Translations under genes and position numbers: made by a program
The notes under the pieces: generated by a model
Told to the model about the DNA's origin: nothing
Database searches by the model: none
What the model saw: the letters and a program-made list of their open reading frames with translations, nothing else
Origin: Haliotis rufescens
Lineage: Eukaryota
Assembly: GCF_023055435.1 (NCBI RefSeq)
Contig: NW_025963791.1
Span: 33,294,001 to 33,358,000 of the forward strand
DNA: 64,000 bases
Direction of reading: 5' to 3'
Part shown: positions 1 to 64,000 of the stretch, in pieces
How positions within the stretch are numbered: position 1 is the first letter of the stretch
Layout: the number at the start of each line of letters is the position of its first letter

Positions 1-219
1 ATGACATGGCCTAAACGATGGGTTCCATTATCCTCCAAAATATCATAACATGTGTGACAGTGAAAGCANNNNNNNNNNNNNNNNNNNNNNNNNNNNNNNN
101 NNNNNNNNNNNNNNNNNNNNNNNNNNNNNNNNNNNNNNNNNNNNNNNNNNNNNNNNNNNNNNNNNNNNNNNNNNNNNNNNNNNNNNNNNNNNNNNNNNNN
201 NNNNNNNNNNNNNNNNNNN

Positions 220-1776
220 TCCTGTTAGTGTGTCTTAATGTGTGACTGTATCAGTGTGTATGTGTGTGTCTGTATGTGTGACTGCATCAGTGTGTATGTG
301 TGTGTCTGTAAGNNNNNNNNNNNNNNNNNNNNNNNNNNNNNNNNNNNNNNNNNNNNNNNNNNNNNNNNNNNNNNNNNNNNNNNNNNNNNNNNNNNNNNNN
401 NNNNNNNNNNNNNNNNNNNNNNNNNNNNNNNNNNNNNNNNNNNNNNNNNNNNNNNNNNNNNNNNNNNNNNNNNNNNNNNNNNTGTATGTCTGTCTGTATG
501 TCCGTGTGTGTGTCTGTATGTGTATGTGTCTGTATTCGTGTATGTCTGTCTGTATATCTGTGTGTATGTGTGTGTGTCTGTATTCGTGTATGTCTGTCTG
601 TATGTCTATGTGTGTGTCTGTATGTGTGTGTGTCTGTATTCGTANNNNNNNNNNNNNNNNNNNNNNNNNNNNNNNNNNNNNNNNNNNNNNNNNNNNNNNN
701 NNNNNNNNNNNNNNNNNNNNNNNNNNNNNNNNNNNNNNNNNNNNNNNNNNNNNNNNNNNNNNNNNNNNNNNNNNNNNNNNNNNNNNNNNNNNNNNNNNNN
801 NNNNNNNNNNNGTCTGTCTGTATGTCTATGTGTGTGTCTGTATGTGTGTGTCTATATTCGTGTATGTCTGTCTGTATGTCTGTGTGTGTCTGCATGTGTG
901 TGTGTCTGTATTCGTGTCTGTATGTCTGTATGTCTGTGTGTCTGTACGTGTTTGTCTCTGTATTCGTGTATGTATGTCTGTATGTATGTGTGTGTGTCTG
1001 TATGTGTGTGTCTGTATTCGTGTATGTCTGTCTGTATGTCTGTGTGTGTCTGTATTCGTGTGTATATGTCTGTGTGTCTGTATGTGTGTGTATGTGTGTG
1101 TGTGTCTGTATTCGTGAATGTATGTCTCTATGTATGTGTGTATGTCTGTCTGTATGTCTATGTGTGTGTCTGTATGTGTATGTCTGTCTGTGTGTCTGTA
1201 TATGTGTGTCTATTCGTGTATGTATGTCTGTATGTCTGTGTGTGTATGTATGTATGTGTGTGTGTCTGTATTCGTGTATGTCTGCGTGTATGTCTGTGTG
1301 TGTCTGTATTCGTGTGTGTCTGTATTCGTATATGTCTGTCTGTATGTCTGTGTGTGTCTGTATGTGTGTGTCTATGTATTCGTGTATGTCTGTCTGTATG
1401 TCTGTGTGTGTGTCTGTATGTGTGTGTCTATGTATTCGTGTATGTCTGTCTGTATGTCTATGTGTGTGTCTGTATGTGTGTGTCTGTATTCGTGTATGTC
1501 TGACTGTATGTCTGTGTGTGTCTGTATGTGTGTGTCTGTATTCGTGTATGTCTGACTGTATCTCTGTGTGTGTCTGTATATGTGTGTATGTGTCTGTATT
1601 CGTCTATATCTCTGCGTGTGTCTATATGTGTGTGTCTATGTATTCGTGTATGTCTGCCTGTGTGTCTGTGTGTCTGTATGTGTGTGTCTGTATTCGTCTA
1701 TGTCTGTGTGTGTGTCTGTATTCGTGTATGTCCGCCTGTATGTATGTGTATGTCTGTATGTGTGTGTATGTGTCTG
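220..1776. repeat. Compound TG/CA-rich simple repeat (gapped) in the FUT copy A intron
   Basis: Degenerate (TG)n/TATG/TCTG units with recurring GTATTCGTGTATGTC; interrupted by N gaps. Confidence 0.95.
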
Positions 1777-1950
1777 NNNNNNNNNNNNNNNNNNNNNNNN
1801 NNNNNNNNNNNNNNNNNNNNNNNNNNNNNNNNNNNNNNNNNNNNNNNNNNNNNNNNNNNNNNNNNNNNNNNNNNNNNNNNNNNNNNNNNNNNNNNNNNNN
1901 NNNNNNNNNNNNNNNNNNNNNNNNNNNNCACATGGTTCAGTTGGACTCAC

Positions 1951-4900
1951 TCTTCTGGGAAGTCCTTGTTGTGGAGACAAGGGCCGTAGGAATCTACATC
2001 GACGTATTTCTGCAAAATCGTGACGTACTGCTCCCTGTTGGATGGTGTGTTGCAGTCCCTGTGGACATATATAATTGGAGCTAGGCCACCATCTGTCCTC
2101 ATCACGTTCCTTCTGTCTGTGGGGACTAAATATTCTTTACTGAGCAGTGTCTCTTTGTTTGTCAGCCAGTGGGTGGTGAGCGGGTAGTCAGATCCCCTCT
2201 TGAAAGTCGATGTATAGTTGAACAGCTCTATAGTGCTCCTGAATGAAAACAGCCAATCTTTGTTCATGGGCGACTCTTCGTGGATCAATGCCCAAATATC
2301 GCCATCCTTCCTTGGAAAAGGAAGACCACTCGACAGAAAGAATGAGCCGTAAAATACGTACATCTGAAAATATAAATGGAAGATTGATAGTCACTCTGAC
2401 AAAAGGTACAACTTCTGACTGTCTATGTTCTGAAGGCGTCAAGGACGAGTGTGCGCAGTGTGGCCATTTGACGCCAAGGTTGTCGTGCGTTTTTCGCTTT
2501 GAAAGAAGAGGCTGTTGTGACGACGTTTTTAATGTTGCGGTGAACACGAATGAAATAAAACTATCTGCGACAGGCATCAGCAAACTTACTGATGCGAGAA
2601 AGTTCATGTCAGTCTAATCCCCTATAACCTACATAATATATCGCGATAATGGCCGGTTGTAAGAACACTGAAATCATGACGCTCCATGGAGGTAGATACT
2701 TTGGGGGAGTTTCTTTCGCAAACATGCCTACACACATAGTTGACATGATCGACCTTTTGTCCTGGTAAAGCTTAATGTGACGGTGACACAATTTCAGTAC
2801 ACATAGAGCAGGTAAATTGCAATGGAAGCTTCACTCAGTAGCCGTCTCATTCAAAATTATCGCAAACATTTACCGTGTATATGTTGTCATGGTTACTCAC
2901 CATGACTTCCTGATGCTGCAGTCGTGTCTTGTTCCTGGACACGAGACATCTCTGTTGCGTCTCACAGGAGATGACATAATCAGGATATTTGCCTGGCGAC
3001 TCCCACCAAGTCAAGACTGGCAGGGTGGCGTGACTCTCATCCACCTCATAGCTGACGACTTGCCCTGCACAGTGAAAATGTAAACATAGCTCACTCCAAC
3101 CTCTCCGTCGGTGGGTGGGAAGGTGGGTGGGACGGTGGGTGGGTCGGTGGGTGGATCGGTGGAAGGGCGGGTGGGTGGTTTCGGTCGGTCGGTCGGTCGG
3201 TCGGTCGGTCGGACCACGTTTCTCAGGTGACGGTCATGGCAGACTGTCAATATTCAAGTCTGGACCAAACAAACCTTGAATTTAAAGCATGAGCCCCGAT
3301 GAACGACAGGTTTCGATCCATGTCGATTCGTACGAAAATCGAAGTATCCTGAGAACCAATTCTACCCCGGAATCACCATGGAGACCATGTACTACATCAT
3401 GGCATGGGAGGTTACAATGTCTGAAGAGATGAGTGCCATTCGCTCACCATAACATACAGAACCAGTTCTATCAACTTTGTCTCATCCAGATTCGATGACT
3501 GAGTGAGTGAGTTTGGTTTTACGCCTCTTTTAGCAATATTCCAGCAATATCACGGCGGGGGGACACCAGAAATGGGCTTCACACATTGTACCCATGTCGG
3601 GAATCGAACCCGGGTCTTCGGCATGACGAGCGAACGCTTTAACCACTAGGCTACCCGACCGCCCCTTCGATGACTGAAGATACAGGGATACAGTTGCAAT
3701 ATGGCTTGGTTCGTTAACATGTATAAAGTCCCATGACTCCAGGTGACTGAAACATGGTGACCCCAACACATGACCCACACAACGCAACTGATGAAAGAAA
3801 GATGTTTTACCGTATTCGACGTAATAAGCGCCCAGGGCGCTCTCAAAATTAAAAATAGGGGGCCCTTATTAGAATATAATTTTCGTGAGAACAAAAAACA
3901 CTTGAAAGATCGTAAATTTCATGGTTTATGCTAACAGCATGAAATGATACAAAAGAAAAGACTGTGCGTATTATACACGACATATATTTTTTCGATAATT
4001 TAATTGCTCATAATTAAGGGTGCATATAACACACGAGTGCGTATTGTACACGAATAGATAAGTCTTGTGAACATAGATTAATCGGAAGGGGTGCTAATTA
4101 GGATTGATCACTAGCAATTCAATATATTAGCAAATATAGGCGCTTATTATAGCGGAGCGCTTATTACGTCGAATACGGTATATTGTTTTCGTAAATGTTC
4201 TGACATCCTTCCTTGCCTCATGTTTTCATGACCTACTAACTTCACAGTACATATCAATTATACTACAGCGACAAAACCGTTTCAATATTCACAAGAAATA
4301 TATCCTGAAAGCAGATTCATTTACAATGCCACTTATGATGATCATGTGTTTAGTAATCACTCTCAAATAGTGATGACATCAGGTGTTCGTAAAAAGGTGA
4401 GCGTATCCTGCCCCACCGGTGGCACCCGTCACAAACACATGCAAAGGCACGTCAGTTGTTCACTTGAAATACACGAGAACATTTGGAACAAGTGAAATTA
4501 TGGAAGTGTATTGGACATTATTTTTTACATGTATTATATCCGTGAAAATATTTAAAAGATAATTATTAGCCACATTACAGCCTCAGTGTGTTAGGTTAAG
4601 ATATATAGTGGCCAACGTACCATCACCCACTGTGTAGCAAGTCCAAATCAACACCAAAAGAGAGATCTTATCTGAAACATACAACATCACAATATCATGG
4701 TGTCAAAATACTAAAGTATGAAGACACATTTTTTCACAACGTGCACGTGTTTTGCAGAACACTGCACATGCCAAGTTAACAATATATCATTGTGGGTAGC
4801 AAATGGTCTTGCGGTATTGAAGAGTATGAGTAGGTTGACGTTGTCCAACCGAATCACCAGTCATCCTTAAAACAAAAAAGCCATACTATAGCCATGTTAA

Positions 4901-5004
4901 TATGAAACTGTACATAAATTACACATCACTGTCTTTATACATGATCAATATCCTGTTGTATCAATAATCCATGTAACTAAGTAACTTAACTAACCTGGAA
5001 GCAT
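1951..5004 (-). CDS. Alpha-1,3-fucosyltransferase / protein O-fucosyltransferase FUT10/FUT11-like (GT10), copy A, 5' part; remaining exons lie left of the window
   Basis: Exons (minus): 5004-4995 (MLP, tentative), 4671-4621 ([18 protein letters not shown]), 3064-2901 ([14 protein letters not shown]..), 2363-1951 ([42 protein letters not shown]). GT-AG boundaries and phases 1/1/0/2 are compatible; motifs match FUT10/11 (ILWW, WAxFHEESPxNN, FNYTATF, IDSYGxCL). Confidence 0.88.
3108..3213. repeat. (GGTG/GGTC)n tetranucleotide microsatellite; paralogous tract at 34105-34192
   Basis: Direct reading. Confidence 0.85.
3503..3665 (-). mobile_element. tRNA-derived SINE family A (~165 bp, ACTC tail)
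   Basis: A box TAGCCTAGTGG, B box GGTTCGATTCC, (ACTC)n tail; 12-bp TSD TTCGATGACTGA at 3491-3502 and 3666-3677; empty site in the paralogue at ~34464. Confidence 0.92.
3810..4178. mobile_element. Tc1/mariner/pogo-type MITE
   Basis: TIR CCGTATTCGACGTAATAAGCGC at both ends, flanked by TA; paralogous copy at 34608-34976. Confidence 0.85.
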
Positions 5005-5265
5005 AACTTAGAGCAATCACACCCTCTCCATCAATGGCACAGTTTATCAGCATTTCCCATTAACAAACTATACCCTAGGCGCGCTGATGCGTCCCGTCTC
5101 GGTTGAATGTCGTGTCTCTGGGGGTAAACTTCATACACACCCTAACGTACCCGGCCAGGCGAGTCCACTCAGGAATGTGTGCACTCGCCCGTATGACTGA
5201 GTCAGTAATCGCTGTCAATAACGGACTTTCCAAATCGCATTACAGAATCAACTAACATACAGTTA

Positions 5266-5752
5266 GATGAGGTGAAATGTGTTTAACGTCGCGTCCAAGA
5301 TTATTGCANNNNNNNNNNNNNNNNNNNNNNNNNNNNNNNNNNNNNNNNNNNNNNNNNNNNNNNNNNNNNNNNNNNNNNNNNNNNNNNNNNNNNNNNNNNN
5401 NNNNNNNNNNNNNNNNNNNNNNNNNNNNNNNNNNNNNNNNNNNNNNNNNNNNNNNNNNNNNNNNNNNNNNNNNNNNNNNNNNNNNNNNNNNNNNNNNNNN
5501 NNNNNNNNNNNNNNTGCCGATTTATAATGCTAGCTCACTGATATACCATGCCGCAGTTTAACATGAATACCCCACTCAGTATATTGACTCCGAGCCGACC
5601 AGTCCTTGTTTTAGCTCCTGAATGCCGAGCGGCAGACAGGGTAACAACAAGTACCATCTTTAACGTCATTTGGTATGACGCGGCCGGGGATCAAACCCCG
5701 GACCTTCCGCTTTCCGGGCGCACGCTCTACCTCTAGACCACGGAGGCGGTCT
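5266..5752 (-). mobile_element. tRNA-derived SINE family B (~350 bp, gapped)
   Basis: Matches copies at 39873-40223 and 54253-54606; flanked by ACATACAGTTA / ACATACAATTA TSD. Confidence 0.85.
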
Positions 5753-5801
5753 CACACATACAATTAAGCTTGGCTTGTAAGTTTGAGTGGTTAGGCAAAT
5801 C

Positions 5802-8624
5802 ATGTTGATGTATTCGCGGGTATGATGTATTCACGGGTATGATGTATTCACGGGTATGATGAAGTCATTGGTTTGATGTAGTCACGGGTATGATGTTGTC
5901 ATGGGTATGATGTAGTCACGAGTATGATGTATTCACAGGTATGATGTAGTCATGGGTATGATGTAGTCACGGGTATGATGTAGTCATGGCTATGATGTAG
6001 TCACGGGTATGATGTAGTCTTGGGTATGATGTAGTCTTGGGTATGATGAAGTCATGGTATGATGTAGTAGTGGGCATGATGTAGTCATGGGTATGATGTT
6101 TTCACGGGTGTGATGTACTCACGGGTATCATGTAGTCATGGGTATGATGTATTCACAGGTATGATGTAGTCATGGGTATGATGTACTCACGGGTATGATG
6201 TAGTCACGGGTATGATGTATTCAAGGGTATGATGTATTCACCGGTATGATGTATTCAAAGGTATAATGTAGTAGTGTGTATGATGTAGTCACGGGTATGA
6301 TGAAGTCATGGGTATGATGTAGTCACAGGTATGATGTAGTCACGGGTATGATGTATTCACAGGTATGATGTAGCCATGGGTATGATGTAGTCATGGTATG
6401 CTGTTATCATGGTTATGATGTTGTCAAGGGGATGATGTAGCCATGGGTATGATGTTTTCACGGGTGTGATGTACTCACGGGTGTGATGTATTCACCGGTA
6501 TGATGTATTCACAGGTATGATGTAGTAGTGGGTATGATGTAGTCACGGGTATGATGAAGTCATGGGTATGGTATTGTCACAGGTATGATGTAGTCACGGG
6601 TATGATGTATTCACAGGTATGATGTAGCCATGGGTATGATGTAGTCATGGTATGCTGGTATCATGGTTATGATGTTGTCACGGGTATGATGTAGCCATGG
6701 GTATGATGTAGTCACTGGTATGAAGTATTCACAGGTATGATGTATTCACGGGTATGATGTATTCACAGGTATGATGTAGTAGTGGGTATGATGTAGTCAT
6801 TGGTATCATGAAGTCATGGGTATGATCTATTCACAGGTGTGATGTAGTAGTGGACATGATGTAGTCATGGGTATGATTTTTTCACGGGTGTGATGTACTC
6901 ACGGGTATGATGTAGTCATGGGTATGATGTATTCACAGGTATGATGTAGTCACCGGTATGATCTACTCACGGGTATGATGTATTCACGGGTATGATGTAG
7001 TCGCGGGTATGATGTATTCAAGGGTATGATGTATTCACCGGTATGATGTATTCACAGGTATGATGTAGCAGTGGGTATGATGTAGGTACGGGTATGATGA
7101 AGTCATGGGTATGATGTAGTCACAGGTATGATGTAGTCACGGGTATGATGTATTCACAGGTATGATGTAGCCATGGGTATGATGTAGTCATGGTATGCTG
7201 TTATCATGGTTATGATGTTGTCACGGGTATGATGTAGCGATGGGTATGATGTTTTCACGGGTGTGATGTACTCACGGGTAGGATGTAGTCATGGGTAGGA
7301 TGTATTCACAGGTATGATGTAGTCATGGGTATGATGTACTCACGGGTATGATGTAGTCACGGGTATGATGTAGTCACGGGTATGATGTATTCAAGGGTAT
7401 GATGTATTCACAGGTATGATGTATTCACGGGTATGATGTAGTAGTGGGTATGATGTAGTCACGGGTATGATGAAGTCATGGGTATGATGTAGTCACAGGT
7501 ATGATGTAGTCACGGGTATGATGTATTCACAGGTATGATGTAGTCATGGTATGCTGTTATCATGGTTATGATGTTGTCACGGGTATGATGTAGCCATGGG
7601 TATGATGTAGTCACTGGTATGAAGTATTCACAGGTATGATGTATTCACCGGTATGATGTATTCACAGGTATGATGTAGTAGTGGGTATGATGTAGTCACG
7701 GGTATGATGAAGTCATGGGTATGATGTAGTCACAGGTATGATGTAGTCACGGGTATGATGTATTCACAGGTATAATGTTGTCATGGGTATGATGTTGTCA
7801 TGGGTATGATGTATTCACGGGTATGATGTAGTCACGGGTATGATGTAGTGACGGGTATGATGTATTCACAGGTATAATGTTGTCATGGGTATGATGTAGT
7901 CATGGGTATGATGTATTCACGGGTATGATGTAGTCATGGGTATGATGTAGCCATGGGTATGATGTTGTCACGGGTATGATGTATTCACAGGTATGATGTA
8001 GCCATGGGTATGATGTAGTCATGGTATGCTGTTATCATGGTTATGATGTTGTCACGGGTATGATGGGTATGATGTAGTCACTGGTATGAAGTATTCACGG
8101 GTATGATGTATTCACGGGTATGATGTATTCACAGGTATGATGTAGTAGTGGGTATGATGTATTCACAGGTATGATGTAGCCATGGGTATGATGTAGTCAT
8201 GGCATGCTGTTATCATGGTTATGATGTTGCCACGGGTATGATGTAGCCATGGGTATGATGTAGTCATGGTATGCTGTTATCATGGTTATGATGTTGTCAA
8301 GGGTATGGTGTAGCCATGGGTATGATGTAGTCACTGGTATGAAGTATTCACAGGTATGATGTATTCACGGGTATGATGTATTCACAGGTATGATGTAGTA
8401 GTGGGTATGATGTAGTCACGGGTATGATGAAGTCATGGGTATGAAGTAGTCACAGGTATGATGTAGTCATGGGTATGATGTATTCACCGGTATGATGTAG
8501 TCACCGGTATGATGTATTTACAGGTATGATGTTGCCATGGGTATGATGTAGTCATGGTATGATGTAGTGATGATTATGATGTTGTCATGGGTATGATGTA
8601 GTCACGGGTATGATGTAGTCACGG
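5802..8624. repeat. 17-bp minisatellite (ATGATGTAGTCACGGGT)n, ~165 units
   Basis: Period read directly (ATGATG at 5941 and 5958); recurring variant units such as ATGCTGTTATCATGGTT. Confidence 0.97.
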
Positions 8625-9857
8625 TGCATCACGAATCACGTTCACGAGAAATAACAATCCGGGAATTTTGACTGGAACAAGCATAAAGTGGAAATTGAAT
8701 GAGGAGTTCCCAATTTTATATTTTCACTGTTTACTTTAGCATGGGAAAATACATTGTATGTGTTTATATCCTGAAACATCAGCAATGCCTGTTTCCTGAT
8801 AGACGAAGCCCGTCGAAGGCTGACCATGATGTGAGGTTTCAAATTTGTTTGTAAACATAGTAAACACGTAAATAAGTCATTCAAACTATTTTGGCTCTTA
8901 TGTTTACAAGTCGTCACTTCCTTAACCCGTCTTGATTATCGTGAATTCGTTTTCGTCAACATACACAATAAGTCTCTTGTGTAGGATTAATACACTGTCA
9001 CAATTTGTTTTCTTAAACACACTCTTATGACATATGTTATAGACCATGGAAGTGATCATAACCTTGTTATAAATGAAGCTTGAGGCATGTGACTTTCTGA
9101 CTTTAAAAGGGCAACAATACTCCAACTTTATGATGCGACGTTACATTTTGAACTCACTTACTCAACAGATTCCAATAAGCAAGCTAAGCAAGTCAAGATT
9201 ATAGTCCATTATATTGAAACTCTGAGTCTGCGAAAAAGCCATCCACTTTTCAATACTTTCAACATTGGAGTGTTGTTGTCCTTTAAAGTTGTCCTGCATA
9301 TGATAACGTTAGGGCTGAAAGATGAACAGGTCAGCTGTCACCTAATTTGGTGAAGTCCAAATGGTTCTGGATATATTGTTGCTGGTGGCGAAAAGGTTCG
9401 GGACATTTAAGATCAGGTTGGCGTGGGTTTGCTTGCATTTTGGCATGTAATGCAAATTAACACCTGTCTAGTTGTTTTGTTGTAGTTGTGTGTGACGGCA
9501 CAATGACAGAACCTGTCCCGGACGTTCAGTATTGGGATACATTCCATGACGGATCTGTGCTGTAGGGAGACTTACGTAAGATCAAGTACACAATACCGTG
9601 AACAAAAGTTATTATAATTGCATGCTCAAATCTAATTGTGCTGCTAGACGTCATGTAATTGTTGCAGATGTCTTGACCGTGTGTTTTGTTAGAATATTCT
9701 TAAAGGTTTTCAACAATTTTTCAAACCTAACACTTTGTTTTAGTGTCATGATATGCTCATAATATTTCAGACTCATACATGAAGCAGGTTCAAAACATAA
9801 TTCGAACCTGAACAGACAGGTAGATGACTACAAGGGCTGAGATGAGTCCAAATTTAA

Positions 9858-10090
9858 TACCCACGTACCCGACTCCCTATCACCTGACCCTACCCAGGTA
9901 CCCGACCCCCTATTACCTGAACCTACCCAGGTACCAGACTCCCTATTACCTGAACCTACCCAGGTGCCCGACTCCCTATTACCTGACCCTACCCAGGTAC
10001 CCGACTCCCTATCACCTGACCCTACCCAGGGACCCGACCCCCTATTACCTGACCCTACCCAGGTACCCTACACCCTGGCCTCACCCGACC
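9858..10090. repeat. 33-bp minisatellite (CCCTACCCAGGTACCCGACTCCCTATTACCTGA)n, ~6.5 units
   Basis: Direct reading; only ~1.5 units at the paralogous site ~20497-20560. Confidence 0.9.
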
Positions 10091-10253
10091 AGGGAACCTG
10101 CTGTAGGATTCGAGTAGGGTAGAAAATGCCTGATTAGAAATGTTTTACCGGTGGCCTGGCAAAACCTCTTGATATACATGTGTATACGAACTGATCATGC
10201 ATACACTGAAATTGACTTAAGCTTTACCTTTACTCAGATATAAAAATGTCAGA

Positions 10254-10415
10254 GTGAGTGAGTATGGTTTTACACCGCTTTTAGCAATATTCCAGCAATA
10301 TCACGGCGAGGGACACCAGAAATAGGCTTCACACATTGTACCCATGTCGGGAATCGAACCCGGGTCTTCGGCGTGACGAGCCAACGCTTTAACCACTTGG
10401 CTACCCGACCGCCCC
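10254..10415 (-). mobile_element. SINE family A
   Basis: Full-length copy; TSD AAAAATGTCAGA / AAAAATATCAGA; empty site at ~20716-20730. Confidence 0.92.
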
Positions 10416-12298
10416 AAAAATATCAGAAGGAATACGTGGAGTGTCAGAAAAAATGTGACACATTAGTGAATTTCGGTGTAGCCATGGTGTTTTATTGTTA
10501 TTGAACAATATAGCACGTGATTAACTAAGGGTCCGGGTAATCTTGTGGGTGCCCAGATCCAACCCAGGACCAACCTAACCCAGCCCTAATGGCTGACAAC
10601 AGAAGCGTACGAGTAGAGATTCTGTTTAGAATTCTTCCAACCTCTTCAACTGTAAAGAGTTATATCAAGTGTCTCAAGTGTAAAAAGTACAGCTGACCGG
10701 CTTCAGTGGCAGAGGGAAAAGGTATGTCAGTTGATCGTGACGTCATGGTAACCGATGATGTCACACTGGCCTGCAAAACATTGCGACGCAACTTTAATGT
10801 AGCGGTACCTCCTGTGGAATCCAGTTATGGATTAAGTATTGACTAAATATGTTTTGCGTGTATGGAGGTGTAAGTACATGACAGACAATGTTATGGTAGG
10901 GTCATGTTTTTTATTTGTGAAAAATACATTCTGCTCTTCCTGAGTGAATATGCTATAAAAAACGATCTAATGATTATGTGTGCGGTACAAATAAGTAAAA
11001 GAAATCGATTGAAGTTTTCTTTCAATGATTTCAATGATTTTATTTAATCTGGGGGCTATGCATATCACGGGCGAGCCACCGCGAATTCCTACGACGTCAC
11101 GCAAGTAGTTCGCTAGTGGGCGTGGGCTAATGTTATTTAAGGTTAACCAATCTAATGCAACGGACTCGCTGGCAATTTATTTATTAATTAACTTAACAAT
11201 ATTTATTGTGTTTATGGAGGTATAAATCTAAACAAATTGTGTGCATATCATGCGTTAATCTGCGTATATAACGCAAAGTGTGCATACCCCTTTAAGCACA
11301 AAAATACATTTTACAAGTCAGCAATAACAACTTCAAAGGCTGTCTATTAAGTCATATGACACTGTACAGCGCAATAGTGCAACACAAGATCTGCCAACTC
11401 TATTATCAGCCAGTCATGAAACAAATCCGAGGGTGTGCGTGGCCTAATGTTTGTCGGTTTATTCAGAGTAAACTAAATCTATTTTATGGTATCTGATTAT
11501 GGAGCTGACGCAAAAAAATAATTTCATTTTTAGCCAAACACTAACATGGAATCACTTACAGTTTATTTTTTGACACTTGAATAATGAAATGTACTATGCC
11601 TACAACACCATTTTAATCATTATTGATATGGACACGATTACACAATTGCAGAATTGTTCCTCCGTACAAGTATGATGCAGGAACTCTTGGTTATTAAGTG
11701 GCTCACCATAACGTTCCACAAAACAAACTTCATGACATCACAAACATCCTACATGAACACCCTATCTACTATCTAGTAAAGTGAATACATTATATGACCA
11801 CGGTTCAGTGGACCACGTACAATGTACCTAACATGCTACTGACTGGAGCTGGGACGAGTCCAAATCTACAGCCCGGGTAACCAACCCGACCCGGGAACCC
11901 GCAGATGGTCTCAAGAGTTGGGAACTCATTAGTTTCATTAAACAATATATCAAGTGACCATCCACGGTCGAAGTAGTCATGTGAGCACTTCAATAACAAG
12001 TAAACCATATCATATCCACTAAAAATAGAGTGAAGTATTGGTATCTCTTGAGCAGATTGGGATCAAACCACGGGCTTTTCGCCTTCCCGGCCGACACCGT
12101 ACTTACTAGAACATGGAGGCGATTTAATAAAGAGAACCAGGTTGCTAAACACATAATGTGATGTGTAATGATGTGGAAATAATGTCTGTTGATACACCTT
12201 TGTATGATCATTCACACCCCAAGAGTCTATTTTGAGTTGTTATAGTGAATTTAACACCAGTGATAGTGATGATTGAAATCATGAAATTGATGATGTGA

Positions 12299-15139
12299 CT
12301 ACAAGAAGTTGATTTCGTGTATCTGACGTCCACCACAAACATACAGTGTGTCATGTCTATCGACATACAATCCTTGTGGATCACAGTCAATGTCCTGATG
12401 ATCTGTGACATCATCCCCTGCCTCTGTCAGCCTTGTAACCTCACTGATGCCTGCAACCAGGATGTCTCCTGTTGGAGTAGTTGAGATACCATGAGGGTAG
12501 CTGAGTGCTCTGTCTCGAGTAGGGGCGTATCTCCAGACAACATCCCCCTCTGACGTCACACATTTCACAGACCTCTCCCCCCTGTCCGACACGAGTATGT
12601 TGCCCTTGTTGTTGACACACATGTACCGGGGGAAGGCAAACAGTGTCTCATTGTTGTGTGTAGCAACTGACCTCAGCACGTCTCCAGCCATGTCCAGGAT
12701 ATCAACACAGGCGCTTCCACCTGCTGCTAGAGATGAGGGACTCAGAACAGCGAGACTGAAGTACCTCTTGCTTATTGTGATGGTTGAGAGCAGCTCCAGG
12801 TCAGGGGTCACTTCTACTGTTACAATCTGACTGGAGTCAGGGACAGCAACCATCACCTGCTTCTCCTTCAACTGTGTTGCACCACATGGAGAGTCACCCA
12901 GGGGAAGTGTACTGTGGCATGCCAAGTTGTTTCTAGTGTAGAAGGATTTCACACACTTGTTATTGAAGTCAGTGACTACAACTGTCTGTATGTCATCTAC
13001 AACCAGAACTGTGATGTCACGTAGACCAGGCTCCACCTCATCGCCCGCAATCCTCCCATATATCGTGTCAACTCGCACTGGAGGCGGCAGACATGTGCCC
13101 TGATCCTGGTATGTGACGTCAATCTCCCCCAGCTGTAGGTCATCTAGGATGTGCTGGACGTTGTCAGTGTCAGGTGTAAACCTGATGTCATCTATTCTCC
13201 ATGTGTCTGCTGTGTCTGTGTCCCTGACATCCCCCAACTCTACAGCCCCCGACTCCCAGGCCTGATACGCGTCATACAGGTCCATCTCACAGTCCGATAT
13301 CAAGGCTTGGTCAATGAACTCACAATGTTGTTTGTACATCTGCGTCTCAATCTCTTCAAGTTTAACATCCACTTTAATTTCCTGAATTTGTTTGTCTGTA
13401 ATATCCCTGACTTTATTTATCAGCTGTTTTTGTTTCTGCTTGATGTTGGCTATGGCTCTCTTAACAACAGATTTGATATCCTTTTCTGCTGCTGCTGTTT
13501 TTCTCAATTCCGCTCATGTTTTTGTTTGTTTTCTTAACAATTGTATGTTTTCTAAGTATTTTCTTTGATAACTGTTCCGCGCTTTTTCTCAAGTGGTATT
13601 TCATAGTTGGCATCATTGACTGAATGGTAATGACAGACTCACATTGCCTGTGGTAAATAACACAACATGTCGGACACACGACTTTGTGGCAGTCTTTACA
13701 CACAATCTTTATAACCTCATATTTGTGTTCCCTGCACATGACCTTGCGCCTCCTCTTCACCTTGACCTCTCCTGAAAGGTCACAGATTTCATGGTCATGT
13801 GATGCTGGACTTGCACGATGTATCTTGACACATCTTTCGCAGAGGGACACTTGACACTCAGAACACCATGAGGCTCCCGGAGTTGTCTCCCCTAACTTCT
13901 CACACACAGAGCAACATGAAGCGGAATCTGTAAGTGGACATTTCTATGGTAAATGGAGATATCATAACTGTCTTACAATAATTACGAGATAGAAAATTCA
14001 GGAAAAAGTGTTCTGTTTTAAAGTTATTAACAGGGCTTCCGGTATTGGTTTGGTGATAAAGTCTTGGCTTGTCAGGGTGATTTGATATTCTTGTGTGTGG
14101 GGAAGAGGGGTGGATTTTGGGAGCCTAGGGTTTGATCGAAAACTTAAACAATTGCATGAGAAAATGCTTGAATAAAAGTTTGATGCTTGAGACATTGGCT
14201 GCCATAAATTTACACTGTTAATAATTTTATGCAGGCTTATAGTTCTGATCAAAATGAAACCGACGTTTTGATATGGGATTTTGTATTGAGATTAGATATT
14301 TTCTGCCCCAGCTACAGAAACTGATACTTAAAAAATATTATAATAATTTATATATATCTTTCAGCCTGAATTTGTTTTAAGAAACAAGTACTGGCAATTT
14401 ATTTTCAACAATTTGAAGCATAATTATGTTTTTGAACAACATTTTTGGGAGAAGATATTTTTTCGATAATATCCCCGCCTAAACCCAACCCCTGAGAACA
14501 TCAAATGACTGCTCCCTTACAATTACCTTTACATATTGTAGACATGTCTAGCTATTTTGTTTTCAAGAGCATTATCGATCACCTCGTCACAATAACTGAT
14601 ATATATATATACTAGTATTAATATAAATTATGTCCCCATCATATTCAATGTTAATAATGAACATGTTAATAAGTTGTATCATAGCTAAAATATATAGTAC
14701 ACCTTTCTTCAAGTGCTTTGGATACAGTAGAGACATGCTTTTGATTGATAAATGTGTGTTTTCTGGTGTTTATTTGAGTCAATTGTTATCGTTGTATTTA
14801 AAAAACACAAAATGACATTAAAATGCACATGTTATCAATACCCGTTTTGACAAAGCCAGCTTGTGTGTCTATCAGCCCCTGTATAATGATGCTGGGTTTG
14901 ATCTGCCCCGCCCACTCCTCCACTGGCCGGCTGGTGTCGGGGACCTTGGTATCTTGTCGACAGAAGGCACAGGGGATCGTCTTGGACTGTACAGCATCTG
15001 GTCTGGTTTGGATGTATGCAGTGACACATTTCCTGCAAAATGTGTGATCACACCTCAGTGTACAGGGATCTGTGTACAGTTCCTGGCAGATCACACAGGT
15101 GAGGAATTCTCTCACTTCCCCAATCTGGTATAAAGCCAT
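12299..15139 (-). pseudogene. TRIM-NHL gene 1 (RING, two B-boxes, coiled coil, NHL-like beta-propeller) with a frameshift in the coiled coil
   Basis: Exon 15139-14842 (C3HC4 RING CVICQELYTDPCTLRCDHTFCRKC...CAFC), phase-1 intron, exon 13927-12299. It has 10 nt (TGCTGCTGCT) where gene 2 has 12 nt near 13490, giving a premature TAA at 13461-13463; the rest of the frame is intact. Confidence 0.85.
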
Positions 15140-15444
15140 CTGGAAAACAAGATTGAAGGTCACAAGTATCATTTTTCCACTGTTCAAAAAATATAACTTT
15201 GGTTGGCTTTGGTTGGCACACACTGACTAATGTTGTTGAGAGCCACTTCGGACTTACCAAGCCGTTCAAAGAGTGATAACACCAAACTTATTCACGTGTT
15301 GAGTGCATCATTTAATATGTTGAAACGTCTATTATTCGATGTCAAACGTGTAGTTTGTCTCTGAGAAGTCAATGTTGTTTCTATGCCGAAACAACATCAC
15401 GTGTCAACTACACAATAGCGATCAGTATTATATGTAGAGTGTCG

Positions 15445-15880
15445 ACCAGGCAAACCAACTGCTGACATCATGAGCATCGAATCACCTCACCAGGGTACGA
15501 TTAGACACAGTCAGTCAGGTCTCACATTGTAACAAACGGTTCATATATGAAATTGTCGCTCTTGTGAATTCTTGTTCCAAATTTGATGGCGTTTTTGTGT
15601 CAAACAGGCAAACTCACAGCTGCTGATGTGACGAGCATGGAGTCAAGACGCCAGGGTACGATTAGACAGTCAGCCAGGTCTCACATTGTAACAAACGGTT
15701 CATATATGAAATTGTCGCTCTTGTGAATTCTTGTTCCAAATTTGATGGCGTTTTTGTGTCAAACAGGCAAACTCACAGCTGCTGATGTGGCGAGCATGGA
15801 GTCAAGACGTCGGGGTACGATTAGACAGTCAGCCAGGTCTCACATTGTAACAAACGGTTCAAATTGAGTCACTCTTGTGA
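15445..15880. repeat. ~160-bp tandem repeat, ~2.5 copies, in the presumed 5'UTR intron of TRIM gene 1
   Basis: CAGGGTACGATTAGAC recurs at 15492, 15652 and ~15811. Confidence 0.85.
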
Positions 15881-16509
15881 TAAGACTTGACATATATATT
15901 CAGCCGCAAGTGGGGTAGTCTCTCAATAAATCAGACTTTAATATTCTGGTAAAATCAACTGGACGATTTAACCAAAAACTGATAAAAATGTGTTCCCAAA
16001 ATGACTATACATAGTGCTATAGGAATACATTATTCTACATATATTGATATCACACTAAGCAAAGCTCATTGAACTCATTATCAAATAACTTACTGGCTCT
16101 GTTGTTAAAAACAAAGTTTTTGTTTCCACACAATTAAGGATTTACCTTGTAGAGGTGAACTAATACTAAATACATGAATTATTGTGTCAATATGAGATGA
16201 GGCTTAATTAATGCCAATAAAGCTCACACATTGTCGTCATTATTTGAATTTTGAAAATCTAGCAACAGTCAGTATAAATGAATAAATTATTTTAACACCA
16301 AGCCTTGTGTATGTGTGTTTTTTTCTGGGAGAAGAGTTGTCAGTATTAGATCATATAATCGACAGCGTTGGGAATATTCAGTTAAATCTGCATTCGTCAT
16401 TTTCGTATTATCGAGTTGATGAATGTTGAGGTTAGTTGGTGTCCTTGTACTATAACTAAAGACTGTTCTGTAAACCTTAACCCGAATTATCACATGACGC
16501 AACAAGCAC

Positions 16510-16785
16510 TCCTAAATCTCACCAGTCTTGATTCGCCTCCACTGGATACCGGCCTCAGTAAGGATCGAACATAAGATCCTGAGTATCGCCTACCGACGTA
16601 TTAAAGGCTCAGCTCTATCATACCTTTTGAGTTTAGTGAGAGAATGTGTACCATCTAGATACCCCAGATCGACCAGCGTCTCAATGCTCACCATACCACC
16701 AACATGTGACCACAGACGCTGTTCCTCCACATTTGCTTCTCATTGGAACAATCAACCTCTCACTATCAAAAATACTTGGTCAATC
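16510..16785 (+). mobile_element. Degraded L2/CR1-group LINE ORF2 C-terminal fragment
   Basis: LHWIPASVRIEHKILSIAYRRIKGSALSYL...PSRYPRS...WNNQP matches the LHWLP..RI.FK...AP.YL...P.R.LRS...WN.LP signature. Confidence 0.8.
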
Positions 16786-16796
16786 AAGCTGATACT

Positions 16797-16985
16797 GTCC
16801 TGCCGCAATTTAACAAGAATACTCAGGCACAGTATACTGACTCCGAGCCGACCAGTCCTTGTTTTAGCCTCTCATTACCGAGCGCCAGACAGGGTAATGA
16901 CAAGTACCATCTTTTAACGTCTTTTGGTATGACGCGGCCGGGACTCGAATCCTGGACGCTCCTCCACTAGAACACGGAGGCGGTC
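16797..16985 (-). mobile_element. SINE family B, partial with internal deletion
   Basis: Shares CAGTATACTGACTCCGAGCCGACCAGTCC...GGTATGACGCGGCCGGG with other copies. Confidence 0.85.
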
Positions 16986-17276
16986 ACATAGCCACTGAGC
17001 AAGACATCAACAAAGAGTCTTTTTCCTGATATTCTCTGTGTATTACAATGTCTGTTTATTCAATGTTTGCAAATGCTGAGTGGCCAACATACTATGGTAA
17101 AATCCAAGTACATATTGCCATAACAACTACGGCTTGACATGTAGGATAGCTCCATGAGATTGTAATTTGTTTCATGCAAAGGTTGCACATGTTATCAGAA
17201 AGAGTGACGTCATAAATCGGTAACACGATTGAACAAACAAATAACTCAAACATTTCATTGGATGTTATAGTGTAAT

Positions 17277-17392
17277 GGGCCCCGTTCCACAAAACGTTCC
17301 ATCTGAGCGCTATGACGACCGTAAGCCTACGTATTTTTAAGTATTGGAGTTACAATCACCTCAACGCTAAGGTCACTTTGTGTAACGGGGCT
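17277..17392. mobile_element. Small (~115 bp) MITE; related copy at ~56147-56258
   Basis: Imperfect TIRs GGGCCCGTTCCACAAA / TTTGTGTAACGGGGCT. Confidence 0.6.
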
Positions 17393-17429
17393 CAGGTACA
17401 CACAGAAGAGATGACGAGGCCTGCACTGG

Positions 17430-18142
17430 GTCACCAGTTTATATCTGGAGAGATAGTGACGTTGTGGCCTATAACAGTATTATGCATGTGGTTGCCAGCT
17501 GTCTCCTGTGTCACCAGTTTATACCTGGAGAGAGAGAGAGTGACACCGTGGCCTATAACAGTAATGCATATGTGGGTACCAGCTGTGTCCTGTGTCACCA
17601 GTTTATATCTGGAGATAGTGACGCTGTGGCCTATAACAGTATTGTGCATGTGGCTTCCAGCTGTGACCTGTGTCACCAGTTCATATCTGGAGAGAGAGTG
17701 ACGCTGTGGCCTATACCAGAATTGTGCATGTGGCTTCCAGCTGTGTCCTCTGTCACCAGTATATCTTGAGAGATAGTGACGCTGTGGCCTATAATATTAT
17801 TGTGCATGTGGTTGCCAGCTGTGTCCTGTGTCACCAGTTTATATCTGGAGAGAGTGACGCTGTGGCCTATATCAGTATTGTGCATGTTGCTACCAGCTGT
17901 GTCCTGTGTCACCAGTTTATATCTGGAGAGATAGTGTCGCTGTGGCCTATAACAGTATCGTGCATGTGGTTGCCAGCTGTGTCCTGTGTCACCAGTTTAT
18001 ATCTGGAGAGAGTGACGCTTTGGCCTATAACAGTATTGTGCATTTGGCTACCAGCTGTGTCCTGTGTCACCAGTTTATATCTGGAGAGAGTGACGCTTTG
18101 GCCTATAACAGTATTGTACATTTGGCTTTTAGCTCTGCCTTG
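17430..18142. repeat. 78-84-bp minisatellite, ~9 units
   Basis: GTCACCAGT recurs at 17430, 17510, 17594, 17672, 17752, 17830, 17908, 17988, 18066. Confidence 0.95.
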
Positions 18143-18644
18143 TGCGATACGCATTTTTGATAAGATGGAAAGTGTTATCCATGCAATAAACTATTCGATA
18201 TATTTGGTATCACGATCCCATTAACGTGCAAATTATCGGCGAACAGGTACAACTTTTAATCTCCATACATCGATACAATATCTGCTTGATCTGTAACTTA
18301 TAGACGAATGTTCGATGTAGGTTTAAAAAGGGTTTTTTTCCGATATCATATCATATATCCATATTCATACGCGGTTTCTGAAGTTGAGTGAAATAGGTGG
18401 AAAATTGAACATCATTGATTGAGATTATTGTAAGAATGGCATGACAGGGTAAAAAGATTACCCTCGTGTGACTCCGAATTCTAAATATCAAATATGAGCA
18501 ATATACGACGTTTGGTATGCTCGTTACAGGGTCGAACAATTAATTTTTTTCCTTATATAAATTATGATATTTATGATATAAGGAAACACACTCATGTATT
18601 GTTCTCTATTACACAGATGTTTCGCAATCTGTGTTTTTGTGTTG

Positions 18645-18832
18645 TTGTTGTTTAAATTCGCACTGTGAACTATTCCAGTTACATGACGGCGGTCTGTAAA
18701 TTATCGCGTTTGGACAAAACAATGCAGTGACTGACATCATTAGCATCGATCTAGGCAATTAGGACACGGTGACATGACACATACGACAAGCATTGATTGC
18801 TGAAGACCCATTCTAACACGGATCTCCACGGG
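18645..18832 (-). mobile_element. SINE-like family D, degraded copy
   Basis: Similar to 52060-52325 (GGCGGTCTGTAAA..CTGGACCA..CAATCCAGTGA..GACATCATGAGCATCGATC..TTCACGGG); further remnants at ~3240-3375, ~27505-27670, ~34215-34350, ~61655-61740. Confidence 0.7.
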
Positions 18833-21800
18833 GAACACATATATGCATGTGCTACTTATACATGCCATTATATACTGGTACAAATCAAGTTATTATACAG
18901 GAACTTTTAATACGAGGGACTTTTTGTGAAAATATTTTGCATAAATGTTACAGCGTCCTATGTTGGCATGACATATTGCGTTGAACTGACAGGTTGTTGT
19001 ATGGAGGCAGTACATACACTGGTGTATAGATGAAAAAAAGGATAATGCATCATTCCTGCAGCTTTAGGCAATATTGATAAAAACTCTTCATATATGAAAT
19101 ACAATAAAGGAAGATACGAGTATTAGGGTCTGGTCGTGAAATGGGTGTTCCCAACGACAAGAGCTACGATAACGAATGTTTACAAAAGACACATGCAATT
19201 ACCTTGCCAGTTCTCCTATGAGCATTGTAATGTCAAGAGCCTATCAACAGCGAAAGTAGAGCTGCAGTTCTGTGCACACAGTAGGACCAGAGTTCACTCT
19301 CTACAACTATGTATCTAGAGGCGGTTACCGTATCGCCTCATCCATTCATATTATAGAAACAGTTGGTCTATATGTCTCTTCTGAGGGATGCGGGATGACC
19401 CGTTAGAAAATGATTTACACTTCTTGATCTCCGGTTGGCTAAAAATAATAAAATATATATTTAATGTCTTAACTCTTCCTAAATCATTTTAACATAGTAA
19501 ACACGTAAATTAGTCATTCGAACTATTTTAGCTTTTAGTTTTACAAGTCGTCACTTCCTTAATTAACCCGTCTTGATTATCATGAGTTCGTTTTCGTCAA
19601 CATATACAGTGAGTCTCTTGTGTAGGATTAATACACTGTCACAATTTGTTTTCTCAAACACACTCTTATAACATATGTTATAGACCCTGGAAGTGATCTT
19701 AACTTTGTTATAGATGAAGCTTGAGGCATTTGACTTTCTGACTTTAAAAGGGCAACAATACTCCAACTTTCTGATGTGACGTTAAATTTAAACTCACTTA
19801 CTCAGCAGATTCCAATAAGCAAGTCAAACAAGTCAAGGTTATAGTCCATTATATGGAAACTCTGAATCTGTGAAAAAAAGCCATCCACTTCTCAATACTT
19901 TCAACATTGGAGTGTTGTTGTCCTATAAAGTTGTCCTGCACTAGATAACGTTAGGTCTGAAAGATGAACACAGATATTGGTAAGGTCAGCTGTCATCTAA
20001 TTTGGTGAAGTCCAAATGATTCTGGTTATATTGTTGCTGGTGGCGAAAAGGTTAGGGAATTTAAGATAAGGTTGGGGTGGGTTTGCTTGCATTTTGGCAC
20101 GTAATGCAAACACCTGTTTAGTTGTTTTGTTGTAGTTGTGTGTGATGGCACAATGACTTAACCTGTCCCGGAGGTGCAGTATTTGGATACATTCCATGCC
20201 GGATCTGTGCTATAGGGAGACTTACGTAAGATCAAGTAAACAATACCGTGAACAAAAGTTATTATAATTGCATGCACAAATCTAATTGTGTTACTAGACG
20301 TCATATAATTGTTCCAGATTCCTTGACCATGTGCTTTGTTAGAATATTAAACAATTTTTCAAACCTAACACTTTGGTTTTAGTGTCATAATATGCTCATA
20401 ATATTTCAGACTCATACATTAAGCAGGTTGAAAACATAATTCGAACCTGAACAGACAGGTAGATGGCTTCTAGGCCTGAGATGAGTCCAAATTTACTACC
20501 CAGGTACCCGACCCCCTATTACCTGACCCTACCCAGGTACCCTACACCCTAGCCTGACCCGACCAGGGAACCTGCTGTAGGATTCGAGTAGGGTAGAAAT
20601 GCCTGATTAGAAATGTTTTACCGTAGCCCTGGCAAAACCCCTTGAGATACATGTATAAACGAACTGATCATGCATACACTGAAATTGACTGAAGCTTTAC
20701 CTTTACTCAGATATATAAAAGTCAGAAGGAATACGTGGATCGACAGAAAGAAATAGGAAACATTAGTGATTTGTGGTGTAGCCATGGAGTTTTATTGTTA
20801 TTGAACAACATATCAAGTGACTAACCACGGGGCCGGGTGATCTTGTGGTACCCAGATCCAACCCAGCCCTAATGGCTAACAGCAGAAGTGTACGAGGTGT
20901 GATTCTGTTTAGAATTCTTCCAACCTCTTCAGCTGTAAAGAGTAATATCAAGTGTCTCCAGTGTATAAAAAGGTACAGCTGACCAGCTTCAGTGGCAGAG
21001 AAAAATGGTATGTCAGTTGATCGTGACGTCATGGTAACCGATGTCACACTGGTCTGCAAAACATTGTGAAGCAACTTTAATGCAGCGGTACCTCCTGTGG
21101 AATCCAGTTATGGATTAAGAATTGACTTCAATATTTTTGTGTTTATGGAGGTGTAAGTACATGACAGACAATGGTATAGTGTCATGTTTTTTATTTTTGA
21201 AAAATACATTCTGCTCTTGCTGAGTGTCAGTGCTTTTTAAAACGATCCAATGATTATGTGTGCCGTACAAATAAGAAAAAGAAATCAATTGAAGTTGTCT
21301 TTCAATGATTTCGATGATTTTATTTAAACTGGGGGCTGTGCATATTACGGGCGAGCCACCGCGAATTCCTACGACGTCAAAGCAAGTAGTTCGCTAGTGG
21401 GCGTGGGCTAATGTTGTTTTAGGTTAACCAATCTAATGAAATGGACTCACTTGCAATTTATTTATTTAAGAATTAACTTAACAATATTTATTGTGTTTAT
21501 GGGGGTATAAATCTAAAAGAAACTTGTGTGCATACCATGCGTTAATCTGCGTATAAAACGCAAATACATTTTATAAGGCGACAATAACAACTTCAAAGGC
21601 TGTCTGTTAAGTCATTAACACAAACAAAGAGTATACGATTCAAAATATGACACTGTACAGCGCAATAGTGCAACACAAGATCTGCCAACTTTATTATCAG
21701 CCAGTCATGAAACAAATCCGAGGGTGTGCGTGGCCTAATGTTTTTTTCAGTTTATGCAGAGTAAACTTAATCTATTTTATGGTCTCTGATTATGGAGCTG

Positions 21801-22582
21801 ACGCAAAACAATAATTTCATTTTTAGCCAAACACTAACATGGAATCACTTACGGTTTATTTTTTGACAATTGAACAATGAAATGTACTATGCCTACAACA
21901 CTATTATAATCAGTATAGATATGGACACAATTACACAATTGTAGAAGTGTTCCTCCGTACAAGTATGATGCAGGAGCTATTTGTTATTAAGTGGCTCACC
22001 ATAACGTTCCACAAACCAAACTTCATGACATCACAAACATCCTACATGGAACACCTTATCTTCTATCTAGTAAAGTAAAAACATTCTATGACCACGGTGC
22101 AATGGACCACGTACCTAACATGCTATTGAATGGAGCTGGGACGAGTCCAAATCTACACCCCGGGTAACCAACCCGGCCCGGGAACCCGCAGATGGTCTCA
22201 AGAGTTGGGAACTCATTAGTGTCATTAAACAATATATCAAGTGACCATCCACAGGTCCAAGAAGTCATTTGAGCACTTCAATAACAAGTAAGCCATATCA
22301 TATCCACTAAAAATAGAGTGAAGTATTGGTATCTCTTAAGCAGATTGGAATTAAACCACGGGGTTTTCGCCTTCCCGGCCGACACCGTACTTACTGGAAC
22401 ATGGAGGCGATTGAATAAAGAGAACCAGGTTGCTTAACACACAATGTGATGTGTTAATGATGTGGAAATAATGTCTGTGGTATCATCATTCACACCGAAA
22501 TCGGAAGATTCCATTTTAAGTTGTTATAGTGCATTTAACACCAGGGATAGTGATGATTTAAATCATGCAGTGGTTGATGCGA

Positions 22583-25172
22583 CTACATGAAGTTGATTTC
22601 GTGTATTTGACCTCGACCACAAACATACAGTGTGTCATGTCTATCGACATACAATCCATATGGATCACAGCCAATGTCCTGATGATCTGTGACATAACCC
22701 CCTGTCTCTGTCAGCCGTATCACCTTGTTACTGTCTGCAACCAGGATGTCTCCAGTTGTAGTAGTTGAAATACCATAAGGGTCGCTGAGTGCTCTGTCTC
22801 CAGTAGGGGCGTATCTCCACACAACATGCCCCTCTGACGTCACACATGTCACAGACTGCTCCCCCCTGTCAGACACGAGTATGTTGCCCTTGTTGTTGAC
22901 ACACATGTAGAAGAGGGGGGCAAACAGTGTCTCATTGTTGTGTGTAGTGACTGACCTCAGCACGTGTCCCGCCATGTCCAGGATATCAACACAGTTCCAA
23001 GTACCTGCTGCTAGAGATGAAGGACTCAGAACAGCGAGACTGTAGTAGTCCATGCTTGTTGTGATGGTTGAGAGCAGCACCAGGTCAGGGGTCACTTCTA
23101 CTGTTACAATCTCACTGAATTCAGGGACAGCAACCATCACCTGGTTCTCCTTCAACTGTGTTAGACCACGTGGAGAGTTATCCAGGGGAAGTTTACTGTG
23201 ACATGGTTGATTTTTTCCAATGTAGAAAGATTTCACACACTTGTTATTGAAGTCAGTGACTACAACTGTCTGTATACCATTTACAACCAGGACTGTGATG
23301 TCACGTAGAGCAGGCTCCGCCTCATCGCCAGCCATCTCCCCATCTATCACGTCAATCAGCACTGGAGACGGCAGACATGTGCCCTGATCCTGGTATGTGA
23401 CGTCAATCTTCCCCAGCTGTAGGTCATCTAGGATGTGCTGGACGTTGTCAGTGTCAGGTGTGAACCTGATGTCATCTATTCTCCGTGTGTCTGCTGTGTC
23501 TGTGTCCCTGACATCCCCCAACTCTACAGCCCCCGACTCCCAGGCCTGATACGCGTCATACAGGTCCATCTCACAGTCCGATGCCAAGGCCTGGTCAATG
23601 AACTCACAATGTTGTCTGTACATCTGTATCTCAATCTCTTCAAGTTTTACATCTGCTTTAAGTTCCTCAGTTTGTTTGTCTGTAATATCCTTGAATTCTT
23701 TCATCAGCTGTTTTTCTTTCTGCTTGATGTTGGCTATGGCTCTCTCAACAGCAGATTTAATGTGATTTTCTACTGCTATTTTGTTTTTCTCAATTCCGCT
23801 AATTTTCTCGTCTGTTTTCTTAACAATTGTTTCTTTTCTATGTACTTTCTTTGATAACTGTTTAGCATGCCTTCTTAAATGGTATTTCAAGTTTGGCAAC
23901 ATTGCCTGAATGGTAACGACAGACTCACATTTCCTGTGGTAAACAACATAACATGTCTGACACACAGCTTTGTGGCAGTCTTTACAGACAAGCTTTATAA
24001 CCTCATCCTTGTGCTCCCTGCATATGAACTTGCGCCTCCTCTTCACCTTGACCTCTCCTGAAAGGTCACATATTTCATGGTCATGTGATGCTGGACTTGC
24101 ACGATGTATCTTGACACATCTTTCGCAGAGGGACACTTGACACTCAGAACACCATGAGGCTCCCGGAGTTGTCTCCCCTAACTTTTCACACACGGAGCAA
24201 CATGAAGCGGAACCTGTAAGTGGACATGTCTATAGTTATTTGACATATCAGGACAATATTTATATAAATTAGAAGATTGAGAATCCAGGTAAAATGACCC
24301 CCTCTCACCTATTTTCAGTGCACGAAAAGGGGGGTGGGTGTAGGCTTGGAGTTCAAGTGTTGGCTTGTCACACCGATGGGTTTGATGTGGAAGCCCCATA
24401 TTGGCATGATTGGCAGTGGCGTAAAACTGAACTCATTCACCCAGTTATGTACATGTAGTTTCAACAGGTACAATTACACTTATAAGTGTACAGTTCTGAT
24501 CACTATCATCACGGGCGGTGGGGAAGCCTAGTGGTTTAAGTGTTAGCCAGGTTTGATTCCCGACATGAGTAAAATGTGTGAACCCCATTTCTTGTGTCTC
24601 CCGCAGTGATCCGACGTCAAAATATTTATTGTAAATATGTCTATGCTGTGATTACAGTTAAGTCATGTTTGTAACAAATGTATATTTTCTGGAGTCGTTT
24701 AGTGGAGTCAATTGGTATCATTGAACATACTGTTAACAGCAATACTGTAATTATACTGCATGTTTAAACAAATAATGAGTACCCTTTAACATGCCTTCAT
24801 TACAAACATGATTCTTATTAATAGATTTCAGTTTGTGAAATGAATGTGTAATTCATAATGTAATAAACCATTACCTGTTTTGATAACGTCACCTTGTGTG
24901 TCAATCAGCCCCTGTATAATGATACTGGGTTTGATCTGCCCCGCCCACTCCTCCACTGGCCGGCTGGGGTGGGGAACCTTGGTATCTTGTCGACAGAAGG
25001 CACAGGGGATCGTCTTGGACTGTACAGCATCTGGTCTGGTTTGGATGTATCCTGTGACACATTTCCTGCAGAATGTGTGATCACACCTCAGTGTACAGGG
25101 GTCTGTGTACAGTTCCTGGCAGATCACACAGGTGAGGAATTCACTCACTTTCTCAATCTGGGATGTCGCCAT
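22583..25172 (-). CDS. TRIM-NHL gene 2, intact (642 aa): RING, B-box x2, coiled coil, NHL-like beta-propeller; putative E3 ubiquitin ligase
   Basis: Exon 25172-24875 (RING), phase-1 GT-AG intron, exon 24213-22583 (CSVC..WCSECQVSLCERCVKIH; CREHKDEVIKLVCKDCHKAVCQTC; NHL-like repeats GNILVSD, PYGISTTTTGDILVAD, PYGLYVDRHDTLYVC). Confidence 0.92.
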
Positions 25173-27712
25173 CTGTAAAACATAAATAACTGTTCACTTT
25201 TACAAGAAATAGTTTCAGCTGAAGTTGTTCCATTTTGTAATGGCGTTACATGTGTTGTGTTTGAGACAATAAGATTTCTTGAGTTCGACTTCGGGGATAC
25301 CTTCCATATCAAGCTGACACGCGATGATATAACTGAAATACTGCATCAAGCGGCATTACACCAAACCCATTCCATCATGAACTTGTGTGCACCACTAAGT
25401 TTGCTGTAACGCCTCTGTAAATCCATGATTGAGTCGTTTACATATCATTTCTTGTCACAAAAATAACCACATCGACCCGTCCATAGTGCTACGGGGATAA
25501 TAGATTCTACATATCTTGACTTCATGTCAAACAAGGTGTTTCAGAAGCGTGTGTCTATGTATTTGTTTATACTATTGTTTCCATAAAATATGTTCCTACA
25601 TTATGTTTTTTTATGATTTCTGTCATAAGAACAGGCTTGATCATTTTTCCACACAATAAAAGATTTACCTTGAATAGATGAACCGAAACTGAATATATGA
25701 ATGTATAGTGATCGTGTGAGATGAGATTTGATGTCAACTTCTCTCATGTAGATGAGGCAGTATACTGTCGTAATTGATTCAAATGTGCATTTGTTTTTAT
25801 ATAATGAAAGCTAACTCTAAAACAACTACCAATAGGGTCTTGTATTGATGACCTGTAATCCACCTCCGTCAACACCAACCAAGCCTTGATTTACTGGTTG
25901 TAGACACGCCCCCTCACAGTCACAATACAAGAGAGGTAACTGTGAACGTTAGTATTCAGGACCAAGTCAACATATCTTTATTGTGTCATTTTTACACGTC
26001 GACGAATGACTTCGTTTACCTGAATGTGAAACATTTGTAAAACCCATAATAATAAAAGAAATATACATCAATGTGCTTTACATTTTTTTATTACCTTGGG
26101 GCCAACTATTTCTACTTTCGGTTTCTCTTCCTTTGATGTTTCTTGTGTTTACCATAACACTAAATTAAAGAAACGCATACCTTAAATAAGTTGATGCTGT
26201 CCTGAATAAACAGGTATACTAGTTCTTCATATGCACTGTGTGAGATTAAATTGTATGTCCTGGATGCCTTGAATATAACCAAATCCCGCCGAGGTACACA
26301 GCTATGCCAACCTGTCCCTTCCGCATGACATACAAGGGAGGTAACTGCGAAATCTCGACTAGTGGTGATTCATAAGCGATCAAAACTGATGACAACGTAG
26401 GTTCCTGGGTCGAATTCAGGATGATTCCTATAACAACTTGAGAGATCGGCACATTTCAATATAAACTGACAGTACACACTCTAAACAGTATTTTTCTAAT
26501 ATCCTAAGATGTTACACACACTCGTTTGACGTTTATATCAGAACAAGAAATAAAAGGTTGCATGCGTGAGGGAGAGTTTGGGCAAGCAGCTATATACCAT
26601 TTGTAGTGATTCACATGCAACAAATGTTTTAGATATGAAATATGCCACAGATAAATTAACTCTTTCTAACATGAAACGTAAATATAAATCTGACCAGTAT
26701 TTCTAAGTAATGTTAACGGGCAGATCAACACACCGTAATGTAAACATCTTAATCTCGAGAAACATGTAGGTGTTATACCAGTCTTACACCAACAGGCTTC
26801 TGGGGGCCTCCGCATGTTACAAAAAATAAATAAGAAAAGTCATGTATATTGTACGTCGGAGTGTCATGTATACTGTCGCGGAGTGTAATGTTAGTATCAG
26901 ATATGTTCACTGCATGCTGAATAATCTCTTGTTTCGTTTTACATGAACACAAAACCTGCATATGTGGCACGTGCGATACCCTACAGGTAATCTCTTACTT
27001 GTTTCCCTCAGTTCGTATGATTACTGATGTTAAGCCTCTGATTATAGCATGATATCATTTACTGATTTCAATACACGAGATTTAACGTATATATTTACGT
27101 GTTTTACTATTCCTTCATGATTTATTGATGTAATGATACATGGCCCTGATCGAGTTTGGATCTGTGTGATGAAGGAATATTCCTACTTACTGCTACCGGA
27201 CGGTTTTCATTTCCATATATCTATTGAGATAGTGTCATCTCCATGTGTAGGTATATGCTGGCTGAATGAGTTTTTATCTCACGATAGGCTGCGTTTACAA
27301 ATACTGATTTCCTCCTTCAATATCCCTTATGACCCTACAGAAAAACAAGTGAACGCTCATTTATATATGTGTGAGACTGGAAGAAACATAAAACGAAACA
27401 GCTGAGAAGCTAGCTTAAATTAAGTGTTTGTTTTAGTTGGCAACATGAATTCTTATATCAACCAAATAAGGATTGTAAAAGCATTCAAACATTTGTCTTC
27501 ATTAATCCCGCATTCGCTGCATTCAGCAATACTCCAACTATATGACGGTGGCCTGTAAACATTCGAATCTGGACCAGACAATCCAGTTATTGACATAATG
27601 AGCATCGACCAACGCAATTTGGATGCGATGATATGAATCAAGCAATTTGCCTGACTACCTGATCCCTCGACAGTAACTGCACAAAATGTCCAATACCCTC
27701 GTGAGAATAAGA

Positions 27713-30045
27713 GTGAGATCCCACTTTCAGATGAATATGTAACCATGAGATCCCGCATTTAGATCAATATGTAACCATGCGATGACACATCTAGATGAAT
27801 ATGTAGGCATGAGATCCCACTTTTAGATAAACACGTCAGCATGAGATCCAAACTTTAGATGAACATGTAAACATGGGATCCCACTTTTAGATGAACATGT
27901 AAACATGAGATCCCACTTTTAGATGAACATGTAAACATGAGATCCCACTTTTAGATGAACATGTAAACATGGGATCCCACTTTTAGATGAACATGTAAAC
28001 ATGAGATCCCACTTTTAGTTGAACATGTAAACATGAGATCCCACTTTTAGTTGAACATGTAAACTTGAGATCCCACTTTTAGATGAACATGTGAGCATGA
28101 GATCCCAACTTTTAGATGAACATGTAAACATGAGATCCCACTTTTAGATGAACATGTAAACATGGGATCCCACTTTTAGATGAACATGTAAACTTGGGAT
28201 CCCACTTTTAGATGAACATGTAAACATGATATCTAACTTTTAGATGAACATGTAAACATGAGATCCCACTTTTAGATGAACATGTAAACATGAGATCCCA
28301 CTTTTAAATGAACATGTAAACATGGGATCCCACTTTTAGATGAACATGTAAACATGAGATCCCACTTTTAGATGAACATGTAAACATGAGATCCCACTTT
28401 TAGATGAACATGTAAACATGAGATCCCACTTTTAGATGAACATGTAAACATGAGATCCCACTTTTAGATGAACATGTAAACATGAGATCCCACTTTGAGA
28501 TGAACATGTAAACATGAGATCCCACTTTTAGATGAACATGTGAGCATGAGATCCCACTTTTAGATGAACATGTGAGCATGAGATCCCACTTTTAGATGAA
28601 CATGTAAACATGAGATCCCACTTTTAAATGAACATGTAAACATGAGATCCCACTTTTAGATGAACATGTAAACATGAGATGAACTTGTAAGCATGAGGTT
28701 CCACTTTTAGATGAATATGTAGGCATGAGATCCCACTTTTAGATGAACATGTAAACATGAGATCCCACTTTTAGATGAACATGTAAACATGGGATCCCAC
28801 TTTTAGATGAACATGTAAACATGGGATCCCACTTTTAGATGAACATGTAAACATGGGATCCCACTGTTAGATGAACATGTAAACATGGGATCCCACTTTG
28901 AGATGAACATGTGAGCATGAAATCCCACTTTTAGATGAACATGTGAGCATGAGATCCCACTTTTAGATGAACATGTGAGCATGAGATCCCACTTTTAGAT
29001 GAACATGTAAACATGAGATCCCACTTTTAGATGAACATGTGAACATGAGATCCCACTTTTAGATGAACATGTAAACATGAGATCCCACTTTTAGATGAAC
29101 ATGTGAACATGAGATCCCACTTTTAGATGAACATGTGAGCATGAGATCCCACTTTTAGATGAACATGTGAGCATGAGATCCCACTTTTAGATGAACATGT
29201 AAACATGCGATCCCACTTTTAGATGAACATGTAAACATGGGATCCCACTTTTAGATGAACATGTAAACATGGGATCCCACTTTTAGATGAACATGTCAGC
29301 ATGAGATCCCACTTTTAGATGAACATGTGAGCATGAGATCCAACTTTTAGATGAACATGTAAACATGAGATCCCACTTTTAGATGAACATGTAAACATGG
29401 GATCCCACTTTGAGATGAACATGTAAACATGGAATCCCACTTTGAGATGAACATGTGAGCATGAGATCCCACTTTTAGATGAACATGTGAGCATGAGATC
29501 CCACTTTTAGATGAACATGTAAACATGAGATCCCACTTTTAAATGAACATGTAAACATGAGATCCCACTTTTAGATGAACATGTAAACATGAGATGAACT
29601 TGTAAGCATGAGGTTCCACTTTTAGATGAATATGTAGGCATGAGATCCCACTTTTAGATGAACATGTAAACATGAGCTCCCACTTTTAGATGAACATGTA
29701 AACATGGGATCCCACTTTTAGATGAACATGTAAACATGGGATCCCACTTTTAGATGAACATGTAAACATGGGATCCCACTTTTAGATGAACATGTAAACT
29801 TGGGATCCCACTTTTAGATGAACATGTGAGCATGAGGTTCCACTTTTAGATGAACATGTAAACATGAGATCCCACTTTTAGATGAACATGTGAGCATGAG
29901 ATCCCACTTTTAGATGAACATGTGAACATGAGATCCCACTTTTAGATGAACATGTAAACATGAGATGAACTTGTAAGCATGAGATCCCACTTTTAGGTGA
30001 ACATGCAAGCATGAGATTTCACCTTTAGATAAACATGTAAACATG
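27713..30045. repeat. 32-bp minisatellite (ATGAGATCCCACTTTTAGATGAACATGTAAAC)n, ~73 units
   Basis: Period read directly (27841 to 27873); highly homogeneous. Confidence 0.97.
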
Positions 30046-30086
30046 GTTTGAAATTAATAACAATCGCAACTAAAATTTGAAGCGTA

Positions 30087-30092
30087 TTTATT
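30087..30092 (-). promoter_or_regulatory. Candidate polyadenylation signal for FUT copy B
   Basis: AATAAA on the minus strand 215 nt after the stop codon, just before the 32-bp satellite. Confidence 0.45.
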
Positions 30093-30306
30093 TTCAAACA
30101 ACTCAGGAAATGATTGCCTGCCCACATTTAGCTGATCACTCACGCTCCTCGTTGGATAAAGTTTGCAATAGTAAGTAAAGGACAAGTAATACACATCTAT
30201 CACGTCAGATATGATATATTTGTTAATGGATGCAGGCGGGTTTTGTGTTTTAAATACAGATTCAAGTAAACTCCATAAGTTACTTTTTATCCTAGTAAAA
30301 CCTGCT

Positions 30307-33300
30307 CTACAAGTCTTCCTGTTTCGCCTGCACCTTTCTCAATCGTTGTTTTGTGGCTGTGTACAGGTCGTGAGACGTGATGTTCTCAGCCCTGTCATAG
30401 AACTGGCGGAACACCTGCGCGTTCATATGGTAGAATGCCAACTCATGCTTTCGGCGATGGTCGGGGACGATTTGGCCGTTTTCGTCAAATTTCTGTGCAG
30501 GTAAAGGACATCCAAAATGGTTCAGATTTGCCTGTGCTTTCGCGACAGGCTTCCCGGCTTTAGTTGCATCAAGCGCCTTGTGAAGTTTGTCACAGAGGAA
30601 ACACTCATATCCTGAAGCAGCCTTCCCAAAACTTCCTCCTGCATACTCCCCTGGTGATACCCGGGCGAGTTCTGACTTCAGCCTTGGATTTGAAATACCC
30701 GTGTGTTTGAATTGGAGGTATGACTCATACTGTTCGTCGTTCCGATCAAGCTGCTTGATGAACGCAGCCAAGTCTTGAAAAGTGTCAAAGTCTTCGACCA
30801 GAATCGCTGATTTGGTGGATGGTAAAAAGTCCTGAAAGTACGTTTTAAGTAGAGCTGATTTTAAATTGCATTTATTTGAATAGAACAAACTACAATCAGA
30901 AAAAAAGATGTATAATAATTACTATTCTTTCCGAGGCTGAGAGCTAAGATTCTAGTCGACTACATGTTTGTTCAATTAATGACAAATATATTTTCAAAGT
31001 CCTTTCACGCCGTTAATGCCACAGTACACATTTATAACATGACCATAAAACAGAAATGATTTATCGGCACAGTCGCACTTTAATATTCATTCTTTATTCG
31101 TTAGTTTATCTTTCTTCTTTAGTTTTTCTCATTCAGCTCTTCAGATAATAGAAACAGATCACAATGGGGTTCACAGTTTCAAATCATATATTAAGTTACT
31201 GTATTATTGTGTCTGGATGTGTCCTCGAAGGTGACATGAACATTTCGGCGTATATACGTCAAACGTAGAACCCGTGATTCTTAAATTGTGGTTGAAAAAT
31301 AATCCTGATGATAACAATGGATCAGCGACAATCTTTCTTCGCTGTCGAACCCTCCACCTGTGCATGGATGACCAGCTACTCCGTTAGCCTGGTGTAACGA
31401 CTATCAGTTGAGTAGCTTACTGCAAAACGTTTTCATTCATCCGGTACACGAGACGATAGCTATATTTAAGACCAAAGCTTACCTTCTGCCCTATCGTAGT
31501 CGTTTATTGTATCGAAGTTGTTTAGAACATGTAATTATGATTATGCCCTTAAATCTACGACTTACGACTTTGTGTGTCTTGGGTGCAGCCTAAGAAAATA
31601 TATAATTACTTATGTACCCTCACGAAAATGCCACCACACAAACAAGACATCTCGGCCATGTTTTTGTCTAGTGGTCCAAGTAAAAGAACATTTACTCTCA
31701 CCGAAATGTGTCCACACACAAAAGTCATCTCACCCTGATTGTCGGCGAGCCGAGCACAATAGGGACAGTTCCCACCTGTAGAGGGCGCCACAACTTCTCT
31801 GTGATGTAGTCGCCACAGATGGCGTTCTCAAAAGCCATAGCAAACTTGTAGCGGGCGACAAATCTCAAAAAGTCTGGCTTCAAGAAGCCTGCTATACCGT
31901 CGAGATTCTTGAATCTATATGCAACAGAAAAAGAATGGTTACAGTTAAATAGTTGCAAAGTGCTTTGTTCTTCATTCCACACTGCATGTATCTTTCTAAC
32001 AAAATAGATAGACTTGCCCAGTCTACATTTTGATAACAGTGAGTGCATGTAGGTCGGAAATGTGGTAAAAGATTATGAGCTGTACTGACCATACTATATA
32101 TTATGAGGACAAATTAACATTGAGTTGAAATGATAATGAGCCCAGTTACATGTATGACATGGCCTAAACGATGGGTTCCATTTGCCTCCAAAATAGCATA
32201 ACATATATGACTAAGTNNNNNNNNNNNNNNNNNNNNNNNNNNNNNNNNNNNNNNNNNNNNNNNNNNNNNNNNNNNNNNNNNNNNNNNNNNNNNNNNNNNN
32301 NNNNNNNNNNNNNNNNNNNNNNNNNNNNNNNNNNNNNNNNNNNNNNNNNNNNNNNNNNNNNNNNNNNNNNNNNNNNNNNNNNNNNNNNNNNNNNNNNNNN
32401 NNNNNNNNNNNNNNNNNNNNNNNNNNNNNNNNNNNNNNNNNNNNNNNNNNNNNNNNNNNNNNNNNNNNNNNNNNNNNNNNNNNNNNNNNNNNNNNNNNNN
32501 NNNNNGTTGATAATATTCGTTGAAAGTGCATATTCCCTGTGTATGTGTGTGTGCATGTCTGCATGTATGTGTGTGTGTCTTTATGCGTGTATGTCTGTGT
32601 GTGTGTGTCTTTATGTGTGTATGTGTATGAATGTGTATGTGTGTGTCTGTATGTGTGACTGTATCAGTGTGTATGTGTCTGTATGTATGTGTGACTGTAT
32701 CAGTGTGTATATGTGTGTCTGCATGTGTGTCTGTATTCGTGTATGTCTGTCTGTATGTCTGTGTGTGTGTCTGTATGTGTATGTCTGTCTGTATGTCTGT
32801 GTGTGTGTCTGAATTCGTGTATGTTTGTTTGTGTGTCTGTGTTTGTGTCTGTATGTGTGTGTCTGAATTCGTGTATGTCTGTCTGTATGTCTGTGTGTGT
32901 GTATGTTTGACTGCATATGGTTCAGGTGGACTCACTCTTCTGGGAAGTCCTTGTTGTGGAGACAAGGGCCGTAGGAATCTACATCGACGTATTTCTGCAA
33001 CGTCTTGACGTACTGCTCCCTGTTGGATGGTGTGTTGCAGTCGCTGTGGACAAATATAATTGGAGCTAGGCCACCATCTGTCCTCATCACGTTCTTTCTG
33101 TCTGTGGGGACTAAATATTCTTTACTGAGCAGTGTCTCTTTGTTTGTCAGCCAGTGGGTGGTGAGCGGGTAGTCAGAACCCCTCTTGAAAGTCGATGTGT
33201 AGTTGAACAGCTCTATAGTGCTCCTGAATGAAAACAGCCAATCTTTGTTCATGGGCGACTCTTCGTGGATCAATGCCCAAATATCGCCATCCTTCCTTGG

Positions 33301-35794
33301 AAAAGGAAGAGCACTCGACAGAAAGAATGAGCCGTAAAATACGTACATCTGAAAATATAAATGGAACATTGATAGTCCCTCTGACAAAAGGTACAACTTC
33401 TGACTGTCTATGTTCTGAAGGCGTCACGGACGAGTGTGCGCAGTGTGGCCATTTGACGCCAAGGTTGTCGTGCGTTTTTCGCTTTGAAAGAAGAGGCTGT
33501 TGTGACGACGTTTTTAATGTTGCGGTGAACACGAATGAAATAAAACTATCTGCGACAGGCATCAGCAAACTTACTGATGCGAGACTTATCTCTAAAGTTC
33601 ATGTCAGTCTAATCCCCTATAACCTACATAATATATCGCGATAATGGTCGGTTGTCAGAACACTGAAATCATGACGCTCCATGAAGGTAGATACTTTTCG
33701 GTAGTTTCTTTCGCAAACATGCCTACACACATAGTTGACATGATCGACCGTTTGTACTGGTAAAGCTTAATGTGACGGTGACACAATTTCAGTAACACAT
33801 AGAGCAGGTAAATTGCAATGGAAGCGTCACTCAGTAGCCGTCTCATCCAAAATCATCGCAAACATTTACCGTGTATATGTTGTCATGGTAACTCACCATG
33901 ACTTCCTGATGCTGCAGTCGTGTCTTGTTCCTGGACACGAGACATCTCTGTTGCGTCTCACAGGAGATGACATAATCAGGATATTTGCCTGTCGACTCCC
34001 ACCAAGTCAAGACTGGCAGGGTGGCGTGACTCTCATCCACCTCATAGCTGACGACTTGCCCTGCACAGTGAAAATGTAAACATAGCTCAATCCAACCTCT
34101 CCGTCGGTGGGGCGGTGGACGGGTCGGTGGAAGGGTCGGTGGGTGGCTCGGTGGAAGGGTGGGTGGGTCGGTGGGTGGGTCGGTCAGTGGGACCACGTTT
34201 CTCAGGTCACGGTCATTGCAGACTCTCAATATTCAAGTCTGGACCAAACAAACCTTGAATTTTAAGCCCTGATGAACGACAGGTTTCGATCCATGTCGAT
34301 TCGTACGAAAACCGAAGTATCCTGAGAACCAATTCTACCCCGAAATCACCATGGAGACCATGTTCTACATCAGGGCATGGGAGGTAACCATATCTGAAGT
34401 GGTCAGTGCCATTCCCTCACCATAACATACAGAACCAGATCTATCAACTCTGTCCCATCCAGATTCGATGACTGAAGATACAGGGATACAGTGGCAGTAT
34501 GGCTTGGTTCGTTAACATGAATACAGTCCCATGACTCCAGGTGACTGAAACATGCTGACACGAACACAAGACACGGACATCGCAACTGATGAAAGAAAGA
34601 TGTTTTACTGTATTCGACGTAATAAGCGCCCAGGGCGCTCCCAAAATTAGAAATAAGAGGCTCTTATTAGAATATAATTTTCGTGAGAACAAAAAACAGT
34701 TGAAAGATAGTAAATTTCGTGGTTTATGCTAACAGCATGAAATGATACAAAAGAAAAGTCTGTGCGTATTATACACGACAGATATTTTTTCAATAATTTA
34801 ATTGCCCATAATTAAGGGTGCATATTACACACGAGTGCGTATTGTACACTTATAGATAAGTCTTGTGAACATTGATTAATCGGAAGGGGTGCTAATTAGG
34901 ATTGTTCACTAGCAATTCAATATCTCAGCAAATATGGGCGCTTATTATAGCGGGGCGCTTATTACGTCGAATACGGTATGTTGTTTTCGTAAATGTTCTG
35001 ACATCCTTCCTTGTCTCATGTTTTTATGACCTACTAACTTCACAGTACATATCAATCATACTACAGCGACAAAACCGTTTCCATATTAATAAGAAATCTA
35101 TCCTGAAAGCAGATTCGTTTACAATTCCGACTATATGATGATCATGTGTTTAGTAATCACTATCAAATAGTGATGACACCAGGGGCTCGCGAAAAGGTGA
35201 GCGTATCCTGCCCCACCTTTGGCACTCGTCACAAACACATGCAAAGGCCCGTCAATTGTTCACTTAAATACACGAGAACATATGGAACAAGTCAAATTAT
35301 GGAAAAGCATTGGATATTATTTTTTACATGTATTATATCCGTGAAAATATTTAAAAGATAATTATTAGCAACATTTAGCCTCAATGTGTTAGGTAAAGAA
35401 ATAGTGACCAACGTACCATCACCCACTGTGTAACAAGTCCAAATCAACACCAAAAGCGAGATCTTATCTGAAACACACAATTTCTCAATATCATGGTGTC
35501 AAAATACTAAAGTATGAAGACACATTTTTTCACAACGTGTTTTGCAGAACACTGCACATGCCAAGTTAACAATATATCATTGTGGGTAGCAAATGGTCTT
35601 GCGGTATTGAAGAGTATGAGTAGGTTGACGTTGTATAACCGAATCACAAGTCATCCTCAAAACAAAATAGCCATACTATAGCCAAGTGAATATGAAACTG
35701 TACATAAATTACACATCACTGTCTTTATACATGATCAATATCCTGTTGTATCAATAATCCATGTAACTAAGTAACTTAACTAACCTGGAAGCAT
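30307..35794 (-). CDS. Alpha-1,3-fucosyltransferase / protein O-fucosyltransferase FUT10/FUT11-like (GT10), copy B, complete (447 aa)
   Basis: Exons (minus): 35794-35785 (tentative), 35467-35417, 34060-33897, 33348-32936, 31914-31734, 30831-30307; 1344 nt total, phases consistent. Contains the alpha-1,3-FucT motif [34 protein letters not shown] and FUT10/11 C-terminal motifs YECFLC and HFGCPLP. Confidence 0.92.
32538..32908. repeat. TG/CA-rich compound simple repeat in the FUT copy B intron
   Basis: Paralogous to 220-1776. Confidence 0.92.
34608..34976. mobile_element. Tc1/mariner/pogo-type MITE (paralogue of 3810-4178)
   Basis: TIRs and flanking TA. Confidence 0.85.
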
Positions 35795-36063
35795 AACTCA
35801 GAGCAATCACCCCGTCTCGATCAATGGCACAGTTTATCAGCATTTCCCATTAACAAAATATACCCAAGGCGCGCTGATGCATCCCGTCTCGGTTGAATGT
35901 CGTGTCTCTGGGGGTATACTTCACACACACACTAACGTACCCGGCCAGGCGAGTCCACTCAAGCATATGTTCACCCACCCGTATGACTGAGTCAGTAATC
36001 GCTGTCAATAACGGACAAAGTACTTTCCAGATCGCATTACAGAATCAACTAACATACAGTTAG

Positions 36064-36182
36064 GTGAGGTGAAATGTGTTTAACGTCGCGTCCAAGATTA
36101 TTGCACTTATATATGCATGCACATGTGTGTGTGTGCGTGCGTGCGTGCGTGCGTGTGTTTGTTTGTGTGGCTGCTTGTACTA
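36064..36182 (-). mobile_element. SINE family B 3' fragment
   Basis: GGTGAGGTGAAATG..TTAACGTCGCGTCCAAGATTATTGCAC..GTGGCTGCTTGTACTA; same left flank as the copy at 5266. Confidence 0.8.
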
Positions 36183-36434
36183 TGAAGGAGTAAGCATATA
36201 CTCCGTAACGTTGTGTTCCTCTTGATAAAGAAGTTGACATCCATATATTCTCTGCTTTATGTGCAGCATCACTTCTAAATTCCTTTAAAAGATTTAAATA
36301 ATTATGTTTACAATTATAGGGTACTAAATACTAAGTATCGTGCAGAAAACACGACAGACATCTACAAGAAGAATGTATTTCAACAAAGATCTTGCTATAT
36401 GGCGCTTTTCTATATACGACTGTGCCGTCATATA

Positions 36435-37960
36435 AACTAGTGTCCAAAAGAAACGATACCAACTTATTTTCAAAATTGTTTTTTACTAAGTGAATTGTCA
36501 AGTATGAAAACATGCCAATTCGTATTGCACATCCCAAACACAGCATAGTCGATAAAAAATACCGGGAACATGTGATCACTTCCGGGAAAAAACGTAAATT
36601 TCGTGAAAGTGACATTTCCCTCTCTAGCATGTTCTGCACGTGCAGAAAAACTGTATAAAACGGCTGATCAGACACGTTGATATCACAGCAACAAAAAGAA
36701 CACAAGATATGCCACGTTTGACAGCCATCGAGAGAGAGAGAGCCGTTTGAATGGCCCAACAAGGAGCGTCACACGTCGACGTCGCCAGAAGGTTGGGCTG
36801 CGCACGCATCACTATCACCAGGTTGATGCAGCGGTTACGTCAGACAGGTCAGACGTCAGACAGGCCCAGGAGTGGAAGACCACTAGTAACCACGCCCCGT
36901 GAAGATCGTTACATCCGGGTATTACACCTGAGGAACCGCACCGTAACAGCGACGTCCACGGTGGCTACAGCACTGGGACACAGGATCAGTCGACAGACCG
37001 TCTACAGGAGACTACGGCAGTATGGTATCCGGCCACGTCATCCCTACCGCGGACCGCTCCTGACGCCTCGACACCGGAACAACAGACTGATCTGGGCCAG
37101 GCGAGTTCGACGTTGGCAACGGCGGGACTGGGCACGTGTTATGTTCTCTGATGAGAGCAGATTCCTCATCTTCAGAAACGATGGACGGCAGCTTGTATAC
37201 CGACGATTTGGTGAACGTTTGGCGCCTAACTGTATCCAACAGGTCCGGCCGTTTGGAGGTGGAGGGTTAATGGTTTGGGGTGGCATATGTGGTGACGTCA
37301 GAACGATGCTTGTCGTAATTCGTGGAAACCTGAATGCACAGCGTTATCTTGGTGACATCCTACGGCCTGTTGTGGTGCCCTTTATTCAGCAACAGCCTCG
37401 TGGACTCCTTTTCCAACATGACAATGCAAGGCCACACACAGCAAGATTGACACAGAACTTCCTTGCCAACGCCAACGTACAGGTTTTGCCATGGCCCGCA
37501 TGTTCACCGGACATGAATCCCATCGAGCACTTATGGGACCACCTCGATCGGCAAATCCGACGTCGCCGTGTGCCTCCAACGTCCAGGACTTGGAACGATG
37601 TCTCCTCGAGGAATGGCAACGCATCACTCCCAACGTCATCAGACGTTTGACGTCATCAGTCCGTAGGCGTGTTCTGGCATGTATTGATGCTCACGGTGGA
37701 CATACCCGCTACTGACTTGACTTTGAGACGTGTGGTGTGACATTTCCCGTTGTTTCTGTGATCAGTGTTCATTTTTCGACCTCACCCATCTTTAAAGGCT
37801 TGTCATATTGGTTGTACAGATTTAATTGAAATGAAATTTTTGTACAGATGTTGTGAAAGGATTTCTCAAAAGCATAACACCAATCCTAAACTTCTGCATT
37901 GTTTAGTTTTTCTTTTATGTCGTTGCAAACAGGTGGTATCGTTTCTTTTGGACACTAGTT
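36435..37960 (+). mobile_element. Full-length Tc1-family DNA transposon (DD34E), 1526 bp
   Basis: Perfect 27-bp TIRs AACTAGTGTCCAAAAGAAACGATACCA (36435-36461 / 37934-37960), TA at both flanks, internal transposase. Confidence 0.97.
36709..37715 (+). pseudogene. Tc1 transposase, disrupted
   Basis: MPRLTAIERERAV*MAQ (TGA at 36748-36750); paired-like HTH, RSGRP, FSDES, HDNARPH-34aa-NPIEHLW; frameshift near 37578 separates the C-terminus NVQDLER...GGHTRY*. Confidence 0.93.
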
Positions 37961-38204
37961 TATTTTGCTTCACAATCAATGAAGAACGAAACCTTTGCAA
38001 GGTTTGTTTAGTTTTCTTTAGGGGTGCCCACCTCATGTTAGCTCATGAAGTTGCCGTGCTACACGCTTTAAGTGCCTGTCATAAGTTCGAATGATGTATT
38101 ACGGTGAAAACAAACTGCTTGAGCATATAGAGTGCTGTATTTTGTTTAACGGTTGTTATTGGTGATTCCTTAAATTCAGACCGACATCTTATTCAAAACA
38201 CTGG

Positions 38205-38313
38205 GGACGGGGGACGCCAGAAATAAGCTTCACACATTGTACCCATGCGGGGAATCGAACCAGTCTTTGGCGTGACCAGCGAACGGTTTAACCACTAGGC
38301 TCCCCCACCGCCC
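38205..38313 (-). mobile_element. SINE family A partial copy; older degraded copies at ~38487-38647 (+), ~24513-24610 (+), ~53180-53285 (+)
   Basis: CTTCACACATTGTACCCATG..GGAATCGAACC..TTTAACCACTAGGCT shared with intact copies. Confidence 0.8.
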
Positions 38314-39259
38314 CGTATTACTATAATGATAAAACTTCTGTTATTCTCATTTGGGACAAAAGTAAGTTTGGTCAACGGTGAAATAACATTGGAAATGTAC
38401 ATTCAACGCCGGATATTTTGCGAATATTATTTAATAATAAACACTGTTCCTAGGTTCCATTACTGTTCATGTATGTTTTATCTTAGGGGCGATGTGGTAG
38501 TTAAATGGTGACCGCTGGTCACGCCAAAGGCCCGGATTCAATTGCCAGATTGGAAGATAGTTTGACACCCATTTCTAGATCTTGTGCTAGCCGCTGTGAT
38601 GTTGCTGGGATATCGCTAAACGTGGCGTAAAACCGAACTCACTTACTCCTGTTCTATTTTGGGACCTGCTGGTCTCAAAGAGTTCGGTATTTCAGGATTA
38701 ACTTGTATTTAGTGAAACATTAATCATGATGAAAGGATAAAAATATTGCCCTAGATATTATGATTGGTCAGGTCGCATATGCCTATTAACGGCACACATA
38801 GCAATTAAGGCCAGACACTTCAACAGGTATTGACAGACCATGTCAGAGATCAATACGGAGTAGTCAAATCTGAGTAGGACTTTCAGCTTATGATGTTCAA
38901 CACACATACTTATTCAATATCAAATCCGATAATATGTCACGTTCTGGCTTTATTAAATTGTATACTTCATTTATATCTTTGAGTATCAACATGTCAAACT
39001 ACACAACAAACAATATATTTTTCTTTTACTGTCGTAACATGTTTATCTCATCTCGTGTCCTGACAAAGTTAAGATTTTCACTCGTGTACATGTCAACTGT
39101 GTCCGGTCACTCGAACACACAAAGAAATTAATTATATCTTCTATTTAATGCCACACACTGCAACACAACACTAAAACCTGTCGCCAGGCTTATTGGTATG
39201 CAGTCATAAAATGTCACGTACGTTGCACGCTTGTCATAATGGATTGATGTGGGTGTGGA

Positions 39260-39326
39260 AACGACATCACGTGACAGAGCATGATCACGTGATGTTATCT
39301 TGACACTACGTTACCGGAAGGTAAGA
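39260..39326 (+). promoter_or_regulatory. Candidate promoter / non-coding first exon end of TRIM gene 3
   Basis: Two TCACGTGA E-boxes (39267-39274, 39285-39292), CCGGAAG ETS-like motif and strong donor AG|GTAAGA at 39321; the ATG at 41200 directly follows an acceptor, so an upstream exon must exist. Confidence 0.45.
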
Positions 39327-39872
39327 CAGTGCCCATTTTCGTTCATCTCTTAACATATACAAACACGTATGCATGTCAGCTTCATTGCCATCTTAGAGTA
39401 TAAGTCTCCCTGTGTACCCGGGGTGTATTTCTTGTAAAGTAAACTCATTTCTCTGGTCATTAACAGATGAACTGAACAAACACATTTCCATACATACTTG
39501 TTTTGTGTGTCATTGCAGCATGCATACTTCTACTTTCGTTATGTTGATTTCATGGCACCTGGGTCTCTGCTTTGTTTCCTAAATAATACTTGGTGTAGGA
39601 AAGATCTTCTTTTGACAACACACTTCCATGTTTATAATTTGTCATATGATTGATATTTATATCCATGCGATGATCCAATCCAATAAACTTATCCGGGACA
39701 CAATGTGGTATTGGCGTTTGCATACAATGGCTTCAAGGGACACAACCTCGCCTTGCAATAGTGAATGAAACATTCGTAAAATGACTTCTAGTGATTGTAA
39801 AATACATTATTAAACAACTCTGACTGTGCATAGTTGCTTTGGCTGTAAAATAACAAGCCCCTGTTTACAGGT

Positions 39873-40223
39873 TGTGAAATGGGGTTTAACGTCGCGTCCA
39901 AGATTATTGCACTTATATAGCGACGTGCATGTACGTGTGTGTGTTTGTGTGGCTGCTTCTACTAGTCCGGACTGATGCCGATTTATAGTGCGAGCTCACT
40001 GAGATACCATGCCGCAGTTTAACATGAATACCCACCCCACTCAGACACAGTATACTGACTCCGAGCCGACCAGACCTTGTTTTAGCTCCTTAATGCCGAG
40101 CGGCAGACAGGGTAACAACAAGTACCATCTTTTGACGTCTTTTGGTATGACGCGGCCGGGGATCGAACCCCCGACCTTCCGCTCTCCGGGCGGACGCTCT
40201 TACACTAGACCACGGAGGCGGTC
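39873..40223 (-). mobile_element. SINE family B, full length
   Basis: tRNA-like head (GGTCTAGTG..GGTTCGATCCC), central CATACCAAAAGACG..AAAAGATGGTACTTG block, TSD CCCTGTTTACA. Confidence 0.92.
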
Positions 40224-40729
40224 CCTGTTTACATGTGTAATGATGAGCAATGTTTGGTTAATAACTGTTTTCAAAGTTACATATTTTTACATCTAATATC
40301 TGATATGTTACATCTAAATACATGGCTATCTTCCACAATTTCACCACGATTACAGTTTGTACACTGTCAGCTATCACATTAGACAACCAGCGTCCTGAAC
40401 AACAGAGCATTTTCTGTATATGTAGAGCATGTTCTGCTCTACTGGCAGCACCCGCCAATCACATAATTTGTGTAAACAAAGTAAGTGTTTGTTTGTTGAC
40501 TGACGCCGTACAGCTGTACTCCTGTCAATTCTCATGGACGCCATTTTCAACAATCCCAGAATTCAGTTCTGATGACCATATGGGTGGGTAGGCTTGAGTG
40601 TGTGAGAGTGTAAGTAAGTGAGTGAGTAAGGAAGGTGTAACGCCGCTTCAAACAATAATTGAGTGATGTCACGGCCTGTCAGCTTGATGTTGGAGAAAAC
40701 TCCGAAGTGACGCAAATCTTAGGTTATGA

Positions 40730-41010
40730 GTGAGTGAGTGAGTTTGGTTTAACGCCGCTTTTAACAGTATTCAAGTTATATCGCGGCGTGTCAGCTTAAT
40801 GTGGGAGGAAAGGCCGAAGTGATGCAGGTCTCAGACGTTTACCACTTCGGTGAAACCCACGAGCACGGGTATGGTGCTGACAAACCGAGAAACATAATCG
40901 GGGCGAACCGGGATTCGAACCCACAATCATAGGTTTCTAGCGTGCCCAAGGGACGCAACTCTGCACAGCTAATCGCGGCGCCTTAGACGACTGGGCCACC
41001 CGTGCCCCCC
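40730..41010 (-). mobile_element. tRNA-derived SINE family C (~280 bp), inserted next to/into an older family C remnant (40615-40716)
   Basis: Head GGTGGCCCAGTCGTCTAAGGCGCC..GGGTTCGAATCCC; (ACTC)n tail; TSD TCTTAGGTTATGA / TCTTAGGCTATGA. Confidence 0.9.
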
Positions 41011-41199
41011 TCTTAGGCTATGAACATATGCACGGTCAATACATGATAAATTAACACAAATAGTGGATAAGAATGATTATAATGACAGGCTGACGCCCTG
41101 GTAGAATATGTGCTTCTTTCTTGTGATAAAGTATAGATACAGGAAATGGTCAAATACAGGTATTGACATATATCTATTTTGTTTATTTTTTCTCTGCAG

Positions 41200-43768
41200 A
41201 TGGCGACCCCCCAGGATTTAACGGATAAATTCCTGAAATGTGCAATCTGTTTCAATGTGTACACACACCCGTGCACTCTGAACTGCGGTCACACGTTCTG
41301 TCAGGGCTGTCTTCTCAAATTTGTTGAAACAAAATCAGGTGCGGTACAGTCTAAGTCGATCCCCTGCCCCTGCTGTCGACAAGATACCAAGGTGCCCGAC
41401 CCCAGCAGACCTGTAGGGGAGTGGGTCACCCAGATCAAACCAAGCATCATTATACAGGGGTTGATTGAATCCCTAAGTTCCGAAGGAAACCATGCTTCAG
41501 ACGGTAGGTCGACATCATTGTTGTACATGAACCTTTATACCAAAATAACACAAAACACAAATAAGTATGTGACCCTCTGACACAATAAAGAGTGAGTGAG
41601 TATGGTTTTACGCCGCTTTTAGCAATATTCCAGCAATATCACGGCGGGGGACACCAGAAATGGGCTTCACACATTGTACCCATATCGGGAATCGAACCCG
41701 GGTCTTCGGCGTGACGAGCGAACGCTTTAACCACTAGGCTACCCGACCGCCCCTCTGACACAATAAAGTTGTGAAGGAAACTATGCTCCAGATGTTAAGT
41801 TAACATCGGTTTGGTCAGGAAGCCTAATACCAGTAACTACATACTTATGTGAACCTCTGGTACATTAAAGCTCTGTAGGACACTATGATTAAGATGGTAG
41901 GTTGGAATCATTGCTATGTGACCCACTGTTCCAATAAAGAACATACACTGATACTGTCAAATATATCACCTCGTTTATGACTACAGTAAACAACGGATAA
42001 AACGAACTCAAAGGGATAGCTAAGTTTAGTTTGTTATAACCGTAATTCGTTATAAGCATATATACAACATATATACAGCAAATGGCCGGGACCAAAGAAT
42101 GAATTCGTTATATCCGTCAGTTCGTTATAAGCGTGTTCGTTATAACCGTAGTTTACTGTATATTAAATGCTCTTTCATGTTGTAGGAGGCTGCCCTGCAC
42201 GTCAGTGCTCTGTCTGCAAAAAGCAAGGTGCAAAAAGGAAGCATTGCATGGAGTGCGATACTTTATTCTGTACAAAGTGTGGGCGTAGTCACCTGGGTAG
42301 TCACACCCATACCCTTCGTGACTTGACAGAGACCATTTCTAGCAATGACAGGTGCAGAGTCATGTGTAAAGAACACAAACAGAAATGTATCGAGTTCCAT
42401 TGTAACAACTGTCAGACGTCCGCCTGTGGGACATGCTGCATTCTCTACCACAGGACGTGTTCATCTCTTGTCACCATTGAATCCATGAAATCGCAAATGG
42501 AAATATTTATTTCACGAAAAGTTGCTCAAACATCCGCAAAAGTTGACCTATTCACAAAGAAGGTATCTGTGTTGGAGGTTGACATGGCAATGGCCAACTC
42601 TATTGCAGATTCCGTGAAGGAAAGAATTATCTCTGTCACAGAGGCAGCAATTAGAGAAATTGAGGAAAAGAAAAAAAAGAAAATTAGTGAATTAGAAGAA
42701 CTGTTAGCTCCCACTCAAGCTCATCTTAAGACCAGTGAGATTGAGTTGCAAATGCACCAACAGCATCGTGAGTTTATGAAGAGGACATTGCACGCAGGGA
42801 ATCATATGGAGCTTTATATTGCATGTATGAGCACAGAGACAGACAAGCTCAGTAACTTGAGAGACAAAGAAGATGGAGAACGAATAGAGAGAATTGATTT
42901 TACTGAAAACACCGACATTATGGACATACAACTCGGGAAGATCAGCTTAAAATACAACGGTGATTCTAATCTGATATCTGTCCCTCAAATGTATAAGACA
43001 ATTGACTCAAGGACTGATGAGAGTGACATGAAAGATCCTTTTCTACTTGACATTACTGTTCTCTCAGTTAACGGCAGAGAGACAGTCGTTGTTTCTGACA
43101 CAACCAACACATGTTTGAAATCCTTCTTTGATAGGAACTACCAGTCATGTAGTAGTAAACTTTCCTTTGAGAATGCTCCAAGAGGAATAGCGAAGCTGAG
43201 CGAGAACCAGGTGATGTGTACTGTGACTGGACAGCTAGCAGTAGTAAACGTCACCCCCGACTTAGTGCTTTCGTCAACCATTGCAACAAGCAGGTCGTAC
43301 ACTAGTCTTGCTTTTCCGAATCCTTCATCACTAGTAGCAGGTGGCATCGGAAGTGTGGACATCCTGAATACGAAGTACCAGGTAGTGAAGACATTTACTA
43401 CACACAACGATGACACACTGTTCATGTGGCCCGGCTATATGTGTGTCTGCAACTATGGCAACATACTTGTCTCTGATTGGTGTAAGAAGTCTGTGACTTG
43501 TCTGACCCCGGATGGAAATGTAGGTGTTTACAAACCTACTGGAGATAGAGCTCTATCCAACCCAAGAGGCATTGCAACTACGTACACCGGTGATATCCTG
43601 TTAGCTAACGATAATAAAGTCTTACAGCTGACGGAATCGGGAGAGTTCGTCAGGGATGTTCTCACCTCACGGGATGGTATCACACTGGCACAAGGTCTGT
43701 GTGTAGACAGGAAAGGTTCACTGTTTGTGTGCGATGGCAGCAACATCAAAGCATTCATTTTTGCATGA
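41200..43768 (+). CDS. TRIM-NHL gene 3, intact (628 aa), divergent paralogue
   Basis: Exon 41200-41503 (RING CAICFNVYTHPCTLNCGHTFCQGC...CPCC), phase-1 intron, exon 42186-43768 (two B-boxes, coiled coil, NHL-like repeats GNILVSD, PRGIATTYTGDILLA, AQGLCVDRKGSLFVCD); same intron position as genes 1 and 2. Confidence 0.92.
41591..41753 (-). mobile_element. SINE family A in the TRIM gene 3 intron
   Basis: Full length; 15-bp TSD TCTGACACAATAAAG. Confidence 0.93.
41984..42158. mobile_element. Tc1/mariner-type MITE in the TRIM gene 3 intron
   Basis: TA-CAGTAAAC...GTTTACTG-TA termini, internal TTCGTTATA repeats. Confidence 0.78.
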
Positions 43769-45379
43769 GGATATATATGGATTACATGCAACTGCTTTGT
43801 GGTTAATTTGTAGGAGTTAATGTATGTGAATCATGCAGGGAAGATTAAATACCTAAACAGAAAGTAGGATCATTAAGCGTTGCCATTAACAACCATTAAC
43901 CTTCATTAACTCACTCTTCTGAGCTGCAACTGATCATCATCCTTATTTGGTGATAATAGCTTTTGGAATATCAGACTGAAAAAAACACTCAATACTTTGT
44001 CATAAACACCATCGTGGGTTCGCATTATTCTGCAAACAATGTAATTGTCTCTATGGCAGAGTAATATTTTGTACATACAAGTTAGGTTTTAAGTCTATTT
44101 TAGCTATAGTTTTATACACATTCTATTCATATTTGAATTAAGTTCATAGTTTATTTACTATGTCTTACTTTTGCCATATAATTGTATTTCAACTTAAATA
44201 TTAATACCATAGCTTATCTATTTATTCATTCAGTCTATTATTTATCCAGCCTTGACTAACCATACCACTGCATGCTTTTCACCCACAGCACTTAGTATCC
44301 CACCCCGCGCATAGAGTACTGTATTGTTCTCTGTGGTCACTCACAGCTGACCACAGGTATACCTTTGTTTGCTTGTGATCTGGGGCAGTTGCCAGATTAC
44401 ACTTGACGTATGTACTTCACAGTCATTTTGTATATATTTTGAATGGATCTTGTCTTGTATTCATGGATCCAATAGATGTGATTATTTCATGGATTTGAAG
44501 GTTAGTCGTAGTATATTTCCTGTGTGATACTTCATGTATTTGTGTATTTCTAATTCTTAAAGTTAGAAATAAGTTGTGCTTGGTTTAATGCTAATCAGGT
44601 TGTGTATTGAATTCACAGTTCAGTGTATTCTGGTTGCGATTATTTTATATGATAAAGTATTATAAAGCAGTTTCTTTAATTGATAAATAGCTAATTTATC
44701 CTAGGCTATTATCATCTTAACTTGAACATTAACTAAATAAAACTAAACCCTAAATAAACTGTAGTAATTCTATACCTCATATCACATTAAGGTAATTATG
44801 TTAATTGTGTATAAGAATGTATGCGTATGTGTGAAAGTGCATTATTTAAGTAATTTGATCAATCCTTATTTTAAATACCTATTTTACTTATGTGTTGTGT
44901 ATAATTATAGTGTAAATAGTATCTGAATTAGTTTATACTTTGTCAGTGCATATGTAACTGGTACAATCTTGGAAGCCTTGGTGACACGGCACAGGTTTCA
45001 CCAATCTGGTATGTATTGTTTTTGGTGTTATTCATGACTGTATAAATGTGTGCATCTATATATATGCTGCGTATATCTTTGTAATGATCATATAGTATTG
45101 TACCTGTCTAGTGTTATGACAGGAGACATGGTTTATGTTTAGTTTAAACTGATTATAGGGTCATAAGCATATTATATTATCATATCATTGTGCAGGTTAC
45201 CCCCCTACATGTGTAACATAGGTTTCTCGCTATTTGAAGTTCATATAATTGAATGTCCATTAGATTTAAGGCCAATATGTATGTTATAACAATGTCAATA
45301 TTCTATGTCTTGTATGCAATATGTCTTATTATTTATACATTGTTGCAGGCCGTATTTATTCACCTTTCTCTTCCGAGAG

Positions 45380-45603
45380 GGACCGCCTCCGTGGTCTAGT
45401 GGTAGAGCGTCCGCCCGGAGAGCGGAAGGTCCGGGGTTCGATCCCCGACCGCTTCATACCAAAAGACGTTAAAAGATGGTACTTGTTGTTATCGGCATCA
45501 GTCCAGTCTAGTTCAAGCAGCCACACACACACGTGCATGCACGTCGCTATATAAGTGCATTAATCTTGGACGCGACGTTAAACCCAATTTCACCTCACCT
45601 CAC
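45380..45603 (+). mobile_element. SINE family B with internal deletion
   Basis: Head and tail intact, middle missing; TSD CTCTTCCGAGAG / CTCTTCTGAGAG. Confidence 0.9.
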
Positions 45604-46270
45604 CTCTTCTGAGAGAATAAACAGCCATCAGCTCACGCCCTGTAGCCCGTTTGTTGTGTGTTAACCACCCCGACAACTAGGTGCTACTATATCTCCAACT
45701 TGTGTTTATCGGTATACTTGTCAGTGAGTTCTTGATGTTTCACGTACAAAGTACAGGTTAGACTGGACGCAGTGGCTGTTTTCAAAAGGAATATTTAAAA
45801 ATATATATAAACTCATCCCTGGTGTGCTCACACTTTGCATGAAAAACTCTGAAAACATTTCATAATTCTTGAAACAAATTGTTTCAAAATATATTTTGTG
45901 CCGCATATTCTTTGCTTGTTTAATATTTTCAGATATTCTATATTTTACTTATAGTCTATAAGTAGTTTTATTAAAACGGAACGAAACGCACGTTCGTCTT
46001 CATTGGTTTTTCGAATTCGAAATAAACCTCTTTTATGTATCACTGTCTCCTTGGTTTGTTGCCCTCGTGGTTGAATTTTGCTTTGTGTCCCTTTCCTGAA
46101 TGTGGATAGAAACGGGCTGGCGTTTCTTATCTTCCCCCTTAGATATGGAGAGCGAGTGATGTTGAGTTTAGAGCTGCAATAAGAACATGGATAAGCCCTG
46201 ACAAAAACAGTTGGCAGCTCCCCTTCATGACATTAAATCAACATGACTTCGGACACGGCCATGGACAATG

Positions 46271-46543
46271 GGAGGCACAGGTGGCCCAGTCGTCTATGGC
46301 GCCGCGATTCGCTGTGCAGAGTTGCGTCCCTTGGGCACGCCAGAAACCTATGGTTGTGGGTTCGAATCCCGATTCGCCCCGATTATGTTTCTAGGTTTGT
46401 CAGCGCCATACCCGTGCTCGTGGGTTTCATCGAAGTGGTAAACGTCTGAGACCTGCAACCCTGGGCTTTCCTCCGACATCGCTGGCACGCCGTGATATGA
46501 CTGGAATACTGTTAAAAGCGGCGTTAAACCCAACTCACTCACT
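46271..46543 (+). mobile_element. SINE family C
   Basis: Matches 40730-41010; TSD CATGGACAATG / CATAGACAATG; an inverted remnant follows at ~46570-46700. Confidence 0.9.
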
Positions 46544-46805
46544 CATAGACAATGAGTGGATGAGCTGGTATTCGGCACTGCTTGAGATGTTATTTCAGTT
46601 TTATCGCTGTGTCAGCTTAATGTGGAAGGGATGATGCAATTCTGAGGTGTTTACATATTTGGTGAAACCCACGATCACGGGCGTGGTGCTGACAAACTAA
46701 TGGTCATCAACATGCCAGTCCGCATCATGGCAACTGATGCAACTGTGCAGAGCGAAGTAATGTACCGGTAAAACGACTCGATCACTTACTTCTCTTTATT
46801 ACTCA

Positions 46806-47080
46806 GGGGGCACGGGTGGCCCACTCGTCTAGGGGGGCGCGATTCGCTGTGCAGAGTTGCGTCCCTTGGGCACGCCAGAAAGCTATATTGTGGGTTCGAA
46901 TCCCGGTTCGAACCGATTATGTTTCTAGGTTTGTCAGCACCATACCCGTGCTCGTGGGTTTCACCGAAATGGCAAACGTCTGAGACCTGCATCACTTCGG
47001 GCTTTCCTCCCACATTAAGCTGACACGCCGTGATATAACTGGAATAAAGTTAAAAGCGGCGTTAAACCAAACTCACTCAC
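46806..47080 (+). mobile_element. SINE family C
   Basis: TSD TCTTTATTACTCA. Confidence 0.92.
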
Positions 47081-47342
47081 TCTTTATTACTCAGAAGAAA
47101 CACCTTGGTTCGGGGTGGCACATTGCTATAGACATGATATAAGTCCTATATATAAAAAGCGGCAGCAAGACGATTACAATTGATTATTTAGGTATCTAAG
47201 CCAGCGATTCCAAGTACAATGATACTAATTGACAAGGGGAAAATGAACAATGTCATATCATCTTTAACGTTTCTAACAAACTAAATATTTCGTTACAAAT
47301 GAACAAATTATGACACAACCCAGTCAGACAAAAGGCGTAGTT

Positions 47343-47509
47343 GGGCGGTCGGGCAGCCTAGTGGTTAAAGCGTTCGCTCGTCACGCCGAAGACCAAGGTT
47401 CGATTCCCCACATGGGTACAATGTTTGAAGCCCATTTCTGGTATCCCCCGCCGTGATATATTGCTGGAATAATGATAAAGTGGCGTAAAACAATACTCAC
47501 TCACTGAGT
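47343..47509 (+). mobile_element. SINE family A
   Basis: TSD AAAGGCGTAGTT. Confidence 0.92.
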
Positions 47510-49813
47510 AAAGGCGTAGTTATTAGGCCTACATCTTGGGATGGATTAACATTTAAGCCCGAAGATCCAACTCCGGTTCTAATTCTTGCCTCATAGCATC
47601 AATATGAAGATCTAAATCTTCAGCAATATATATATATATAGTTCTACCAGTTGAAGAATAACCCAGTAAAGTTCTTGTCCTCGCATATAAACCACCAGTG
47701 AGGATGCTCAAGTCAATATAACTGAACCAGCTAAACTACTTTCAATTTGTTGACATATGTCAACATTGGAGAACTTCGATGGTGGGTATATACTATATAT
47801 CTATATCACTCCAAACATATACACGCCATACGTTAACTGGAATTAACTATCAGACAGGTTCACCCATAAATCTATGTTAACATCACACTGTACTACTGAT
47901 ACATCGTCTATGATAGCTGTTATTGTCTCCCTCACGATCTCATTGCTTCTGAAGCATCTCGTGGATCTGGTGATCTGTGGATCCGAGGATCCGGTAAAGA
48001 AGCGGAATAGGCACACAGCAGAGAGAATTATTAACACATGCTTATTACAGAGTCGGAATCAAAAGCTTCAGGTGGACAAACAGGTCACCAACTTGTTCAA
48101 TGACAATTTGCTATAAAACATCACCAGACATGCTGATTTACCATTTCTTATGATTTTGAAAAGTTTTTAAAGATTTTATTCACATAGCATTGTTCGCCAC
48201 TATGTTGCATTTTAGTACCTGTTTTCTAACATTTCGTTTTCCTTACTTGTCTAACCTCTCTTATGCAGTCACTAATGTCATCAGAGAATTGCTCTTCAAT
48301 CCTTTGGGGTTTTCCTTGAAGCCCCTTACCTTCTTTCCTGAAATCTATCTCGTTCTAGGGTGATGTTGAACTTGGCTGTGGCGGATCTTGTTGGGGGGGG
48401 GGGGGGGGGGGGGGGGGGCGTGTCTTTGTGATCCTGTTCTATCGTTTATTCGGAAGTGCACGGTATCAGAGTCGACTTAAGTTCTTCATTTCAGGACTTT
48501 CTCGGTTGACCAGGGTCATCTTCCGAGTTCGACTCCTTAATTCCCGTATAGACTGGTGAAGGTTGTCTTTCAATAATATACAAGGAAGATCAAACACGTA
48601 TTCCCTAATCTTAAGATTTTCCCTCTGCCTGTCAATACTTCATCCAGGACAATCAAACACCTGTCATTGGAGCGCCCTAATATAAAAATCAAATATTTGT
48701 TTTCAACAATGAACTCATTAAATGTTCTACTGATAAATTCTATATCTGACTCAATTAACGCTACCTTTCACAGAATCCAATTCTTCGGTGGCCCCAAAAC
48801 GACTCTTAACTTTGTCTTGTACCATTGGTGGTATACTGTCATCTTACTTCGTCATATACTTTCATGAACTACCAAATTTGTAATGGTTATGTTTTTCATG
48901 TTACGTGAATTATAGCAAATTATACATATGTACAAGAGGTTGTTGTCTGTGAAATCCAAGATCAAACATCGTGAGCTCTGTGTTCAATAATCGGTTTTCC
49001 CTGTTGAGTTTAACAATATTTTAACACTGAAACCACCTATATATAACGTGCACACACTGACGTCAAAACAACAGCTGTTCCCCATGTTGTGTGTCGTCGT
49101 TGATGGCAGGATAGAGCTAGCAGAATGTCAAGGAGGCTGGTCTATCTTATGTCATTTTTCCTGTCATAGACGCTATACCAAAAACAGCCGTTACGGATTT
49201 GAAGAACAGTGCCTGAATTATTTTTTTATACACGGAACAAACAGTCATGCCACAGCAAACCTCCCTTGAATACCTAATTTTCATGAAGAGAATGTCTTTA
49301 TTTCACGCAGAGCAATACTTACAGTTTCTTAACTTGCACTGAATGGACTCTACGGAGACTGGTCTCACTGCAGGGAGAATTAACCTCTCGGGGCTGCGCC
49401 CCCACAGTTTATTCTCCCTGCAGTGTTTTAATCAACCATAAACAACTTCCACTCGTCGTTTATTTCTTAAGTAAACGTCACATTTATTGCAAAGAAAAAA
49501 AATAAATTATTTCTTGAAATAATTTTCTTCAATGTGTCATGTAGTTTAATAGTAGTTTGATATATCAAACAAAAACAAAGTTATGTACGTATGGAATTTA
49601 CAACTGTTCCAAATTATTTTATTTATGTTTCACAAACTATATATAGATTCGCCTTTGCCAGACTAAAAGTGATCTTTGCGCTACGATGGGCGTAAGGAAA
49701 ATTATCCTGTTTAAAACATGGCAGTGACATCTTCACATCTCGTTGTGCACACGACTCATTCAGCTGGATGTCGGAATGGATAAACGAGTTTCCATTCAGT
49801 GCGGAGTTACAAT

Positions 49814-52800
49814 ATGGCGGCGCTCGCGGATGGGTTTTCTCTTGCCAAGTTATCAGAAGAATCCGCACTAATTGGGATAGAAAAGGGAGAAAAACCAAAT
49901 GCAGTGATCATAACATCGAAGACCGGTTTCATAAATGAATATAAGGTAGATTACAGTGTATATCTATTGATGATGAGCAGTTTTAACATACTGGAAAACG
50001 ACATCCACGTGTGTTTTGATGGGAATGACCCTTATTTTCGTGCATCAAACGGGACACTTAATATGTTTCAGACACTGCTTAAGAGGTTGCGTTTTGTGTA
50101 AAAATGTCAACGACTTCTATAAAATAATTGACTAGTCATGACATCAAAGAAAAGCTAATAAAACCGTTTGAGTGGCATGCAGTGATATTTCTGCAGACAA
50201 ATGCCATTACTGTGGGACAGATTCATGATTTTTCAACTCTTGAGTTTTACAAAGAAAGATTTTATGACAATCAGTCCATGTCCTTGACAATGAACCAATC
50301 TGAAATCCAGAATGTGTCAGGTCAAATACTAAAATGTTATAATAATAAAGATCTAAAAGCATAATGTGTTGTACGTTATTGCCTATCTGTATCAGTGTCG
50401 ATCATGAATACATAAGCCATTGTTTTTTAACATATTTACACCATGAAGTAGTTCGTAATTTAAGGTATTCAATACAGGGATTTAGCTTCGAAGCGGATAT
50501 TTCGCCCGACATCTGCAGCAAATATCAGTAAAATTTCCCTATTGGAATTAATCATTTCACTTCTTTGAGAGGCATTTAGAAGTTGGAGTACTAAGCAGGG
50601 ATAAGATATATGGATGAATGTGGCAATCACAAAGTTGCAATCACATCAATCAACCAACTCAACAACCTGGAAAACAAGTACATCCACTCAGCTCCTAATT
50701 GTAATAAAGAAGTTGTTCATCCATATATCTTATCCTTACTTAAACTTAAACATTTCACAACTGAGTCTTATCATGTTCATGCTGTTATAGTTGTAACTAA
50801 TGTTATGTTGATGTTGAGATGCCTTGTATTTCACTACTAACAGTACCAATATAGAGGAATAACAGGATCAATATAGACATGATATAGAGGAATAACAGGA
50901 TCAATATAGACATGACAGAGGGAAAGGGTGCAGTACTTAGTTTGACATCGTTACATATTTGAATACAATGTTAATAGTCATTCTTAACATGGTTGCCGAA
51001 ATTAAAATATCTCTGAAAATGATTTGAACAAAATATTGATTTTTCCAAGTTTGTTTGTGAAGACGACTTAGGTTGGAATTCTAGATAAATTCCAGCAGTA
51101 GTTAAATTAAGTTTGTTTGTTTATTTGTTGTTTAACGCTGCACTCAGCAATATTCCTCTGTGATACTGATAGCAGTTTGTAAATAATCAAGGCTGCACCA
51201 AACAATCCTGTGATTGATGTCATGAACATTAATCCAAGCAAACCGGGATACAATGACAACCAAATCAGAGAGCCTGACCACCTGGTCACTTTAGTCGCCT
51301 CTCAGTCTCACGACAATCATAGTCGCCTCTCACGACAATCATAGTCGCCTCTTACGACAATCATAGTCGCCTCTTGCGGCAAGCATGGGTTACTGAAGTT
51401 AAGTAAATGAAGTATGTGTCCTATGGCTCTGATGAATGTTTACATTGTTTAGTCCCACTGATAATAATTAACATGAATATGGAATATTTTGATATTAACA
51501 ATAAATGGACACAAAATCAAGGGAGTGCCAACATAATGCATTGCTTGTAGTCATATTCATAAAGACCATGATGACAGGGTTACCTGTCAAATAATGAATA
51601 ACCTGAAATGATCAAAAGGTCCTGTGAGAAAGATTTACATGAACCATATCTACGCCATGAATTCTGGTAGTTTAAAAATTTGTTTAAAAAACAAAAGAAC
51701 ACAATAATGTTTATTACGAACAAAGTCTATGGAGCTCTGTGTTTGAAGTGTTTGAATGTTCTTGTTGCAGTTGTCTGACCAGAAACTGACCAGGAGTTGG
51801 TCACTGCGTCATGGCATCCAGATTACCTGCCCCACTGTTTGGAGCCCCACAAAGGAGGAGTATCTCACAGTACAGAACAAACAGGTCACATGTGCTTTGT
51901 ATTGTCAGTTAATGGATTGACTGATCTAAGTCAAAAGCTACTCACTGATAATGATGATGTCATCATCTGATAATGTTTGTTACATTAGTGTATAATCTAC
52001 ATGGCGTGAATACCAAAGTTTACTAAAAGAAGGCTAATATCTATGGATATTCTTTTTGTTTTGTTTGTTTGGTGTTTAATGCCGCACTCAGCAATATTCC
52101 AGCTATATGACGGCGGTCTGTAAATAATCAAATCTGGACCAGCCAATCCAGTGATTGACTTCATGAACATCGATCAACGTAATTGGGACATGATGACATG
52201 CATCAACCAAGTCAGCAGGCCTGACAACCCGATCCTGTTAGTCACCTTATGCGACAAGCATAGTCGCCTTTTACAGCAAGCATGGGTTGCTGTAGACCTA
52301 TTCTACCTTGGATTTTCACGGGTCCATCTGATCATAGATAGATATAGTAATTTTGTAAATCATTAAATTACTGCATGCAAAAGCCATCTTGTGGTGCCAG
52401 TCCTATATCGCATGCAAAAATTGTTGAGATCTCAGGCTTTGGTCTAAAGTGTGGGCATGAAAATTAATGCAAGTGGTCCTGCAGTTGAACTTTCAACATG
52501 TTCAAAATAAGTCATCATTTGATAACACCAAGACTGTAGACTTAGAATACACATATACAGCCTTATCAATTGGCACTATTCCTGTAGTCCTTGCCAAACT
52601 GCTTAATAGTTATGTATCATAAAGGCTAGTAGAAATTTGCCTTTTTTAAGGCTTTTGCTATATGTTGTTATTATAAGGACTAGTGGACTAAAAATGTTAG
52701 TTTCTGCTGCTGCATGATATAGTATTGGGTATTGCACTTAAATGGAACATTTGTAGAATCATATCATCAGAAAGTTAGGGCGGTCGGGTAGCCTAGTGGT

Positions 52801-55800
52801 TAAAGCGTTCGTTCGTCACGTCGAAGACCCGGGTTCTATTCCTGACATAGGTACAATGTGTGAAGCCCATTTCTGGTGTCCCCCGCCGTGATATTGCTGG
52901 AATATTGCTAAAAGCGGCTTAAAACCATACTCACTAATTCTTCACAAAGTTAAGTTCAGCTGCTTCACCATGTTGACATGTGATCAAACATCCATAAAAT
53001 CTAAAGCAGCAGATGCCAATTAAGGCATTTTGAAATGAGTTAGGTAAGGTCATGAAGACTGTGCACAGTCTAAGTGTTACACGATGAGCAGTTTCCTGTA
53101 TTCATGAGGGCTGTTGCTGTACTGAACATTTTCACTATGTGGATCAGCAGTGTTTTGCTTGTTATTATAAGACTATTGGACAGGACCTGAGTTCTATTCC
53201 CCACACTGATACAATATGTGAAGCATATATCTGGTGTCCCCGACAGCGATATTCCTGCTAGTGTCTTAAAGCAGCATAAAACCCTACTAGGGCTCTATTT
53301 AAGGAACTTGATGTAACTTGCACCAGGTGAATGTTGACATGAAAACCAAGTTGCACCAGACTAAACCAGGTTGCACCCTGGTCCCATAAATTTATCAAAG
53401 TTGAAACACAGGCTGGTCTGATGCCCGTGTCTGTAAAGTAATAACGTATTGCTGTAGAATTTAATAGGAACATGTCACATACTCTGGAAGTACCCACAGC
53501 TGGATGACAATCAATACAATACAGGGATTGGTAATTTGTAAAAGGGTACACAAAAATAATGCAAATGAATTACTCCTTTTGAAATAAGGAAAACACATGT
53601 ATGTAGCTACTTTCCTAGCGTGTGGTAGACTGAAACTTTATACAAATCAGAACCGTCCTAGCAAAGAAAGATGTGTAGAGAAGTCATTAAGCTTAGCCCT
53701 ATACAGTGAACATGTATAATAACCTATGTTGAAGTTTTACCTTCACATCATAAAAATCTACACGTTTTCTGATGCTACATTACACTAAGATTATCACATA
53801 CTGAACAGGGGCAGTCAGGTAGCCTAGTGGTTAAAGCGTTCGCTTGTCACGCCGAATACCCAGGTTAGATTCCCAACATGGGTACAATGTGTGAAGCCCA
53901 TTTCTGGTGTCCCCCGCCGTGATATTTCTGGAATATTGCTAACAGCGGCGTAAAACTATACTCACTCACATACTCACATACTGAATATACCAAAAATATG
54001 ACATGATTTACATTCAAAACATATTCAAAAGGTTCTTAGCTGATAGATAAACTTACATTATGGGTGGCTGGAGCTCGACCTGATACAGCAAGCAATGCTA
54101 AAACCCAATGTGGGGAACCCATGGAACCAATGTAGCGACCGAGAAACGTATGTTTTAAACTAGCACTTCCCGTTCTGAGCGAAGAAAATGATTGCAGACC
54201 ACTTAATAAACTATTACTGTTACTTGTAAAGGCACACACTTTGTGCATATAGGAGACCGCCTCCGTGGTCTTATGGTAGAGCTTCCGCCCGGAAAGCGGA
54301 AGGTCCGGGGTTCGATCCCCAGCCGCGTCATACCAAAAGACGTTAAAACATGGTACTTGTTGTTACCCTGTCTGGCACTCGGCATTAAGGAGCTAAAACA
54401 AGGACTGGTCGGCTCGGAGTCAGTATACTGTGTCTGAGTGGGGTATTCATGTTAAACTGTGGCAAGGTATCTCAGTGTGCTAGCACTATAAATCGGCATC
54501 AGTCCGGACTAGTACAAGCAGCCACACACACACATACACGTGCATGCACATCGCTATATAAGTGCAATAACCTTGGACGCGATGTTAAACGCCATTTCAC
54601 CTCACCTTGTGCATATAGACATAAATATTAGGTTGCATTTTTCAATAATAGGTTGCACTTGTGCATGTTTTATATACCTGTAGGTGAATCAAGCCATCCC
54701 AACTCTCCCCTATGTCCACCTCAGCTGACCACTCTCTTGAACTACTCTCGTTATGTATTAATCATGACCCTTTTACTCATACAGCTGTTTGATTCATTTT
54801 CAGCAATTAAAGTCATGGACCTCAGACACAACCAATTTTGATAAAGCTAAGAAAAAACATGTGAGTAGTGCTTTTTATCTTGCTTAATTATATATGTTAC
54901 CATGGTGATGATGGTTATATATATGTCACCATGGTGATGATGGTTATCTCCAAGTATCAGGCTCTGAATGTGCTAAGAGGTTTAGATATTCTAATTTCTT
55001 CTTTCTAATATTCAGCTTGACATTCTGCAGCGATGTGTAAGGCTGGGCTTTTTTGGTTCCACATTTGGAAAGGCAAACATTGTGGATAAAAAGTTCATTG
55101 TATATACAATGTACATATCAGGGCAACTTCATCAGGTGAATGATGGGGTGGCAGAAGCACGTGCTTAAAACAGAAGGCCCAGAATGCAATACTCAGGTGC
55201 CCATTCAATCACAGACAACTGGTCTTCAAATTCAAATTTCCAAATTGGGGTTAAGAGTGACCATTTTCAACATACACAAGTACAGTTATCATGACAGATG
55301 TTTTAACCCCTGGTTCTATATAAAGCAAAACATTTGTCACCTTAGATGAAAAACTAATATGTCATGTGTTTGGTTTCGTCACCAGGAACCACCTGGCTGT
55401 TGTTGTTACTCTCATTTAACGTGTAGTAACCGAAGCTCATTTTGTAGCCAACATAATTTACCTTTTTCAATGTCAGCATTTGGAATAAGTTCTGTTATTT
55501 AAACATCAGATCCACATGTTGAATTCATAATGAATAATCAGGGTTCAAAATTAACAGAAGTCCTCTTCTCTGCTTGGTTTGAGACAAGTCAACGTCATGT
55601 AAGACCAGTGTCATATGAACTACCTCTTTAACCATTCGGTAGATGGCGCCGCTGTAGCAGACTGGTTTTGTGGACAAGTGAAAATAGCAATCAATTTAAC
55701 ACTTATCACAGGGGACCGCCTCTGTGGTCTAGTGGTAGAGCGTCCGCCCGGAGAGCGGAAGGTCCGGAGTTCGATCCCCGTCAGCGTCATACCAAAAGAC

Positions 55801-58800
55801 GTTAAAAGATGGTACTTGTTGTTACCCTGTCTTGCACTAGGCATTAAGGGGCTAAATATAGAATACTAAATGAGGTCCCGTGTAATACCAATTTTATGAA
55901 ACGAGTGAATAGTTTTGGTATCTGACGAGTTTCATCAAATTGGTTTTACACGGTAGCGAGTTTAGTATTTTATTTATTACTTGCCATTTAAAATGTTTTT
56001 AGAATTATACTGTCGAGTGTGAATAGGCTGACACCTACACGATCCATGGCATAATACAATTGAGTTTAACAGAATAATACTTCAAACACGTCAAAAGTTG
56101 AAACGTATGAATTTAATACCATACAACGGTCTACCTTTAGAATTCAGGCATCCGTTCCACAAAAATATCGTAGCGTTAAGGTTATCGCAACTCACATATT
56201 TAAACTTAGACCAACGACTGTCGTTGCGCTACAGCACGATCGCCTTGTGGAACGGGGCCTTGCACCTCAAAGTTTACAATCATGTCACAATACCCGATGA
56301 TGTAATTTGTGGAATTTTGTTGCAAGATCCGTCGGCGAAACAATGCCATGTGACGTCAGCCTAGCAACAGGATTGCTGGGGTCATCGAGTGTGCTTAAGC
56401 TCCTCTCAGTGATCTATCATCTCCACACGCAATGTCGTTCAATAAGCCAAGGGATGTTGAGAGCTTTCAATATTTTTCGTGAAACGTGTTCCGAGAGTAC
56501 ATAAGCAAGCATTTTGGTATTACACAATGTGTAATACAGCTGTATGTTTATTAAACGGGTGATCTCTTCACGGGCAAGTAATAAAACAAGGACTGGTCGG
56601 CTCGGAGTCAGTATACTGTGTCCGAGTGGGGTATTCATGTTAAACTGTGGCATGGTATCTCAGTGAGCTAGCACTATAAATCGGCATCAGTCCGATCTAT
56701 CACAAGCAGCCACATACGTGCATACACGTCCCTATATAAGTGCAATAATCTTAGACGCGACGTTAAACCCCATTTCACCTCACCTCACTTATCATGGGCA
56801 CCAAATGTACATCCAAGCCATCACCAGACCCATCCTTGTGGAACTGAGATAATGCCATATGTGTCAATATTATCCTGACTATTATATGTTGTGTGTTTCA
56901 TCAGATCGGTGCAGACATCGTTCGGATCCTGGTGGAGACAGACTTCCTCCCCATCGTGGTGTGTGAGAATGGCCGAGTTGACTTCCAGGCTAACATCAAG
57001 GACAGCTGCAGCACGGGGACGCTGGCCCAGGAGGAAGCCATCTTGTGGTGTCAGTCCTATATCTGTGCTGGCAGTGTGTGTGTCGTCCTGGTCACTCGGA
57101 CACAGGTGAGTCCTAGGAGCGTGTGTGTCATCTTGGTCACTCGGACACAGGTGGGTCCTGGCAGTGTGTGTGTCGTCCTGGTCACTCGGACACAGGTGGG
57201 TCCTGGCAGTGTGTGTGTCGTCCTGGTCACTAGGACAGGGGTGGGTCCTGGCAGTGTGTGTGTCGTCCTGGTCACTAGGACAGGGGGTGGTCCTGGCAGT
57301 GTGTGTGTCGTCCTGGTCACTAGGACAGGGATGGGTCCTGGCAGTGTGTGTGTCGTCCTGGTCACTAGGACATGGGTGGGTCCTGACAGTGTGTGTGTCG
57401 TCCTGGTCACTCGGACACAGGTGAGTCCTGGCAGTGTGTGTTGTCCTGGTCACTAGGACACAGGTTGGTCCTGGCAGTGTGTGTGTCGTCCTGGTCACTA
57501 GGACAGGGGTGGGTCCTGGCAGTGTGTGTGTCGTCCTGGTCACTAGGACAGGGGTGGGTCCTGGCAGTGTGTGTGTCGTCCTGGTCACTAGGACAGGGGT
57601 GGGTCCTGGCAGTGTGTGTGTCGTCCTGGTCACTTGGACACAGGTGGGTCCTGACAGTGTGTGTGTCGTCCTGGTCACTCGGACACAGGTGAGTCCTGGC
57701 AGTGTGTGTGTGTGTTGTCCTGGTCACTAGGACACAGGTTGGTCCTGGCAGTGTGTGTGTCGTCCTGGTCACTAGGACAGGGGTGGGTCCTGGCAGTGTG
57801 TGTGTTCTCCTGGTCACTAGGACACAGGTTGGTCCTGGCAGTGTGTGTGTCGTCCTTGTCACTAGGACAGGGGTGGGTCCTGGCAGTGTGTGTGTCGTCC
57901 TGGTCACTAGGACAGGGGTGGGTCCTCACAGTGTGTGTGTCGTCCTGGTCACTAGGACAGGGGTGGGTCCTGACAGTGTGTGTGTCGTCCTGGTCACTAG
58001 GACACAGGTGGGTCCTGGCAGTGTGTGTGTCGTCCTTGTCACTAGGACAGGGATGGGTCCTGGCAGTGTGTGTGTCGTCCTTGTCACTAGGACAGGGGTG
58101 GGTCCTGACAGTGTGTGTGTCGTCCTGGTCACTAGGACAGGGGTGGGTCCTGGCAGTGTGTGTGTCGTCCTGGTCACTAGGACAGGGGTGGGTCCTGGCA
58201 GTGTGTATGTCGTCCTGGTCACTAGGACAGGGGTGGGTCCTGACAGTGTGTGTGTCGTCCTGGTCACTAGGACAGGGGTGGGTCCTGACAGTGTGTGTGT
58301 CGTCCTGGTCACTAGGACATGGGTGGGTCCTGACAGTGTGTGTGTCGTCCTGGTCACTTGGACAGGGGTGGGTCCTGACAGTGTGTGTGTCGTCCTGGTC
58401 ACTAGGACACGATTGGGTCCTGGCAGTGTGTGTGTCGTCCTGGTCACTAGGACACAGGTTGGTCCTGGCAGTGTGTGTGTCGTCCTGGTCACTAGGACAG
58501 GGGTGGGTCCTGGCAGTGTGTGTGTCGTCCTGGTCACTAGGACACAGGTTGGTCCTGGCAGTGTATGTGTCGTCCTGGTCACTAGGACAGGGGTGGGTCC
58601 TGGCAGTGTGTGTGTCGTCCTGGTCACTAGGACACGGGTGGGTCCTCGCAGTGTGTGTGTCGTCCTGGTCACTAGGACAGGGGTGGGTCCTCGCAGTGTG
58701 TGTGTCGTCCTGGTCACTAGGACACGATTGGGTCCTGGCAGTGTGTGTGTCGTCCTGGTCACTAGGACAGGGGTGGGTCCTGACAGTGTGTGTGTCGTCC

Positions 58801-61800
58801 TGGTCACTAGGACAGGGGTGGGTCCTGACAGTGTGTGTGTCGTCCTGGTCACTTGGACACAGGTGGGTCCTGACAGTGTGTGTGTGTGTTGTCCTGGTCA
58901 CTAGGACACGGGTGGGTCCTGACAGTGTGTGTGTCGTCCTGGTCACTAGGACAGGGGTGGGTCCTGGCAGTGTGTGTGTCGTCCTGGTCACTAGGACAGG
59001 GGTGGGTCCTGGCAGTGTGTGTGTCGTCCTGGTCACTTGGACACAGGTGGGTCCTGACAGTGTGTGTGTCGTCCTGGTCACTTGGACACAGGTGGGTCCT
59101 GACAGTGTGTGTGTCGTCCTGGTCACTAGGACATGGGTGGGTCCTCACAGTGTGTGTGTCGTCCTGGTCACTAGGACACGGGTGGGTCCTGACAGTGTGT
59201 GTGTCGTCCTGGTCACTAGGACAGGGGTGGGTCCTGGCAGTGTGTGTGTCGTCCCTGTCACTAGGACAGGGGTGGGTTCTGACAGTGTGTGTGTCGTCCT
59301 GGTCACTAGGACACAGGTGGGTCCTGACAGTGTGTGTGTCGTCCTGGTCACTCAGACACAGGTGGGTCCTGACAGTGTGTGTGTCGTCCTTGTCACTAGG
59401 ACAGGGGTGGGTCCTGACAGTGTGTGTGTCGTCCTGGTCACTAGGACACGGGTGGGTCCTGGCAGTGTGTGTGTCGTCCTGGTCACTTGGACAGGGGTGG
59501 GTCCTGACAGTGTGTGTGTCGTCTTCACTAGGACACGGGTGGGTCCTCGCAGTGTGTGTGTCGTCCTGGTCACTAGGACACGGTTGGGTCCTGACAGTGT
59601 GTGTGTCGTCCTGGTCACTAGGACACGGGTGGGTCCTGACAGTGTGTGTGTCGTCCTGGTCACTAGGACAGGGGTGGGTCCTGGCAGTGTGTGTGTCGTC
59701 CTGTGTAAACATCGATGTGATGTAAACATGGTTGTGTGTAAACATCGATGTGATGTAAACATGGTTGTGTGTGAAAACATCAATGTGATGTAAACATGGT
59801 TGTGTGTAAACATGGTTGTGAGTAAACATGGTTGTGTGTAAACATGGGTTTGTGTAAACAAAGTTTGAGTTAACTAGAGGCCTGCACAGGTTAGTTGAAA
59901 TGTATTTTCATCAAGATTCCCAGCTAACAATTTAGACAACATTGAAGATAATATTTTGTAAATCTGTCACATGGGCTTCCTACTTGTATACGACAGAGTG
60001 GTAATTACAGACAGCAGTTGGGATATTAACAGTCAGCCCTTGTATTTCAGGACCAGCTAGTGAGGGTCCACCGCCACACTTATCTGTCTGATGCAGAGTG
60101 CTGGAGCCTTAAGACCACGCCCCTGTCCCTGTCTGCCGACGCCCTACTCAGCTGCTGCCTCTCCCTGAAGGCGGAGCCCAGTCTCCTGTCACTGTGTAAG
60201 ACCTTTTAGTCTTTATTTGTTAGTTTATAAGAGTTTGGGGTCAAAAGTCAATATAAATGGTTTGGAACAATTTTTTACCATCCCAATTAACTAACTATAA
60301 TGGATGAAAATTGACACTCGTTTGAACAGATTCTGTCATCCCGTAAAAAGAATGTCAATCAATGTGCTGCTTGGGCCACCCTTAGGATATCGTTTTGATG
60401 CAAAAAATCAATTTGTAATGGTTTGTACGCTCAGACAGCTATAAGACAGTGTCAACACTGCCCCAAATTGTCAAATCTTGTATCACGTGTTGCAGGGCAA
60501 GATGGCCGGCTGCTTGACCTGCCGCTGACCGGGTCGTCCAATATGGATGACAGCCAGGAGGTGGCCACCATCTCGGGTGTACAGACAGACTCCTGCATGA
60601 TCTACCTCGACCACACCCACATCGCTGTGGCAGGCATCAGGCAGAACACCACAGGTTGGTCAGCGCAGTAGGGGTGTGTGGAGGTTGGAGTCCCATAGTT
60701 GCCAGCAATTTATTCCAGCCAAGCATCATTGAAATCAGATCTTTCACTCCGATAGGAGACCTCTCTGTATGAAGATCTGATGAAACCTCCGTAAAGGTCG
60801 CGCCGGGTCAGCCCAGACTTTGACACTGCCCAATTACAAAAAAGCTGCATGAGTTCTTGAGCCAGTCAGCTTTCAGTTTTCTAAAACAATTCAGCTTCAG
60901 TTTTACCTCATTCAGAAATTCCAATTTGTGCAAATGAAAACCTACATAAAATGCAAATACTCATACAATGGTACTCCTCTTTGTATGTAATATTATGACA
61001 CCCGATACTTCTTTCGGAACTTGTCATTTTAGTTCATTTTCAAGGTAGAGAAATCAGATATGCTGGTTTGAATCATTGAAGCCTGGACACTGATTGTCTG
61101 ATTTAATGCTCAGCTGACGTGACCTCCAATGGAGTTGACCTCCGATCACGCAGAGAGGTATCGTATCAGAGTAAACTATCTGATTATGATTAAATAGGTC
61201 AAATCACAACATTACAAATAATGATATCTGGTTGAGGAAAACTAGCGATAGATGGCTTGAGTTGTGAGAATCATGATACACTGTCAGACTTACCACATCG
61301 TTCATGCTTGGAATTATTACATTTGACATCAAAAGAGTCAATGAGACAATCCTTGGTTCATTTGTTTGTTTCAGTCGGACTTGGTATCTACAATGTGAAA
61401 TTCCAGGCTCTGCAGTCATGGCAACCATTCCCAGAACCATTGCTGACAAGACCTAAGGTGAGATAGAACTGTTTTAACGGAGGCATATTATTCTGAGTTG
61501 ATACCTGCTGAATGACCAATACGACTCCGTCTGCGTCTGCGTGGGGATTCAGAGTTTGAATAGGTCCCACGCAAACTATGCTGGTCTTAAGAGGAGACCA
61601 AGTGGATTGAGTGGTTTTTGTGTCGTCGTACCCCAAAGACATGGATCATTGCTCACAATGGAGATCACTGGATTGTCTGTCCCAGACTTGATTATTTACA
61701 GCTGGAATCTTGCTGAGTGCTGCATTAAAAAACAAACAAAATATTCTGTAAAGTAATGCTAATTGGCAATTGGTGGTGTTATATTCATTTGGTTTGTTAT

Positions 61801-63453
61801 AAGAATGCTATTTTTATCTGCATTACATATTGCACATTGCTCTTACGACCGAAACCCTAACTAGACATGAATGACGATCTATCAGAGGCTTCAGTAACTC
61901 TTTTGCCCAACATGACCTCCGTGACGCTCGTGACATCTTGTGTCAGAAGACATGCCCCCAGTTCCAACAAGGAGCAGATCCCCCTCCGTTCCAGAATGTC
62001 CTGGAGGAGAGGCCCTGGCAGAAACTGTTTGATCCAGTTCATCATGGAGGGGTGCTTTTGGAGCTCCACTACTGTATTTGCGTGCCAATACCTCCGGGGT
62101 GTGTCCGTAGAAGACATGGATGACGTGCCTGTGACGCAGCCCACCCTCATTCCCCCTCTGTCAAACAGTTTCCAGGTTTAAGGAGGGTAGAGTTGTAGTG
62201 AGTATTTCCAGTTTATCTAAACTCTTTAAAGTTTTAGGTTCTCATTTACTGGGTTGCCATGACAGCGCAATTCCGGGATTCATTCGGTTACCCAACGATT
62301 AGAGTACCGAAGGTTATGTCTGGTTTTCCCATGTGCTACTGTTGTAAGTGTCGAGGGAGCTGTGGAAGCTAATCATCTCAGGCAAGCCCAGCCTACAGGA
62401 CCACTCTACGAGATGCCATGACATGTGACAGCTATCCTAGCACTGGACTGAGGGTATGCACCACCGCCTACCACTGGATAAAGTGCAATATGTAATGCAG
62501 GATAAGTAACAAATATTACATAATCAGAGTCTTATGTATTTTATGTACTTATCCTGCATTACCCAAGGGCCTCCCCATAACTGATTTATTTCCCCCACTG
62601 CACCATCCGCCCTGAGGGACATTCAAAGACAATAATGACATATAGGAAGAGTGTTTTCCGACACCAGATGTCTCGAGGGTCATGGCGGTCATGCTGGGCA
62701 AAAGAGTTACTGAAGACACTGGTAGATCATCTTTCATTTCCAGTTAGGACTCTGGTGGGCAGAGCAATGTGCAATATGTAATGCAGGACATAAATTATCA
62801 TAATACTCTGATTATGGAATTATGGTTGCAGCTCTTCTGTCATTACGGCCACTTATTCCTTGCCTGCAACAAAACGCTGTATGCCTTCCCTTATAAGTGT
62901 GAGCCATCAACGGTTGCTAGGTTACTGGGTCAGAGAGACAAGGTCAAGGACACTGGAAAGGTCACCGATTTGGCTCATGGAGTTGTCAGTTGGTCCACCA
63001 AACAGAAGCCAGCACAGGTGGGATTGAATTTATGACAGTAATATTCATGATATTAGACCAAAGGAAAATCACGATTTTAAACACGATATGCAAAAATCAC
63101 GAATTCAAACACTACAACGGTTATATTAAACTGTATTTGTTTTACCCACCTTCTGATTCACATCTGTTAACAATGGCTGAGGATAAGTAGGGTTTTTTTG
63201 GTCTCATGAAATCACATACCACTGCCCACAATTATAAGGCATTAAGTTGCCCATGGGTAACAAAGATAAACACATATCTTCGTCCCTGTCAGAATAGGGT
63301 ACATGTGTAGGCCTAGAGGGAATGCATGGGGTAACCATAGTTACACAGTTACTCTAGGTGGACACAAGCTGAATTATGACATGCTGTTTTCAGAAGGCTG
63401 CAGGTGATCTGGAGATTGAGAATCTGTTCACAAGTCTCATTGACAAGACAAAG
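49814..63453 (+). CDS. NOL11: Nucleolar protein 11 (SSU processome t-UTP component), first nine coding exons; continues beyond the window
   Basis: Exons 49814-49945 (MAALADGFSL..NEYK), 51771-51884 (LSDQKLTRSWSLRHGIQITCPTV, cf. human [23 protein letters not shown]), 54804-54860, 56905-57105, 60051-60195, 60496-60654 (LDHTHIAVAG), 61375-61457 (IYNVKFQALQ, cf. VWNIKFQTLQ), 62832-63017 (GHLF..FPYKCEPSTVARLLG, cf. IPYKCEVSSLAGALG), 63394-63453; all GT-AG with consistent phase. Confidence 0.92.
51110..51398 (-). mobile_element. SINE-like family D with an internal ~22-bp tandem expansion
   Basis: GTTT tail, TTTAACGCTGCACTCAGCAATATTCC; repeated CACGACAATCATAGTCGCCTCT. Confidence 0.75.
52060..52325 (-). 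mobile_element. SINE-like family D
   Basis: Best-preserved copy of a dispersed ~260-bp family with an (AAAC)n tail and a 3' end related to families A and C. Confidence 0.8.
52778..52935 (+). mobile_element. SINE family A
   Basis: Full-length match to the family consensus. Confidence 0.92.
53808..53973 (+). mobile_element. SINE family A
   Basis: TSD TCACATACTGAA. Confidence 0.9.
54253..54606 (+). mobile_element. SINE family B, full length
   Basis: TSD TTGTGCATATAG at 54241-54252 and 54607-54618. Confidence 0.93.
55711..56785 (+). mobile_element. SINE family B split in two (55711-55856 and 56582-56785) by a ~725-bp insertion
   Basis: The halves join at GCTAAA|ACAAGG; TSD CACTTATCA flanks the composite. 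Confidence 0.9.
57070..59703 (+). repeat. 45-bp minisatellite (GGCAGTGTGTGTGTCGTCCTGGTCACTAGGACAGGGGTGGGTCCT)n, ~58 units, starting inside NOL11 exon 4
   Basis: CACAG ends at 57105, 57150, 57195 (period 45). Confidence 0.97.
59703..59860. repeat. Short TGTAAACATGGTTGTG / TGTAAACATCGATGTGA tandem repeats abutting the 45-bp array
   Basis: Direct reading. Confidence 0.85.
61818..62816. mobile_element. Fold-back / paired TIR-element complex in NOL11 intron 7
   Basis: 61818-61953 is a diverged inverted repeat of 62652-62786; extra TIR copies at 62483-62508 and 62520-62561. Confidence 0.65.
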
Positions 63454-64000
63454 GTAAGAAAAGATCAAGTATATTTTTCATCTTAAATGTAGTTTACATC
63501 GATCCACCTCCTGTCTGAGTGTACATGACAGATGGAAATAAATGAATTTTCCTTTCCATGAAAAAAACATTCTTCAGGCAAAGAGTTCAACTTGTGAACC
63601 ATGTTTAACACATATCTTAAACAAAAGACCATTTATCATTTGCATCTCAAACAAAGGCATTTTCCACTTCATAAATAAAGCCTAAACAAAATGACTGTTC
63701 AGGTGTATGACAAACCATCTTCCCGAGGGAAGCGAGTTAACTGACTTTAAAGTCCAGTTTCCACCCTTGCCGAACTAGGCTGGTATTATGGAGTTAGAGT
63801 TTGGCTGGACTAACGAGTCTATGCATAGTCCAATCAAAATCATGTAACGAAATCGAAATCCGGTTTGTAAACTGTCGTGCAGCTTTCGGTTGATTGCAGG
63901 ATTTGCAAAGCATGTGCACCGCCAACTCGACATCAACAGATATTTCCAAATATTTTCATGTTTTTAATCAAGGTGCTCATGTGGTTTCATGCACTTTGCT

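Follow-up and report, generated by a model that had tools for sequence, protein, structure and literature searches.

A 45-bp minisatellite reiterating the exon 4 end and splice donor of NOL11 in Haliotis rufescens

The NOL11 gene of the abalone Haliotis rufescens carries in its intron 4 a minisatellite in which the end of exon 4, together with its 5' splice site, is tandemly reiterated. We consider it probable, with good confidence, that the array is a 'mirage'-type minisatellite, in which the exon 4 end and its donor were copied 58 times into the intron, splicing proceeds at the first donor and the repeat is carried as a likely neutral passenger. This reading draws on direct observation of the anatomy of the array, the old coding origin of its exon part, the use of the first donor under three organism labels, the occurrence of the array in a relative and the presence of many like arrays in the genome.

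Gene context and anatomy of the array

The window (the whole stretch of 64,000 nucleotides analysed) contains NOL11 exons 1-9, which reproduce the protein P0001 (NOL11-like, Haliotis rufescens) at 379/379 residues and are bordered by introns with GT/AG at every border (Table 1). The gene identity rests on P0001, because Pfam matched exon 2 (NOL11_N) and gave nothing for exon 4, for exon 5 or for units 1-8 read through.

Table 1. Features of the NOL11 locus in the window
Feature	Position	Strand	Remarks
NOL11 exons 1-3	49814-49945, 51771-51884, 54804-54860	+	
29-nt copy (28/29 identical) of exon 4 57035-57063, in intron 2	52381..52409	+	Flanked on both sides by a 10-nt direct repeat
NOL11 exon 4, 201 nt, phase 0	56905..57105	+	RNA contigs, orthologues
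Authentic 5' splice site CAG/GTGAGT	57103..57111	+	Strongest of nine NOL11 donors in the window; used in RNA contigs
45-bp minisatellite, 58 full units and a partial one	57070..59703	+	Unit 1 = exon 4 end and donor
Units 2-8, in-frame stop-free extension of 15 to 105 aa if used	57117..57429	+	GT kept at 57150, 57195, 57240, 57375, 57420
Unit 8 donor, second with the consensus; would add 105 aa in frame	57418..57426	+	No use seen
First in-frame stop TAG, after the unit 9 slip	57454..57456	+	
Third consensus donor (unit 14), out of frame	57686..57694	+	Downstream of the stop
Separate short 33/16-bp tandem repeat adjoining the array	59702..59860	+	Stretch 50 nt shorter in organism C
NOL11 exon 5	60051..60195	+	Acceptor AG at 60049-60050
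NOL11 exons 6-9	60496-60654, 61375-61457, 62832-63017, 63394-63453	+	Gene runs on past the window

The original prediction of a 45-bp unit made of the exon 4 end and nine intronic nucleotides, repeated about 58 times, was confirmed in two ways. TRF reports a tandem array at 57068-59703 (period 45, 58.5 copies, 92% matches, score 4304), and parsing by unit yields 58 full units and one partial unit of 21 nt, with unit 1 (57070-57114) comprising the final 36 nt of exon 4 and 9 intronic nt. Six other arrays of the window (17-, 33-, 78- and 32-bp units) were inspected, and none visibly starts at an exon end, as judged by eye from their flanks. An assembly artefact is unlikely, as the array recurs, with its 3' end unchanged, in a DNA run that carries the label of another organism.

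The donor 9-mers (written exon/intron) of the 57 copies are dominated by GGG/GTGGGT (26), from which units 1-3 differ, followed by CAG/GTGGGT (9), CGG/GTGGGT (6), CAG/GTTGGT (5) and TGG/GTGGGT (3); six copies are without GT and the authentic CAG/GTGAGT is retained in 2/57. The three predicted consensus donors were all found: the authentic one at 57105, an in-frame one 315 nt further on at 57420, and one at 57688 whose offset of 583 nt puts it out of frame. Units 8-9 and 14-15 resemble copies of one block, and by this resemblance the unit 14 donor is probably a block copy of that of unit 8, the two 'surviving' consensus donors then representing one event. The claim of a 15-codon unit free of stops holds for the unit in the NOL11 frame and fails for the array, since unit 9 has 43 nt and the 2-nt slip brings a TAG into frame at 57454. 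The 50 donors in units 9-58 all lie downstream of this premature stop; only units 2-8 could therefore lengthen the protein.

Splicing and strength of the reiterated donors

Contigs of three runs with three organism labels (X2, X9, X11) join 57105 to 60051 and thereby establish the premise that exon 4 ends at 57105. None of the runs listed is on record as RNA, and these were treated as such because GT..AG joints are seen for exons 5-9. In each of the three runs the sole contig on exon 4 runs from 57105 into exon 5, and contig coverage of 57107-57160 is zero; the evidence consists of assembled contigs, from which rare forms can drop out. The loose ends of contigs on the exon 5 side are mostly dispersed repeats.

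In the protein comparisons, P0001 and P0003 have no insertion at the exon 4/5 junction, at most five extra residues occur there among 51 NOL11 homologues, and protein searches yielded no longer NOL11 form. The NOL11 protein appears unchanged by the array, and the length-variable isoforms that had been proposed find no counterpart, as no contig enters the array in any of the three runs. The postulated ladder of competing 5' splice sites stands as a series of potential donors, GT being retained in 51/57 copies, and finds no support as competition, the contigs, which can miss rare use, showing 57105 alone.

The description of most copies as 'weakened' did not hold, as they mostly score like real NOL11 donors. 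Units 2 and 3 score 11.4 against 12.0 for the authentic donor by position weight matrix and -11.4 against -12.2 kcal/mol as U1 duplexes, and the unit 8 donor is identical to the authentic one. The GGG/GTGGGT variant pairs with the 5' end of this genome's U1 more strongly than 6/8 other NOL11 donors, while CAG/GTTGGT is the very 9-mer of the exon 6 donor. These scores suggest that the pseudo-sites of the array are competent as donors.

Donor-spanning arrays in the genome

Arrays spanning a donor were found at 8/150 sampled kinesin/myosin exon ends, as compared to 1.2-1.8 expected, and make up 16/104 of the long arrays within 62 kinesin/myosin loci. Among ALDH/DEAD exon matches, 1/45 has such an array, with 0/30 for the DEAD family, several matches of which look intron-poor and make a weak denominator. 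Acceptor-spanning arrays showed no significant enrichment (3/150 exon starts; sense 8/92 vs antisense 3/91, P=0.21). The prevalence of such arrays is the new part of this analysis, the NOL11 locus itself being ordinary.

For a comparison of donor divergence, the NOL11 array was set beside 17 other donor-spanning arrays of the Haliotis rufescens genome. The NOL11 array ranks first of the 18 for donor excess (divergence 0.277 in the donor window vs 0.057 in the exon part). This excess is weak because it reflects few events, 9/29 distinct variants falling in the donor positions, which make up 9/45 of the unit (P=0.11). In 6/17 other arrays the donor positions exceed the remainder of the unit in divergence (Wilcoxon P=0.10, with the trend reversed), and in 7/17 they exceed the exon positions (P=0.40). 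The consensus donor equals the authentic donor in 12/18 arrays, and the authentic 9-mer is found unaltered in 200/388 copies over the 18 arrays, with extremes of 33/34 copies in one ALDH array and 44/48 in one kinesin array; this control is biased toward donor conservation, as visible donors ease the recognition of an array.

Alternative explanations

The possibility that a dispersed mobile minisatellite landed in NOL11 and supplied both exon end and donor is hardly credible. A stray stretch of 101 nt, about 2.3 units long, does occur elsewhere, at C1:68946745-68946845 on a different chromosome-scale contig, where it is inserted 4 nt behind a donor and lies antisense within a myosin-like intron. 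However, this is the one outside copy found (that is, at least one), and its best match is to units 2-4 of the NOL11 array, pointing to a likely outward flow. The final 36 nt of exon 4 encode G157-Q168, including a predicted propeller strand (158-166), and the unit 1 residues align gap-free with the Gigantopelta orthologue, which is collinear over the junction, and match a conserved strand in the 51 homologues. By these alignments the exon part of the unit is old coding sequence; a mobile origin is largely refuted, and was rejected on the orthologue collinearity. It is less far-fetched, and still unlikely, that the array works as a leaky ladder, in which 57150, 57195 and 57420 are used at a low real rate to give NOL11 with one to seven extra copies of the propeller strand, deeper donors leading to nonsense-mediated decay (NMD) and trimming expression according to array length. 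The near-authentic scores of units 2 and 3 and the identity of unit 8 favour such leakage, as do the position of the exon 4/5 junction, which in the predicted fold is a turn between two propeller strands, and the two proximal pseudo-sites described as used in human IFI 6-16 and CBS (PMC1557585). These points are opposed by the silence of the array in the contigs of all three runs, by the lack of a longer form among the proteins searched and by the cited account of F7, in which identical downstream sites are silent (PMC1557585).

It was also proposed that selection against cryptic splicing in an essential gene drove weakened donors through the array, or that the array serves as a U1 decoy; together with a role of its G-runs as a splicing enhancer, we regard these readings as quite improbable. 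Three of the four differences between the array consensus and unit 1 fall inside the 9-nt donor window, the array ranks first for donor excess, and the changes add G-runs, of which the array has 87 (three or more G), with no canonical G-quadruplex pattern in it. Yet the distinct variants are not significantly concentrated in the donor, the 17 other arrays display no such trend, albeit in a control biased toward conservation, and most copies keep GT in variants no weaker than several real NOL11 donors. The claim of selection was accordingly not sustained, while mild selection may act at the NOL11 array, given the scarcity of authentic 9-mers and the top donor excess. A U1 decoy for one pre-mRNA among many similar arrays seems implausible.

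Probable origin and significance

As a mirage-type passenger, the array could have been born by a slip or template switch among three near-identical heptamers surrounding the junction at 57065, 57085 and 57110 (spacing 20 + 25 = 45 nt), giving the first duplication. Amplification would have followed by unequal exchange or slippage, with a few variants swept through and block duplications added. The A>G change at +4 would have come early, since it is seen in the units of the relative and in the 101-nt copy, and the changes at -3/-2 likely came later. The first donor would win as the most upstream and the strongest, closing the normal 201-nt exon, comparable to the 5'-to-3' selection in F7; transcripts leaking past unit 8 would meet the premature stop and likely be removed by NMD. 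Units 2 and 3, being near-consensus and in frame, speak against the passenger reading.

The proposed check in related species brought out a shared array, not the single unit that had been envisaged: the array is present in a relative (the DNA run with the other organism label), and unit variants in organism C differ from those of Haliotis rufescens. The summed contig depth for X15, 2139-2450 vs 38.5, indicates many copies and is not itself a copy number. Four runs listed no differences at 57070-57105, a weak test that lends no support to an exchange of sequence between the copies and the exon. Retention of the array in at least two lineages is allowed, and not predicted, by neutrality.

A tentative extension, which we hold to be possible and rather doubtful, is that minisatellites in abalone arise by preference at exon 3' ends, affecting about 1 exon in 20 and about 1 long intragenic array in 6, that is, 4-6x above uniform birth. 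A junction-aimed break followed by a template switch would explain this bias, the exon 4 piece in intron 2 and the array piece behind a donor on the other chromosome. If true, the genome would offer thousands of polymorphic donor ladders as a natural test set for the first-donor rule, and for intron gain through duplication, in an invertebrate. The genome-wide bias toward exon ends is a lead worth following and, should the enrichment stem from a mutational process directed at exon ends, would bear on minisatellite birth and intron gain by duplication. In the sampled genes these arrays are frequent and enriched, most of them with strong donors, which speaks for a first-donor selection that holds up well in an invertebrate and has no need of decoy erosion. 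Such arrays can also be a trap for gene prediction and for the mapping of reads in abalone.

Comparison with known systems

Mirage minisatellites have been described in amphioxus, in Adh3, troponin C, the globins BflGb6/BflGb9 and PGBD5, and are suggested in these accounts to be widespread in that invertebrate genome (PMC3087553, PMC3902484). The amphioxus repeats, as reported there, share with the NOL11 array the tandem duplication of an exon-intron boundary, a splice signal in many and not all units, and a homogenised interior with deviant boundary units, as with the single prevailing variant and the deviating units 1-3 of NOL11. Regular splicing is reported as undisturbed in amphioxus (PMC3087553, PMC3902484), and NOL11 is alike in its main form in 3/3 runs, contigs being blind to rare forms. 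A boundary-spanning head-to-tail unit, a splice signal in many units, regular splicing and concerted evolution were all found for NOL11; in the amphioxus accounts, length instability between alleles or cells is a further mark of the class (PMC3087553, PMC3902484). The likeness is one of anatomy, with no sequence homology, and the NOL11 array differs in its mollusc host and in its 58 copies, the globin and PGBD5 repeats having 3-7.

Minisatellites that reiterate a donor, with 10-25 units, are also described for human CBS intron 13, IFI 6-16 intron 2, LMNB2 and PDGF intron 4 (PMC1557585). CBS and IFI 6-16 differ from NOL11 in using two proximal pseudo-sites also, as described there, none being seen for NOL11 at the limited sensitivity of the contigs. 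The 37-bp VNTR of human F7 intron 7 comprises 5-9 units that include 4 exonic nt and carry identical pseudo-sites; these are described as functional once the first donor is mutated, by 5'-to-3' selection (PMC1557585). F7, according to this account, and NOL11 have in common a first monomer over the exon-intron boundary that reiterates the donor, pseudo-donors downstream, and use seen only at the most upstream donor, whereas the NOL11 unit contains 36 exonic nt, has a length that keeps the frame and occurs 58 times, with pseudo-sites identical to the real one in only 2/57 copies. The NOL11 array is thus the same kind of repeat as the F7 VNTR, and not an F7-like perfect array. Taken alone, the NOL11 locus is of minor importance, and extends a known class by a large molluscan case.

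Structure and origin of the NOL11 array

The minisatellite in intron 4 of NOL11 is built as the original prediction described, from 45-bp units made of the end of exon 4 and its donor; this was confirmed by TRF (57068-59703, period 45, 58.5 copies, matches 92%) and by parsing into 58 full units and one partial unit of 21 nt. In unit 1, the final 36 nt of exon 4 are followed by 9 intronic nt. Four interior units deviate in length (43, 49, 49 and 42 nt). Unit 9, with 43 nt, causes a frameshift that leads to a stop at 57454, so that the protein could be lengthened only from units 2-8 (by 15-105 aa); a premature stop precedes every donor after unit 8, including where the frame returns at unit 41. 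Three sites, 57105, 57420 and 57688, have the consensus donor; the second and third belong to units 8-9 and 14-15, which form a duplicated block.

Exon 4 matches the H. rufescens NOL11-like protein P0001, whose first 379 residues are the exact translation of exons 1-9 of the window. The exon 4-5 junction is identical in the H. cracherodii protein and aligns without gaps in the Gigantopelta orthologue, and more than five extra residues at residues 160-176 were found in none of 52 aligned full-length sequences, picked from the 150 homologues listed and P0001-P0003. A predicted model (mean pLDDT 84.7) has a strand at residues 158-166, within the N-terminal beta domain, and places the junction in the turn after this strand. 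Old coding sequence is therefore the source of the array unit, and the exon end was not supplied by the repeat.

Near-identical heptamers are present at 57065, 57085 and 57110, and the middle one is where the array ends. They would provide microhomology for an initial 45-nt duplication, which would then have been followed by amplification and homogenisation, with block duplications. Intron 2 contains a 29-nt copy of sequence from exon 4 whose source ends 6 nt before unit 1. The copy is bounded by 10-nt direct repeats and looks like a templated insertion; at the equivalent of 57051 it carries the base of all four compared runs, which differs from that of the window. No further such echo was found for the nine NOL11 exons examined. 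A search of this genome with the unit found one copy outside NOL11, a 101-nt antisense piece of ~2.3 units lying on C1, another chromosome-scale contig, 4 nt inside a myosin-like intron, behind the donor of the exon. It is most like units 2-4 and would keep an earlier state of the array with CAG|GTGGGT donors. The array, the C1 piece and the intron 2 copy suggest that the exon 4 end region served three times as a copying template. The 10 kb around the C1 piece also hold two unrelated arrays, each running from an exon end through its donor, in the same myosin-like gene.

Features identified in the window and in this genome (L, fetched stretches; C, contigs)
Feature	Location	Remarks
Intron 2 copy of exon 4 sequence	window 52381-52409	29 nt
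Stop-free frame, NOL11 intron 7	window 61864-62178	~105 codons, outside NOL11 coding; covered by none of the RNA contigs aligned
Array	window 5806-8624	17 bp x 167
Array	window 9858-10076	33 bp x 6.6; proline-rich repeat open in one frame
Array	window 17426-18127	78 bp x 9
Array	window 27714-30045	32 bp x ~73
Lone NOL11 exon 2 copy	L008:5133-5340 (C13, ~60 kb past window)	97.6%, with intron 2 start; no other NOL11 exons found nearby
Array unit copy	C1:68946745-68946845 (L005:4746-4846)	101 nt
Donor-spanning array	L005:2151-2590	41 bp x ~10; exon matches Myosin_head
Donor-spanning array	L005:7090-8841	48 bp x 36.5; exon matches Myosin_head
Array adjoining the C1 myosin-like gene	L131:58-10000	21 bp, at least 473 copies (~10 kb)
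Myosin-head paralogue cluster	C113:12.86-14.29 Mb	at least 15 genes
U1 snRNA genes in tandem	C46:11177777-11242436 (L011, L012)	592-bp period, at least 42 copies
Donor-spanning arrays in kinesin, myosin and ALDH genes (n=17)	L075, L080, L087, L089, L090, L091, L092, L100, L101, L104, L105, L111, L113, L118, L122, L123, L134	5-48 copies, exon parts 8-62 nt, strong donors mostly kept
Acceptor-spanning arrays	L062, L076, L090, L094, L123 (three arrays)	true AG and exon start in last unit
Four junction arrays	L123	inside 10 kb

Splicing and donor strength

Exons 5-9 are joined at GT..AG joints in assembled contigs of the sequencing runs X2, X6 and X9. One contig each from X2, X9 and X11 (organism labels A, B and D) covers exon 4 and exits at 57105 to exon 5; none of them covers 57107-57160, rare forms being below the reach of contigs. 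The main NOL11 transcript passes over the array. In a DNA run of organism C the array is present, its units having variants of their own and its 3' end being the same as here; a contig of 2019 nt, identified across two comparisons by length and depth, connects its final unit with the region of exons 5-7.

Most copies had been regarded as weakened donors, a view that their scores do not support. These come from a position-independent donor matrix built on 146 exon matches and inflated by the picking of the best GT. The authentic donor reaches 12.0 and three of the variants 11.4 (CAG|GTGGGT), 9.3 (CAG|GTTGGT) and 8.4 (GGG|GTGGGT), all above the median real donor (8.1). CAG|GTTGGT is also the 9-mer of the NOL11 exon 6 donor. 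The U1 5' end in this genome is canonical, and the commonest array copy forms a stronger duplex with it than do six of the eight other NOL11 donors. The ladder is, by its scores, mostly competent, and it is apparently unused; splice choice would follow position, strength and exon size. As far as tests could reach them, the functions proposed for the array (length-variable isoforms, NMD substrates or a U1 decoy) find no support.

Junction-spanning arrays in the genome

The survey of exon matches of Pfam families used 110 of 124 matches for kinesin and 40 of 122 for myosin. Contigs that seemed to be duplicates, the greater part of one paralogue cluster and matches beyond the fetched stretches were excluded. 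Minisatellites make up 16-17% of the gene-centred DNA of these 62 loci (606 kb; L058, L062, L073-L132). Counted by eye, arrays span donors at 8/150 exon ends and acceptors at 3/150 exon starts; donor-spanning arrays were found at 1/15 ALDH and 0/30 DEAD exon ends. Long arrays were also tested ab initio for an exon that ends at their first unit or shortly before it: 17/91 arrays passed on the gene strand vs 2/92 on the opposite strand (P=2e-4), three of the 17 abutting the donor rather than spanning it. Manually, 16 donor-spanning and seven acceptor-spanning cases were counted among 104 long arrays, and the NOL11 array exceeds each of these 16 in copy number (maximum 48). Eight donor-side exons lie beyond the HMM list: four have a kinesin-family Pfam match (E<1e-5), one has weak unrelated matches only and three have none. 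Junction-spanning arrays are common in this genome. The long arrays also show a G-rich sense-strand bias (64/104, P=0.02).

Birth of the arrays and divergence of their donors

Under uniform birth 1.2-1.8 donor-spanning arrays are expected for the eight observed (Poisson P <=5e-4). Since this null takes no account of base composition and donor arrays are GC-richer than the background (0.51 vs 0.40), exon-like sequence may simply amplify more readily, with purging of arrays that arose entirely within exons. A genome-wide process in abalone that directs minisatellite birth to junctions is less likely than not.

The spread of donor variants had been attributed to selection against cryptic splicing. 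NOL11 is the extreme of 18 donor-spanning arrays, its donor excess resting on few events (9/29 distinct variants, P=0.11). The 17 others show no trend of this kind, donor positions diverging more than other positions in 6/17. The 18 arrays (388 copies) hold the authentic 9-mer in 200 copies and GT in 355, and the consensus donor equals the authentic donor in 12/18, a control weakened by the easier recognition of arrays with intact donors. Decoys therefore need not erode as a rule, and the NOL11 divergence is adequately explained if a small number of variants drifted.

Comparison with known systems

A literature search, with subscription papers mostly outside its scope, found no genome-wide count of junction-spanning arrays in a mollusc. 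For another abalone gene, the accessible text of PMC6905558 describes a length-polymorphic 27-bp intronic minisatellite and does not call it junction-spanning. PMC2812944 deals with tandem repeats at the exon-intron boundaries of human genes, and PMC1557585 describes F7 and lists CBS, IFI 6-16, LMNB2 and PDGF as minisatellite cases. Amphioxus mirage minisatellites are described in PMC3087553 and PMC3902484 and are reported to leave splicing undisturbed. The NOL11 array is a large, newly found member of this known class of mirage or junction-spanning minisatellites, and human F7 likewise carries competent downstream donors without use, as seems true of NOL11.
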